Origin: Paramecium tetraurelia
Lineage: Eukaryota
Assembly (NCBI GenBank): GCA_000165425.1
Contig: CT867989.1
Location: 186,001 to 250,000 of the forward strand
Direction: 5' to 3'
Length of the DNA stretch: 64,000 nucleotides
The first letter of the stretch is position 1. Each line of letters begins with the position of its first letter. A program made the position numbers and the translations under genes. The notes beneath the pieces are model-generated. The model had not been told where the DNA came from. It was given only the letters and a program-made list of their open reading frames with translations, and did not search any database. Positions 1 to 64,000 of this stretch are shown here, in pieces.

Positions 1-399
1 GTTGATTCACCTGTTTTTTTAGATTAATCAAACTATGATGAAAGGGAAGAGACTTATAACAATTATGATTCTTATTTTTAAAAAAATTCAATTGATGACA
101 TTGTCTTGGTCGTTTAATATGAAAGAATTGATTTGATGAAACAATATCTAAATCGCTGTCTAAAAATTTTCAAAGAAATTTCAGCCATAATTGTCACCAG
201 GTTCGTTGATACCTAGGTTATATCTTAGAACGAAGAAGAACAGGTTAGGGATAAATTTAAATTTTGTAATTCGTCCATCTATTTTACAAATAAAAATGCT
301 AGCTAAACAGATTTATTAGATATCTTTTTTAAAATAAATTTTAACCAAATATCACCTTAAAAAAATTATTAAGACATTTTTTAGAAATATATCAAATGA
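1..399 (+). CDS. 3' part of a degenerate AIG1/P-loop GTPase-like protein (5' truncated by window)
   Basis: Frame 1 open in code 6 to TGA 397-399: VDSPVFLDQ...IVLVVQYERIDLMKQYL...IIVTRF; aligns by eye with VDTPDFD...FLVVVNFERTDLMKAKI...LLVTNF of the gene at 27663. Confidence 0.65.
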
Positions 400-667
400 T
401 AATAAAATACATAATAATATTATAAGTTAAATATAACAAACAAATATTACTAACCTTGAATTAAATTAATATATTACTCAGTTTTTAATTAATTTCAACT
501 TCAAAATGATTATAGATGTAATAATGGGATTTCATTAACATTCATTTAATGAAGAAATAAGAAATTTAGATCTGAAACTGTTTTCAATCCTTTAATTTTA
601 TAATGAATTTTTATACGATTAAAAAACGAACTTTAATTTTATTTCATTAAATACAAAAACAATTGTC

Positions 668-1981
668 ATGAAAACAGAATTAGAATTTGCGTTGTTGAAT
701 GCTGGTAATTTGTTTTGTTGTCTTGGCTTTTCAATTATCGCCCCATTTTACCCAGCATACGCAAAAGAATTCGAAGTCTCTAATTCAATTTTAGGACTGA
801 TATTTGGGATGAATCCTATCGGAGGTATGATGGCCTCATTGATAATTGGTAAACTATTAAATAATGTAAATTATTCAGTCATTGTTAGAGTAACCAAAAG
901 ACGTTTCTATACTTGGGTCTTATCATTCAAGCAGTAGGATAATTTCAATTTCCCCTTCTCTCTTTTGTACATTAGTATGAATACTTTTTAACACTCTCAT
1001 TTATAGGAAGATTTTTGAGTGGCTTTGTAAATATTTAAAATATACTAGGGAGGTTGTACATTCTTAACTCCATTTTACGCCTGCATACCTTAAAAATTTC
1101 CAGAGACGGCAGCTCAGAAAATGGCTATAATTGAATTTTTCTCTTCATTTGGCTATTTAGCAGGAGCAGTCGCTGGCTCAATTCTGTATGAAATAGAAGG
1201 ATTTTATTTTCCGTTTTTAATATTCGGTTCTGCCTCCATTTTGATTGCATTAATAATTAAATTCGGTTTTTAAGAAAATGATTAGATACTTACTGAAAAA
1301 TAATAATAAATTTAAAAAGAAAATTAGATTGGATACTTTACAATTCTAAAAGATTTTTAAGTATTGGCATAATTTAATGTAATTTTTTCAATGTGCCTTG
1401 CATATTCATATTTTCAACCAATATTTGCAATATTCTTTGAAGATCAATTTGATGTACCACCAGTTGACTCAGGATACTATATGTCACTAGCTCCATTCTC
1501 TTATTGTCTTGGAGCTATCCTAATCTCAAGAATTAAGATTCATAAATAAATAACAATTTTAATTGGCATAGGTGTAGTTGCCATTTCAGAATTTTTGATG
1601 GGACCAGACCCTCTATTAGGAATTAGGCCATAATTACATTTGACCATGATAGCCTACTTAATATTTGGATTCTTCATTGCCTTACCATATGTGCTAACAC
1701 TTCCATCCATAAATGAATCCTTGGAACTACGCTTTGAGAAAAAAGACCATGAGAAATGTATCTGCTTAGCATCTGGATTATTCAATTCAATTCTATCAAT
1801 AGGCGAATTTTTGGGACCCTTTCTTTCTGGATTGATTTCAGAGCACTTGGAATTTCCAAGATCTTGCAGTATTCTAGGAATATATTTAATAATGAGCACT
1901 GTATTATACATTCCAAATGTATTCCAAAATAAATTTAAGGCTTAGAGAGTAAAAGTATAGAATTTTGATGAATAATTATGA
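668..1981 (+). CDS. Major facilitator superfamily transporter (SLC18B1-like)
   Basis: Multiple hydrophobic helices (FSIIAPFYP, GRFLSG, GEFLGPFLSG); introns 866-888 and 1027-1048; TGA 1979-1981. Confidence 0.85.
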
Positions 1982-2101
1982 AATATTTATATTATATTGG
2001 TTGTGTAAGGTAATTCAAATACTAAGCTAATAAACATCTCCATTTGTTCATAATAAATTAAAGATAAAGTAATTATTATTGTATACACAAATTAATAAAT
2101 A

Positions 2102-2635
2102 ATGAATAAGGGTTGGGAGGTTGATGAAGATTAATCTTTAGATCACTTTCTATCTCTTACTGAGTGTTTAGTTATTAAGAATTAGGTGGTTGAAAAACCT
2201 ACTGTCTCAGCAAAGATTTCTCCCAAATAGAAAATGCGATTTAGAACAGCGTCGATGCCAAAAGTTGAAGAGTTCGTTGAACCAAAGAAGGAAATAGCGT
2301 AGCAAATATAGGATATCTAAATAAAACAATAGCCAATCAAAACACAGTCAAGACAGTAGATCAAATAACCAAGGCCTTTGGATTCTCGAATCACTATAAG
2401 ATCTACATTGTTTTAGAATCCAATAGAAAAAGAGCCCCCAATCAAGTTGGGCAGAACTTTATAACCAAAATTTTTCAATCCCTTATTAAGAGAGTAATAA
2501 CATAAGCTTGGCCTATCTCGAAAACTTAAAAGCATGAACAACATCTTTAATGATGAACGTATAACCTACAAGCGTGATTTCAGTTATCTTAAATAATAGA
2601 GATCCAATATAGTATATGTAGCTCTCTCGAAATGA
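2102..2635 (+). CDS. Hypothetical basic protein, 177 aa
   Basis: Intronless ATG..TGA frame in code 6 (MNKGWEVDEDQSLDHFL...). Confidence 0.7.
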
Positions 2636-3254
2636 TTAATAAATATATAATGTACAAGGTTTGATAATATTGACTCTAAGCTTATTTATTATAATTAAAC
2701 TCCGTTGAGTATTTTAAAAGTAATACATGAAAGAATATTATATAAGTAAATTCAATAACTCTATTTTCTACTCCTCAAGCAATATCACAATTGTAATCGC
2801 TGTTGATTTATAATTATAAAATAATATAATAAATTAAGTTCTATCGATTTTGCTTACATGAATTAAATTTAATCTTTTTCTATTTAAATAATAATTATTC
2901 AATTCAGAATAAAAAAGGAATAGAGAAATGGCAAAGGAACTAAGTCAATCTATTGTTTAGAGATACCCATTTTATTATATTTGCTTCTTAAGTGAATGGT
3001 TAATCTGAGCATATAATTAATATTAGAACTTATTCATAAAATTCATGAGCAGGGGGATTTGTGTAGTATCTTTGTATTTCTGCTATAAAATGATAAAAAA
3101 TCATGTTTAAGATAGATTGTAATTTAGTATAAGATTGGTTCAAAAATATAGTGAAGGATATTTAATTTGAGGAAATAAGATAGTTCTTTATCACGTGTTA
3201 TAGTAAAAGAGTGAAAGATGAATTATTGTATAAATATACAAAAAATAAAAATTT

Positions 3255-3335
3255 CGTCAGCTACAGGATTTGAACCTGTGCGGGTGAACCCAGCGGATTT
3301 CGAGTCCGCCTCCTTAACCACTCGGACAAACTGAC
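3255..3335 (-). tRNA. tRNA-Ser (anticodon CGA)
   Basis: Reverse complement GTCAGTTTGTCCGAGTGGTTAAGGAGGCGGACTCGAAATCCGCTGGGTTCACCCGCACAGGTTCAAATCCTGTAGCTGACG: anticodon stem GCGGA/TCCGC, long variable arm, TTC loop, downstream T-run. Confidence 0.95.
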
Positions 3336-3748
3336 AGCCACTAATCAAGAATCCATTGATTAATATATTTATATTAAGAATCAGATGAAAGGGGAGGATT
3401 CATGATGATACCTAAATAAATTAGAAATAGGGCAGAAACACATGAAATGATTTATGGGACTAAATTTATTGTTATATGTTAGGTCTAAAATACTATAGTA
3501 AGAGAAATTGAAATAGATTTTAATAATTATTATTATTTCAATTCTCTTCTACATAACAAAAGATTAATTAGAGTTAATGAAAAATAAATTATTAAGTAAT
3601 TCCGATGAGTGGATAAGAGTTGATTTGATTATGACAATATGGAGATTTATTTAAATTTAATAAGTAAGTAAAGAGCAGGAGTAATAATTAAATGAATTGC
3701 TTAAATTATAAAGATAATTGCTCATTAAAAATATAAATAAAAATAAAT

Positions 3749-6102
3749 ATGCCTTAAAACATTTATGATTTACAATTAAAATAATAGGATAGGCTTTTAG
3801 CTAAATTCCAAGAGTTATTTAGTAAACCTACCCATGTGAATTATATGAGTAAGTGGGAAGCAATTTTAGTAGCAATATTTTTTCTGTTGGAAGGTTTTTG
3901 GTTTACTAATCTATTACCTCATATCACTTTAGTTACAATTTATGTGATTAGAATTTTGAGATGTTAGTCAAATCAATCATTACAAGTATTTGCCATCAGA
4001 TGGATGATGATGTGTAAGATTTTGACAAGCAGATTTTTATGGGCATTTGGATAGGAGATTTCGTAGGAAAATTTGAGAATTGATTTTCTTTTATTTTGCT
4101 TTTAAGTAATTGCAACTGTCACAAAATTTAGGATATCCAACAATAAATTAATAGTAATAACAATGGTTTTGGTTTTGTAAGTGTGTTTATCAATATTTCA
4201 CAATTAAAAAATTGATGAAGTTATTTTGGTTAGTTTAATTGGAGTTTTGACTAATATCTGGTTGATATATCATCGACAACAACAACATCAGTTGGAACAT
4301 GAATAGAAATTAAAAGAATTTGATGGAGAAGCTATGAAATTGAAGAAGGAAACTGAAATGTCATACAAAACTATTTTTATAGCCGATTAACAGTAATCTC
4401 GCTAGGAGGAATTATTGAAAAAGTTGAGATTGCTTAAATATGAGAAATTGCTTAATAAATCGGAGCAAACCTATTATGAGGAACAAGTGCTATAAAAATA
4501 ATTAAGTTCACCATCCCGTATCTTGACTTTACGTTAATTGCCAGAAGATGAGGACAAAAATTCGATTGAAGAGATAGGCGAAACTCCAAGTAGGAGATCG
4601 CCGATGAGAAAAATTTAAAGGATAAATTCAATTAATGATAATTCCTATTATGCTAGGACAGCAGGCCATAGTGTGAAGCAAGATGAAATTAAGGAGAATG
4701 AGAATTTCTTAACATTGGATGAAATCGATGATTTGTTGAAGATTGTGAGTGGGAGAAAAGAACATTTGTGGTTGCCTCAATTCTTAAGGAGTAACAAAAA
4801 TATCAATTCTGGTTCATCAGAGTAATTTTCTCCAGAAGCTAAAAGGTAATTTATTCATATAATTTTAAATAGTTTTATTCTTAATCATTTTACAGAATGT
4901 GAATTCAATTTTCAAATGTCATCTAGTCAATAATATATTTAGGAGCAATATCATATTCCAAATATGAATGACAATTTGATGAAAGAATGTGATAAGAATT
5001 TCAATTTTGATTTCTTTGAATTGAATGATCAAAACAAATTCATCAATTATTGTTCCTTTATCTTTCAGAAATACAAGTAAAAACTAATTTAAATTTAAAT
5101 AGTGTGAACTAAGTTTTAAAGGTTAAGGATAATTCAATTTAAATAGAATTTTGTCATAGAATTGAATAATTCTACATGTAGAATCCATATCACAATTCAT
5201 TACATGCAATGGACGTGACTAATTCAGCCCTTTTCTTTTTGGAAAACGGATTGCAAGTAACCCAATTTGAATAGTGTTGTCTAATAATATCAGCCTTGTC
5301 TCATGATGTTGGTCACCCTGGTTTAAATAACGGCTTTTTAGTTGCATCTCAATCAAAATAGGCTCTAATATGTAAAATGATATTACTATGTAGACAATGA
5401 TTAAAGTGTATTGGAGAGTTATCATGCATCATTATTGTTCCATGTTTTGAAAGATGACAAGACCAATATCATCAAAAACCTGAGTGATGTAGATTACAAA
5501 GGATTTCGAAAATATTGTTTGAATTTGATTTTAGATACAGATCTTCAGAAACATTTTCCATTACTTAACAAATTCAAGAACTTTTTAGCCTTGGGATCAG
5601 ACAGTCAATAAGATGAATAAAACAAGTTATTAGTGTTGTCGATAGCAATAAAATGTGCAGGTATTGATATCAAGTTGATAAGATGTTGGACATGGAGCCA
5701 AACAGTTGAATTTGCATAAAATATGGAGTAGAAGAATAATCGAAGAGTTCTTCTTATAGGGAGATTTAGAGTAATAAGTGGGTATATCAGTGACACCAAT
5801 GTGCGATAGAAGTTAGAGTGTAACAAAATCTTAGGAAGGATTCCTCAAGGCAATAGTTTGGCCATTATTTGATGCCTTCTCGGAATACTTGAAGAAGTAA
5901 ATTACAGCAGCATTATTTTAGTGATAACTTCAAAACAACATGTTTAGATTAAATCAATGTGAATATTGCCTATTGGTAATAACAATAGTAAGAAGAAGAG
6001 TAGAAGAGTGAAGGATAAAAAAAATGTTCATTCTTTATCGATACAAATTATATTCATCTACCTCAATAAAATACCAATACAATGATAAATTTGAATTGGT
6101 GA
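3749..6102 (+). CDS. Class I 3',5'-cyclic nucleotide phosphodiesterase with N-terminal transmembrane region
   Basis: PDE motifs NPYHNSLHAMDV, HDVGHPGLNN, LESYH, LDTDL, KCADVGH; hydrophobic N-terminal ~170 aa; several tiny introns; start could alternatively be 3845. Confidence 0.88.
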
Positions 6103-6189
6103 TTTATTTGTGTTTTTATCATATATATATATATATAGTTATTTGTAAATTTAAGAGACATTTAATTCATAGATTTAATTTATACTTAA

Positions 6190-8105
6190 TCATTCTTCAT
6201 CAAAATCATTATCAACATCGTCTGGTACATTTTCTGGGATTTTAGGTAAAGGATGTTCCTCATCATATTTAAGTTCCCATTCTTCTCTATTAGGTGGTTC
6301 TTGATCCTCTTATTGTTGGATAGAGTTCTTATATTCTTCAAATTTTAATTCTTTTTCCTAAAGATTTGATTAAATCAATTACCTCTTTGATTTTAGCCAC
6401 TTATTCAGTGGTTTCTTGAATCAATTTTCTAAGATTAGCAATCTTTTCTCTTCTGATTTCAATGTCTTCAACTCTTAATTTGATGATGTATTGCATCCAC
6501 TTCAATATTTTAGCATAACAAACATTATATTCTTCAACCTGTTCAACAGTGTATTTACTAATTCTCTTTTTAATTCTATTCAATTTAGCATATTTGGGGA
6601 CTTCCTCAGTTTTGGCTCCTCTGTATTCATAATCAAGTATTTTTTGAATCATGTCTTCACATATGTAATGCTTAACTCCAGTCCAATCCAATTGATTAGT
6701 TCCCTTTTCAAGTAGATTCTCCTTATTATAATTAAGAAATAGCATCAGAGACAATAATAGGCCAGGATATTTAAGGACTCTGACTTGCTTTAAGGAAAAC
6801 AATTCTTATTGCAATTATTGAATTTATTGAGCAACTGTAGAGACCCTAATTGAAAGCAAAGCAAATTAATATTCTTTTTCTCTATCCTTCAAATCATCAT
6901 ACTGAGATTATTAAGACTCCACTGCCTACTCTTCTTAAACTGTCAATGCCTCTGATCTCTCCTTCACTCCTTACTCCTAATAAGCAATCATGTGATCTAT
7001 ATCATCTGATAACAATTTGCATTCCATTTGATTCCAACTTAATGCAAATAGATTCACATAATCCTCAAAATATTGTCTATCTTTCTGACTGATTTCAACA
7101 TCCTTACCCAAAGTATCAAAACACACAACGAATTATCTTTTTTATGATTGGTATGGTGCTTCACTTTCATCTTACCAATTGGCCAAATACTAATCCAACT
7201 CTTCTTGAATAGGAGTGGGATCTTGTTCGGTTTCTGTTGCTTCTTTGAGTCTCGCATTGAATTCATTAATCTTATTTTCCTTATCTAATTTCTTTTCAGC
7301 ATCAGCCTTTTTGAATCTCAATCTCTCTTCAATGCCTGCATCTAAAGAGGCTGGAAACAAACATGATTAATAAACAAGTGGGATTGCTAAGAATGCTCCC
7401 AACTTTTTCCATTTGAAATAGACTAGTCTCTATTCCTTAGTCACATCTGGGATGTAAATTATAGGCGATTAAGGTTGTTACCCTTCTTCAGGAGGTGGTA
7501 TTTCTCTAAACACCTCTCCAGTTATTCCGACTTCATTCAAAGGGAGTGTTTGACTGATCATAAAGTTGTGATCATCATTGGCTCCTATGTATTTTATCAA
7601 TTTTGGTTATTCTGTATCAAGATGGGCATTCTCATCATCATCATTCTCATTTATTTATTTACTAGGGAAATCGACATATCCAACATATACTCCTGTAAGA
7701 CCCTTCTTTTAAAGATGGTTGCAAAAATCTTTGACTAATAGTTTATAATGGAATTCATGTGTTTTGATAATATTTTGAAATTCCAACTCCCTCAGATTTT
7801 CCTCATCTTGTAACTGTTACTCTCTGCGATCTTTCTCCTCTTACACCTCTTACTCCTTCTTCTATTGCTCTCTGAATTATTTCGATTAATTACATCAAAG
7901 CTTCCTTGTGACTCACATGATCTTGCATCGAACCTCTATTTGCTTCAGTCCTATTATGATTCAACAACCATTTTGCCAAATATTCAATTGGGAATTGAGG
8001 TTTCACTTGATACAACTCAGCCAATCCCTTTGTAATGACCTTCCCGATGCGCTCAGACTTTAAGTAAGCCATATCTATTTTATCTGTTTCAGGTATCAAG
8101 TTCAT
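6190..8105 (-). CDS. Dpy-30 motif / GAF-like protein, radial spoke protein 2-like
   Basis: N-terminal IGKVITKGLAELYQVKPQFPIEYLAKWLL (Dpy-30 motif), coiled coil, then IYIPDVTKE..LGAFLAIPLVY GAF-like segment; acidic C-terminus. Confidence 0.65.
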
Positions 8106-8122
8106 TAAAATAATATAATAAT

Positions 8123-9139
8123 TCAAACAAAACATCCATAAATCCATTTCCCTTGTAATATTACTTTTTCGTCTTTCGACAACGCTCCAACTCCATGAAA
8201 TGCATCTTATGCAAATCCTCCCACGAACTTGAACTCCTCCCCCTCACAGTTGAAAGTCATCACTCCTTGACCATGAAACTACCCATCCCTGAATTCTCCT
8301 TCATAAGAAGTGAATTAATGCTAAACTAATTTGAACTACTTAAAGTTTAATAATCTAAATTCATCCTCCTAGTAATCTTGATTTACAAATCGTCCTCTCC
8401 CTGAAAATTGATCATTCAACCATTAACCCTAATATACAATATTCTGATTGAAGTCTTTCAAAGTTCCATTGCCCTGTCTCATTCCATTCACCCAATCACC
8501 CTCATAAACAAATCCATTCTCATACACTTTTCTACCTCTTCCATTCTAAACATCGTCTCTTATTGTGATATTGGATTTCTTGAATTTCCCCACTGATGGA
8601 GTTTTACTTGATGTTCTATGATGATAAACCATCTTATCTTGCAATCTTGAACTATTAATTGGAGAATGAGTAGTGTGAATAGTGTGTTTAACAGAATTCA
8701 CATAGGATTGCAAAGTATGTTAACTAATACAATTTGACTACTTATTTGAGTTTGTTGGTCCACTCAAGTAATATGAAAATGATTCCACTGAATCTGGCTC
8801 TGTCTTTTTTAGTTGAGATCTCAATTAATCATTCTTCTCCATTATATGAGCAATCTTCTTTTCTAAAAAACTCAATTTACTTATAGTTTCATCAAGCATA
8901 TCATCTTATTTGCTCTTCTTTCTCTTAAAATAAGTTATTTATGAAGTTGGGGATTTAGGCATTGTTGATGGAGGCAAATAATTCACAACTGCTATTTTAT
9001 TATTGATGCTTCTAAATGGACTTTGAGATGTGCTTGGTGAATGAACTCTCAGCAGACGAGTAGTCTACAATCTACTAGGCGTTTTACTGCAGATGTCTAA
9101 TTAATTTGGCCTTCTATTTTCTTTCTTATAATGATGCAT
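8123..9139 (-). CDS. MORN-repeat protein
   Basis: C-terminal YEGDWVNGMRQG / YEGEFRDGQFHGQG repeats; Ser/Pro-rich N-terminus. Confidence 0.8.
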
Positions 9140-9619
9140 CTATCAGTTAATTTTATATTATAAAATATTATTATATATCCAATATACATTAAGTAAAAAA
9201 TGAAATTTGAGGAATCAGTTTAAATCATGTGTCTTTTTCATAGTTAAAAGATGCAAAAAACACAATTGATATATGATCTCTACATATTTCTTTTGTTTTT
9301 AAATCTGGTTCTTCTAATATCTTTGGATTATGTTCTAGTGAGATAATCCAAATAAATTAATATTCCCAATATTAAATAATATTTTGTATAGAAAGGCTGA
9401 TTCCAAATTTCCATCTCGAACACTTTGCCAGAAACTTAATAAAGACTGAAAATTAAGTTACTAGACAAAAAGTCTTATTACTAGAATTTTAACAATGATA
9501 TCTCCATTTATTCCCAAAATTATTTAATGAATGAATTTTAAACTATCAACATTTATACTTTTCTACACCTATTTCTAAAAATATGAGTAATATTTTTAAT
9601 ATATAAAATAATATTAATT

Positions 9620-10348
9620 ATGAATCCTTATGAAATTCTTTCCGAAATTTCAACTCAAGAAAATGAAGAGAATTTTCGTTGTCCTGAAAATTTTAATACA
9701 ATTATGAATAATTTAAATGATTCCTTTGAATACAGCCTCGATGCATACCAAAAGTTTTCAGAACATCGGGCTTTAGTGAAAGATGCTTGGATAGAAAAAT
9801 GTCTTGGCAAGGAAGAGTTTATGGGATTCAATTACAGAAAGAAAGTGTTTCTTTTGTTTTTAGAATATCTTCATAAACATTTGGATTGTCAGAAAGATTT
9901 AAATTCGGAAGCTTATGCCTTTTATGCTTAACATTATCGGAATACAGCTTAGTATGTTAACTATGCTGTTGAGATTCCAAAAATCAGGCATAAGATTTTC
10001 GAATTAGAGGTGGATTGGTATATAGAAAACATTTCAGAAGATTAGGATATTGTTAAAAATAAACATTATCCTTCTATTTTTCAACCTATTTTAGAACAAG
10101 ATCCAATAGAAGCCAATCATACCCGCGCTGTCATTAGCCATGCATTAGAACAATTAGAAGCTATTGCTGCAATGATCACAAAAAGCAATGTCAAACACTA
10201 CGCAAAATATATAGAACGCTATGGGTGGTGCTTGGCTGGAATGGTTCCTCTATTGCCTGCATAAGAATAAGATCCTTTTTAAGATAACGGCATTCATCAA
10301 AGGTGGCAAAAGGCACGAAATAAAATACAAGAGAAAGAGCATTAATGA
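9620..10348 (+). CDS. Hypothetical protein, 242 aa, intronless
   Basis: ORF-track frame continues through TAA/TAG to TGA 10346-10348. Confidence 0.75.
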
Positions 10349-11209
10349 AAGATAACCCTCATGATCTTATGATGTTGTTCATTTTAATACAAAATATCAT
10401 TCCTCTTTATATTTGATAAATTTAAATTATATCTCGCAATTGATTATTTTAGATTTTATTTTGCGTTTTTTTATGATAAAAAATAATATTGATTAATTTT
10501 ATACATTTATTAATGAATACACATTCTAAATTGATATTTTATATGATGATGACAACAATCCAGTTATTTTTATTTATTTTAAGATACTTTTTTAATTACT
10601 ATTAATAATATTTGATGTGGATCGAATTACGAGAATTTGAATCGACAAATAAAAAGTTGATTTTTCTCAATCTAAAATAAGTATTAATGATATAAATTGC
10701 GAATACTATTTAGAAACTGGCAATTATAACTACTCAAATACTTCTTACATTAAAATAAGTTATTTAAATTGTATCTTTTGATGATGATTTTATATTATAC
10801 ATCTTCTCCAGTTCATGGTGAATCATTATTTATTAAATTTATTTCTTCATCCATTACCAGAATTTAGAAATGGCTTTTACAATATAACAGATATTGCATT
10901 CTGAATCAAATCTTTAATTAAGCCCTCAAAATTTACATCCAATTTCCTTTCAAATGAATTGTATCTCATAGCAGAGGTTGGGATAGATATAGGAACTAAT
11001 CAAATGTGTGCAGTATTTTATAATATTGGAAGGATGGGAGGATTAATTGGAGCAATTGCTACTATAATCCATCGGTGTGAGAATCCAAGGTAGTGTAATT
11101 GATTATTGCTTACTGGAGTGGTTATTTTGGGGGTGTAAAAAGGATTTGGAAAATAGAGGGAGAGCGATTTAAATCGTGCATGCTAATTAAATATTATTAT
11201 AATAAAAAT

Positions 11210-12659
11210 ATGGGGAACTGTCAAACTTGTTTGAATAATGAACCAGAGCAGATTGAGATAGTTGCTAACAATCCGACTGTGGAAGATATGTCTTTGATGC
11301 AGGAACAATCTCCTTTGTTGGTGTTGGATGTGAGAACATGGCAAAAGGAGTCCTATAGTCTTTATGACTATGAAAATAGCTAGTTCATTCATTGCCAATA
11401 AATATCCGTTAACGGGAATAGCTATTTGACTTGCAAGGCAAATAAGGTTTTGTACAATGAGGGGTCTTATTCGAATAACAAGTATAGATGGGGATGATTA
11501 TTATTATGATAGTGAGAATAATGATGAGGCGCTCTTGTTACCTCTGGAATTCGACAACGAACGGTTCTAATTACTGAATCTACGCTTCCCTAGACGAATA
11601 TAGAGTAAGGAGTTGATTGACGAGTACTAAAAAGAGGTAAATCATCAATGATTATTATTCTACAGGATGGGGATAAACTCTTATCAGAAAATCAGACTGT
11701 CCACGCTGATTTCTAAATGAGTTTTAATATCTAGAAGTTACGCACCAATACGAATAGGTAGATGGAGGGTGATTTGAAGAAAGGTTCCAAAATCTGGTTG
11801 GTCACCAGATCTATATAAAATAATAGTTCGAATGAAGGAATAATCCTGAAAGTTGGAGATAGGATCAAATTAGGGAGAGTTAAACTAGTCATCAAGGCTA
11901 TTCAACTCCAGAACAACGAGCTTTAAAATACTCCTGATGACATCTCTATGAGTTCAGTTGAGGATAAGAATGAGGATACAAAATAATGTCGGGTCTGTTT
12001 GTCCACAGGTGAGACATTCACCAACCCTTTGATTGATCCCTGTAAATGTTGCGGAGGCACTAAGTATATCCACATCAAGTGCTTGTTAAAATGGTATTCT
12101 ATTCAGTCTATCTTTAAGGATATAGTAAAGTTCTCATTTCAATAGTAATGCCTATTGCACCAGACTCATCTGGAAGTCTCTGGAATGCGAAATATGCAAA
12201 TATCAATTCCCTCCAGTTTTTGAGAGAGAAGGCAGAACTTACAATCTCGTTGAATTGAGCAAACCCAAATAGCCCTATGTAATGATGGAATTTCATCAGA
12301 AGAAACAACATGATAATGCTTCAAATAATGATAGAAATGGTGTATATATCATCAATTTTGGCACCAAGAAGGAATTGAGAATTGGCAGAAACCATGAAGT
12401 TGAAATCAGTATAGCTGACATCAGTGTTAGTCGTGAACATGCACAACTCAGATTAGTAGATGATAAGATTGTCTTATCCGATAAGAAATCTAAATTTGGC
12501 ACTCTAGTTTTATTATAGAAGAACATCACTCTCTCGCCTCAATTATCAGGTCTGGAGATACAAATTAAAAGAACTTTAATAAAAATTAATAATAACTAAA
12601 ATACTCATTCAAATTAATAATTAGCAGACTTTGAATAGCTTTTAGGAAGAATCGATTGA
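11210..12659 (+). CDS. RING-CH (RINGv) and FHA domain protein, probable E3 ligase
   Basis: MGNCQTC N-terminus; CRVC..PCKCCGGTKYIHIKCLLKW..CEIC RINGv; IGRNHE..SVSREHA..SKFGT FHA; first intron boundary near 11465 unresolved. Confidence 0.85.
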
Positions 12660-12765
12660 CTAAATATTATTATTTCATTTTATTAGAAAATTCTTTTATT
12701 ATCTTAAACGATTTCATTTTTTTTGTAATTTTATTAATTATTCAAATATAAATAGTTACAAATAA

Positions 12766-14997
12766 TCAAACATCGATTGATTTTTTAAATTACTCTTTGT
12801 TCTTTAAAAAATATTCAATCCTACAATTTATAACATTATATATACGTTTAATTGCAAATAGGGCATCTCACTAATTTTGTGTTTATTCTTATCCAATCCT
12901 CAAAACACTCCAAATGAAATGTATGTCCACAGAATATCTGAACGATTTCCTACTTCGTTTCATATTTCTCAATACAAAAAGGACACTTATCCTCATCATA
13001 TCTCAAAACCTGGCTTGAAAAGCATTACTTCATTAACACCTTCTCCTTAATCATATTGTCCATCACATTTGAGAGACTATCATTATCCAGACTTTGTTTG
13101 CTATCCTGAAGAGTAAGCGAGATCAAGTAATTCATCCTCTTATTAGCTATATAGATGATGATTCCAAAAAGAACCAGAGCTCCCAATAATAAACATGTTA
13201 GTTTCTTTATTTTGAAATCCTCTGTATCTGCTTGAGGATCCTACTATTTAAATGTGACTGTCAGATCATTCACTAAAATATCCTCCAACATCACAATTGT
13301 CATTCTAAAATAATAGCCTTTGAATATAAAATCGGACTTGTAATCACTAATCATTATTTAATCGCATAATTGTTAAGTGTCATTCCCTAAACATATGCTT
13401 TATTGGATAAACTTCTTCTTTGTTAATTTATCCACCTACAAACTAAAAAGCAAATTGAATTATTAATAAGCATTAGCATCATAAAACCACGTGAACACTG
13501 ATCCTTTCGGAACATTTCCATAATAGGTAGAATTGAATTCGATCTCCGAACCGCAATTCATTATTTTATTAACAAACCATTTTGAACTCTCCCTATTTTA
13601 ATTTAACCCAACACTCTATTAATTCTATTAGCCCTAGCATTATTCATCAATCCACTCACAACCTGTTTATTTCATACAAGCATAACAACTATTAAATCTA
13701 TTGCAACCATGTACAAATTGGTTATACAAAGATTCAAAAATGCATTCAGACTTGTGTGGAACTAAAGAAATGTTCAAAGATCCATAGATTATGTCACAAG
13801 GCATTTGGCATTTCTATTTCTATTAGGATTAAACTTAATTTAATTATTATTATTAGGGTTGTGCTTCATACCTCTATTAATATTGGATCGATTATAAATT
13901 CATCTTAGGTAATTCCTCAATATTAAATTCACATTCTTGAAATTGATCCATTGTTAAATGATCAATCTTGGCACTCATCGTCTCGAATTGATCATATATC
14001 AACATCAGTTAGGTTTGATCTATGAGAAATGCTACATGGGAATATGGTAGATCGTATTATTAAATCAATCTAACAGATTTTGAATAAAATTAATAATTAT
14101 TTTCTTCAATAATGAATAATTTAATTCCATTCATATTTTGTTACAATATGTAATTTGAATAAATTCCATCAAAATTTGTCAGCATTTATAGTGGTTGCGA
14201 ATCAAATCTATATATTTCTTAAATTTCATATAAAACCTCACCAATGTTATAGAGTACTTAGAATTGCTCATATGTAATAATGATATAGCCTGATTTATAC
14301 ATTCTCCATTTTTAAGGCACATTATTTTCAGATAAGGAATATGTAGAGACATCTCTGAATTGTTTATCAAATAAGGAGTATTCAATCAATTTGAGCTGGT
14401 TTTATTTCAACACGATTAGCAAGAGAGAATTCCTTATTTTATTGTAATATTGTGAAAATCCAATAATACGAGCATTATCGTGTGAATTGAATTTGTAGGA
14501 AATGCTGTAAAACTAATTCACATTCCCAGGAAGCATCGGGAGCAATTCTATAATGTAATTTTGCTTGTCTACTCTTCTCAATATCGAAATCGTAGTATGG
14601 ATTGAATCGATCTATGTGAGTTCGTAAAACATTATATTGTGTTCCTGTTAAATGAGATTCGAATGCTCAGGATTTGAAATCCTTCCTATTGATAAGGTTT
14701 TCTAACCTTCCTTAGTGATGAGGTCACAAATTAAGTAATTACTTAAATAGGTTTCTCCATTTTTCTCCTAAGAATAAATGCCTATCTATTATGTAAAACA
14801 CTTATATCTACTTATTTTTGTGTGAGTTCTAATTTTGGAACAAATGCATTATGTTAAATACATTGAAATAGAACGTAATCAGAATTTGAACCAGAGTAAA
14901 TGCATCCTCGAAAATTTTGATTCTCTACACTACCTTTTGATCTCGAGTATAACTGAGAACCATACACGATCTCAATGAATAGTATATAGAAATACAT
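12766..14997 (-). CDS. Single-pass membrane protein with PSI-like ectodomain motif and C-terminal RING-H2
   Basis: Signal-like MYFYILFIEIVYG; CNRFNSCYACMKQTGCEW; TM LLLGALVLFGIIIYIA; CPFC..CGHTFHLECFEDW..CPIC; two tiny introns. Confidence 0.8.
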
Positions 14998-15151
14998 TTA
15001 TATAAATAATTGTTCTGTGTTTAAAGTAATTTTAGAATTTAAAAATAACCCTAATTATTTAGTTTATAAATTCCATATATCATCCTCATAATCATGATGC
15101 ATCATAGCAATTTATGGAATTTAATATAAATTAATAATGTGAATAAATTGA

Positions 15152-16908
15152 TCATTAACGAACCGTCATCTACTACTTCCACTATTTAAACTACGCAATA
15201 GGTGATTGATCCTCTTCATCTGAGGATTCTCTGAACTTGATTCCCTTGTTAATCATATCCAAACATGAAATTGATCTATCTCTGTTTCCAAATGTATCGA
15301 GAGCATACATATCCTTATTCTGAGGATTGCTTTTCTTTACTTTCTATTAGAATTACGCCTTGTATGAAGTATTTTATTGAGATTGCTGTTTTAATTAATT
15401 TATGCATTAAGTTGATTTGAGATCTCTTTTTTCTTGATTTTCTTTATTTTATAGTATTGTATCTTTGCTTTTATTTAATTGTCTGCCTTATTTGCTTTGT
15501 CTTTCTCTGTCTTCGCACAAGGACTGATCAGTCATTGCACTTTAACAGGAAATGTTGAATTGAGGTAACATATATTCTTAGGAGTATCTAAGACCTTCTT
15601 ACTGTTTAATTTCTGATGATAATTGTTTCACTTATTCTTGCAATTCTTAATTCTACTATTTCAAAGTTAGCTTCTCCTATTTGAATTTGGTAATTTGCTT
15701 GTGTATTTCAGTAAGATGGTTTTATAATTCTTCAATAAAATTCTAATTCTCATTCAATTGATTCATCAAATTTGAGATTTCCTTTTAATGTTATTATTCA
15801 AGTTCTTTCTCCTTGATATCATACTACTCCTCAAAGTACTTCTACATCTCTTCGATCACAACCTATTCATTGTTAGTCTATAATTATTGCTCCAACAAAG
15901 TAATCTACTGATTTTGTTAAACTAATTTCTTTTCCAATTCATTAAATTTAACCATTAAGTCCTAATTCTCCTTCTCCCTTTGCTAAATCAACTTCTCCTT
16001 TTCCTTAATCTGTTCCTCATAACCTTATTTAGTCATCTCCAATTAAATTTGATTCTCCTCCAATTGTAATTCCAATTATTCAATCGAATTCTTTTATTAA
16101 TTCAATATGTTAGTCATTTAATTGTTCTAAGTATTCACAATATTCAATTGTTTCTAGAATTCGTTTCTAAACTTCAAACTTAATAAACATACTTCTATGC
16201 ATTAAGACATTTCTCTATAGTACACTTCTCTCTGGATGACAGATTGTTAGCTTCTGCAATCAAGATCTCATACTTTTCAGCTATCTACACTTTATCTCTT
16301 TCCAATTGATCAACAGTATGTTTCATCTTCTCTATTTGAGTAATCCTTTCTTATAAAATCTATTGATGGTCATATAAATACTTAATTCAATTTTGAATTC
16401 TCTCCTAATACTAAATTTATTTTATGTTCATATTCAATAATCTTTTTTTCTAATTACTTTTCCTTTTCCACCCTTCTTGAAGATTCTAATTAATCATCCT
16501 TGTGTAAAAGTTTGTTCTATAAAATATATTACAATCAAATACTTCAATTTCTAATTGTCTTAATAATTTATTTAAATTCGTTATCTCATAGTCCTTTTTA
16601 TTAAGAATTTATGCAAACTTGTCTTATTACTCTAAAAATTGAGATGATTTATCAATATCACCCATCCTTTTATTTTTCTCGATTTCATCCATTAACATTC
16701 TTTTGAGCTCAATATTTTCAGCCAACTATTCTTCGAGTTAAGTCCTGTAATCCTCGATCTCATACTTGTTCTCTCGATCACAAGCAAATGAAACGACTGA
16801 GGTTTTCAAAGAAGCCTCTGACCTGTTTGTGACATCTAATTGTTTCAAAACCTCCCGATTGGATTACTAAAATTGCTTTTCCCCACTATCTATGTAGTAT
16901 TTGTTCAT
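15152..16908 (-). CDS. Coiled-coil protein, unknown function
   Basis: Long Q/E/K/L-rich frame in code 6 from MNKYYIDSGEK to ...QMTVRQ-TGA. Confidence 0.7.
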
Positions 16909-17300
16909 CTTGTTGTTTTAACGAATAAATATTTAATATTATAATATATAAAAATGTAAGGTTTTATTTATATAAAACAATAGTTTAGAATAAAATGAAT
17001 TTATGATTCATTCAGATCTAACATTAATATTATAAAAATAGTTGTAAATTCCTGCTTTTGCCTTTCGTAATTTTGAATTTGATCTTTTAATATACAATAG
17101 TAAGTTGATAAATTTTAGAATGAGTCATGAATGCAGAATTCCTATAAATATACTTCAAAGTTTATTTTGAATTTTACTTTAATCAACATTCCTAATTAAG
17201 CTTTATAAATTATTTTATTATAAATTTTATTTTTGTTACCTTATGTATATAACTACAAGATTTTTAATATTAAAATAAACATAATATAGTGGCATCAAAA

Positions 17301-17831
17301 TCATCTACATATTTTATTTATCAAAATTATTTACTATTCTAATATTTACCTTAATAAATTATACTAATTTTGTTATTCTTATCTGAGTTGTTATTCAAGT
17401 TCATCTTTATCCATTTAGGAATTGAATTATTCACTATACTTTTATTTTTAATTATTCTAAAGAAATAGTTATAATTGGTTATTCAGTTTCTATCTTGCTA
17501 ATTGCATTTTGGAAATCTGCTCACATCTAATCCCCTTCTGAATTTAAACAATCTATCTTAGTAGATCAAGTTAACCATCGTAATCTATAATTTATTTGAT
17601 AAATGAACCTTTATTAGACTCTTAAAGCACTCCATGTCTTCTAAATTTATTTAGTATGGCTTTCGCTGTTGAAAAGTTTATCTTACAAATTTAAGCAGAA
17701 GCCCTTATGGTTCTTTTATCACATAAAACAAGTCTAAGAAATGTTATTCTGGAGGCAAACTTCTCTTATTTCTTTTAAGAGTTTTGTTTTCTACTAAGAT
17801 TCTCGATATTTTAGCTATTATGCATATCCAT
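17301..17831 (-). CDS. Ciliate HTH (homeodomain-like) putative DNA-binding protein
   Basis: RTIRASAQICKINFSTAKAILNKFRRHG HTH-like segment plus Q-rich tail; frame also open upstream to ATG 18239, so start uncertain. Confidence 0.65.
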
Positions 17832-18282
17832 TTAAAAATATTAATTTAGAGTAAATCCACTAAGTTAGAAATATATATATAAATTGAAATCATTGCTATT
17901 GCCGGATAATAAATACTAACACGGAAGTGCTCTACGATACTCATGTCCAAAATCAGTTTTTAATAAGTCACCATTATAAAATCCAGAATTTTATATTAAT
18001 GATTAAAATATATTTTAACTTAGAATTACTGGTGCAATTAATACTAAAGGTGTATTTGGGTCCTTTTGTGTGTAATTCTTTTTCAAATACATTATTAGAG
18101 ATAGTTCATCATTGAAGATTGATATGATAGCTAATCTAAGATGCACCAATATTATGAGATTGTAATTATTTTTAGATAAAATATATAATGGTATGATAAA
18201 TAAGAAGTTGGAGTCTTTACAATATTTTAAGTCTGCCATATTATAATATTTTAAATCTTTATAAATTGAATATCAAATTATG

Positions 18283-20680
18283 TCATCTATTTTTTTATAG
18301 TTAATCCTCCAAATTTTAAACGTAAAGTTCATTTTTCTTCAATTTTTATTATAAAATCTTGACTTCTCCCATCAAGTTTCTTATCTATTAATCAGCGGAT
18401 TTGTCTCTCTAAAATATATATATAATTATCATACCATAGAGTCAAAGTCCTACATAATGAGCTATCTTATTTTTGCTTCTTATTCGTTCAATTAAAACTT
18501 CTATTACTGATTAGCAGTTTACAGTTCAGATATGAGAATTTAGTTTTTCGTGCTTCCTATTGTTAAATTCTAAATCTCGTTTTCCAATTATCTTATTTTG
18601 TCTCCTTTTTAATTAATCTCATATTTCAATTATTAGTTTTCTTAATTGATAGAATTGACTAATAAATTAAACTGAGCCTTCTATTCATTTGTTAACTGTT
18701 AGTATTGCTCTGTTAGTTGTTATTCAGTCCTTTTTCGTATGTCTTCCATTTATTAATTTACCTAATTTTTCAAAATTATATTTTATTATTCCATATTATA
18801 AGATTATATTTATTCTGATTTTAATTGATCCTGTAATGTTTAACATTCCTGTTATTTTTTCTAAAATTGTATATTCATCAAATTAATTTCCTTTTCAAAT
18901 CGAACTTATAATTATAATAACTCCTCGCTTAATTATTTACACTTATTATCCAATTACAAGTAAGCTTATTGTTTATCATTATATTAATTTCTTGATTTTT
19001 GCAATTCTTCTTTCAATTTATCAGTGTCATTATTATATTATCCTTTTAAATCATTGTAATTTTATGTTAATTTGTCTAGTTGTTAATTTAATAGTTGTTT
19101 ATCTTAATTTAAAAGAGTATTCTAAAGGACTTTTTAATCGATCTAATCTTGCAAGTTTTTGATCTAATCATCTTGTATAGCACTGTGTTGATTATTTAAA
19201 TGAGCTTCTTGGTCATATCTTCTCTGAATAGCTATTAATTGGTCATTTGTTGCTTTGATTTTAGCTTCTAATTCTGCTAACAATTAATTTCTATCATTGA
19301 GTTATTATTAAAACCATTAAACTTCCTTACTTTATTAAGTTTCCAATTTATTCAACTCTTGTTAATATCTAAGCTTCTAAATTGAAATTTCTTCTTATAA
19401 TTGTAAATAAGAATTTTATAATTGCTATTTCTCTTCAAGGAGTTAATTAAATTATTATGTCTTATCGTCTAATGACCTCTAGGTTCTACTAATTTAGTCC
19501 TATAAATCCTTTATCGTATTATTAAAATTGTATGTGTCTTGATCTAATTTTTATTATAATGAAAATATTTTGTTCTCTAATTCCCTTTTCTACTTATCCT
19601 ATTCTAAAATTTTAAGCTCCTTCTCTGTGATTTGTTATTGAAGAGTTGTACTATCTCTTAAATACTTAGATTCCCCGTTTTTCAATTATTATTACAATTA
19701 AAATGACAAAGCATTCGTTTCCAATTGAAGTTTTTCGTACATCATAGATAATTAAGCTTTCTCATTTTGTACTTACTCTAATAGTTTTGATTAAAGATCC
19801 AATTAATCCTTAAATCTATTACTTTAGTCTTTTGTATCTTAAACTTCTGTTCTTAATTAAAGTGTGTCTTAATCATATTTTCTCTACAATTAATACAAAT
19901 ATTCTTGAGTTTACTTTAATTTCTACTCAGTAGTCATAAGAGCTGATTCTTTATTTGTTAAATTAAGGGAGAGAACCTGACTTTCTTTAGAATATCTCAA
20001 TTCATTTTCCGATTGTTCTTGTTTATAAGTTAAGGATTGTGAATTAATCAGATTTCTAAGGGAATCGATTTCTTTTTATTAGGCCAATTTATTTTAGTTT
20101 AATTCATTAATATTAATCACTTGTTTATCACATTAGATCTATAATTTTGCTAATCTATCTTATAAATCTAATATATGTTAATTTGTTGTATCGATTTATA
20201 AACTGTTTTTTTGTTTTAATTAGTTTTACAAATCATCAATTTTATTTTATAATTGCTTGATAGTTTGATTTGCAGAACTGAAATCAGATTAAAGTGATTC
20301 TCTTTGAACTACAGATCTTGTAATTTCTCTATCAAAATCTAATGGTTTCTATTGCAGCTATTTTACTGCAGCTTGAAGATCCAATACTTATTATTTTAAT
20401 TTTCTCTTTTCATCGTCTTCTTAAAACGATTAATTTAATCTATCCACATTTATTTCTTGTTGACTTTAAGTCAAAGATCGATCTAATTAGTATTGAATAT
20501 CCTCTATCTTTTTCTATTTTAATGTGCTGTCTCTCTCAAAAATTCTTTAATCTATTATTGGGCTTAATTTAGTTAGCTTTGCAATTAATCTCTCTCCCTT
20601 TGTAAATTTGCTATTTGTATTTAAGGATCCTGGTCTTGTTAGCCATTCTGTTTGGGCTTCTATGAGGTTCTAACACTCAT
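18283..20680 (-). CDS. Large coiled-coil protein with one apparent frameshift near 20540
   Basis: About 740 codons of heptad-like sequence, 26-nt intron near 18409-18434, TGA at 18283; N-terminal 47 codons are in a different frame. Confidence 0.7.
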
Positions 20681-20749
20681 CTAGATATTCAATAATTAAA
20701 TTTTATTTATATATAATTCAATAATTTGTATATCTTATGAACTAAGTTG

Positions 20750-22950
20750 CTGTAAATGTAATTTTTATATGCTATTGTTTCTAGAATTATAACTCAAAAT
20801 ATACAAATTCATTTTATGTAATCTTCAATTCTAATTATCTAGTCAGAGCTAATATGTTTAATTATCTCTATATTATTTTTACTTTTTTCAAAATCTTAGC
20901 TTTAAAGCTGTTTTATTTAAAACTCTTATAGAGGTAGCTCTAAAAGTTAAATTTATTCCGATTTTGTATCAATTTTCCCAACTAAATTGAATTTCTTCTG
21001 ATTTACTTATTGAAAAATTATTAATCTCTAAGATGAAGTAAAAGTGATTCCAATAAGACTCAGTAATATTAATCAATTTTATTAGAACAACTAACAAATT
21101 ATAATCACTTTTATTATAGATTATTGATTGTAGGAATTGTGAGATTGAAATCTCAAATTTTATCTCTTCCGAACATAGATTGTCTCTATAAATGAAAATT
21201 AAACTATTTATTGAATTTATTAATCCTTAAATTTTTATTCAATTCATAATTTAATCAAATTTTTTTTGATTAATCTTATCACTTTTTTGACTAAATACTC
21301 ATTAATATTTTAGCTGTTCTTATCGTAAAATCTAAGATATATAAGTTAATTAGTTGTAGTTCATCAGACTTTTTTCTCTGTGTTTATTATACGTTTATTT
21401 ATTTATAAGTTCTTTTAGCTTATAATAGGTAGTATATTAGAATGATTAATTGCAAAATTGTTTCTAATACTATCTCAAGATTAAAGAATGAATGTATTGA
21501 TAATATTTAGATTTTTGTAGTTTATGCTAAATAAATTATTATTTAATCAATTTGAAGTTTCAAAGTTTAATTATTAAGTATTTTGTAATTAAATAAAAAT
21601 TGTAATATTAACATTGTTTGAAATATAGATCAATATTTATCATATTTATCAATTTGGGACCGCCTAAATGACTTTTTCTTGGCCTTTGTTGCAAAACTAT
21701 GATTTTATTATTGTTAATATTAATATACTATAATGATTTATTTGGTTTCACTAGATTCTTAAAAGGAATTAAATAGCTCTCTGGTTATACATTTCTGTTT
21801 GACTTCTAATATTTATTAATCAGCTCATCAAGATTAAGGAATTTGGTATGGTATTTAGTATGTGTTTATATGATGATGGACATAAGTTCTCTATACAATT
21901 TTTTTTTTGACATTTTAATATTTTTAAGTCGATATGTAAAGTATAATGAAGAGAAAATGGGTTAAAATTTATGTCTTCCATAACTACATTCAAATTAACC
22001 AGCATAATCTTTTGAGATCCCTAGCAACTTTTATGTCAGATCAATTACCACGTGCTTAAGAGTTGTCATTTATGGTAAGAAATTATAATTTTAAATTAGG
22101 AAATTAATAAAATCTTGATAAGATAACTAATAAATATTAATTTAAAACTCTGTTAATATTCTAAAATCTAACATTTACTTAAAAATGTGTTTATCTGAAT
22201 AAGAAGGAATTAAGATTTTTCAGAAATTTTGTTTTCTGTATATGGTTTTATATATTGAAAGAATTTGTAATTATGTGATTTGATATAAGAATGCTAATTT
22301 TATTTTATTATGGTTTATATTTTTTTGCTACAATCTAAATTTATCATAATGTCTGATATGCTAAATATTCATTGATTTACCAATATTTCTAAAATCCATT
22401 AAGAGAATCATACGGATTTAGAAATACAAAAATAATAAAATAAATGTGATTATTAAGGTGATTATATTCCATATGAAATAAGCTCCATACATATGTAAAT
22501 TAAATAATACTGAAATTAAAAGAGCCGACTGTATTACATTTTAAAATATGAAAATTCAATCTTTTCTGAGTTCTTAACAAATAAAGTAAATTTATAAAGT
22601 TTCCTAAATTTGAGAAAAAGCAATTGAAAATTCTTATGAAAATAAATGGTAATTTATTTCTCAAAAGATAAATAATTTTGTTTTAATTAATCCAGTTGCA
22701 CAGATTTTCTTTTCAGTTCTGATTAATACATTTAAATTCTAGGACATTTTTTATTTTTTGTATAAGAAAAATACTCCTAAATAACTTCTTTTTTTAAATA
22801 TATTTTGTCCTAATTAATATTAAAGATTTCATTTTCATTAACATTTTGGAATTTCTAATTTTAAACAAAACCTATTGTTCGCTAATATTTCTTTGATGAA
22901 ATTGCGAGATTTTATATTAGAAAATAAAAAATGATTATTATATGACAAAA
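20750..22950. pseudogene. Possible decayed gene remnant in a long gene-free interval
   Basis: Short + strand coding-like fragments broken by TGA, and an intron-like gtaagaaattataattttaaattag near 22075-22099. Confidence 0.25.
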
Positions 22951-22968
22951 ATATTTATATATTTTACA

Positions 22969-24021
22969 TCATTATTATTCAGCAGCTCTTCTTTCAGCCA
23001 ATCTTTCTAATTCATTGACTAAGACTAATTCTTATCTTCTTCCTGCAGTGACGGTTTCATATTCAACATCGAAGCTGTGGCACAAATCAGCAGCATCATC
23101 CCACAAAGTTTAGTTTCTGGATCTTTTATTAGTAGCGGCTTAAGCAACTGCAGTTTAAGTGGAAATAGTTCCTTGTAAGTTTTCAGCCTTGCTGCTTAAA
23201 TGAGTCTTGGCCTCATCAAGTCTTGTTTATGAAGCAAGATAAAGATCTTTTTATTAACTGAAAAGGCCCAAAGCAGTAGTGTTTTCAGCAGTGTATGAGG
23301 CCCATGCTTCTTCAACGTTGCTTCTCAAGGTTTACAACAATTAAACGAGTCTTTCAGCTGCACTAGTTGAATCTTCTTCTTATGTAATTTAAGCTAAGGC
23401 ACCAATAGCTTACATGAATGCCTTGTTCATTTTGGTAGCAATAGCTGATTTCATTAATTTAGTTGTCATTTCAGCGACTTGGACTAAAGATGCTTGTCCT
23501 TTAGCAAGAGCAGTTGCAAGATCAATGGAATCATCAATAGCATTAATGGCATCGTTGAAGGTAACAGCTCCTCTGTTATATGATTAGGTGTCTTCCTTTC
23601 TGGCATCATTAATCAAAGTGATGTGTAGGGAGACTGTGTTCAAAATGTTTTCAGTTTCTCCGAGGGTTGCTTGAGTTTTTTTCAATAAGATGGTTGAAGT
23701 CTTTAAAATTCCGTTGGCAATTTTGAGTGTGCCATTGGCGTCTTCAACTTCAGCTCTTCTGTAAGCAATTTCACTGTCACATTCAGTTTTTTAAGCATTG
23801 TAGACATCATCATGTCCACTTTGTTCTTCTGCAACTGCAGATTTGAATGAGTTAAGAACTCCCTTGATTGAATCTAATGGTGAGTGAGCCTTGATCTTGT
23901 TTTCAACTTCAACCATAATGTTCATGATGCTTCTCTTACCACCATATTAAAGTGGATGTTTTGACATCATTGTAGCATTGCTTATGGCTAAGACAACCAA
24001 GATTGTGAATGCGATTTTCAT
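22969..24021 (-). CDS. Trichocyst matrix protein precursor (granule lattice family)
   Basis: 350 aa, intronless, signal peptide, helical acidic body with EQ..HD, KTECDSEI, ERLVQLLQTLR, LCHSF..EY...RRQEL motifs. Confidence 0.85.
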
Positions 24022-24790
24022 ATTTTAATAATTGATTTATACTTTTTTATTTCAGTTCCCTTTATACCACAACATTTCCCCTATTAAAAACGGATTGTAG
24101 TGTAAAAAATAATAATTAATTTTTCAAAAACGTGTAATATTTTAATATATTTAATTTAAATATTTTTTTTATCCATTTATTTTTAATAACTTGGTTATGA
24201 ACGATTATTTAATATTTATTTAACATATTAATAGTCGGATGCACATTTTAGAAAATATTAGAAAATTTTAGAATTTTTTACATGAACTCTGCCAACTCAT
24301 AATCGGTACTCCTCTTAAGAGAAAACATTATAATAATCTAGATGTAATTAAGATGATCTTTTTGGGTATTGGTGATTTTGTTATTTTATTTTAATTTGTG
24401 AAATTTCTTGAAAATTACACATAGTTTTTGTTTATATATTTGATATAAAATATATTCAAGGTTATAGCAAAATATTAATATAAAAGCATGATTTTATTTT
24501 ATGCAAATGAATGGGATTATAAAAATTGAAATATTATAGCAGTTAGTCTATGCCTATTGAGATGGTTAAGGAATACAATCAATTTTCATGATTTATTAAA
24601 TGCATTATAAAACTCAATTCTCAGCCCTTAGATATTTTCTAGGCATTTCATCATGCATTCCTTCTCAAATGGAGTCAGTATCTTTTCCATGTATGATTTT
24701 ACACATTAATTATAACATAAGTCGGCCATATATAATTTGACAGAAATTTTATCGTCTTGATTATTCATTTATATTATTTTTTTTTTTATC

Positions 24791-26211
24791 ATGAAAAAAG
24801 CAACCGATGGGATCAATTGTATTTTTATTATTCGCATTCTTAGATGAAAATGAGTACATAGCCAACCAGGAAGATAAATTACTTGCAAAGATGAGAAAGA
24901 AACAGGTATGATAATCTCTAATAGAGGAACGAGAATTGGAGCAATTAAAATTGTATGAGCAATAACAAACAGAACAAGAAAGAAGAAAATATTCTATCTT
25001 AGAATCAACACGTTCAAAATAACAATAAGTGGAATTAGCCTTAAAGGAGAAGAAATAAATGGTGAGTCTATTTCATTAAAATTATCATCTAGATAGAAAT
25101 AAAAAGAAAAGAAAAAGAGAAGGAAAAATTACTTCAAGTACAAAAGATGGAATAAGAAAAACTAAAAGAATTGACAGAAAGGGAAATAAGCCGAGACTTG
25201 ATTATATAGGAATTACATAGCAATAAAAACAGTCAAAAAAGCCCGATCGCAGATAAGGTTAAACCATCTCTAGTAAAAAAGTAAATTTAGTGTTTACGCA
25301 AGAATAGCTTAAGGAATAATAAATACATAATAAGAAGAAATTTTGATGAAGAAATTCTAATTGGATAAATTATAGAAGGAGCAGGAAGAGCAGATCAAAG
25401 ATTTGAGAGAGAGAAAAGAATAATTATTGAAAGAATTAAAGTAAGCAAAAAAAAAGCAATTAAAAAAAGTAAAGTAAAGAAACGAAGAAGAAAAACATGC
25501 TTATTAACAAGAGAAGCAATAGAAAATAGATCAGTATTAGAAAAAGTTAGATGAGATTGAAATAACTTAGTAGGCTAAAATTGAATAAATTGAATAAAAA
25601 AAAAAGGAGAAAATGGAAAAACTAAAGAGAGTGATGGTTAATATATTATCTTTATATTGTTAGGAGAATTACAAAAAAATAATGGCTGAAAAGAACGATA
25701 AAGCTTAATTAAAAGTGTCTCAATTAGAGGAGAAAATCAACTAGATTTCAGAAAAAATGAAATTTACAGAAGAAAATATAGAAAAGATAGAAAAGGAGAA
25801 GTCAAGACATAGATAGAACGTATAAATTATTATAATATTGAGATAAAATCAAGAAATGGCAGTATTTAAAATAATAAATCCCAAACCTTTTAAGATAAAA
25901 TTCGATAAAAAGAAGAAGAGCATCTAAAATCTATTACAGAAACTCAATCAATTTCTAAAATCAAATTGTAACAAGAAAAACAAAAAAAAGAAGAGCTGAT
26001 ACGAGATCATAAAAAGAAAGCCGAAAGCATCCTAAAAGAAATGGTGGACATTAAGAATAAGAAGCTAAAAGAGAAATTAAATAAAGCATAACAATTTAAG
26101 GATGAAAAAGAAAAATTATTTATGCAATAATAAAAACTAGCTAGAGAACTCGATCGTCAGAAGTAGAAATTACTGTTGCACAGTCCCAGATATAAAGCAG
26201 AAGAGAAGTGA
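24791..26211 (+). CDS. K/E/Q-rich coiled-coil protein
   Basis: MKKATDGIN...; several tiny introns; TGA 26209-26211. Confidence 0.7.
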
Positions 26212-26262
26212 TTTATTATATTAGTTATATATTTGAAGAGTTTATTATTTATTAATATAATC

Positions 26263-26680
26263 ATGTAATAATAATAATAACCTAGATAAAGAACAAAGGA
26301 GAGATTTGTTAGCGAAGCAATGAATTTAGTTAAATTATGGAGGTATTTTCATTCATTCATATGTAGATAAGTTTATTAAACTGAAACCAAATTTGTGGAT
26401 GGCAGATCTGTTCGAATCACATTAGATTAGGCTGCAGAGATTGTTGGCTGTCCACGAAAAACTTTAGAGGATTATTACTATTTATTAAGGAAGGCAGAAA
26501 CCTTGGGTAGATTTTTTAATCTAAATTTAAGTTAATTTAGAGGAAAAGAAAAATGAAAAGATGGGTTACATTAGAAAATTATGTAGGGAGAATAAAAAAT
26601 ACAAATAATAGTTAAAATAGGAGGAAGAATGTTACCAACTTAATTAATTTTAATTTGATGATAACATCCATGATGATTGA
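26263..26680 (+). CDS. Small ciliate-type putative HTH protein
   Basis: RTKERFVSEAMNLVKLWR...TLDQAAEIVGCPRKTLEDYYYLLR...KMGYIRK; two tiny introns. Confidence 0.7.
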
Positions 26681-26731
26681 ATTAAAAATCAATTGCATTT
26701 TTCTAATATTTAATAGGAATATTATATAATC

Positions 26732-27446
26732 TCATTTCTGTTTTTTTTATTTACCAATAGACTAAATATCAACAAATGGAGATGCTGGTTTCACATCAAC
26801 TCTACCCAAAGTTCTGTTTATTTCAGCTATTTGTGGCAAAGCTTGAACTTACTTAAACCTATTAATAAAGAATTATTATATAAAATTTATACCATCTAAA
26901 GAAATGAACATACTTTCCAGCTTTTTGTTCGTCATTCCATGTAGACACTACGTCATATGTATGAATGTATAGAAATAAATCTGCTAGGGTCACATGATTA
27001 GTAGCGAAAAATACTCTGCTTTCTAAATGTTTCAGGAAAGCCTAAATTTAACGCTATTAGTACTTCGACTAAATCTTCTCCTTATATCTTTCTTTGTGCT
27101 TCGAAGACTTATAACACCTATCATTTTATCATCAAATTGTACTTGCCCCAATGTTTAATTATCTGCGCCAATGAGAATTCTTTCTGTAAATGAAATATTA
27201 GTTAAGTATCTATATTGCTATTTTTTATAATTACTGTGCAATGGAGAATACATTTGTTAAAATTTAGGCATCCTCTGTTACCAATGATGGAATGGAAGGA
27301 ATTTTGATTATGCCTTCTTCATTTAATTTTAATGCTTGATTTGATAGCGCCACAAGTTTTACTCTTGCTGTTGAAACCAATCTAGTGTAATGTGCCAAGA
27401 GAGTTAGGAATTATGAATTTAAATCTGTTGATAAGAACAACTCCAT
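26732..27446 (-). CDS. GST-C-like domain protein (Arc1p-N/AIMP3-like synthetase cofactor)
   Basis: LKHLESRVFFATNHVTLADLFLY...HFFRWFKQVQ GST C-terminal signature. Confidence 0.7.
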
Positions 27447-27662
27447 TAATTAATATAATTTATATCTTTATTTTAAACATAATTCAAAGTACTTCATCAA
27501 ATATTCCTGCATTCAATATTATATTATTTATTTGATCAATTTGAATGATATAAATAACCTGCTATATATTGTAATAACTTATTAATTAGATGGCAATAAT
27601 TCTATTAAATATTTAGTAAATGAAAAAGAAAATTAAATGTGAATGCTAAACATAATTTAAAA

Positions 27663-28457
27663 ATGAAATTACCTATTTAATGGAATTACATGGCATTCAC
27701 ACTGCTTTCACTAATAATTCTAATAATGGATATTATTCTTATGGCGAATTAAACTTTAAAACCTGTGTGGGGCTCATTCGTCATGATTGTTGCAATTGGG
27801 ATTATTCTTTATTTGCTCTATTTAGGTTATTAAGGGTATCGTATCGATTCAATACAAAAGTTAGTTTTAATAGGTCCAAGTGGAGTTGGTAAGACACTTA
27901 CATATAATTATTTATAATGCACAAACATTTCTTCATATTAAGGGTTTACAATTGGAACCTCTGAAGAACTCTGTGTTGTTGACACTCCTGATTTTGATCT
28001 AGAATCCACCATAGAAATCAGAGAGAAAAGAATCACATAATTTTAAGAGTTCTTTATAAAAAATCAAAATTCTATTAGAGCATTTTTAGTGGTGGTTAAT
28101 TTTGAAAGGACAGATTTAATGAAAGCAAAGATCTTAAAAACTATCAAGTATTTGAATAAGCTTAATTCTAATCTTTTTTTATTGGTTACAAACTTTGAAT
28201 TGAGTGAAAACTAAATTGAAGATGAAGAGAGTCTAAAAAAAGCATTTGGTTTCTTTCATTTTGAAAAAATTTTATTTCATGATAAGGAAATAAATAATAC
28301 AGGGTTGAAATAGAAATTATTGTAAATAATGAATACAACCCCTCAAAAAGAAATAAATTTGAAAGATACGATTTTTGAAAAATATGGGGATACGCAAGAT
28401 TAGTAAATTCTTTAATAAATTACTAATTAAGTGAATTAAAAACAGTAATTAATTTGA
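27663..28457 (+). CDS. Membrane-anchored P-loop GTPase-like protein (AIG1-like, degenerate)
   Basis: 264 aa intronless; two N-terminal TM helices; LVLIGPSGVGKT Walker A; VVDTPD at G3; LVTNFE at G4. Confidence 0.75.
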
Positions 28458-28586
28458 ATTATTTTAGAAATCTTAAAGACAACTTATTGAGAATTTGATT
28501 TATTATTAATATCCTAAACAGCATTGTTAATTATGATTAATTATATGCATAGAAAAATTTAAGCGAATAAAAACAATTAATACAAA

Positions 28587-29639
28587 TCAACTTTACTATT
28601 CAGCAGCTCTTCTAGTGGCCAATCTTTCTAATTCATTTATTAAGACTAATTCTTATCTTCTTCCTGCAGTAACAGCTTCATATTCTACTTCAAAACTGTG
28701 GCATAAATCATTTGCATCCTCCAATAAGTTTTAATTTCTTGATCTTCTGTTTATGGCGGCTTAAGCAACAGCAGTTTATACTGAAATAACTCCTTCAGTT
28801 GATTCTAATTTAGCTACCAATCTTGATTTAGCTTTGTCTAATCTGTCTTAAGTTGTAGTGTACAACTCCTTTTGACCCATAAATTATTAAAGTGCTAATT
28901 AATTTTAAGTTGTATATTCAGTCCATGCAGTTTCAACAGCTCCTCTCAAAGTTTGGAGTAACTAAACAAGTCTTTCAGCAGCACTTGCATCATCCTCTTA
29001 TGTGATAGCAGCCAAAGCAGCCATTGGTTATCTAAATTCTTAGATTAATTTGGTTGCCAAAGCTGATTTCAATAGTTTAGTTGAAAGTTCAGCTACTTAA
29101 GCTAAACTGACTTATCCCTTAGCTAAAGCGGTTGCCAAATCGATTGAATCATCAATAGCGTTGATTGCATCATTGAATGATACAGCAGCTCTATTGTAGG
29201 ATTGAGTATCTTCTTTTCTGGCTGAATTAATCATTTCGATGTGTCTTGTTGCAGTGTTCAAAATCTCTTCAGTAGCATCAAGTGTTGCACTAGCCTTGCC
29301 TTTGATTATTTTGGCTGTTTTTAAAATGCCATTAGCACTTGTAAGTATGCTGTTGGCATCTTAAACTTCCTTTGATCTGTAATCGATTTCACTATCGCAT
29401 TCTGTTTTTTAAGCATTATAAACTTCATCATGAATTCCTTATTCTGAAGCAACTTCTGACTTGAATGCATTCAAAATGCCTTTGATTGAGTCAAGTGGAT
29501 TTCTGGCTTGGATTTTGCTTTCAACTTCTGTCATGATTGACATAATGTTTCTTTTATTTGAGTAGTTCAATGGATATTTTTAAACAAATCCTGCTTATGT
29601 TATCACTATAATAGCTAATATCCCAAATATTGCCTTCAT
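28587..29639 (-). CDS. Trichocyst matrix protein precursor, paralog of 22969-24021
   Basis: 350 aa, intronless; shares NAQKTECDSEI, FNDAINAIDDSIDLATALAKGQ, AERLVQLLQTLR, AGRRQELVL with the first copy. Confidence 0.85.
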
Positions 29640-29712
29640 TTAATATTAATTAATTGCATTGACCTATGATTAGAATTTGAAGCAACTTTCTTGAAAAACG
29701 GGGAAAACATCC

Positions 29713-29746
29713 CTTTGAATTAACGTAAAGCTTTGAATTAACGTAA
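29713..29746. repeat. 16-bp perfect direct repeat upstream of TMP gene
   Basis: CTTTGAATTAACGTAA at 29713-29728 and 29731-29746. Confidence 0.85.
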
Positions 29747-30130
29747 GTGTTTATAATTAATTTAAATTCTATTGTACTAATAAAAATTTATCATTAAATG
29801 ATTTAAAAACAATAACGAATTTTTAAATAATTTGTTAATTTCTATGGAGAATAATGAACTTATAAAAATTGATATCAAATATTTAAATTGCTTGAAATGG
29901 TTGTATATTAAACCTATTTATTTACTTTCTTGAGAAATATAAAGAATCTACTAATATAGGTCTTACAATATTTTCTGACTTTTATTAGATTGTTAAAATT
30001 AAACTATTTACCTTGTATTAGAATAGGAAAATCAGGAAAGATCATGTAAAACTGATTATTCAATAATCTAATAAAAATGATATCAATATTTAGAAATAAA
30101 TATATAATTTATTTTTCAAATGAATTAATT

Positions 30131-31508
30131 ATGTTAAGATTATTTTATAAGCTTCGGTAATTTCAATTTTCTACAACATAATTTGATCCTTACGTTGAAT
30201 TAGGTCTCAATTCTTCAGCAACTATGTAAGAGATCAAGGATGCTTATATTAGATTGAGTAAACAATGTAAGAAATGTGATTATGCTTTAAGACCATCCTG
30301 ATATTAATAAATAACATGATTCTCAAGAAAAGTTTAAAAGAATAGCTGAAGCTTACAATATTCTGAAGAAAACTAAATTTGAAGAGTAAATGAAAGAAGA
30401 GTTTAAATAATAATACTATTCTGCTTAATCGGAAGAATAATTATTTATGGATGTCTTTGGCTTCTATTTTCATGAAAAACCTCAAGAATACTATAAGCCT
30501 GAGAATGCACAAAAAAGACACTAGTATTAAGAAATGCTAAAAAAATTCAAGCGATAAAACAATTCATCCTAGGATAATCAATCAGAATCTCAATATCAAA
30601 AACGAGATTTCTCTGATATAAAGATCAATAGAAAATTTGAGGGTCATTAGGGGACTAAAACGAATCCATAGCAAATATACACATTGATTGCGATTTGTAG
30701 CATTGCAATGGGTGGCATTGCTTTTTATATAACAATGTTGAGAAAGGCCCCAGAGTTGTAAAAAGAAGTGATTAACAATTAATAAATTAGTATCTTAAGA
30801 TAATAAACGTAATTAAGACATCAATAAGAAATAGATAATATTAAATAAATGTACTCAAATATAAATTAAACTATGTTACGATTCGATCCCAAGTGCAATT
30901 CTCTTGATATGCTATTCAATTATACAATATTTCCTGATCTAGAATTTTACTATGTAAGTCCAGAATTATTTTATTCTGATGAGAAATTCTTTTTAAAATC
31001 AAACCAATTTGAAAAAAATCCTATGAGAAAATCAAAATTAAATTACAGAATTACTCACGCAATAGAGGCAGAGAGAAGTTTATAGAGTATCTTTGTGCCT
31101 GTTAAAGAAGTCTTGAACTAAATAGAATTAAATGGAGAATATACACCTCCAGGTATCTTTATGCAATTTTATGGTTATCTGTATTTCAAAATCAGACGCA
31201 AACCTATTATTATAGAAAATTTAATAAAATCAAAAGAATATATATCTCTATTTGACCTTTATTTTCATTACTAAACTCCTTTACCCTACTACTATGATAC
31301 CCTCAATGAATTTCAAATATTCAATGATGCAGGCAATACACTCAGTCATTGGGAAGGGAATGTTTATTTTAGTACTAAGTCATTAGACAGATTTTACTTA
31401 AAAGGGAATGTCAAGAATATATTTATGCAAAGACCTCTATAGGGTAGTGAAACAGAATAAATGTATATGTTGGCATGGGGAAATCATTTCGAACATTTTT
31501 AAACATGA
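30131..31508 (+). CDS. DnaJ-domain protein, probably mitochondrial membrane
   Basis: MLRLFYKLRQFQFST presequence-like; DPYVELGL..IKDAYIRLSKQYHPD..IAEAYNIL; one TM segment. Confidence 0.8.
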
Positions 31509-31716
31509 ATTCTTATTAAGATTGTTTTATTATAGCCAAATATCTATATGTTTTGTTTTAACTAAATTTTATTTTTGTTAAACGTGTTAAATTATAATCA
31601 ATAACTTGTTGTATTCTTCAATAGTATCTTATATTCCTTTTATATTATTTTAATATAACTATTTTATTTGTTTTTTTAATAGATAAATTAGTTAATTAAA
31701 AAATCGAATAATAAAA

Positions 31717-32724
31717 TCATTAATTAATTTAGTTGATTAAAGGAATATCTTAAAGAAATGAATTTTCGGAAAGTTATCCTGCTGATAAATAGTACCCACG
31801 TTTTGTATCCAAATGTGATCTACCTGTAAACAACTTTTAGCTGCTTACCTAAAGCAAACCTTAAAACTAATGGCTCATTATCGAATTATGATTATTAGTT
31901 TGATGGTTCGATTTAGATAAGATTAAAAGACTTGTCTTATTGGGAACACTGTCAATTAATTAAGTGGAGGGTTCTGATAAGACTTTCAACATACTAGAGT
32001 ACTCTTATTGTAGTGTTGAGATCTGATTTTCCAATTGATCATATTCATTAATTGAAAATTGAAGATCTGATGAAAATGAGTTCTTATTTAGGAAATTCTC
32101 CCACAATCGATAGACCTTTTGCTTATAAATTAATTTGAGTGTTGGATCTCCTAATGACACCAATATACAGGTTGGAGATACATCAAAGTTAACAAGAATG
32201 AAGGAATCTTGCTTAGTAAATTTGATTCTCTTATTGCCCTTTTGTGTGTTTATAAATTTAAGAAGACAGTTAATAAACTGTTAATTTTTAGGTAAATTTA
32301 AGAGAGAAGCACAACTCCACATGCCAGTCACTAATTATTCTGAATTTAGTATAATTCTTTGTCTATCATCAAAACTTATAGTTCCAGATGTCATGTTGTA
32401 TCGATTTTAAAATGCTTCATTCTGAATGTATTAAAATTAATGGTCTATAACTTAGAAATTGAGCTAAGGCCCATAAATACTAATTTGTCCATTTAAAACT
32501 AGCAATTATATGATGGAATTATTTAATTAAGCCTCATCATATACCACTGGAAATGTATTGCCTTTCACAATTTCATTACCATTAAAATTGACACTTCTAA
32601 TCTTGGTTGCAGTCAATAATTCTTGAGCTAATTATTCTCCTATTGTTAATTAATCATAGCCTATCTTCCAATCCAGTTTTTAGAGATTTTGGATAAATTT
32701 GGCACCTTCCACATATTAATACAT
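31717..32724 (-). CDS. Hypothetical protein, 335 aa, intronless
   Basis: Continuous code-6 frame MYQYVEGAKFIQ... to TGA. Confidence 0.7.
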
Positions 32725-32819
32725 TCGTTAATTAATTAATTAAGAGATTTTTTAGCAATAGAATTCAAAAATAGTATATTATAACAATACAATTTAGAAT
32801 TTACTAAATATGATTGATA

Positions 32820-34029
32820 TCAATTCTTAATAGCTCTTGCATCTCTCCAGATCTTGCCTTGTGATTCAATGGCCTTAGGCAAAGTTACAAAAGTATTTCC
32901 AGTTCTATTAATGTAAAAATTTCCTTCTTAACTTATTTACTATAAACAAACACCCTAATTGTCACTATTCAATAAAAATAAACAATATTACAATATCTGA
33001 ACAGTCTTCTAATTACTAGCCCCAATAATCCTATCTCCAGTTTCATTAAAAGATATTGTATAAACCTAACCTGGAAAATCTTATAACTCTGCAACAAAAC
33101 TGCCATCAATCAAATTGTAGATTCTACCTGTATTATCGTTTGAGCCGGTGACAATTTATGTACCTAGAGCTTAGAATATAAAATCAATACCTTATTTATT
33201 AAAGGCCAAGTCTTTGATAAAATTTGTATGTCCCTACAGGTTAAAAAGAGGATTTCCTGGATTCCTTATATCCCAAACATTCGCATCACTAAAAATACTA
33301 AGATATTATTAAACTTGTCATGCGCCCCTGTTGCACACAAGTATCCAGACTAGGCAAATTTACATACTTCTATTCCTTTGGTGTGTTTTTATAATTTACA
33401 AATTATTTGGCCATCTTTTGGATCCCAAATCTTATCAATTTATAAATGAAGTATACAAGTGCATCATTTTCATAACTGGATGATAAAATTTTGTCTCCTT
33501 CTGCATTAAAGCTAAAACTTGTTGGTGTTTGCTGATGCTTTTCAAAGTCGAGGGTTAATTTTCCTGATAAAACATCCCAAATCTTGATCTTCATATTCTA
33601 ACATCCCGTTGCGGCAATTGTTGATTATGGATTAAATCCTCCAATATATACAAAATGTAGATGGCCATTCAATTAATGCAGGCAATTTCCAGTCTCGAGG
33701 TCTATAATCTTTGCTTGATGATCTGCTGAACCTACTAATGCTTTATCACTTAAATTTTTAAATAAAATACTTAGTTCTATTCAAATCAAGGAGACCAATA
33801 AACTTCGTAAACAGATCGAAATTCCTTATAGTTCTTCCGGAGTCGGAATCTACATACACCAGCTTTTCATTATTCTCATACAATATCCTAGTTGAATAAT
33901 TTAGTTGTTATACTTTTAACCATCGTCAGATATAACTAAAGATGTTGGGAATTCATAATGCAATTTAAAGACATTTCCAACTTAAAATGGTAAATTTCTA
34001 GGAAATTGAGTGGGCCTTTCTTCTTCCAT
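32820..34029 (-). CDS. WD40-repeat protein (divergent DAW1/ODA16-like)
   Basis: Repeated GH...IWD units (LNGH..KIKIWD, SFSFNAEGDKILSSS, GSNDNTGRIY); multiple tiny introns. Confidence 0.7.
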
Positions 34030-34166
34030 GAATCTTTCTTATTAATAGATATTTTAATATATGTGTGATTTAATACTATTGTATTTTTATTTAATGAAGT
34101 ATTTGATAGAAAATCATTATAGAAATAATTAATAAATATTGAGTATAGAATGTATAAATGATTAGA

Positions 34167-36782
34167 TCAACCAGCAGTTCTTTCATTATTTAGACACCCT
34201 TGTTTGATCAAATGATTTTTCCATGTGTTTTTCTCCAATTTCAAATCTTAATGACACAAAGGACATCTCACTGTTGTATTATCATTTCTGCCTCTGCAAT
34301 CCTCCAAATGTCTATGTTTTATAGAGTTTTTACTTGTCATAACCACTCAATAGAATAGCCTCTTTGCATTTGGGACATCTCTTAAACTTCCTCTTATGAT
34401 CGCATTCACTCAACAAATGATTAGTTAATTCTGCTATCTCGATTACTTGTCCACATTATGAACATGTAACTAACATAGGACATTCTGACCAAAGATGCTT
34501 ATCTATTTGATCTGAATCTCTGAAGGAGGGATCAACTCTATCGCAATAATCGCATTTGGCTGTATTATGTTAGTCATATTATTATTATTGTTATTATTAT
34601 TATTATTATTTTTATTACTACTATGGTTTTTAATTCTATGTCTGATTCTGATTCCCCTTTTTGGCTCCTTAAGTTTCAATATTAGTTTGAATGATTGCTC
34701 TTTATTAATTGGCTTAAGGTTGATGATCATCAATATCCCCACCTCCATCGATTTTGTTAAAGAAATCTTCTAACACATCCAATTGGGCTTATCTTACATT
34801 TGTCAAAGATTGCTTAAGTCTATTCCCAGAAAACTTATACACCTCTACCAGCAGTAAGATGGCTTAAGTTCTAATGGGTTCATTCTAAAACAATGTAATA
34901 ATAGAATACTTTATCATCCAACAATTTCACTGCAAAATCAACAATGGGTTAATATGGCATATTAGCATTATTGATTTCATATCTCTTCACTAGTTCTGTT
35001 AACATAGCCAATCTTCCGACGATATGCTTAGTAGAACTTTGCAGTTTTTATTTTCCAACAAAACCTTTAATTAAATGCTAGACACAAATAGCTGGACCAA
35101 CAGATGGATGATCTGCCATCTATAAGAATGCATTCTCAGCTTATTCCTTTCTTTATTCTCCTAACTTTTCCATTAGTGATTATAAGATCCCATCAACATG
35201 TTCGTTGAATTCTGCACTTTTATTTATTTTTATTTTTGGATGTTTTGCAAGCAGAGATTGTAATACACTTTAAACTTCTAATTGAAACAGCTGCAACTTT
35301 ATCACCCAAAGTATAATTTATAAGAAGCTATTGAACTCAAAAAGAAGATGGAAGGGATCCTATGAGTTGACTTAAGTTGGTCTACCAAATCTACTCTTCC
35401 AACCATTTTAATCCATCCTCTCTGGCTCCCCATTATTTACTGAATATTTTTTAACAGAATTCCTCTGTCAAAATTGGTATTAATGGTTCAGCTTTTTATA
35501 GACTCTCTCCTGTCAACGGCTCAGTTGTATCTTTAATTACAAATTCATCATACATTATTATTATTGCTATTTGTCATCATCAGGATATTGGTTATTATTT
35601 TGCTTTTTTAAGGCAGCAGGTACAATCATGTCTTCATGATGTTAATTCAATTCTTTTGCTACTCTTTTTTGCCTCATTTGTGATGGATCAGCTCTTTGTT
35701 CTTCAAATTACGATTATGAAATCATTTCTTCTCCTTATATTGGCATCTATGGTGGAGGAGCTTAATAAGGAGGAACAAAAGCCATTTAAGACTAAACAGG
35801 GGGTGGCTAATATTATTATTATTATTAATAGTATTATTATTGTTATTACTATTACTATTAGAATTATTATTATGGCTAATAAACAGGCTATTGATATTAC
35901 TAAATTATTTTGTAATATTACTGCACTATCTGGTCTTCGTATCATTGAATCTGGAGCTACGGCATTCCTTAACTTCTCAATTTCCTACTTGATAATGCTA
36001 GCTGAATCATAGTCTTCATTCTATATTGCCACTGCCTTTCTCTCTTCCAATGTTCTTAATTGAACTCCTATCTATTTTAACCTTTCTATAGCCTCTTTAA
36101 TCCTTTTGGCTTCCATGAAATCTTCTCTTGAGACAGCTATTCATTTTATTTTGGAAATATACCTTTGTCCTTGGCCTCCTCAAGCATTCGTAGTCTTTCA
36201 AGAGTATTTTGATCGAATTATGTTTCAAATTAAATTTCATTATAAAATTCTTTCTATTTCATCTATCCATATCCAGGAGGGGAATCAAGGGGTTCACCAA
36301 AGACTGACAAAGCAATAACACCAATTTGGTTGAAAAGATTAAATTTGTTCACGAAGCATTTTTGAAATACAAATTTCATGAATAAACATGGTGTGTCTAT
36401 ATATACACTTTTTAATTCTCTTGCCTGGTATCCTCCTCTCTCATTGGAATCCAGGGATAAATACCCCAATTTCTTATATTTGATTTGATTATATTGTGGA
36501 GGTATATTCTTATCTGGCATGTGAACATAAAGTTCAATCTAAACCAATTTGAATATATTATACCTTTGTAGAGATCTTGCAATGATGAGACAAGAATTGA
36601 ACCTGTCTAACTCTTGCTGCACTAACAAATTAAATTGCTATTTCTTGGGGATATTCACAATATTTGGGTGCTTGCCAACCTCTGCTTTATGGTGATTGCG
36701 TGAGTAATTCAGTCACAGGATAGTCTTAATCTTCACCTGAACAATACACAATCCTATATTTCAATTTAGAAACTCCTTTCAT
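34167..36782 (-). CDS. CEP104: Centrosomal/ciliary-tip protein CEP104
   Basis: N-terminal RGWQ..QFLSHHCKI..LGYLSLDSNE..QARELKSVY..NLFNQIG domain, TOG-like middle, C-terminal Zn-finger array (CPKCKEAI, RCPLCH). Confidence 0.88.
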
Positions 36783-37379
36783 AAAATAATATATTTATTG
36801 AAAATAAATTAAGTTCAACTATCAAAAATACTTTTCATGTATTCTTCAGAAGACATCTATTATGATGATTGTATATTTTTTCGAATATCTAAATTGAAAT
36901 GTTAGATTTTTAATTCATCTATAGTTTCTTTGCTTTAATTTCTTAAATATGCTTATAATATTTCTTTTATAAATTTTATTATTATTATTATTGTTAATTT
37001 TAAACTTCTACATCCTTACTTGTTTATACACGCATATTTAAAAGTTTGTTATCACATAAAGATATATTTTCTTATAAGATTCATCCAATTTAGTTAATGC
37101 ATAATATGTGTGATTATTTATAATTAAAGAATTAAATTTAACTCTTTCTTCAAATCTCTGATCTCCGTGGGTGTTTTTTGGATAGAGAAATTATTCAATA
37201 TGTTTTGATATTGGTGTGTAATTAATTTTATCAATCTAGTAGAGAGATTCAAATTCATTCATTTGAGTGATTGGGAAGTTCAACAAATATGAAAGGATTC
37301 CTTTGATGATACCAAAATGACATCAAAATCTGTCACTATAAATTTTAACAATAATAATAATAATATTTTTACATATATA

Positions 37380-39271
37380 TCAGATATCAAGTTATTTTAT
37401 TTTATTTCTTATTTCAATATAATGGCCATAGGTTAATCGGACAGGTTTGCCATCAGCAATTTATTCAATTTTTGAATCCACAGCAAATTCATAAGGATCC
37501 TCGAAACATTCTTAAATGAGAGAAGCCAACTAAAAGTAAGTGATCAAATAGTCAAGTAGAATTACACCACCTTCAATATCCATGGGCAACAATAGTTAAG
37601 TGTCCTGAATCACTATTTTGGATTCTATCGAATATTCGATTTCCTTAATAGCACATCTTAAGATAGAGTTTAAAATGATATAGAATGATTCATATTCAGT
37701 GAAGTTGTCGTCAAAAACAGCATCAAATTTCTTATCAACCACCAATAATTATTTTTGATCTGGATTTTACAATGACAACCAAACAGTATTGAATTATAGA
37801 GTGTATTTCTGATTATATTGATGGATAGCTGCACATAACTTGGTATATTAAGGATTCTGCATATATTATTAGAACTTTTCCAATCCAAGTGTATTTTGTC
37901 CGACCATCAATTCATTTAAACAATTCATCTTAATCATGATGTTCTTGTTCACTAAGAACATAAGCTTCTCCCTTAAATAAGGAGTTTAAACGAAACGATG
38001 CTTATCCATTAGAGCAGAAACCCTATACAAGTATCTACAGAAATTTAACTAAGCCAGAATAATGTAATCATTCTTCTTAGATTCGCTCCAACAGTCTTCC
38101 TCCCTCTAACTTGAATACTCTTGCTGCATCTATTGGCTTATTTAGGATTCCTTCCTTGACTCTTAGACTCTTTTGATTGATTTCAGTGGTTACTACATTA
38201 TTGATTATTGTGATTGTTTAACAATGACAGCATTCTCTTTGCCATAATTTGATTCTCTAGGTTGAAGTGATATGGATTGTTTGTTCTGAGTATCTCCCAA
38301 GGGAGTTGCAGCATTATTATTCTAAAGGAGATGAGGATGATTGTGTTGTTGATTACTCCTAAACATACTAGAGAACCCATTGCCTTTAATAGGCTAGAGT
38401 TCTTGTTTAGACAACCAAATATGGTTTTCCAATTCCTCCACAGTGGCTCTTCTGCTTTCATCTACTATCAAACATCTGTAAATAAAATCCTTGCATTCAT
38501 CTGATATGTGACCTGGGAATTGCACTGGAACAGTGGCCATCCTTTAAGCTAATTCTCTCTCACTCCCTGCTTACCAGGGCACTTACCCAAATAATAATTC
38601 GTAAAGACTTACACCCAAGGCCCAGATGTCCGATTTTTCAGAATATCTGTTTTTGAATGCTTGGGGACTCATATACAGGGGGGATCCAACATTGACATTG
38701 GGCATTGTGGCCGCAGTTTGAGGAGTGGTAGCGAATCCAAAGTCTGCTATTTTAGGAACAGACCCCTTGAGTAGGATGTTGGCGGGTTTGAGATCTCTAT
38801 GAACAATGCCTAATTAAATAGATTAATTGAGATACCCCGTTGTTTCATCTACTTGTAACCTTGGATGATGCCGTAGAATAGTTTTTGCATGTTCTGCTCT
38901 TTTTAGACTCCTGTTTTGGTTACCAGTTATCCCAAGTCTCCGGAGTCACAAAACTCGGTGATTAGATATGTATTGTTTTCAGTGTAGTACACCTTATATA
39001 ATCTCATGATATTTGGAGAATTGAGTTGGGATAAGGCTTCGACTTCGGATCTCAGGAGTTGATAGTGCAAAGGAGTCTTGAGTCCTTTTTTATCAATCAC
39101 CTTGATGGCGACAACCTCATGGGTTTCATCATTTCTGCCTTTGTAGACTATGGAACTAAAGCCCTTTCCGATGGCATCTGATAGGGCGTAACTGAAATTC
39201 TCTATAACTTTACGCGCGTTGCCTGGGATGGGTGTGGCAGGCATCTATCTTTATTGCTGTTAGACAAGCAT
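37380..39271 (-). CDS. Ser/Thr protein kinase (ULK/CAMK-like) with long C-terminal tail
   Basis: GKGFSSIVY, VAIK, HRDLKPANIL, DFG, NVGSPLYMSPQ, DIWALG. Confidence 0.9.
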
Positions 39272-39344
39272 AATAATTGTATATTTTTAATTTTTAATTT
39301 CAACGGTAAGTGAATAAATTAATTATTATCATGAAGGAAAAAAT

Positions 39345-39810
39345 TCATTTCCTTTTATTGGTCAAATTGCCTTTTTTTTATTTTTCTCGTTTAATCTCAT
39401 CGTAATCCAACAAGTCATCATCCTCCTTGATCAACTTCAAATACATTTTCACTTTGGTGCCATTGACTTCCACATATTGTTTATTCTGGAGTGGCTAAGA
39501 TTGGGATGTTGATAATTTGCTTTGAGTTTACTGAGGTTGAAGCAGAAATTAGGATGGAATCATAGACACATTCAAAGGGGAGACCGGAGACATCATTTAT
39601 TATTAGGACAACATGGGAGACATCTACATCTAAGGCATTTGCTGGAACTGTTGTTGCATCATCCAATAATTCCAAGGTTGGGGTGTCCTTTGAAAGTCCT
39701 ATAAATAATTACATCATTGGATAGCAGAACTATTGTTGAAACGGTTACTATTGTTGCTGTTGTTATTTGCTTTTGAGCATGGCTAAATAATCTTAATTTG
39801 GGAAACTCAT
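39345..39810 (-). CDS. Small Q/P/M-rich low-complexity protein
   Basis: MSFPNQDYLAMLK...; one 25-nt intron restores frame; basic C-terminus. Confidence 0.65.
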
Positions 39811-40005
39811 TAAAAAATATATATATAAAATATTTAATTTCAAATTTATTTTTACTTATATCTCATTCTAATCGCTTTTCTTAAGTAAGGTCATTTAAGA
39901 TTGCAGTCCTATCCACATTTCAATCAATAAACAAAAGATAATCATCAAAATAATAACACACATTTTTAATAATATATTAATATTCCAATATATATATTTA
40001 CAACA

Positions 40006-41269
40006 TCACCTAATTATACATTCATCCACCAACTTTTGATTGGGTTCAACAGATGCTAGATTGCCCAAATTGCATTTATTCAATTCTGTCGCATGCCCAA
40101 CTGCAGATTCATTCGACAAAATACAATGTTGGATTATGCAACTATTAAGATCGAATAAATAAATACTTAGAATTTATTACTACATTTTTCATAATAATGG
40201 AATTGCTGATTTTAACATGATCACCAATTGTACAATTTTTCCCAATGATTGATCTTTATATGGTTACCTTATTGCCAATCCTAGTACCCTCCCCAATGAC
40301 TGAGTCAGGACTAATACGAGCATCTTGAGGGTATTGCAATTGGAAGTCTTGGACTCCTTGATAAAGGGGAATCCCTTTGTTTCCCTTAATCATACTTTCG
40401 AAATTGGCTTATTGATAATCTTTGATATTGTTGAGTCTTCTTGCATAATCTTAGGTAATGAAGACTTTAATTGAAAATTGCTATTATTTTCTTTCATGGA
40501 AAAGATTTTATTGCTTTTTGGCTATTAAATTTAGTAAATTCACATTCTTTTGATGTTTAACGATGTAGGGTAGGAATTCTTCTTTCCAATTTTAAATTTC
40601 TAATTTTTACTTATTGAGATTTAAGAACAATTCCAACACTTCATATTGACAAACGTAGATGTGAGTATCAAATAAATTGGTCATTATTTACACACTCTCA
40701 CAACTCAGTAGCACATTTCGACTGACTGAAAGACTAGCTTAATCATCATCTTCTTGATTGATGATGTGTAATAAACTATGATCTGAGCCAATAAACATAA
40801 TATCGAAGGATTCATTTAAATTGCAAGAGATGGGAGCCCTTCCTTATTTTTTATCTAGGTCTTCCTCTTTCATCATGCATGTAATGGTGGCTTTGGTTGA
40901 GTAATGAAAATCCAACAAATTTAAGATGTTGGCTCCTATCATGGTGTCACATGATAGAAGTATGAAATCCTTCTTTATTTTTTCACATGATTCCAACAAA
41001 GCAGATCCTGAATCAGAATCATCACTAACATAAACTACTTCTGCTCTTCTCTAAACTAAATCACCCACAGCTTGATGATTTCTAGTTATCAATAATAGAA
41101 TGTCCTGTGGTCCAAATCCAACAGACTCTAAGACATCCAATTAGTAGAGAATCATTGGTTTATTGCAAATTGGCAAGAGACCTTTTGAGTAATCTTAACA
41201 GAGTGGGAAGAGCATGCTTCCTGCTTGTTGTCCCCCTCCGAGAATGATTGCTTGATATTTGACTTGCAT
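40006..41269 (-). CDS. EIF2B3: Translation initiation factor eIF2B gamma subunit
   Basis: YQAIILGGG..KGLLPICNKPMILY, DFILLSCD nucleotidyltransferase-like domain; C-terminal hexapeptide beta-helix. Confidence 0.82.
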
Positions 41270-41314
41270 TAATTATTATTATTAAAGAAATATATATAAT
41301 TAATCTATTTTATA

Positions 41315-41671
41315 TCAAATGATTAATAACTTATTTGGACAATTTCTCTACTTGCATTTTGCTAAATTTTAAACTTTCGCATAAGAATTAGTACTCAAAC
41401 ATAAATCATACTATTTAATTAATTAAGAGTGTTACAGCTGCTTTGCTTCTCTGGATCCCAGCAGGTGACAGATCATCCATGGCTGTTTGATAGCAATTAG
41501 AGATTTACTTCTTGCTAGAATAAATGATTCGATTCATTACCAAGTCTGATCTTTGCGACAAGCCTCTACTTCTGCACTGCAATATTGATTTAAACAGTCA
41601 TTATGAGTTGTGGTATCTTGGATCGAAAGGACCAACGAAATGAGAGTCAGGAACAATACAAATCTGATCAT
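41315..41671 (-). CDS. Small secreted cysteine-rich protein B (~101 aa)
   Basis: Signal MIRFVLFLTLISLVLS; CLNQYCSAEVEACRKDQTCKKQISNC; two tiny introns. Confidence 0.75.
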
Positions 41672-41722
41672 TGTTATTTAAAAATAATAATATCTGAATA
41701 AAAACGCCTAGTGTTATCCTGA

Positions 41723-42097
41723 TCATGCAATAATTTTCTCTAAGTTCTCAATTTCGATGTCGATGCCAATCAAATTGGTTTTGAGACAATGCCTTGCTGA
41801 ACAGTCGTTAATGGCTCTGGCACCTTAGTGAGTTCGCATGCAATAATTGAACTAGCATAATGATTGAAATGGCTATACATCATCCAATGCGTGTTCAGTT
41901 CCCTTGTAGGCTTTGGAATCTTAGGCCTTTTTAACATTCTTTCTGAAGTCATTTGTGCACTTGGCTATATGTTATTGACAAGTCGAATCCTCCCTACATT
42001 ATTTGATTTCATTATAGCAGAACGCCTGAACGCAATTGCCGCCTGCGTAGACTGTACAGATGAATGTGACAACAAAGATAATGACCAAAAGTCTCAT
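41723..42097 (-). CDS. Small secreted cysteine-rich protein A, paralog of B
   Basis: Signal MRLLVIIFVVTFICTVYA; CVQAFCYNEIKQCREDSTCQQHIAKC; probable 27-nt intron 41852-41878. Confidence 0.75.
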
Positions 42098-42228
42098 ATT
42101 TAAAATTAATTAAATAATATTCTAGAGAATTAGAATGATCATTAATAATTATTTGTTTTAACTTCTCTCCCGACTCTGATTATTACTTATTAAAATGATA
42201 CGTATGTCATTGATATCATTAATAATAA

Positions 42229-43472
42229 ATGCTTCCAAAGTTTATTAAGCTAAGAGCAAGCTTCTCCCTCTTGAACTTCAATTTCATATCCAACCTCCCA
42301 CCTGAAGTAGAAGAATTGCGATCTCATGTCACTAAATTTGCTGCAGAGGAAGTAGCACCGTTAGCCGACAAGGCAGATCAAGAAGGCAAGTTTCCACCAC
42401 ACCTATGGAGAAAGATGGGAGATCTGGGATTATTGGGAGCCACAGTTGATCGTAATACTTAATTGAGATTATTTAGCTGCTTACGGTGGATCAGGATTAT
42501 CCTATTCTGCTCATTGTATGATATTGGAAGAAATCAGCAGAGCCTCTGGTGGTATTGGATTGAGCTACTCTGCTCATAGTGCCTTGAATGTTGCTCAACT
42601 CCAAAGACATGGAAATGAAGCTTAGAAAAAGAAATACCTACCCAAATTGTGTTCAGGAGAGTGGGTTGGAGCTTTGGCTATGAGTGAACCCAATGCTGGA
42701 TCAGATGTTGTATCTATGAAGACAACAGCCAAAAAAGTTGGTGATAAATATATTCTCAATGGAAGTAAGATGTGGATCACTAATGGACCTGTTGCAGATG
42801 TCATTGTGGTTTATGCCAAAACAGAACCTGAAAAGAAACAACATGGAATTACTGCTTTTATTGTAGAAGCAGGAATGAAAGGATTTTCAAGAGGCAAGAA
42901 ATTAGATAAAATTGGAATGAAATGTTCTGATACAGCACCCATCTATTTTGACAACGTAGAAGTCCCTGCAGAAAATGTACTTGGAGAAGTCAATAAAGGA
43001 GTTTATGTTTTGATGAGTGGATTAGATTATGAGAGATTAGTTTTGGCTGCTGGACCTGTTGGGTTGATGCAAGCTGCTTTTGATATCTCAAGAGAATACT
43101 GCAACACTAGATAGTAGTTTGGAAAACCAATTGGACAATTCTAATTGATGTAAGGCAAATTGGCTGAGATGTACACTACTTTATAAGCCAGCAGAGCCAT
43201 GCTTTATTCAGTTTCTCGTGCTGTCGATTCAGGAAACATAACTAATACAGTAATATACATTTATCTATTCCTAGGATTGTGCAGCATTGATTTATTATAC
43301 TTCTGTGAATGCCACTTAAGTTGGATTGGAAGCTATCCAATGTCTAGGTGGAAATGGATATACCTAAGAATATCCAGTTGGAAGAATTATGAATGATGCC
43401 AAACTCTATGAAATAGGAGCAGGAACAACTGAAATTAGAAAGTGGTTGATTGGTAGACAATTGACTTAATGA
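42229..43472 (+). CDS. IVD: Isovaleryl-CoA dehydrogenase, mitochondrial
   Basis: [53 protein letters not shown]. Confidence 0.92.
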
Positions 43473-44007
43473 TCTTTAAATATAACATTGTTAAGAATTT
43501 ATATATTATAAAATTTATTAATTTAATCTACTAGGTGCATATTAATATTAAGATATATCCTAAATAATAGTCCTCATTTAGATTCAAATTCTATTTAAAT
43601 AGAGATTTCCATGTTAACTGTGTCACGATATATTTATTAATATACTAAAAAGGTAATAGTTAAAGATATAATGATTTATACATATTTAAAAGACCTTATA
43701 GGAATCGATTTCATAATTAGTAAAAAGAAATATTAATTTATAATTAAATTAATATTTATTACCAATGGTTTTAATTAATTTTTAGTGTATCTAATCCGAA
43801 TAAAATAATAAAATCTTAAGGAAAATACTAGTTGTATGTAAATGAAATTTCAAAAAGGAATATTCTTAATTAACACCTTTATGTAATTTTTAAGGAATGA
43901 AATTTAAAAAAGTCGCAAAAACAAAGGTATTTTTAATAAATTATTTAAATAATACTCAGATAACCAAGAAAATCATTTAATAGTAATAAATTATAGACAT
44001 ATTTTAA

Positions 44008-45021
44008 TCATACAGCCTTTATTCTGTCTTCCTCTAATTGTTAGTTACTTCCATTGCTCTAATTTGTATCTACTTATAAAGATATTTTGAGTACCATCTT
44101 TACTGGAACCACCATTTTATTCATTGTTGTTATCGGAACTTCTTGTTCCGTTGCTCATTGTATTTTGATTGGTCTTGTTGAACTTTTGAATGGAGTCTAA
44201 AATAATATTTGAGGTCTTAAACTTTGTGATTAATCATTAGGGGAAGTGCTGGTTAATCGAAATAACAGTTGGCACAATAAATCACTATAGGTTTGACGTT
44301 TGCTCTTTATCATACTAAATTCCAGAAATAAAGAGTGGTAGGACTCAAGTAGGGTGGATTGAGTGTTTTGGAACTAATAGCCATACAAAATGATACCTAT
44401 TCGATTTGTTTACTAATGAAATTGGATTCTGTGTTGATGTTGTGTATTTCCTATTTCAAGGTTGTGTACTTTTCGAACAGTTCCTCTTAGATTTGCTTTA
44501 CTATTTGGTTTTTCAGTTTGATGGACTTTTCCTTTTTGGGCTTGACTCCTCCGTTTCTCCTGGGGATATTGACTAACAGGTTCCTGAGATTAATGTGATT
44601 TGATTACTCCATATTCTTCCTAAAATAATAATGACTGAATTCATTTTGGTTGTTAACATTGCGAATTTTCTTGAATCCATACATATTTAATTATCTTATA
44701 AATGAACTGAAATTGTGATGTTTAAAATGGGTTGGGAGTACATCATTACTCAATTTGGTTTGGTCTTTAACAACAAATGCATTGCCTTTATCAGTGAATC
44801 CAATAATATCTTCATTCTCGGGATTCTAAAAGTTATTAAAAATCAATTGAATATATTTAATAATTCGAGAATTTAATTCCTAAAATCATCAAAAATTTAG
44901 ATGATCAATTTAGGAATATTCGTAGATGTATAAATTGTTGTAATACCATTACGATATTGTAGGTTTTGAGTAAAAAGTTTGGCACCCCTTTTTTCATACT
45001 TTTTGCTTTCTTCTAAGACAT
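44008..45021 (-). CDS. Heat shock factor (HSF-type DNA-binding domain protein)
   Basis: [65 protein letters not shown]..IPRR, then a heptad region; one 121-nt intron plus about four tiny introns. Confidence 0.9.
44826..44946 (-). other. Unusually long (121 nt) first intron of the HSF gene with hairpin potential
   Basis: GTATTA...TTTTAG; its removal joins helix 1 to the rest of the HSF domain; ATTCCTAAA/TTTAGGAAT and ATCATC/GATGAT inverted repeats. Confidence 0.8.
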
Positions 45022-45449
45022 TCCAAAGAGTTCCTAATATATATTTTGCAAATTAAAAAAATTATTAAAATATCTGATTATCTATGCGCCTTTTGCTCAT
45101 ATTAATATACAATAATAAAACAATAAGTTAAATTTGTCAAAAAGAGAACATAATATTCATGTTTTATCACTATTCTGACTAAAGTGAATATCTGTTAATA
45201 AATGATTTCTAGATATTCAAATTTCCCCAGAAATGAATCAAGAAGTAAGAAAAACGCACCGGAAATCTATTTAAACGATCAAAAATACCAATAAATGACC
45301 ATAAGTCCTAATTTTTATATAATCTAACCAATTGCATAAACAAAATATTACGATTTATTATATTGATCAATTGGAACGGTTCTAATTTCATAGAATGATA
45401 CAAAAATATAAAAAATAACAATTATCATAATACCACTCTTTCTAATAAA

Positions 45450-47350
45450 ATTCATTCATTCTATTTTCAGTTGTATCAAAGAATGAATAGTAGTTAAGTA
45501 AATTTAATCAGAGCTTGCTTTTTTGTAAATGTGTTTTCAACCTAGATTCATTTAGAAATTGGTGTTATTAAAAATGCTATTATGGGATTCGAATTTGATT
45601 TATCTATAATTATATATAGCAATTAGATTTTGTTCCATTAATAAAGACACTCTCTTCATGATTTTATTTTACTCAATCTCTAAGTATTCTATGATAACAA
45701 TTGAAAAATTGATATTCTATAAACCATAGCATTGTGTGGTTATACAATACTTACAATACTTGGCTGTCTAACACTATTAATTAAGCTATCATAAAATAAA
45801 TTGTTTATTATGTTATTGATGAGAACTGTTTCTAGTGTAATATCGATATGGATAATGGAACGATATCAAAATATATTGATTATAATATTGCCTTTGCCAA
45901 TATTTTAGTAGGGATTTCATGAACAGAGAGATATAAAATATTATCAAATTAAATTTGCACTTTATTAAAATCTCTCTAATTCATAACTTTTTTTAGAAAG
46001 TGGTAAATATAATTAGAAAATTCTAAACCTTAGCTTCTTATTGTTGTTAGGATTGTTTCTTTTCTAAATATTTAATTCTAAAATTTAAGCGGATTAAAGT
46101 CATCTCTTGAATATTTTATAAAAGATTGATCTTTAAATAGATTGATTTCTAGTTTGAAAGTGCTTTCAAGGTAATGTCTAAATATTTTCCAAAAATAATA
46201 TCGAATAATCAATATTTTCTTGGTAGGAATTATATGCCATGAGTATAGAATGAGAAATTGAAGCTTCTATTATGCTCACAATATTACTATACTTTTTTAT
46301 TCACTCTACATTCTGAGTATTAAGTGATATCATTCAAGAATAATGATAAGGCCAATATACTTTGATTAAATTTTAGCATTGAGTATTGCTTCTTATTGAT
46401 GATATTATTAAAGAAGGCTGTTTATAGTTTTCAATTTTCAATAAACTACTAATTCAACATTCTTTTTTGATTTTTTTAGCATTTTAAATCAACTTCCTAA
46501 ATGATCCACCTTTCTCTGTTGAAGTTTCCTAATTATTATTCAAATGAATGAATCAACCAAAGAAACTATTATCTTTTGATAACAACCAATTTAATCTTCT
46601 GTTACTATAGATTCATGAAGCGATTTTCAATTTCTATTTTTATAGAATAAGGAGATTCCTTAGAATTAGGAGCAGAGTTCTAAGAATAGAAGTATATTGA
46701 TCTCTTGTTTAATAGAAAAGTTAGGAATAAAGTATTCAGATGATTTTTAGGAATGATGGTATTCTTAATTTTATATGTATACTTTTTATTATGGTATATG
46801 TATTGGTTAATCTATCTTGATTACATTATTAGTGATCATTGTCTAATCGTCTCTTATTTGGATTCAATAATTATATTCACTTTTTTTATTCATTATTGTA
46901 TCATTTGTTCATGGACCAATTATTCGTATATTCAATATATTTGATATTGGAATCATTGAAACTCTCTTTATGCTTCTTATTTGTCTTTCAATGAGGAATG
47001 ATTATTATTACAATATTCAACAATAAATTGTAAAACCATTCAATTTAAATTACTTTAATTTTCAATTTAACAAGGGCAAATAGTGAGTTCATATATCACA
47101 GTTTTCACTCTAAAAAGTCTTGAGTGCATTTTTTATTCTAGATTATATTTTTAATGAATTTAATGAAATTATCAATTTAAGTCTCAAAAGAGATAGTTAT
47201 TGTGATTAGCATCCAATTGTAATCCTCTAGAAATAATTGACACAAATCAAATGCGTAATAATCTTGAATGTATTCTATCTCTAAATCTATGTTTCTTAGG
47301 GAATAATCATAATTTTTATATTATACAAAATACATATTATTGTAAATATT
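45450..47350 (+). pseudogene. Possible decayed multi-TM protein gene
   Basis: Long interval without an intact gene; hydrophobic coding-like fragments (e.g. 46753-46944) interrupted by TGA. Confidence 0.3.
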
Positions 47351-47830
47351 TACTCACAAATAAAAAAATTTGAGAATGATTAATACTTAGGATTTATAAT
47401 AAAGTCATATAACTAATATTTGTATTTAATCACCTTAAAATTACACCATTTGCATTATTATTAATTATTATCCTATCATTATAACTTTCTGTGCATCTTA
47501 AGTTAAATTCTTGATAACGATAATATTTGATTATTTTACTTTAAAAGAGTATAAGCATTTTCGATTTTCTCAAAAGCATTCAAATCTTCTCCATTTAAAT
47601 TATTATTCAATTAAGACTCACAGCAATTTTAGTACATATAAATTATCATCAAATCAAATGGATAAATGTATAACGCTTAATAATTAACAAAAGAACAATT
47701 AAGTATGTTCTATTTGGAGTTCAATAATGTATCATCACTTTCAGATTTATGAATTTAAGGATATTCTTGAAAAGTAGCATGGATGAATTTACATATAAAA
47801 ATAATTAATATATTTTTAACTATTATTATA

Positions 47831-48093
47831 TCATCTATTAACAAGAATGGGCTAATCTTCTAATAAACCACGAGCAGATTGACATTAGATTCGATATGTA
47901 AATATTTAATCTAATTCAATTTAAATTGATTACCAGGTTCTGTATTCATTTATGATGCCTTTAATTTAGAAACTATTTTCATATTCTGTTTCTTTAGGCT
48001 CAGTTGAATTTTCTATTGAATTTCAGTTAGCATTAATTGTTTGTTTAAATTGGCTGCTGATTTCTTATTTGTAAGTGTATTCGCATTGCCCAT
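47831..48093 (-). CDS. Small hypothetical protein with possible N-myristoylation site
   Basis: MGNANTLTNKK...; 23-nt GTA..TAG intron; TGA at 47831. Confidence 0.45.
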
Positions 48094-48330
48094 TTTCAGT
48101 TATTTAATTAAAATCTAATGTGCTTAATAAATTAATCTATAATTATTATTGTTTCAATTCTAAAATTACAACAAATAAACCAACTTAATTAAGAAAAGAT
48201 TAAAAAATCATCCCATTTTATTAATTATTCTATTTTATATGAGATGGTAATATTATACAGATTTATTTAGAACTATAAGGCAAATAATATTTATAATTAA
48301 TTAGTTGTAATAATTATTATAATATGACAA

Positions 48331-49158
48331 TCACTTCAACTCAGGTTAAACTGATTTTAAGAAGGCTTCCAAATGTTACCCTTAATATTTGAGAAATTCG
48401 ATTTCTTATTTTCTCTTTTATTCTTCAATCTAATTTCTTTCTTTAATTTTCTTATCCAAGGAATCCTTTTTATTAAGCAAATCAATCCTCTGAATACTAA
48501 TACACATTGATACCTTTTCTTCCAGCTTCTATTTCCTCTGCTCTAATTAAACTATCTTTTCTTCTAATTCACTCTTGCCCATTTCTGCTTACAATTATTT
48601 TCTCATTCCAAATGTAACAGAGGAATTGTATAAAGTTTAATACGCTGCAATAGTCATTTTTAGCTCATCCCTCACTCTCATTAATAATAGTCCTATGTTA
48701 ATCGGGATTATATATACCTCTCTCTGGACAATCAATTGTAACTTGTCTTATAATCTCATCGAAACATTAACTTAACAATTCTTCCCTTATGGGACAGATT
48801 CCAGTCTCTCTAAAATTATTCAATAAAACCCATAACTACCTAGCCTATCTTGCCAACAATCTCTCATCCAATAGTTTTTGCAAATTTCCAACATCTTCCC
48901 TTGTAGCTGGGACATGTGAAACATATTGAATATAATGTTTTCCATCATGATCCCATTCAATTGGAGGCAGGATCGCATTTAAGATATCCTAAAATTTCTG
49001 ATCGCACTCCTTACTTCTGTATTAGGCTTAGATTCCAAAGGTGAGAGTTGTGCTTTCTTTTTGCCTTGCAAGGTCCTGGAGGCATCATTGGCATTGCTGA
49101 CTTCAATGGGATTTTCGTATTTGACCAAAGACTCTCGAGGAGGTTTAACTTCTGTCAT
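48331..49158 (-). CDS. DNALI1: Axonemal inner-arm dynein light chain p28
   Basis: DILNAILPP, RQARETGICPIREEL..QCFDEIIRQVTIDCPERGLLLMRVRDE, AYQTLY..SVTFGMRK. Confidence 0.93.
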
Positions 49159-49259
49159 TTAATGATTAATATTTAAAATTATTATAACAATTTTATAAGT
49201 TTAAAAAAAACAAAGTGGGTATACAATGAATTGTAAGTGGAAAATTTTTTAAATTATTC

Positions 49260-50971
<1,712 letters not shown>

Positions 50972-51081
50972 TAATTTAATGATTGATGTGAAAAGTGATA
51001 AGATTTTTTAGTTTCCTTGCATTCCTCTTGTACTTCAACGTCTTCAGAACACTAACAGCGAGTTCTGACTCAAGTGTGTCA

Positions 51082-51345
51082 ATGTTATCTAATAGAATGA
51101 GTCCATATTCAAAGAGATAATCCATTAAAGAATGCTTAAACTATACAATTCATCCAAAGATGTCTCTCGATAGTATGCTGAATAAGTACAAAACGGATGA
51201 ATTATGGATGGTTAAATTTAGTTGTAATCCATTGTTTTGGAATTAATTAATGTCCAATAACGTAGAAGGAATTAGAATTTAATTACTAGATATTGATTTG
51301 TCTCACAATCTTAAGAAATAGATAATTGTGCAGAATCTAGAATGA
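51082..51345 (+). CDS. Possible small protein (87 aa)
   Basis: Open code-6 frame MLSNRMSPYSKRQ... divergent from the kinase; no recognisable motif. Confidence 0.35.
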
Positions 51346-51427
51346 CAAATACAAAAATTGTTATTATATGTCTACGATAACACACAAAATTTTATAAAAT
51401 TATGAGTATTAATTATATTATAAATAT

Positions 51428-52545
51428 ATGGGTAATAATTGTACTGGTTAGTGTGCAGGATGTTATAAAAGAGACATAGAAATATTGGTAATTATCTTTA
51501 ATTATATAATAGAAAAGCGAGCAACATTAAATTCAATCTGAAAAACCTCAGGAATCATAAAGCAGAAAAAGTTCAAAAAATTTTGTAGAAGATGCTATCC
51601 CATTAAGCAGTAAAAGTGAAATCAATACGAAACCCATTACAAAAAGTGTTGTAGATATTGTTGGAGACAAATCAAAGAAAACAAGGGCTGTTATTAAAAT
51701 TTAATCTTGTTGGAAGGGTTATTCGGTGAGAAAAAAGCTTCCGATTATGAACCATATCAAAACCAGCTTTGAAACTGAAGGAAGCAAATCAGTTGGCAGT
51801 TACTTTGGAAGATTGAACAACGAATCAAAATTAAAAAAGTATAACAACACCAAATAATTTAAGATTAGCAAAGACCTACAATGGCTAATGGTTGGGAAAA
51901 GAAAGGCATGGCAAAGGAGTTCAAGTGTGGCCAGACGGAGCCCAATATGATGGTGAATGGGAACATAACAAAGCTCATGGCAAAGGATTATTTCGTCATG
52001 CTGACAAAATTGAATATGAAGGAGAGTGGAAGTGGAGCAAAGCATGTGGTTTCGGAGTGATGAGGTCTCCAAGCGGAGCCTATTACGAAGGCGAATGGGA
52101 AAATGATCTCCAACATGGATATGGAAAAGAGAAGTGGGCTGATGGTTCCTACTATGAAGGCCAATATTATAAAGGCTTGAAGCATGGAAAAGGGAAATAT
52201 ATCTGGAAGGATAATAGTTATTATGAAGGGGAGTGGCAAAATAATAAAATTCATGGAATGGGAGCTTATCATTGGATTGATGGGAGAGGCTACATAGGAC
52301 AATGGAAAGATGGAATGATGAATGGACATGGAGAATATAGTTGGAGTGACGGTAGAAAGTATAATGGCGAATATCTAAATGATTAGAAGGATGGATATGG
52401 GGTGTATAAATGGGTTGATGGCAAAGAATTTAGAGGATAATGGTAGAAGGGAGTTTAGCATGGAGAAGGGGTTTATGTGACAGTGGATGGTAGAACTAAA
52501 AGAGGATTGTGGCATGAAGGTAAGTTAGTTTAATGGTTGAAATGA
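51428..52545 (+). CDS. MORN-repeat protein with IQ motif and N-terminal acylation motif
   Basis: MGNNCTGQCAGC; IKIQSCWKGYSVRKK; about nine YxGxW..HGxG repeats. Confidence 0.88.
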
Positions 52546-52582
52546 TTGATTACTAAAAAATTAATTTTATAATTTAACGATT

Positions 52583-53745
52583 ATGAGTTTATTAAGTGAG
52601 GACTGTGCACTCTAAAATATGAGTCAAGATTTTATTAAAAGGAAATATAGAGGCAAAGAAAATATGTCATTGAATCGCAACTCATCCAAGTTGAATTCTA
52701 TCACCTAAGTAATTGAAAAATCACAAAAATTCCAGAGTCTCAAATTAGCAATCGGAGAATATTGGGGATAAGTCAAATTGAATAAAGCCAATGGAATAGG
52801 GTCATGTCATTTCAATGCTGGTGGATTCTATTATGGAGAATGGAAAAACAATACAATACATGGAGTTGGAATATATTTCTTTAATGTTGGTGGATATATT
52901 AAGGGAGAATTTTAAGATGGAAAGGCAGATGGAAATTGTGAATTGTGTTATCAAAATGGATAATTGTATCAGGGAAACTTCAAAGAGGGCAAGCAACAAG
53001 GAGTAGGACTCAAGACTAGTAAAAGAGGAAAAGAAGTGGTCTAACATAAAGATGGAGTTCGTATAAATGTGACTGAAGAACATCCATAGAAGGAAACTAT
53101 TAATCAGTTATTAAAAATCTAATTGCCATAAATTTATACACATCATGATAGAACTGTTTATGGATTGCAATGCGATTTAACAGGTTTAGGCGTCATTTAG
53201 TATAAAAATGGCAGAGTAGATATGGGATGGTTCTAGAATGGTTTCTTAAATGGAAAGGGAAGGATAATTTTCAAAAGTGGAGATATCTATGATGGACAAT
53301 TGAAAAATGGATATTTTTAAGGATAAGGTAATCAATTAAATAATTTTAAGGGTTTTACGTAAATTACAATTCTAAATAAATGACATAGGGTATTTTTGAG
53401 AAGAATTAAATTGTTTCCATTGAAAATCAGGTCAGTTAGTATCCTCCAAAAGGAGATGACGAATAAAGTGTTGTTGACCAAAGAATCAATATTAAAAATG
53501 TCCATCTCAAGAGCAGAGGATATATAAGTAATTAATATAGTTCTGAGAAAAAACCTACCAAAGTTAATAAGATCTAAAATTTAATTCAACATATGCTTAA
53601 TCCAGTGAAACATACTCTTAAAAGTGAAAGTGTTTAGCATGAAGATGTCTTAGATAACCTGTTGTCTAGAGTCTAATCGCCTTTATAAAGAAAGAATTTA
53701 GAGTAGATCATTAATTAAGTTACATCACCATAACGAATTAGATGA
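52583..53745 (+). CDS. MORN-repeat protein (divergent)
   Basis: YYGEWKNNTIHGVG, YQGNFKEGKQQGVG, YDGQLKNG repeats; TGA 53743-53745. Confidence 0.8.
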
Positions 53746-54226
53746 TTATTTCATTAATTTATTTTATTATAACTAACTAGTTAACAAATCAAAATTAGAA
53801 AATAAAAAATGTTTATTCATATTTTATCAAAAACTATCATTTATTTATCATACTTATGAGTCTTCCGTTAATTACTCTTATTATCTAAAATAACATATAT
53901 AAATTTTTTAGCATTGATCTAGTATTAAACATAACTAAAGAATTAAGTGATTCTTGGAGTTTATCAAATAACATAAACCCCGATATTTCAAAACCATAAA
54001 TAGAGGAATATTTCAATCTTAACTTGTTTGAAAATTGATTACATATTTATAACTTCTGCCATCTATGAATAAGATAAATATCTTCAAAAGAATGAGATTT
54101 AAGTTAAATAGATGATCTTTTGCAAATTAGAGAGATGAGTCAATTAATATCTCTTACTTGTAATAATTTCTCTTAATTTAATTAATATTTTACGATAAAT
54201 TTATATTGTTGATTAATGTATTCATA

Positions 54227-55399
54227 TCACCAAGTATACTCTGTTCTAAAATCGACCATTTTGCTGCGGTCACTACTAGGATATGACACTTATGAAACTG
54301 TGATTAATCTCTTTATTGCTTAAATATATTTTCTCTGAGTTTCATCATTTAAGATGTGAGCTATTTGTGAGCTTGAGATCTTTGATCTTCCAGTCCTTTC
54401 ATGAATACCAACCATTGTCACACCCATAGCTAATAGATTTTAAGATATTTTTACGCCATGGAGCATTTCCAATTGCCAATTCCAGGTATTTATCATATGC
54501 TCTTACATATTCTTTGTAGACACAAAATCGAATAATAAGATATAGTGCATTCAAGATCTCTTCATTAATTGACTGAACCATTTTTGCCTTGTGCAATTAA
54601 TCAGTTAGTGGTTTGATGTAATCAAGAGTTTATTTGTATGAATTAAATGCTTGAGATCCTTCTAAGCTCCTCTTAAGGGTTTCTGTATTAAATTTATCCA
54701 ACAACTTTATGTTCCATTCTCTCAACATTTTCTTACACCACATATAGACATCTTCACATCTCGTCAAAAGTGATACTCCATCCCATAATTGTGATTCAAT
54801 TTCTTCCTTTCCCTTGCATTGGAATACAGGAACAAGTGCGGTGCTTGGGTCTAGGTTTCTCTCCTTTATCTTATTAAGAAATGCCTTTATTTCCTCTTTA
54901 TCTTCTCCTTCTAAAATTTTGATTTCTAATTCCTTTTGTTTATTTTCTTTCTTTTCTTAAACAAATTCCATTAATCTCTTGTATCTCTACCAGTCACTCT
55001 CTCCAAAATAAGTAATTGGCTCTCCCAAATCTCTAAGTCTTTTTTGTACTTCCTTTTTCTCAATGGGAGGGAGATCTTAAGACATTTAGATTTCATCTTA
55101 TTAAATTTTATCTTTTTCTAAGTTAATGCATTATTGGTCTAGTCTTTTTATTGTGATCTTTTCAATTTCTTTTGTTTTATAATATTCATCTTATAATTTG
55201 AGTTTCTTAACTAACTTTTCATGCTATTATTGAATATAATTTAATGAAATACCTTTTCTCTTTCCCTTTCTCTTTAATCCTATAATAATTTTTGTCTTTC
55301 TTATTCGACTTTTGCCCTTTAATCTTAAATAGTTGTGAAATTGCCTTCTTTCGATTTTTTTTGTTCAATGAGTTTTTTTAATGATTAAAATTCTTGCAT
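54227..55399 (-). CDS. PRP18: Pre-mRNA splicing factor Prp18
   Basis: [13 protein letters not shown] (PRP4-like motif); [48 protein letters not shown]. Confidence 0.92.
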
Positions 55400-55462
55400 T
55401 ATAAAATACCTGATGTGAGTTAAGTATATTTTTAATATTTTTTTTAAGATTTTTATATACAT

Positions 55463-55663
55463 ATGAACACTCATACAATTAGTCAACCAAAACCATTAAT
55501 TCGACTTATTTAACAAATAAAAACCGATTCTGTGAGTGTCTCATCCACCCAATCCTACGAATCGCATTTCTCTGAGATTGAGAGACCAGAAAACCCTATG
55601 ATCAAGAACTTTATAGACAACTATGAAGATGATCTCGACACCTTCTTTGATCAATTGGAATGA
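55463..55663 (+). CDS. Small acidic protein (66 aa)
   Basis: MNTHTISQPK...ERPENPMIKNF..DTFFDQLE-TGA; higher GC than flanks. Confidence 0.55.
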
Positions 55664-55741
55664 AAGCTCTTAACCTTTGATTTGTGTTATTTTGTGTTAT
55701 ACATTAACTGAATAAATGTTGTTAATTATATATATTTATAC

Positions 55742-56371
55742 TCATAGTAACAGTGCTTATTTGAGAGGTATTAGTTACTACACCAACTTGTGCCTACTAT
55801 CCCGTTTTTAGCTATAGTCCCTCAGTTTCTCTATTATCTACTGACCTAATTAGTCAATTTTTAAACACAATTTATTAGCCTACGGAATCTCTAACAATTC
55901 TAACAACGACTATTCTTCATCCAATAGTTAGGACTCTAATTTTATATGACAATCCAAGGACTCCATGCTTTGCTTTTTACTATAATACACAATATTCTGA
56001 GATGAAACACTCTTTAAAGTTCTTTCTTTCAATTTGTTTTAATGTACTACTATTTCTTCATACTATTTGCAGGTTCTTTCTAGTAATGCCAATTGTTATT
56101 TGTAATCTTAAATTTTATGATTAAGATCCAAAAACAACAAATCAATATTAGTCTGATTGGTTCCACATATTTTGTTTAGTTCATGCAAGATAGTTCCATG
56201 ATTCTTATTGTTTTATAAGATTTCCTTATTTTATTCTTATAATTCACTCAATTATTTTAATAAAGTGGTTATTAATTGATTTTATTCTTGTTTCAATACC
56301 CTGTTCTCCTCTTCAAGCTCCTTTAACCTTATTTGTAGCTTATCCATCCGATTATCCTTTTTACAAGACAT
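55742..56371 (-). CDS. Coiled-coil hypothetical protein
   Basis: MSCKKDNRMDKLQIRLKELEEENRVLK...; TGA at 55742. Confidence 0.65.
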
Positions 56372-56848
56372 ATCTGTTATATAATTAACAAGAAAATATT
56401 AATAAATTTATGTGATACTATCATGTTATTCTATATTAATTAAGAGTTTTAATAAACTTCAGTAACATTAAATAATTTTGTTTTCAATTACTTCATTAAT
56501 GGTTAGTCTCATCTCATGGCTTATTATATAGTGTTATTTTCTTAAATGAATATAATTAATTCTTTTTCAATTATCCAACATTTTTATTTCCGGTAATTTG
56601 GTATTCATATTTAAAAGAATTACAAATTTGTACTAGATTAATGAACATATAATCTGAATTAGAAATGGAATCATCATTTTGTTATAATAATTTCCTTAAA
56701 ATATTTCTTACTCATTAATAATTGTAAATGGTTTTAAACTTTTGAGCATTTGTAGCAACTTTGAATCAATGTATTTGATTATTTAGTATCATCTATGAAA
56801 ACTCTTTATTTCCACTTAATATATAATTAGATATATTTTAATTAATTT

Positions 56849-57967
56849 TCACAATAATATTTTATATTTCTCAGTTGTTGGAACTGTATTTATTATCATA
56901 TGACCACTATAACCTATTGATGCCAAAACCCACGCAGTTCCTCTTGACCAACTTAATCCATAAATTGAGTCTTCATGTTCATCATACTGTTTAACCAAAT
57001 AATCATCTTCCTTGTTTAGTTAAGGGACAGATGAAACTGACGTAATATTATACAATGAAATTGTGCCATCATCAACTACATCTATAGATATTTAAGTTTA
57101 CATGATAATGAAACTAATTGATCATGAAATTTATTAAATTTTGCCTACAGAACTGAATTCTACAGATCTTCAAATGATTTAATTGCATATTATGTTTTAC
57201 GAATATCCCAAACTTTTGCCAAACAATCCTCCCCCCCAGTTATTAGATAATATTATTTATTGGGATTGAAATCTATATCCAATATTTATAGACTATGTGC
57301 TTTGAATTTGTTTACTCTAAAGGTGATAATTTTAATTACTTTTTTTCTCTTGTATCTTAAATACATAGATAGTTGTTTTAGGATCTAACAAATAAATTCT
57401 TATGATGTGGGTCTTATTCACATAAATTATAGAGATCATTGTCATCAATAATGTTGTCAAATGATTATTTATTCAAATCAAACTGAATAATGGATTTATT
57501 GGAACTCAAATAGATAATCGGATCATCTTCTGGACAAATAACACTAGAATTTAAAGTCTAATATTACTTCGTCAATCCTTCATACAACAAATCGAAATTT
57601 ACTTGATGCCTTCCGTTCTCAGCCAATTCAATACAACAAAGTTTTGTCTTTCTTTATTATGCTAAAATTTAACTTTAGTTATTACGATCAATGTAAATAA
57701 CATACAGTTATTCTTTTTTTGCTATGATCTTCTCCACCATTCCATTTATTGGTATTTTATACAATTATACAATCTTTTATTCCAATTCCAAATATTCATT
57801 CACATAGATCTGTATAAATAATTCAAATTCATTATTACTTCGTTATTTTTCTTAGCATTCCAAGTTCCTACAGCAAACACGTGTCTTTTGTTGAACACAA
57901 TGTTTGAAACACACCTGCAATTTTATTCACCAAAAGAAATTTACACAGGCTATGTTTATTAATCCAT
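56849..57967 (-). CDS. EIPR1: WD40 protein EIPR1/TSSC1
   Basis: IDFNPNKQYYLITGGED, EHEDSIYGLSWS..AWVLASIGYSG..NTVPTTEKYKILL C-terminus. Confidence 0.8.
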
Positions 57968-58102
57968 AAAATTATAATCATTTATGAATAAATTTTGAAC
58001 TATTTTTTATTATCAATAAATATTTCATACAATGCCTACCTCCTTAGGTTGCTTAATACAAAGACTTACCAAATGTAATAAATATATATATTGGATAATA
58101 AA

Positions 58103-58640
58103 TCAAGTTAGTTTTGAACCCTATTCCCTTTTTTCCTAGATTTTTTTAGTCACATTTTTTAAAGGCTTATTATTATGCATTCTTGTTTAATGTCTTTTTA
58201 GACCTGCAACATTTTTTACTTGCTTTCGGCATTCTGGGCATTATAACATTTTAGAAGCATCCACACTTAGTTTATTTTTTTTAATTTTTTTGGTCTCACT
58301 TTATATTGGCTTGGTTCCTTGCTCCATTGGAACATCGTCGTCACTTCCCAAACTAAAAAGATAAACCAATATCTTACTCGATCTCCATAGGAGTCTTCTA
58401 GCTTGGGGTTGGAGAATTTTGTTTCTATGAACTATAATCTTAGTTTTAAGGAGCCTCTGTGTTTTATTCCTGTAAGACTCGTTCTTAATCGATCAAAGTA
58501 GGAATGGTTAATTGATGAACTTCTGTATTGAATATGTCTATTCCTTTGGCCAATCTATCATGCTTTTCAGATAGAGCAGCACACTATTGGTAGAGTTAGG
58601 CGAGAGCATTCAAATGAACTGTTAAGGGGACGTATTACAT
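58103..58640 (-). CDS. Single C2H2 zinc-finger protein
   Basis: CPECRKQVKNVAGLKRHQTRMH; one 25-nt intron. Confidence 0.75.
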
Positions 58641-58796
58641 AATTAATTATTAAGAGAATTATTGAAGGAGCTGTTTTATATATTGATATCCTGATAATAT
58701 TTTTATCATATTATAAAATAGAGTATTTTAATTGTAAACTGTTTAATTTAAAGTTTAGTATGCTAATTATTTATTCATTAATTATTCAAAGTTTAT

Positions 58797-61700
58797 TCAT
58801 TTATGATTCATCGCTTCTTGATAGACCTCATAAAATAAAGAAGATTTGTCCTTCAATAATTCACTTGGTGATCCAGACTCCTTTAATTCTCCTTTGCTCA
58901 TAACAAAAATCCTATTCAAATATCACTTAAAATTGTACTTATCACAATGCAAAATAGTATTAATTCTATGAGCTATGGTAATCACTGTATGATCCTTGAA
59001 TAATCTCTAGATGGCCTATTATATTTTTTGTTCAGTCTCTATATCAATATTGGCTGTGGCTTCATCAACCAAGACTATTTTGCTTTTCTTCAATATGGCT
59101 CTTGCAATGCATATCAATTGTTTCTCTCCTGCACTCAAATTATCTCCTCCCTCATTTATAGAAGTATTTAATCCATTCCTATCATTGATCAATTATAATA
59201 GACAACATTCTTCGATTACCTTCATTATTTCTTCATCACTGCAAGTTTCCAAGGGATCTAAGTTTTACCTAATAGTTCCAGTAAAAATCACAGGATCTTA
59301 AAGTATGGTGGTGATTGATGACCTCAATCTTTAAATTTATACTTTTGAGATGTCTACATCATCTATTTCTATACGCCCTTATAAAGCTTCTACTATTCTC
59401 AAGATACTAAGTGTTATTGATGATTTCCCAGCTCCAGTTCTTCCTACAATACCTATCTTCTCTTAAGAATCAATAGAAAAACTTAAGTTTCTAAGAACTA
59501 ACGGCAGATTGCTTCTGTAATTTACTGAATAATTAATGAATTTAATTCTTCCCTGATTGGGCCATGATTATTCTACGGTTTTAACCTCTGCCAGATTCTC
59601 TGATTCGATCTTTGTATACTCTAAGCATCTCTCAAAGGATATCATATTATTTTCTAATAAGCTTAAAGAATCAACAGTTTATTGCACATTTCTATCCAAA
59701 CTAGCAGCAAATGTTAATATCAGTCCTGCAAACGAAGGATTACTGGTGTATAAAATGCAATAACCAATTGCAAAAGTATTTACTATTAGACTGGCAAACC
59801 CGAGAACTTATAGAAACCATGAACTAGCTGCAATTGAATAATTGACTATCTATTTATTATAATCTAATTTCTAGGCAAATTCCTTGATCACAAAATCGGA
59901 TTGAGAGTAAGCTCTTATAGTTGTCAACCCCATTAAAGATTAAGTAAAATAACTCAGAATTGGGCTTCGACTTATAAGTTCTAATCGTTGAAGTTCTCTA
60001 CTGGCTTTCATGTATAATCGTTGGATTTTCAAGCATATATAAAAGAAAATTATTAAGGGGAAAATGAGCAAGTATGTGCTAACATAGATACTTAATAAAT
60101 TGTTGCTCAGAATTTAGCTAATCTTAGTTGAAAATTAAGCAATATTAATGTGGATTTCAACGTCAAGAGAATTAATATCTTTAGTTAATCTATTCATGAT
60201 TCTGCCTAGTGGAACTCTTTCAAAGAATTTACATTGAGGTGCAAACATTAAACAATTGATCATATCATTGTGTATTTGGGAAGAGGACTTTATACTTTGT
60301 GATACAATCATTGCTGCTCTTATGTAGGCAAACATAGACTGTATAAATCCTAGGAATAGAAATACCCAAAAGTAAGTGATTTCGCTATAATGATCTGACA
60401 ATGAAGCATATCGACTAGTCCATTCTGTTACCCATAAATTAGCCATAATCTAACTGAGTATCCAAATTATCAGAACAATAAATAGGATAGTTTAAAAGAT
60501 TAAATTCTTTTTGTATTGCAGATACTTAATATATACTTCTTGATCGATTTCTCCCTTCTTCCTTTCTTCGATAGTCATCAAATCTGATTTAGTTTTATCC
60601 ATATCTTTAATTTACTCTTAATTCTAATCAATTTCCTTCTCGTCACCCAACTATACATCCTTACCTTGCGTGATATTTTAGTTCTCTTACTATTGGATAT
60701 CAAATTCAAATTTCTTTTCGATTTCTTGGAATATTAAGTTATTCTGCATCTTCTAATAATCACCTTATTCTATGATTTCTCCCTTCTACATCAAATAAAT
60801 GTAGTCTGTGTATTTACAGTAGTTTAATGCATGAGTAATCAGAATTCTAGTTTTTCCCTTCAAGAAATTGATGAAACACTCCTTCAATATGAAATTGCCA
60901 ACTTGAGCATCTACAGCACTCAAAGGATCATCCAATAAGAAGATTTCTGCTTTACTATAAATGGCTCTTGCTAAACTTATTCTAGCCTTTTGTCCTCCAG
61001 ATAAGTTGATTCCTTTCTCTCCAATCATAGTTTGATCTCCATGAATTAAGATCTCTAAATCCAGACTGAGACATGAATATTTAATGGCTTGTTCGTATAA
61101 TTGCTCATCATAAGCCTTACCAAACAATATGTTCTCTTGAACAGTGGCATTTTAAATCCATGGCTTCTATCCTACATAAGCAATAGGACTAGATCTATAG
61201 ACCTTTGGTTTCTCACCATTGATCTTGTAGATCATCTCTCCTAAAATGCTTTAAATCAATGAGGACTTCCCAGATCCGACATCTCCTATAATCGATACAA
61301 ACTTCCCCTTCTCCACTTTGATATTTATATTCTTCAAGATTTGTTAATCTTCAATACACTCCTTTCTCCAGAAAAAGTTGCCCTGAGTTATTTCTAAAGC
61401 AGAGGATGCAGCTGCAGCCTTGTTCTTACAATATAAGTCATTCATTAACTCATGACTATCTAAAAAGTTTTCTATTCTTTTTAAAGATACTTTGGTTTCT
61501 AAAAGGTCATTCAATGAAATTGGCAATAATTAAAGACTGGCAGCTAAAATAGAGAGCAATCCAATTATGGGAAAGGTCTTACTTGGGATTAATTGATTCC
61601 CCAAGAGTACATACAATCCAAAAGTAAAACTTAAAATCATTTAAGGGGATAGCCAACCCATGAACACATTTATCGAAAAATACTTCAATCTATCCTTTAT

Positions 61701-62715
61701 ACATTTCAGTTCAATTTATCTTAATTTGAAGATCTTTTCTTGAAAAAATTGTTCCAAAGCATTGATCTTAATAAATTTGATCATCTAAAACACTTCAGTT
61801 GTTTCCTTTACTCTATTATCCTTAGACTTTAAAACCAACTTTTATGCCTTAACTATTTGTTTTCCAACATAATTGTTTTGAAGTATGCTCAAAAAGATGA
61901 TTACTATACCTACTATCACAGAGCTGCCTATTTCTTTGTAAATGTAGGTTAGTGTAATACCTAACTTAAAAAGATTGATTACATAATTAAATTGGGATAA
62001 TAATCATATTGACTACGTTATTGGGAGCTTGTATGAGTCTCTGAACATCTACTTAAATCAAATTAGTAATTTCTCCTATAGACCTTTCAGTGTTGCTTAA
62101 CAATGAAATCTTGAGACATTTACTCATGATTTCTAAACTAATGACTGACATTATATCATATCCATAAACTTTCTTGATTAAATTTGTATTATTTTTACCA
62201 TCATGAATCTTGAGTGGGACATCGACAATAAATTGAGTATTCTTATTAGCATTACTAGGAAGATAAGTAATAAAGCTTAATGATAATCTTTATCTGATTC
62301 ATAAATGTATTCAATTATGTATTTTGTTAATAACGGCATAGCCAATTGACTAAAAAGTACCACCAATTAAATTAGAAATCCTTTCAAAAAATACTCTAGT
62401 TCATTAGCAAATAACATACATAAATAATATTTCAATATCAAATCAACTAAATTTTACTTTTTTTTTAGTTTTAAATGTTAAGAAAACTTGAGATGCCTAA
62501 AATATGATTATTGCGAAGATTCCAACTCATTAATTAGACTTTCATCCAATCCTTGTCTATAAGCTTTCTAAACATTTAAATTAAATACTTACATTCATTA
62601 TGGGATATACATAAACGAAGAATAATTTTTTAAACCAAGAAGGCTTTCTTAAGACTATTCCTTCTTCAAACATTATAGTTTATTAATTCTCCCAGATTAT
62701 AGAGGCAGAATCCAT
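58797..62715 (-). CDS. ABC transporter, ABCC/MRP subfamily
   Basis: NBD1 [31 protein letters not shown]2 [28 protein letters not shown]; two TMDs. Confidence 0.93.
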
Positions 62716-63450
62716 TATTAATTAATTTAATTTCTATTTTTACCTATTACAATATTCAAAATAACAATTATTTTTTTGTAACCTTTTTGTTTCCATTATT
62801 TCAATTGCCATTAGCATTCAGTTAAAACCTTATCTAGAAGTGTTTTTTATTCTTTAAGTTTTCATTATAATCATTATAGCTATCTATATACATAACTTAA
62901 AAAAACAAAACATAAAATAGGTTTATAAATTTATATATTTATTATAATTTAATAAATTTCTCAAGTGCACTTTGCATCCTAATAAAACGAAATAGTGTTT
63001 AATTACATTACTCTGTGAAATCTTAGCTTACACCTCTAAGTTTTCTAATTTTGGATTATTGAACTTGTTAGCTCTCTATAAATCTCAAATGATAGGAACA
63101 TTAACACATTACATTGACTAACGAGTGATTTAATCTAATAATTCATTAAAATAATTGTAGTATTTAGAAATGTTGAAATGAATGTGTAATTTTATTTTAC
63201 AAATCACCCTTTATTATCCTACAACAATTCTTAAAAATAAACTAATAGTACAAGATTCTACCCAAAAGATGGGAATCTTTTATAAAAATGAAGAAAGCAG
63301 AGATATACTTCAAATAATTATAATAAGCCTCTCATATGTTTTCTAAAATATTATATATTAAGATACTGTTATTTAGATTTTTGCTACTATTTATCAATAT
63401 GAACATATTTTCTTACATATTTGTTTATATAAAATACATATATTAATTTT

Positions 63451-64000
63451 TCATAAAGAGAGTTTCCATATTTTAATAGATTAAGTAGATGTAGCAATAA
63501 CATACTAATTTTCCTTTAATATTAATTCAGATCCAGGAGCACCATTATTCTCATTTGAAAATGTTAAAACCGGTTTTGTTTCCTTGATATCCCAGATTTT
63601 CAGAGTGTAATCATTACAAATTGACCCGAAATATTCTTAATTCTAAGCAATAGAAATGCTCCAGATCCAATTTTTACTATGACCTATGAATTCTCGAAGC
63701 AATTCATAATTATTGCCATTCCACAATTTTATCAACCCATCATAACCACTAGATATCATCAACTACCCATTCTGCAAATAATTAATAGATGATCCTCCAT
63801 ATTCACATTAATGTCCCTTCCATTAATGGAGTATATTTGCTGATTGCTAATCATAAACAATAATGAACTCATCCCTTCCTATGGTTGCAACTCTATTAGA
63901 TTTGATAGATATTGCACAACCATAGACATTTTGAGTATGTCCTTTGTAAACTTATTATGGCAATTTCTTATCAATATTCCATTAGATTGCTGTTTTGTCT
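63451..64000 (-). CDS. 3' part of a WD40-repeat protein (runs off window)
   Basis: GHTQNVYG, SSGYDGLIKLW, GSICNDYTLKIWD repeats; TGA at 63451. Confidence 0.8.

Follow-up and report, generated by a model that had tools for sequence, protein, structure and literature searches.

A 121-nt intron with a stable predicted hairpin interrupts the DNA-binding domain of a Paramecium tetraurelia heat shock factor gene

The gene described here lies on the reverse strand of a 64,000-nucleotide stretch of Paramecium tetraurelia DNA, referred to below as the window, in whose positions all coordinates are given (Table 1). The window is AT-rich (GC 0.23-0.36), and the ciliate code applies. The coding sequence (45021..44008, minus strand) specifies 264 aa once five introns are removed, and the spliced translation ends in ...EEDRIKAV*. 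Its match to the Pfam family HSF_DNA-bind (PF00447, E 4.7e-22) identifies the product as an HSF-type transcription factor. Solved HSF DNA-binding domains match an orthologue model, P0126, with E ~1e-16, and a public macronuclear protein of Paramecium tetraurelia (P0005) is 100% identical to the product over the shared part. The tetraurelia ohnologue pair carries the names GSPATT00028064001 and GSPATT00014133001. In two other HSFs, exon 1 aligns without a gap with the beginning of the HSF domain, the Pfam match in exon 2 begins at profile position 12, and joining the two exons gives an ungapped match to other HSFs. Because exon 1 aligns to the domain start and exon 2 enters the profile at position 12, the split falls at the end of a helix that we take to be the first of the HSF domain. 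This agrees with the initial annotation, which had placed the interruption after helix 1.

Table 1. Positions of the gene, its introns and the elements within intron 1 (a dot denotes a motif without strand assignment)
Feature	Position	Strand	Evidence
HSF gene transcript, RNA-contig cover	44004..45038	-	contig pieces 44004-44825 and 44947-45038
Exon 1, coding part; start of HSF DNA-binding domain	44947..45021	-	alignment to other HSFs
Intron 1; 121 nt, GT..AG, GC 0.19, length 3n+1	44826..44946	-	skipped in RNA contigs, kept in DNA run
Central hairpin of intron 1, intron positions 30-71	44876..44917	-	inverted repeat and folding
HSE-like two-unit motif GAATATTC, 5' arm of extended stem	44914..44921	.	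motif scan
HSE-like two-unit motif TTCnnGAA, just 3' of hairpin on gene strand	44864..44871	.	motif scan
Only internal AG, intron positions 66-67; cryptic 3' splice site in hairpin 3' arm	44880..44881	-	unpaired probability 0.00 (predicted)
Palindromic core GAATTAAATTC (gene strand)	44869..44879	-	sequence; (E/Q)LNS and EFNS peptides in relatives
Conserved core of intron 1, about intron positions 57-100	44847..44890	-	intron-derived peptides
Intron 2; 24 nt	44584..44607	-	removed in RNA contigs
Predicted intron 3; 23 nt, GC 0.30	44374..44396	-	needed for full-length frame; present in RNA contigs of 3/3 runs
Intron 4; 26 nt	44197..44222	-	removed in RNA contigs
Intron 5; 25 nt	44070..44094	-	removed in X17 and X19 contigs; X18 contig ends before intron 5

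Contigs from three RNA-type sequencing runs and one DNA run (X3) were compared with the window over 42000-46500. All three RNA-type runs, which come from three different studies, contain one contig each that joins 44825 to 44947 and thereby skips exactly 121 nt, with 72-92 letters on the shorter side of the joint. The skipped segment has the ends CT..AC on the plus strand, that is GT..AG on the gene strand, where it reads GTATTA...TTTTAG. One of these runs (X18) is on record as RNA; the other two (X17 and X19) were assigned to RNA by guess, and each of them also lacks three further introns. In the DNA run the 121-nt segment is covered, and neither the joint across intron 1 nor deletions at the other introns are present. 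The exon-intron boundaries, ATG/GTATTA and TTTTAG/AAT (the slash marks the joint), share 1 letter and have no TA on each side. An IES at 44826-44946, which the initial annotation had wished to see excluded, and an assembly artefact are ruled out by the presence of the segment in the DNA run together with these boundaries. Since the segment is kept in DNA and exactly skipped in RNA contigs, it is a genuine U2-type GT..AG spliceosomal intron that is precisely removed, and the GT..AG intron first proposed from the letters of the window has the right ends. Of the 20 sequencing runs containing the stretch, 16 carry 0.94 of its words.

Removal of intron 1 is constitutive as far as the assembled RNA shows; joints were counted as evidence and contig gaps inside the intron were not, and assembled contigs can hide minority forms retaining it. 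Read-through from exon 1 adds 13 residues and then reaches TGA, in agreement with the earlier prediction that retention meets an in-frame stop at the 14th codon. A candidate branch site, UAAUAAC, can be read from the sequence 7-13 nt upstream of the 3' AG. The intron is about five times the usual Paramecium size. P. tetraurelia introns are reported to have a mean length of 25.1 bp, with 99.9% of them within 20-35 bp (Saudemont et al., PMC5663052), and about 98% are given as 20-30 nt in another study (Arnaiz et al. 2017, PMC5485702). On one reading of the columns of a table in the latter source, 720 of the 94,711 annotated v2 introns exceed 40 nt (PMC5485702). The same source describes a handful of larger Paramecium introns of about 80 nt that contain snoRNAs (PMC5485702, citing Chen et al. 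2009), and states that introns longer than 45 nt were filtered out of the v1 annotation and that the RNA-based intron caller had a maximum of 100 nt (PMC5485702).

The remaining introns are short, as the initial annotation had noted. The RNA contigs remove 24, 26 and 25 nt in the HSF gene (introns 2, 4 and 5), all of them GT..AG on the gene strand. A 25-nt intron of the neighbouring acyl-CoA dehydrogenase gene is likewise removed in RNA contigs. The gap totals of the HSF contigs, 75 (or 50) nt, correspond to the 24-, 26- and 25-nt introns only and leave the 23-nt intron 3 unaccounted for. Orthologue models read KQ(I/V)EQFQNTQ across the site of this intron, and its retention gives a predicted product of 188 aa ending in FWNLV*, versus 264 aa for the full-length protein; the contigs can hide a form that is spliced here. 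If splicing regulates this HSF, the 23-nt intron is a better candidate than intron 1.

The inner hairpin of intron 1 that had been noticed at the outset was confirmed. Its inverted repeat has 16-nt arms that are 88% complementary with 10 nt between them, and its predicted energy is -13.4 kcal/mol at 37 C and -17.0 kcal/mol at 27 C. An extended stem takes in intron positions 26-78 (44869-44921 on the plus strand). When the 64 kb was sampled in 42-nt windows on both strands with a step of 7, only 18 of 18,274 windows folded as well, and all 18 had a GC content of at least 0.33, versus 0.21 for the hairpin. The whole intron has an MFE of -17.8 (z -2.72), which 1 of 200 shuffles equalled, and among 1,768 genomic 121-nt windows of matched GC, 7% fold equally well. 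The whole-intron fold is moderately unusual, and its MFE is weak evidence of structure. A weaker outer pairing of CAATT-TATA with TATA-AATTG, which had also been proposed, did not hold up: taken alone it is predicted at +1.5 kcal/mol at 27 C and +2.95 (about +3) kcal/mol at 37 C, with a pair probability of at most 0.025 at 18-42 C. The proposed full fold leaving 9+18=27 nt unpaired rests on this outer helix, and because the helix is thermodynamically unfavourable, a 27-nt effective length is not a predicted state. The single-stranded path left in the intron is about 37 nt with the MFE helices (manual count) and about 68 nt with the central hairpin alone.

Conservation was read indirectly, from intron-derived peptides in public gene models instead of orthologous DNA. 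Ten close models from tetraurelia, octaurelia, pentaurelia, primaurelia and sonneborni were compared, and none of them contains the exon 1-exon 2 joint of the RNA contigs. In five, translation begins at an ATG within intron 1 and reads MILGIKFSNYQIYS(I/F)DFNN(F/L)Q before continuing into NP...; three use the internal AG as acceptor, joining ...NIVM to ELNSRII(K/N/I)YI...Q and then to NPEN...; the other two start further downstream. The uniformity of Paramecium introns has led annotation pipelines to set an upper limit on intron length, and the HSF-family models examined are consequently wrong at the N-terminus. All nine Paramecium models scanned match the Pfam HSF profile from position 5-10 only, and the control HSF matches from position 1. 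The segment MILGIKFSNYQIYS (14 codons) is identical in all five models that carry it, and ELNSRII (7 codons) in all three; both match the window's own frames. The coding parts of the same models are 82-96% identical to the HSF protein of the window, so that the proteins differ by 4-18%. The 3' tail of the intron varies among the models through substitutions and 1-nt indels. These indels switch which intron frame is in phase with exon 2, and the tail is therefore not coding; a conserved coding extension in the 3' half of the intron is ruled out, as the in-phase frame differs between copies. Judged from these peptides, the intron core appears nearly invariant in ten homologous aurelia genes.

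Traces of the core appear in more distant relatives. In an older paralogue pair, whose coding identity is 46-52%, five models have (E/Q)LNSGKL(H/Q)Y... at a distance of 23 codons upstream of exon 2. A model from P. bursaria, at 54% identity, has EFNSC, here 19 codons upstream of exon 2. A core AATT(A/T)AATTC within a long intron at the same site thus appears, from the peptides, to occur throughout the Paramecium genus. A second related contig in the DNA run, covering about 44864-45067, has at least 5 substitutions and one 1-nt deletion in intron positions 1-52; 3 of the 5 listed substitutions fall in the 9-nt loop and none of those listed falls in the 5' strand of the stem. In the adjoining 50 nt of exon 1 this copy has at least 7 substitutions, five of them at third codon positions. 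A protein search aimed at short RNA-assembly fragments returned 4 proteins (45-55% identity), in which the exon 1-exon 2 junction was not found, and a 28-nt piece of the core had no exact match in metagenome contigs or prokaryote genome contigs.

Splice signals are few within intron 1. AG occurs at positions 66 and 120 only, and the internal one is predicted to have an unpaired probability of 0.00 at 18-42 C, both in the isolated intron and in pre-mRNA context. GU occurs once, as the donor; one GU or fewer was found in 0.7% of 20,000 composition-preserving shuffles (P=0.007). We tentatively propose, at slightly below an even chance, that the hairpin serves as a fixed structural aid, concealing the cryptic acceptor and making the oversized intron more compact. 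The very stable 15-bp hairpin with its 9-nt loop would fold the middle of the intron away, and burial of the only internal AG would direct splicing to the distal AG. With this AG buried and no internal GU, a spliceosome tuned to 20-35-nt introns would see one donor and one accessible acceptor. The hairpin would also shorten the path between the 5' splice site and the branch region, acting as a fixed aid rather than as a thermometer. Several observations count against this proposal. It has no need of the conserved stretch of about 25 nt past the hairpin (positions 72-96), and neither of the two remaining path lengths given above falls within the normal intron size. In the second copy in the DNA run, a change of A49 to G appears to create an AG within the exposed loop, and this speaks against a strong selective pressure to avoid every internal AG. 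In the comparison of copies the stems are seen to be invariant, which is not specific for pairing.

The initial annotation had regarded the AU-rich fold as an RNA thermometer, through which temperature would set intron 1 retention or splice-site choice and hence HSF output. The host gene is indeed an HSF, retention does lead to an early TGA, and there are precedents in yeast APE2 (PMC9198270) and plant HSFA2 (PMC8483784). One weak AU helix of 8 bp close to the 3' end, at intron positions 84-114, loses stability over the physiological range, from -3.4 kcal/mol at 27 C to -0.4 kcal/mol at 45 C, and in the isolated intron the accessibility of the 5' splice site increases on warming (0.05 at 27 C, 0.42 at 42 C). 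In pre-mRNA context, however, this accessibility does not vary with temperature over 18-42 C (0.07-0.2). For the main hairpin a folded state is predicted at every physiological temperature: its mean pair probability is about 0.9 over 10-50 C in the isolated intron and 0.88-0.94 at 18-42 C in a 299-nt pre-mRNA context, and even at 50 C and 60 C it keeps an MFE of -8.7 and -5.4 kcal/mol, respectively. Of the properties expected of a thermosensor, occlusion of a splicing signal is predicted, as the internal AG remains paired at 18-42 C; melting in the physiological range fails in silico for the main hairpin, and only the short 3' helix of 8 bp becomes weaker from 27 to 45 C. A 27-nt state would require an outer helix that is predicted to be unfavourable, and the RNA contigs kept from three studies, of unspecified culture conditions, are all spliced at intron 1. 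Folding of the intron across temperatures, the check suggested with the thermometer proposal, thus leaves the hairpin folded from 10 to 50 C and beyond with no physiological melting predicted, and a physiological thermometer is unsupported in silico. We consider such a device very unlikely, and a temperature effect on intron 1 splicing is unsupported by the modelling. The internal AG might instead be a regulated alternative 3' splice site, use of which would keep 54 nt and insert 18 extra residues after helix 1, or shift the frame in some copies. The sequence around it, TTTTAG/GAATT, is conserved, the loop UCUAAAU could be a branch site, and the 54-nt extension, open in frame 1 of the window, keeps the reading frame there as well as in five models (P0126, P0003, P0004, P0010 and P0131). 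It would be out of frame in five others (P0001, P0002, P0123, P0124 and P0127), where a different intron frame is in phase with exon 2, and with the in-phase frame differing between copies no coding constraint is visible on the extension. Its joint occurs in none of the RNA contigs, and the AG is predicted to be fully paired. The public models in its favour stem from intron-length-capped pipelines (PMC5485702), and because of this cap they are not evidence that the AG is used. Regulated use of this site seems improbable to us. A small stable snoRNA-like RNA hosted by intron 1 would have a parallel in the handful of ~80-nt Paramecium introns reported to contain snoRNAs (Arnaiz et al. 2017, PMC5485702). 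The core is conserved as a functional RNA would be, and one UGAUGA at intron position 56 resembles a C box; it seems, from the peptides, to be absent from the older paralogues and P. bursaria. The D box CUGA is absent from the whole intron, the three ACA triplets (positions 6, 9 and 18) all lie 5' of the hairpin, and an Rfam search admitting E values up to 10 gave no gene-strand match within the intron; the single overlapping match is antisense, with 17 bits against a threshold of 65. With no D box, no ACA after the hairpin and no gene-strand Rfam match, a box C/D or H/ACA snoRNA host is unlikely, and we hold the snoRNA reading as a whole to be very improbable.

Intron 1 could also be a functionless long intron that is tolerated because it is spliced well, the similarity between copies arising from gene conversion or short divergence times. 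The annotated introns above 40 nt (PMC5485702) demonstrate that long introns exist, and the GC-matched windows that fold as well as the whole intron are compatible with this view. It has to contend with a core that is invariant where the proteins differ, with a 3' tail that does vary, with the long intron and core motif that the peptides place at the same position in 46-54% identical paralogues and P. bursaria, and with the depletion of internal GU; we give it a low probability. The main rival of the structural-aid proposal is a DNA-level element, because conservation runs about 25 nt past the hairpin. The core would then be regulatory in cis, for instance as an autoregulatory site bound by HSF just downstream of the promoter; the intron would be long to house it, and the hairpin would be a by-product of palindromic binding sites. 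Both arms of the extended stem are HSE-like palindromes (GAATATTC in one, GGAATTAAATTC then TTCTCGAA in the other), so the inverted repeat could be a feature of the DNA. The two-unit motifs GAAnnTTC and TTCnnGAA both lie in or beside the hairpin arms, and they occur together in 0.7% of the 121-nt windows of the 64 kb, a count that includes windows overlapping intron 1. A three-unit match with 1 mismatch lies at 44909, the most deeply conserved piece of the intron is palindromic (GAATT(A/T)AATTC, with 2 occurrences in the window versus 0.3 expected), and of the perfect three-unit HSE matches, of which the 64 kb has only 3, one is in exon 2 of the HSF gene, at 44663. This exon-2 match, however, encodes the conserved GFKKIR motif and might be coincidental. 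A 1026-aa ORF contains the second GAATTTAATTC, at 59538, which was regarded as a chance occurrence. An HSE consists of at least three contiguous alternating nGAAn units with canonical spacing; no contiguous perfect three-unit HSE is found in intron 1, and the GAA-5 nt-TTC spacing of the deep core differs from the canonical one. GAAnnTTC is not enriched in the window (26 versus 31.8 expected), and the peptide EFNSCIK suggests that P. bursaria has not conserved TTCnnGAA. Although the inner stem GATCATC/GATGATT does not resemble an HSE, it is unchanged in the second copy, and the motif test was post hoc. On balance, we regard the DNA-level element as rather unlikely.

The proposed structural aid can be compared with several known systems. 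In yeast APE2, a hairpin controls the choice of 3' splice site and has been called an 'RNA thermosensor' (Meyer et al. 2011, as cited in PMC9198270). As described for APE2-type introns (PMC9198270), an intronic hairpin would hide an AG and shorten the effective distance, directing splicing to a distal 3' splice site, here as a prediction. Unlike in APE2, the Paramecium hairpin is predicted to be far too stable to melt physiologically, and no temperature-dependent isoform was seen in the contigs. The host also differs in having 25-nt introns, and the problem is one of excess total length, not only of the distance from branch to AG. In long yeast introns, stems reportedly bring the 5' splice site and the branch point together (Goguel and Rosbash 1993; Rogic et al. 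2008). Like these, intron 1 would have its effective length cut by a stable internal helix in a host whose spliceosome finds it long; unlike them, it keeps an unpaired path of ~37-68 nt that is still above the normal Paramecium size, and that length is limiting in Paramecium is an assumption. With the snoRNA-hosting introns of about 80 nt (PMC5485702), intron 1 shares being oversized and conserved in a genome in which 99.9% of introns measure 20-35 bp. It differs from them in its lack of a D box, H/ACA arrangement or Rfam match, and with 121 nt it exceeds the 100-nt pipeline cap. In plants, HSFA2 and other HSFs undergo heat-dependent splicing of an intron of the DNA-binding domain (PMC8483784). 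The likeness to HSFA2 (PMC8483784) lies in the type of gene, the location of the intron inside the DNA-binding domain and the premature stop that follows mis-splicing. In contrast to HSFA2, intron 1 is spliced in all three RNA assemblies, and the intron retained in Paramecium is the 23-nt one downstream of the oligomerisation region. Intron 1 lies at the end of helix 1, which is presumably not the position of the plant HSF intron, and on this assumption the two are not homologous introns. A literature search on Paramecium heat shock factor introns gave no paper on this HSF gene among the matches listed, and one on Paramecium intron stem-loops gave nothing relevant among the matches listed.

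A broader and quite speculative reading, which we think unlikely, treats the oversized intron as a regulatory module of ancient origin in the HSF family of Paramecium. In such a module a fixed hairpin and a conserved palindromic HSE-like core would let HSF or a stress factor feed back on its own transcription or splice-site choice, alongside the poorly spliced, truncating 23-nt intron. If this were true, HSF output in a ciliate with tiny introns would be set largely after transcription begins. This gene for a stress transcription factor also provides a candidate case of regulated intron retention, at another intron than the one originally flagged. With its one donor, one exposed acceptor and one buried cryptic acceptor, the last two as predicted, the conserved 121-nt intron is a compact natural test case of how a tiny-intron spliceosome handles a long intron, and of whether RNA structure makes its splicing possible.

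The junction between exons 1 and 2 of the HSF gene, which spans the 121-nt intron 1 and is present in RNA contigs of all three RNA-type runs (X18, on record as RNA; X17 and X19, RNA by guess), was absent from all 10 close public protein models of the family (P0005, P0001-P0004, P0123-P0127). Five of these models start inside intron 1, 3 carry 18 residues inserted through the internal AG of this intron, and 2 are truncated. In P0005, the public model of the HSF gene itself, the start is MYGFKK, a 24-nt intron is kept, and the C-terminus is wrong. The junction was likely missed because annotation pipelines cap intron length (PMC5485702).

The perfect HSE match in exon 2 of the HSF gene encodes GFKKIR, a conserved motif, and may be a chance product of the codons for this motif.

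Sequence features within the HSF gene (window coordinates)
Feature	Position	Strand	GC	Remark
23-nt GT..AG intron	44374-44396	minus	0.30	
Three-unit HSE match, GAAnnTTCnnGAA	44663-44675			Exon 2; one of only three perfect matches in 64 kb

The Paramecium tetraurelia genome has been described as more than 80% coding. Upstream of the HSF gene, no notable RNA contig was observed over approximately 1.4 kb (45040-46500) in the three RNA-type runs, which is long for such a genome, the absence of contigs being no proof of silence. Within this AT-rich, RNA-silent DNA, contigs of the DNA run X3 were joined across 354 nt (45415-45770), and contigs of X3 and X17 were joined across 315 nt (45796-46112), the short sides of these joints comprising only 22-27 letters. 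A related copy could account for both joints, as could polymorphic or repeated sequence. The adjoining acyl-CoA dehydrogenase gene (42404-43494) has a closely related second copy, which is found in DNA and is expressed; contig pairs from RNA runs over 43012-43181 showed 10 letter differences.

The full 264-aa HSF frame requires removal of the 23-nt intron, matching the orthologue models (KQIEQ|FQNTQ). This intron was retained in the RNA contig kept from each of the three RNA-type runs, a contig-level result compatible with a spliced minority, and four other introns were spliced out of the same contigs. As predicted from the sequence, retention would yield a product of 188 aa that includes the DNA-binding and coiled-coil parts and ends with FWNLV*.
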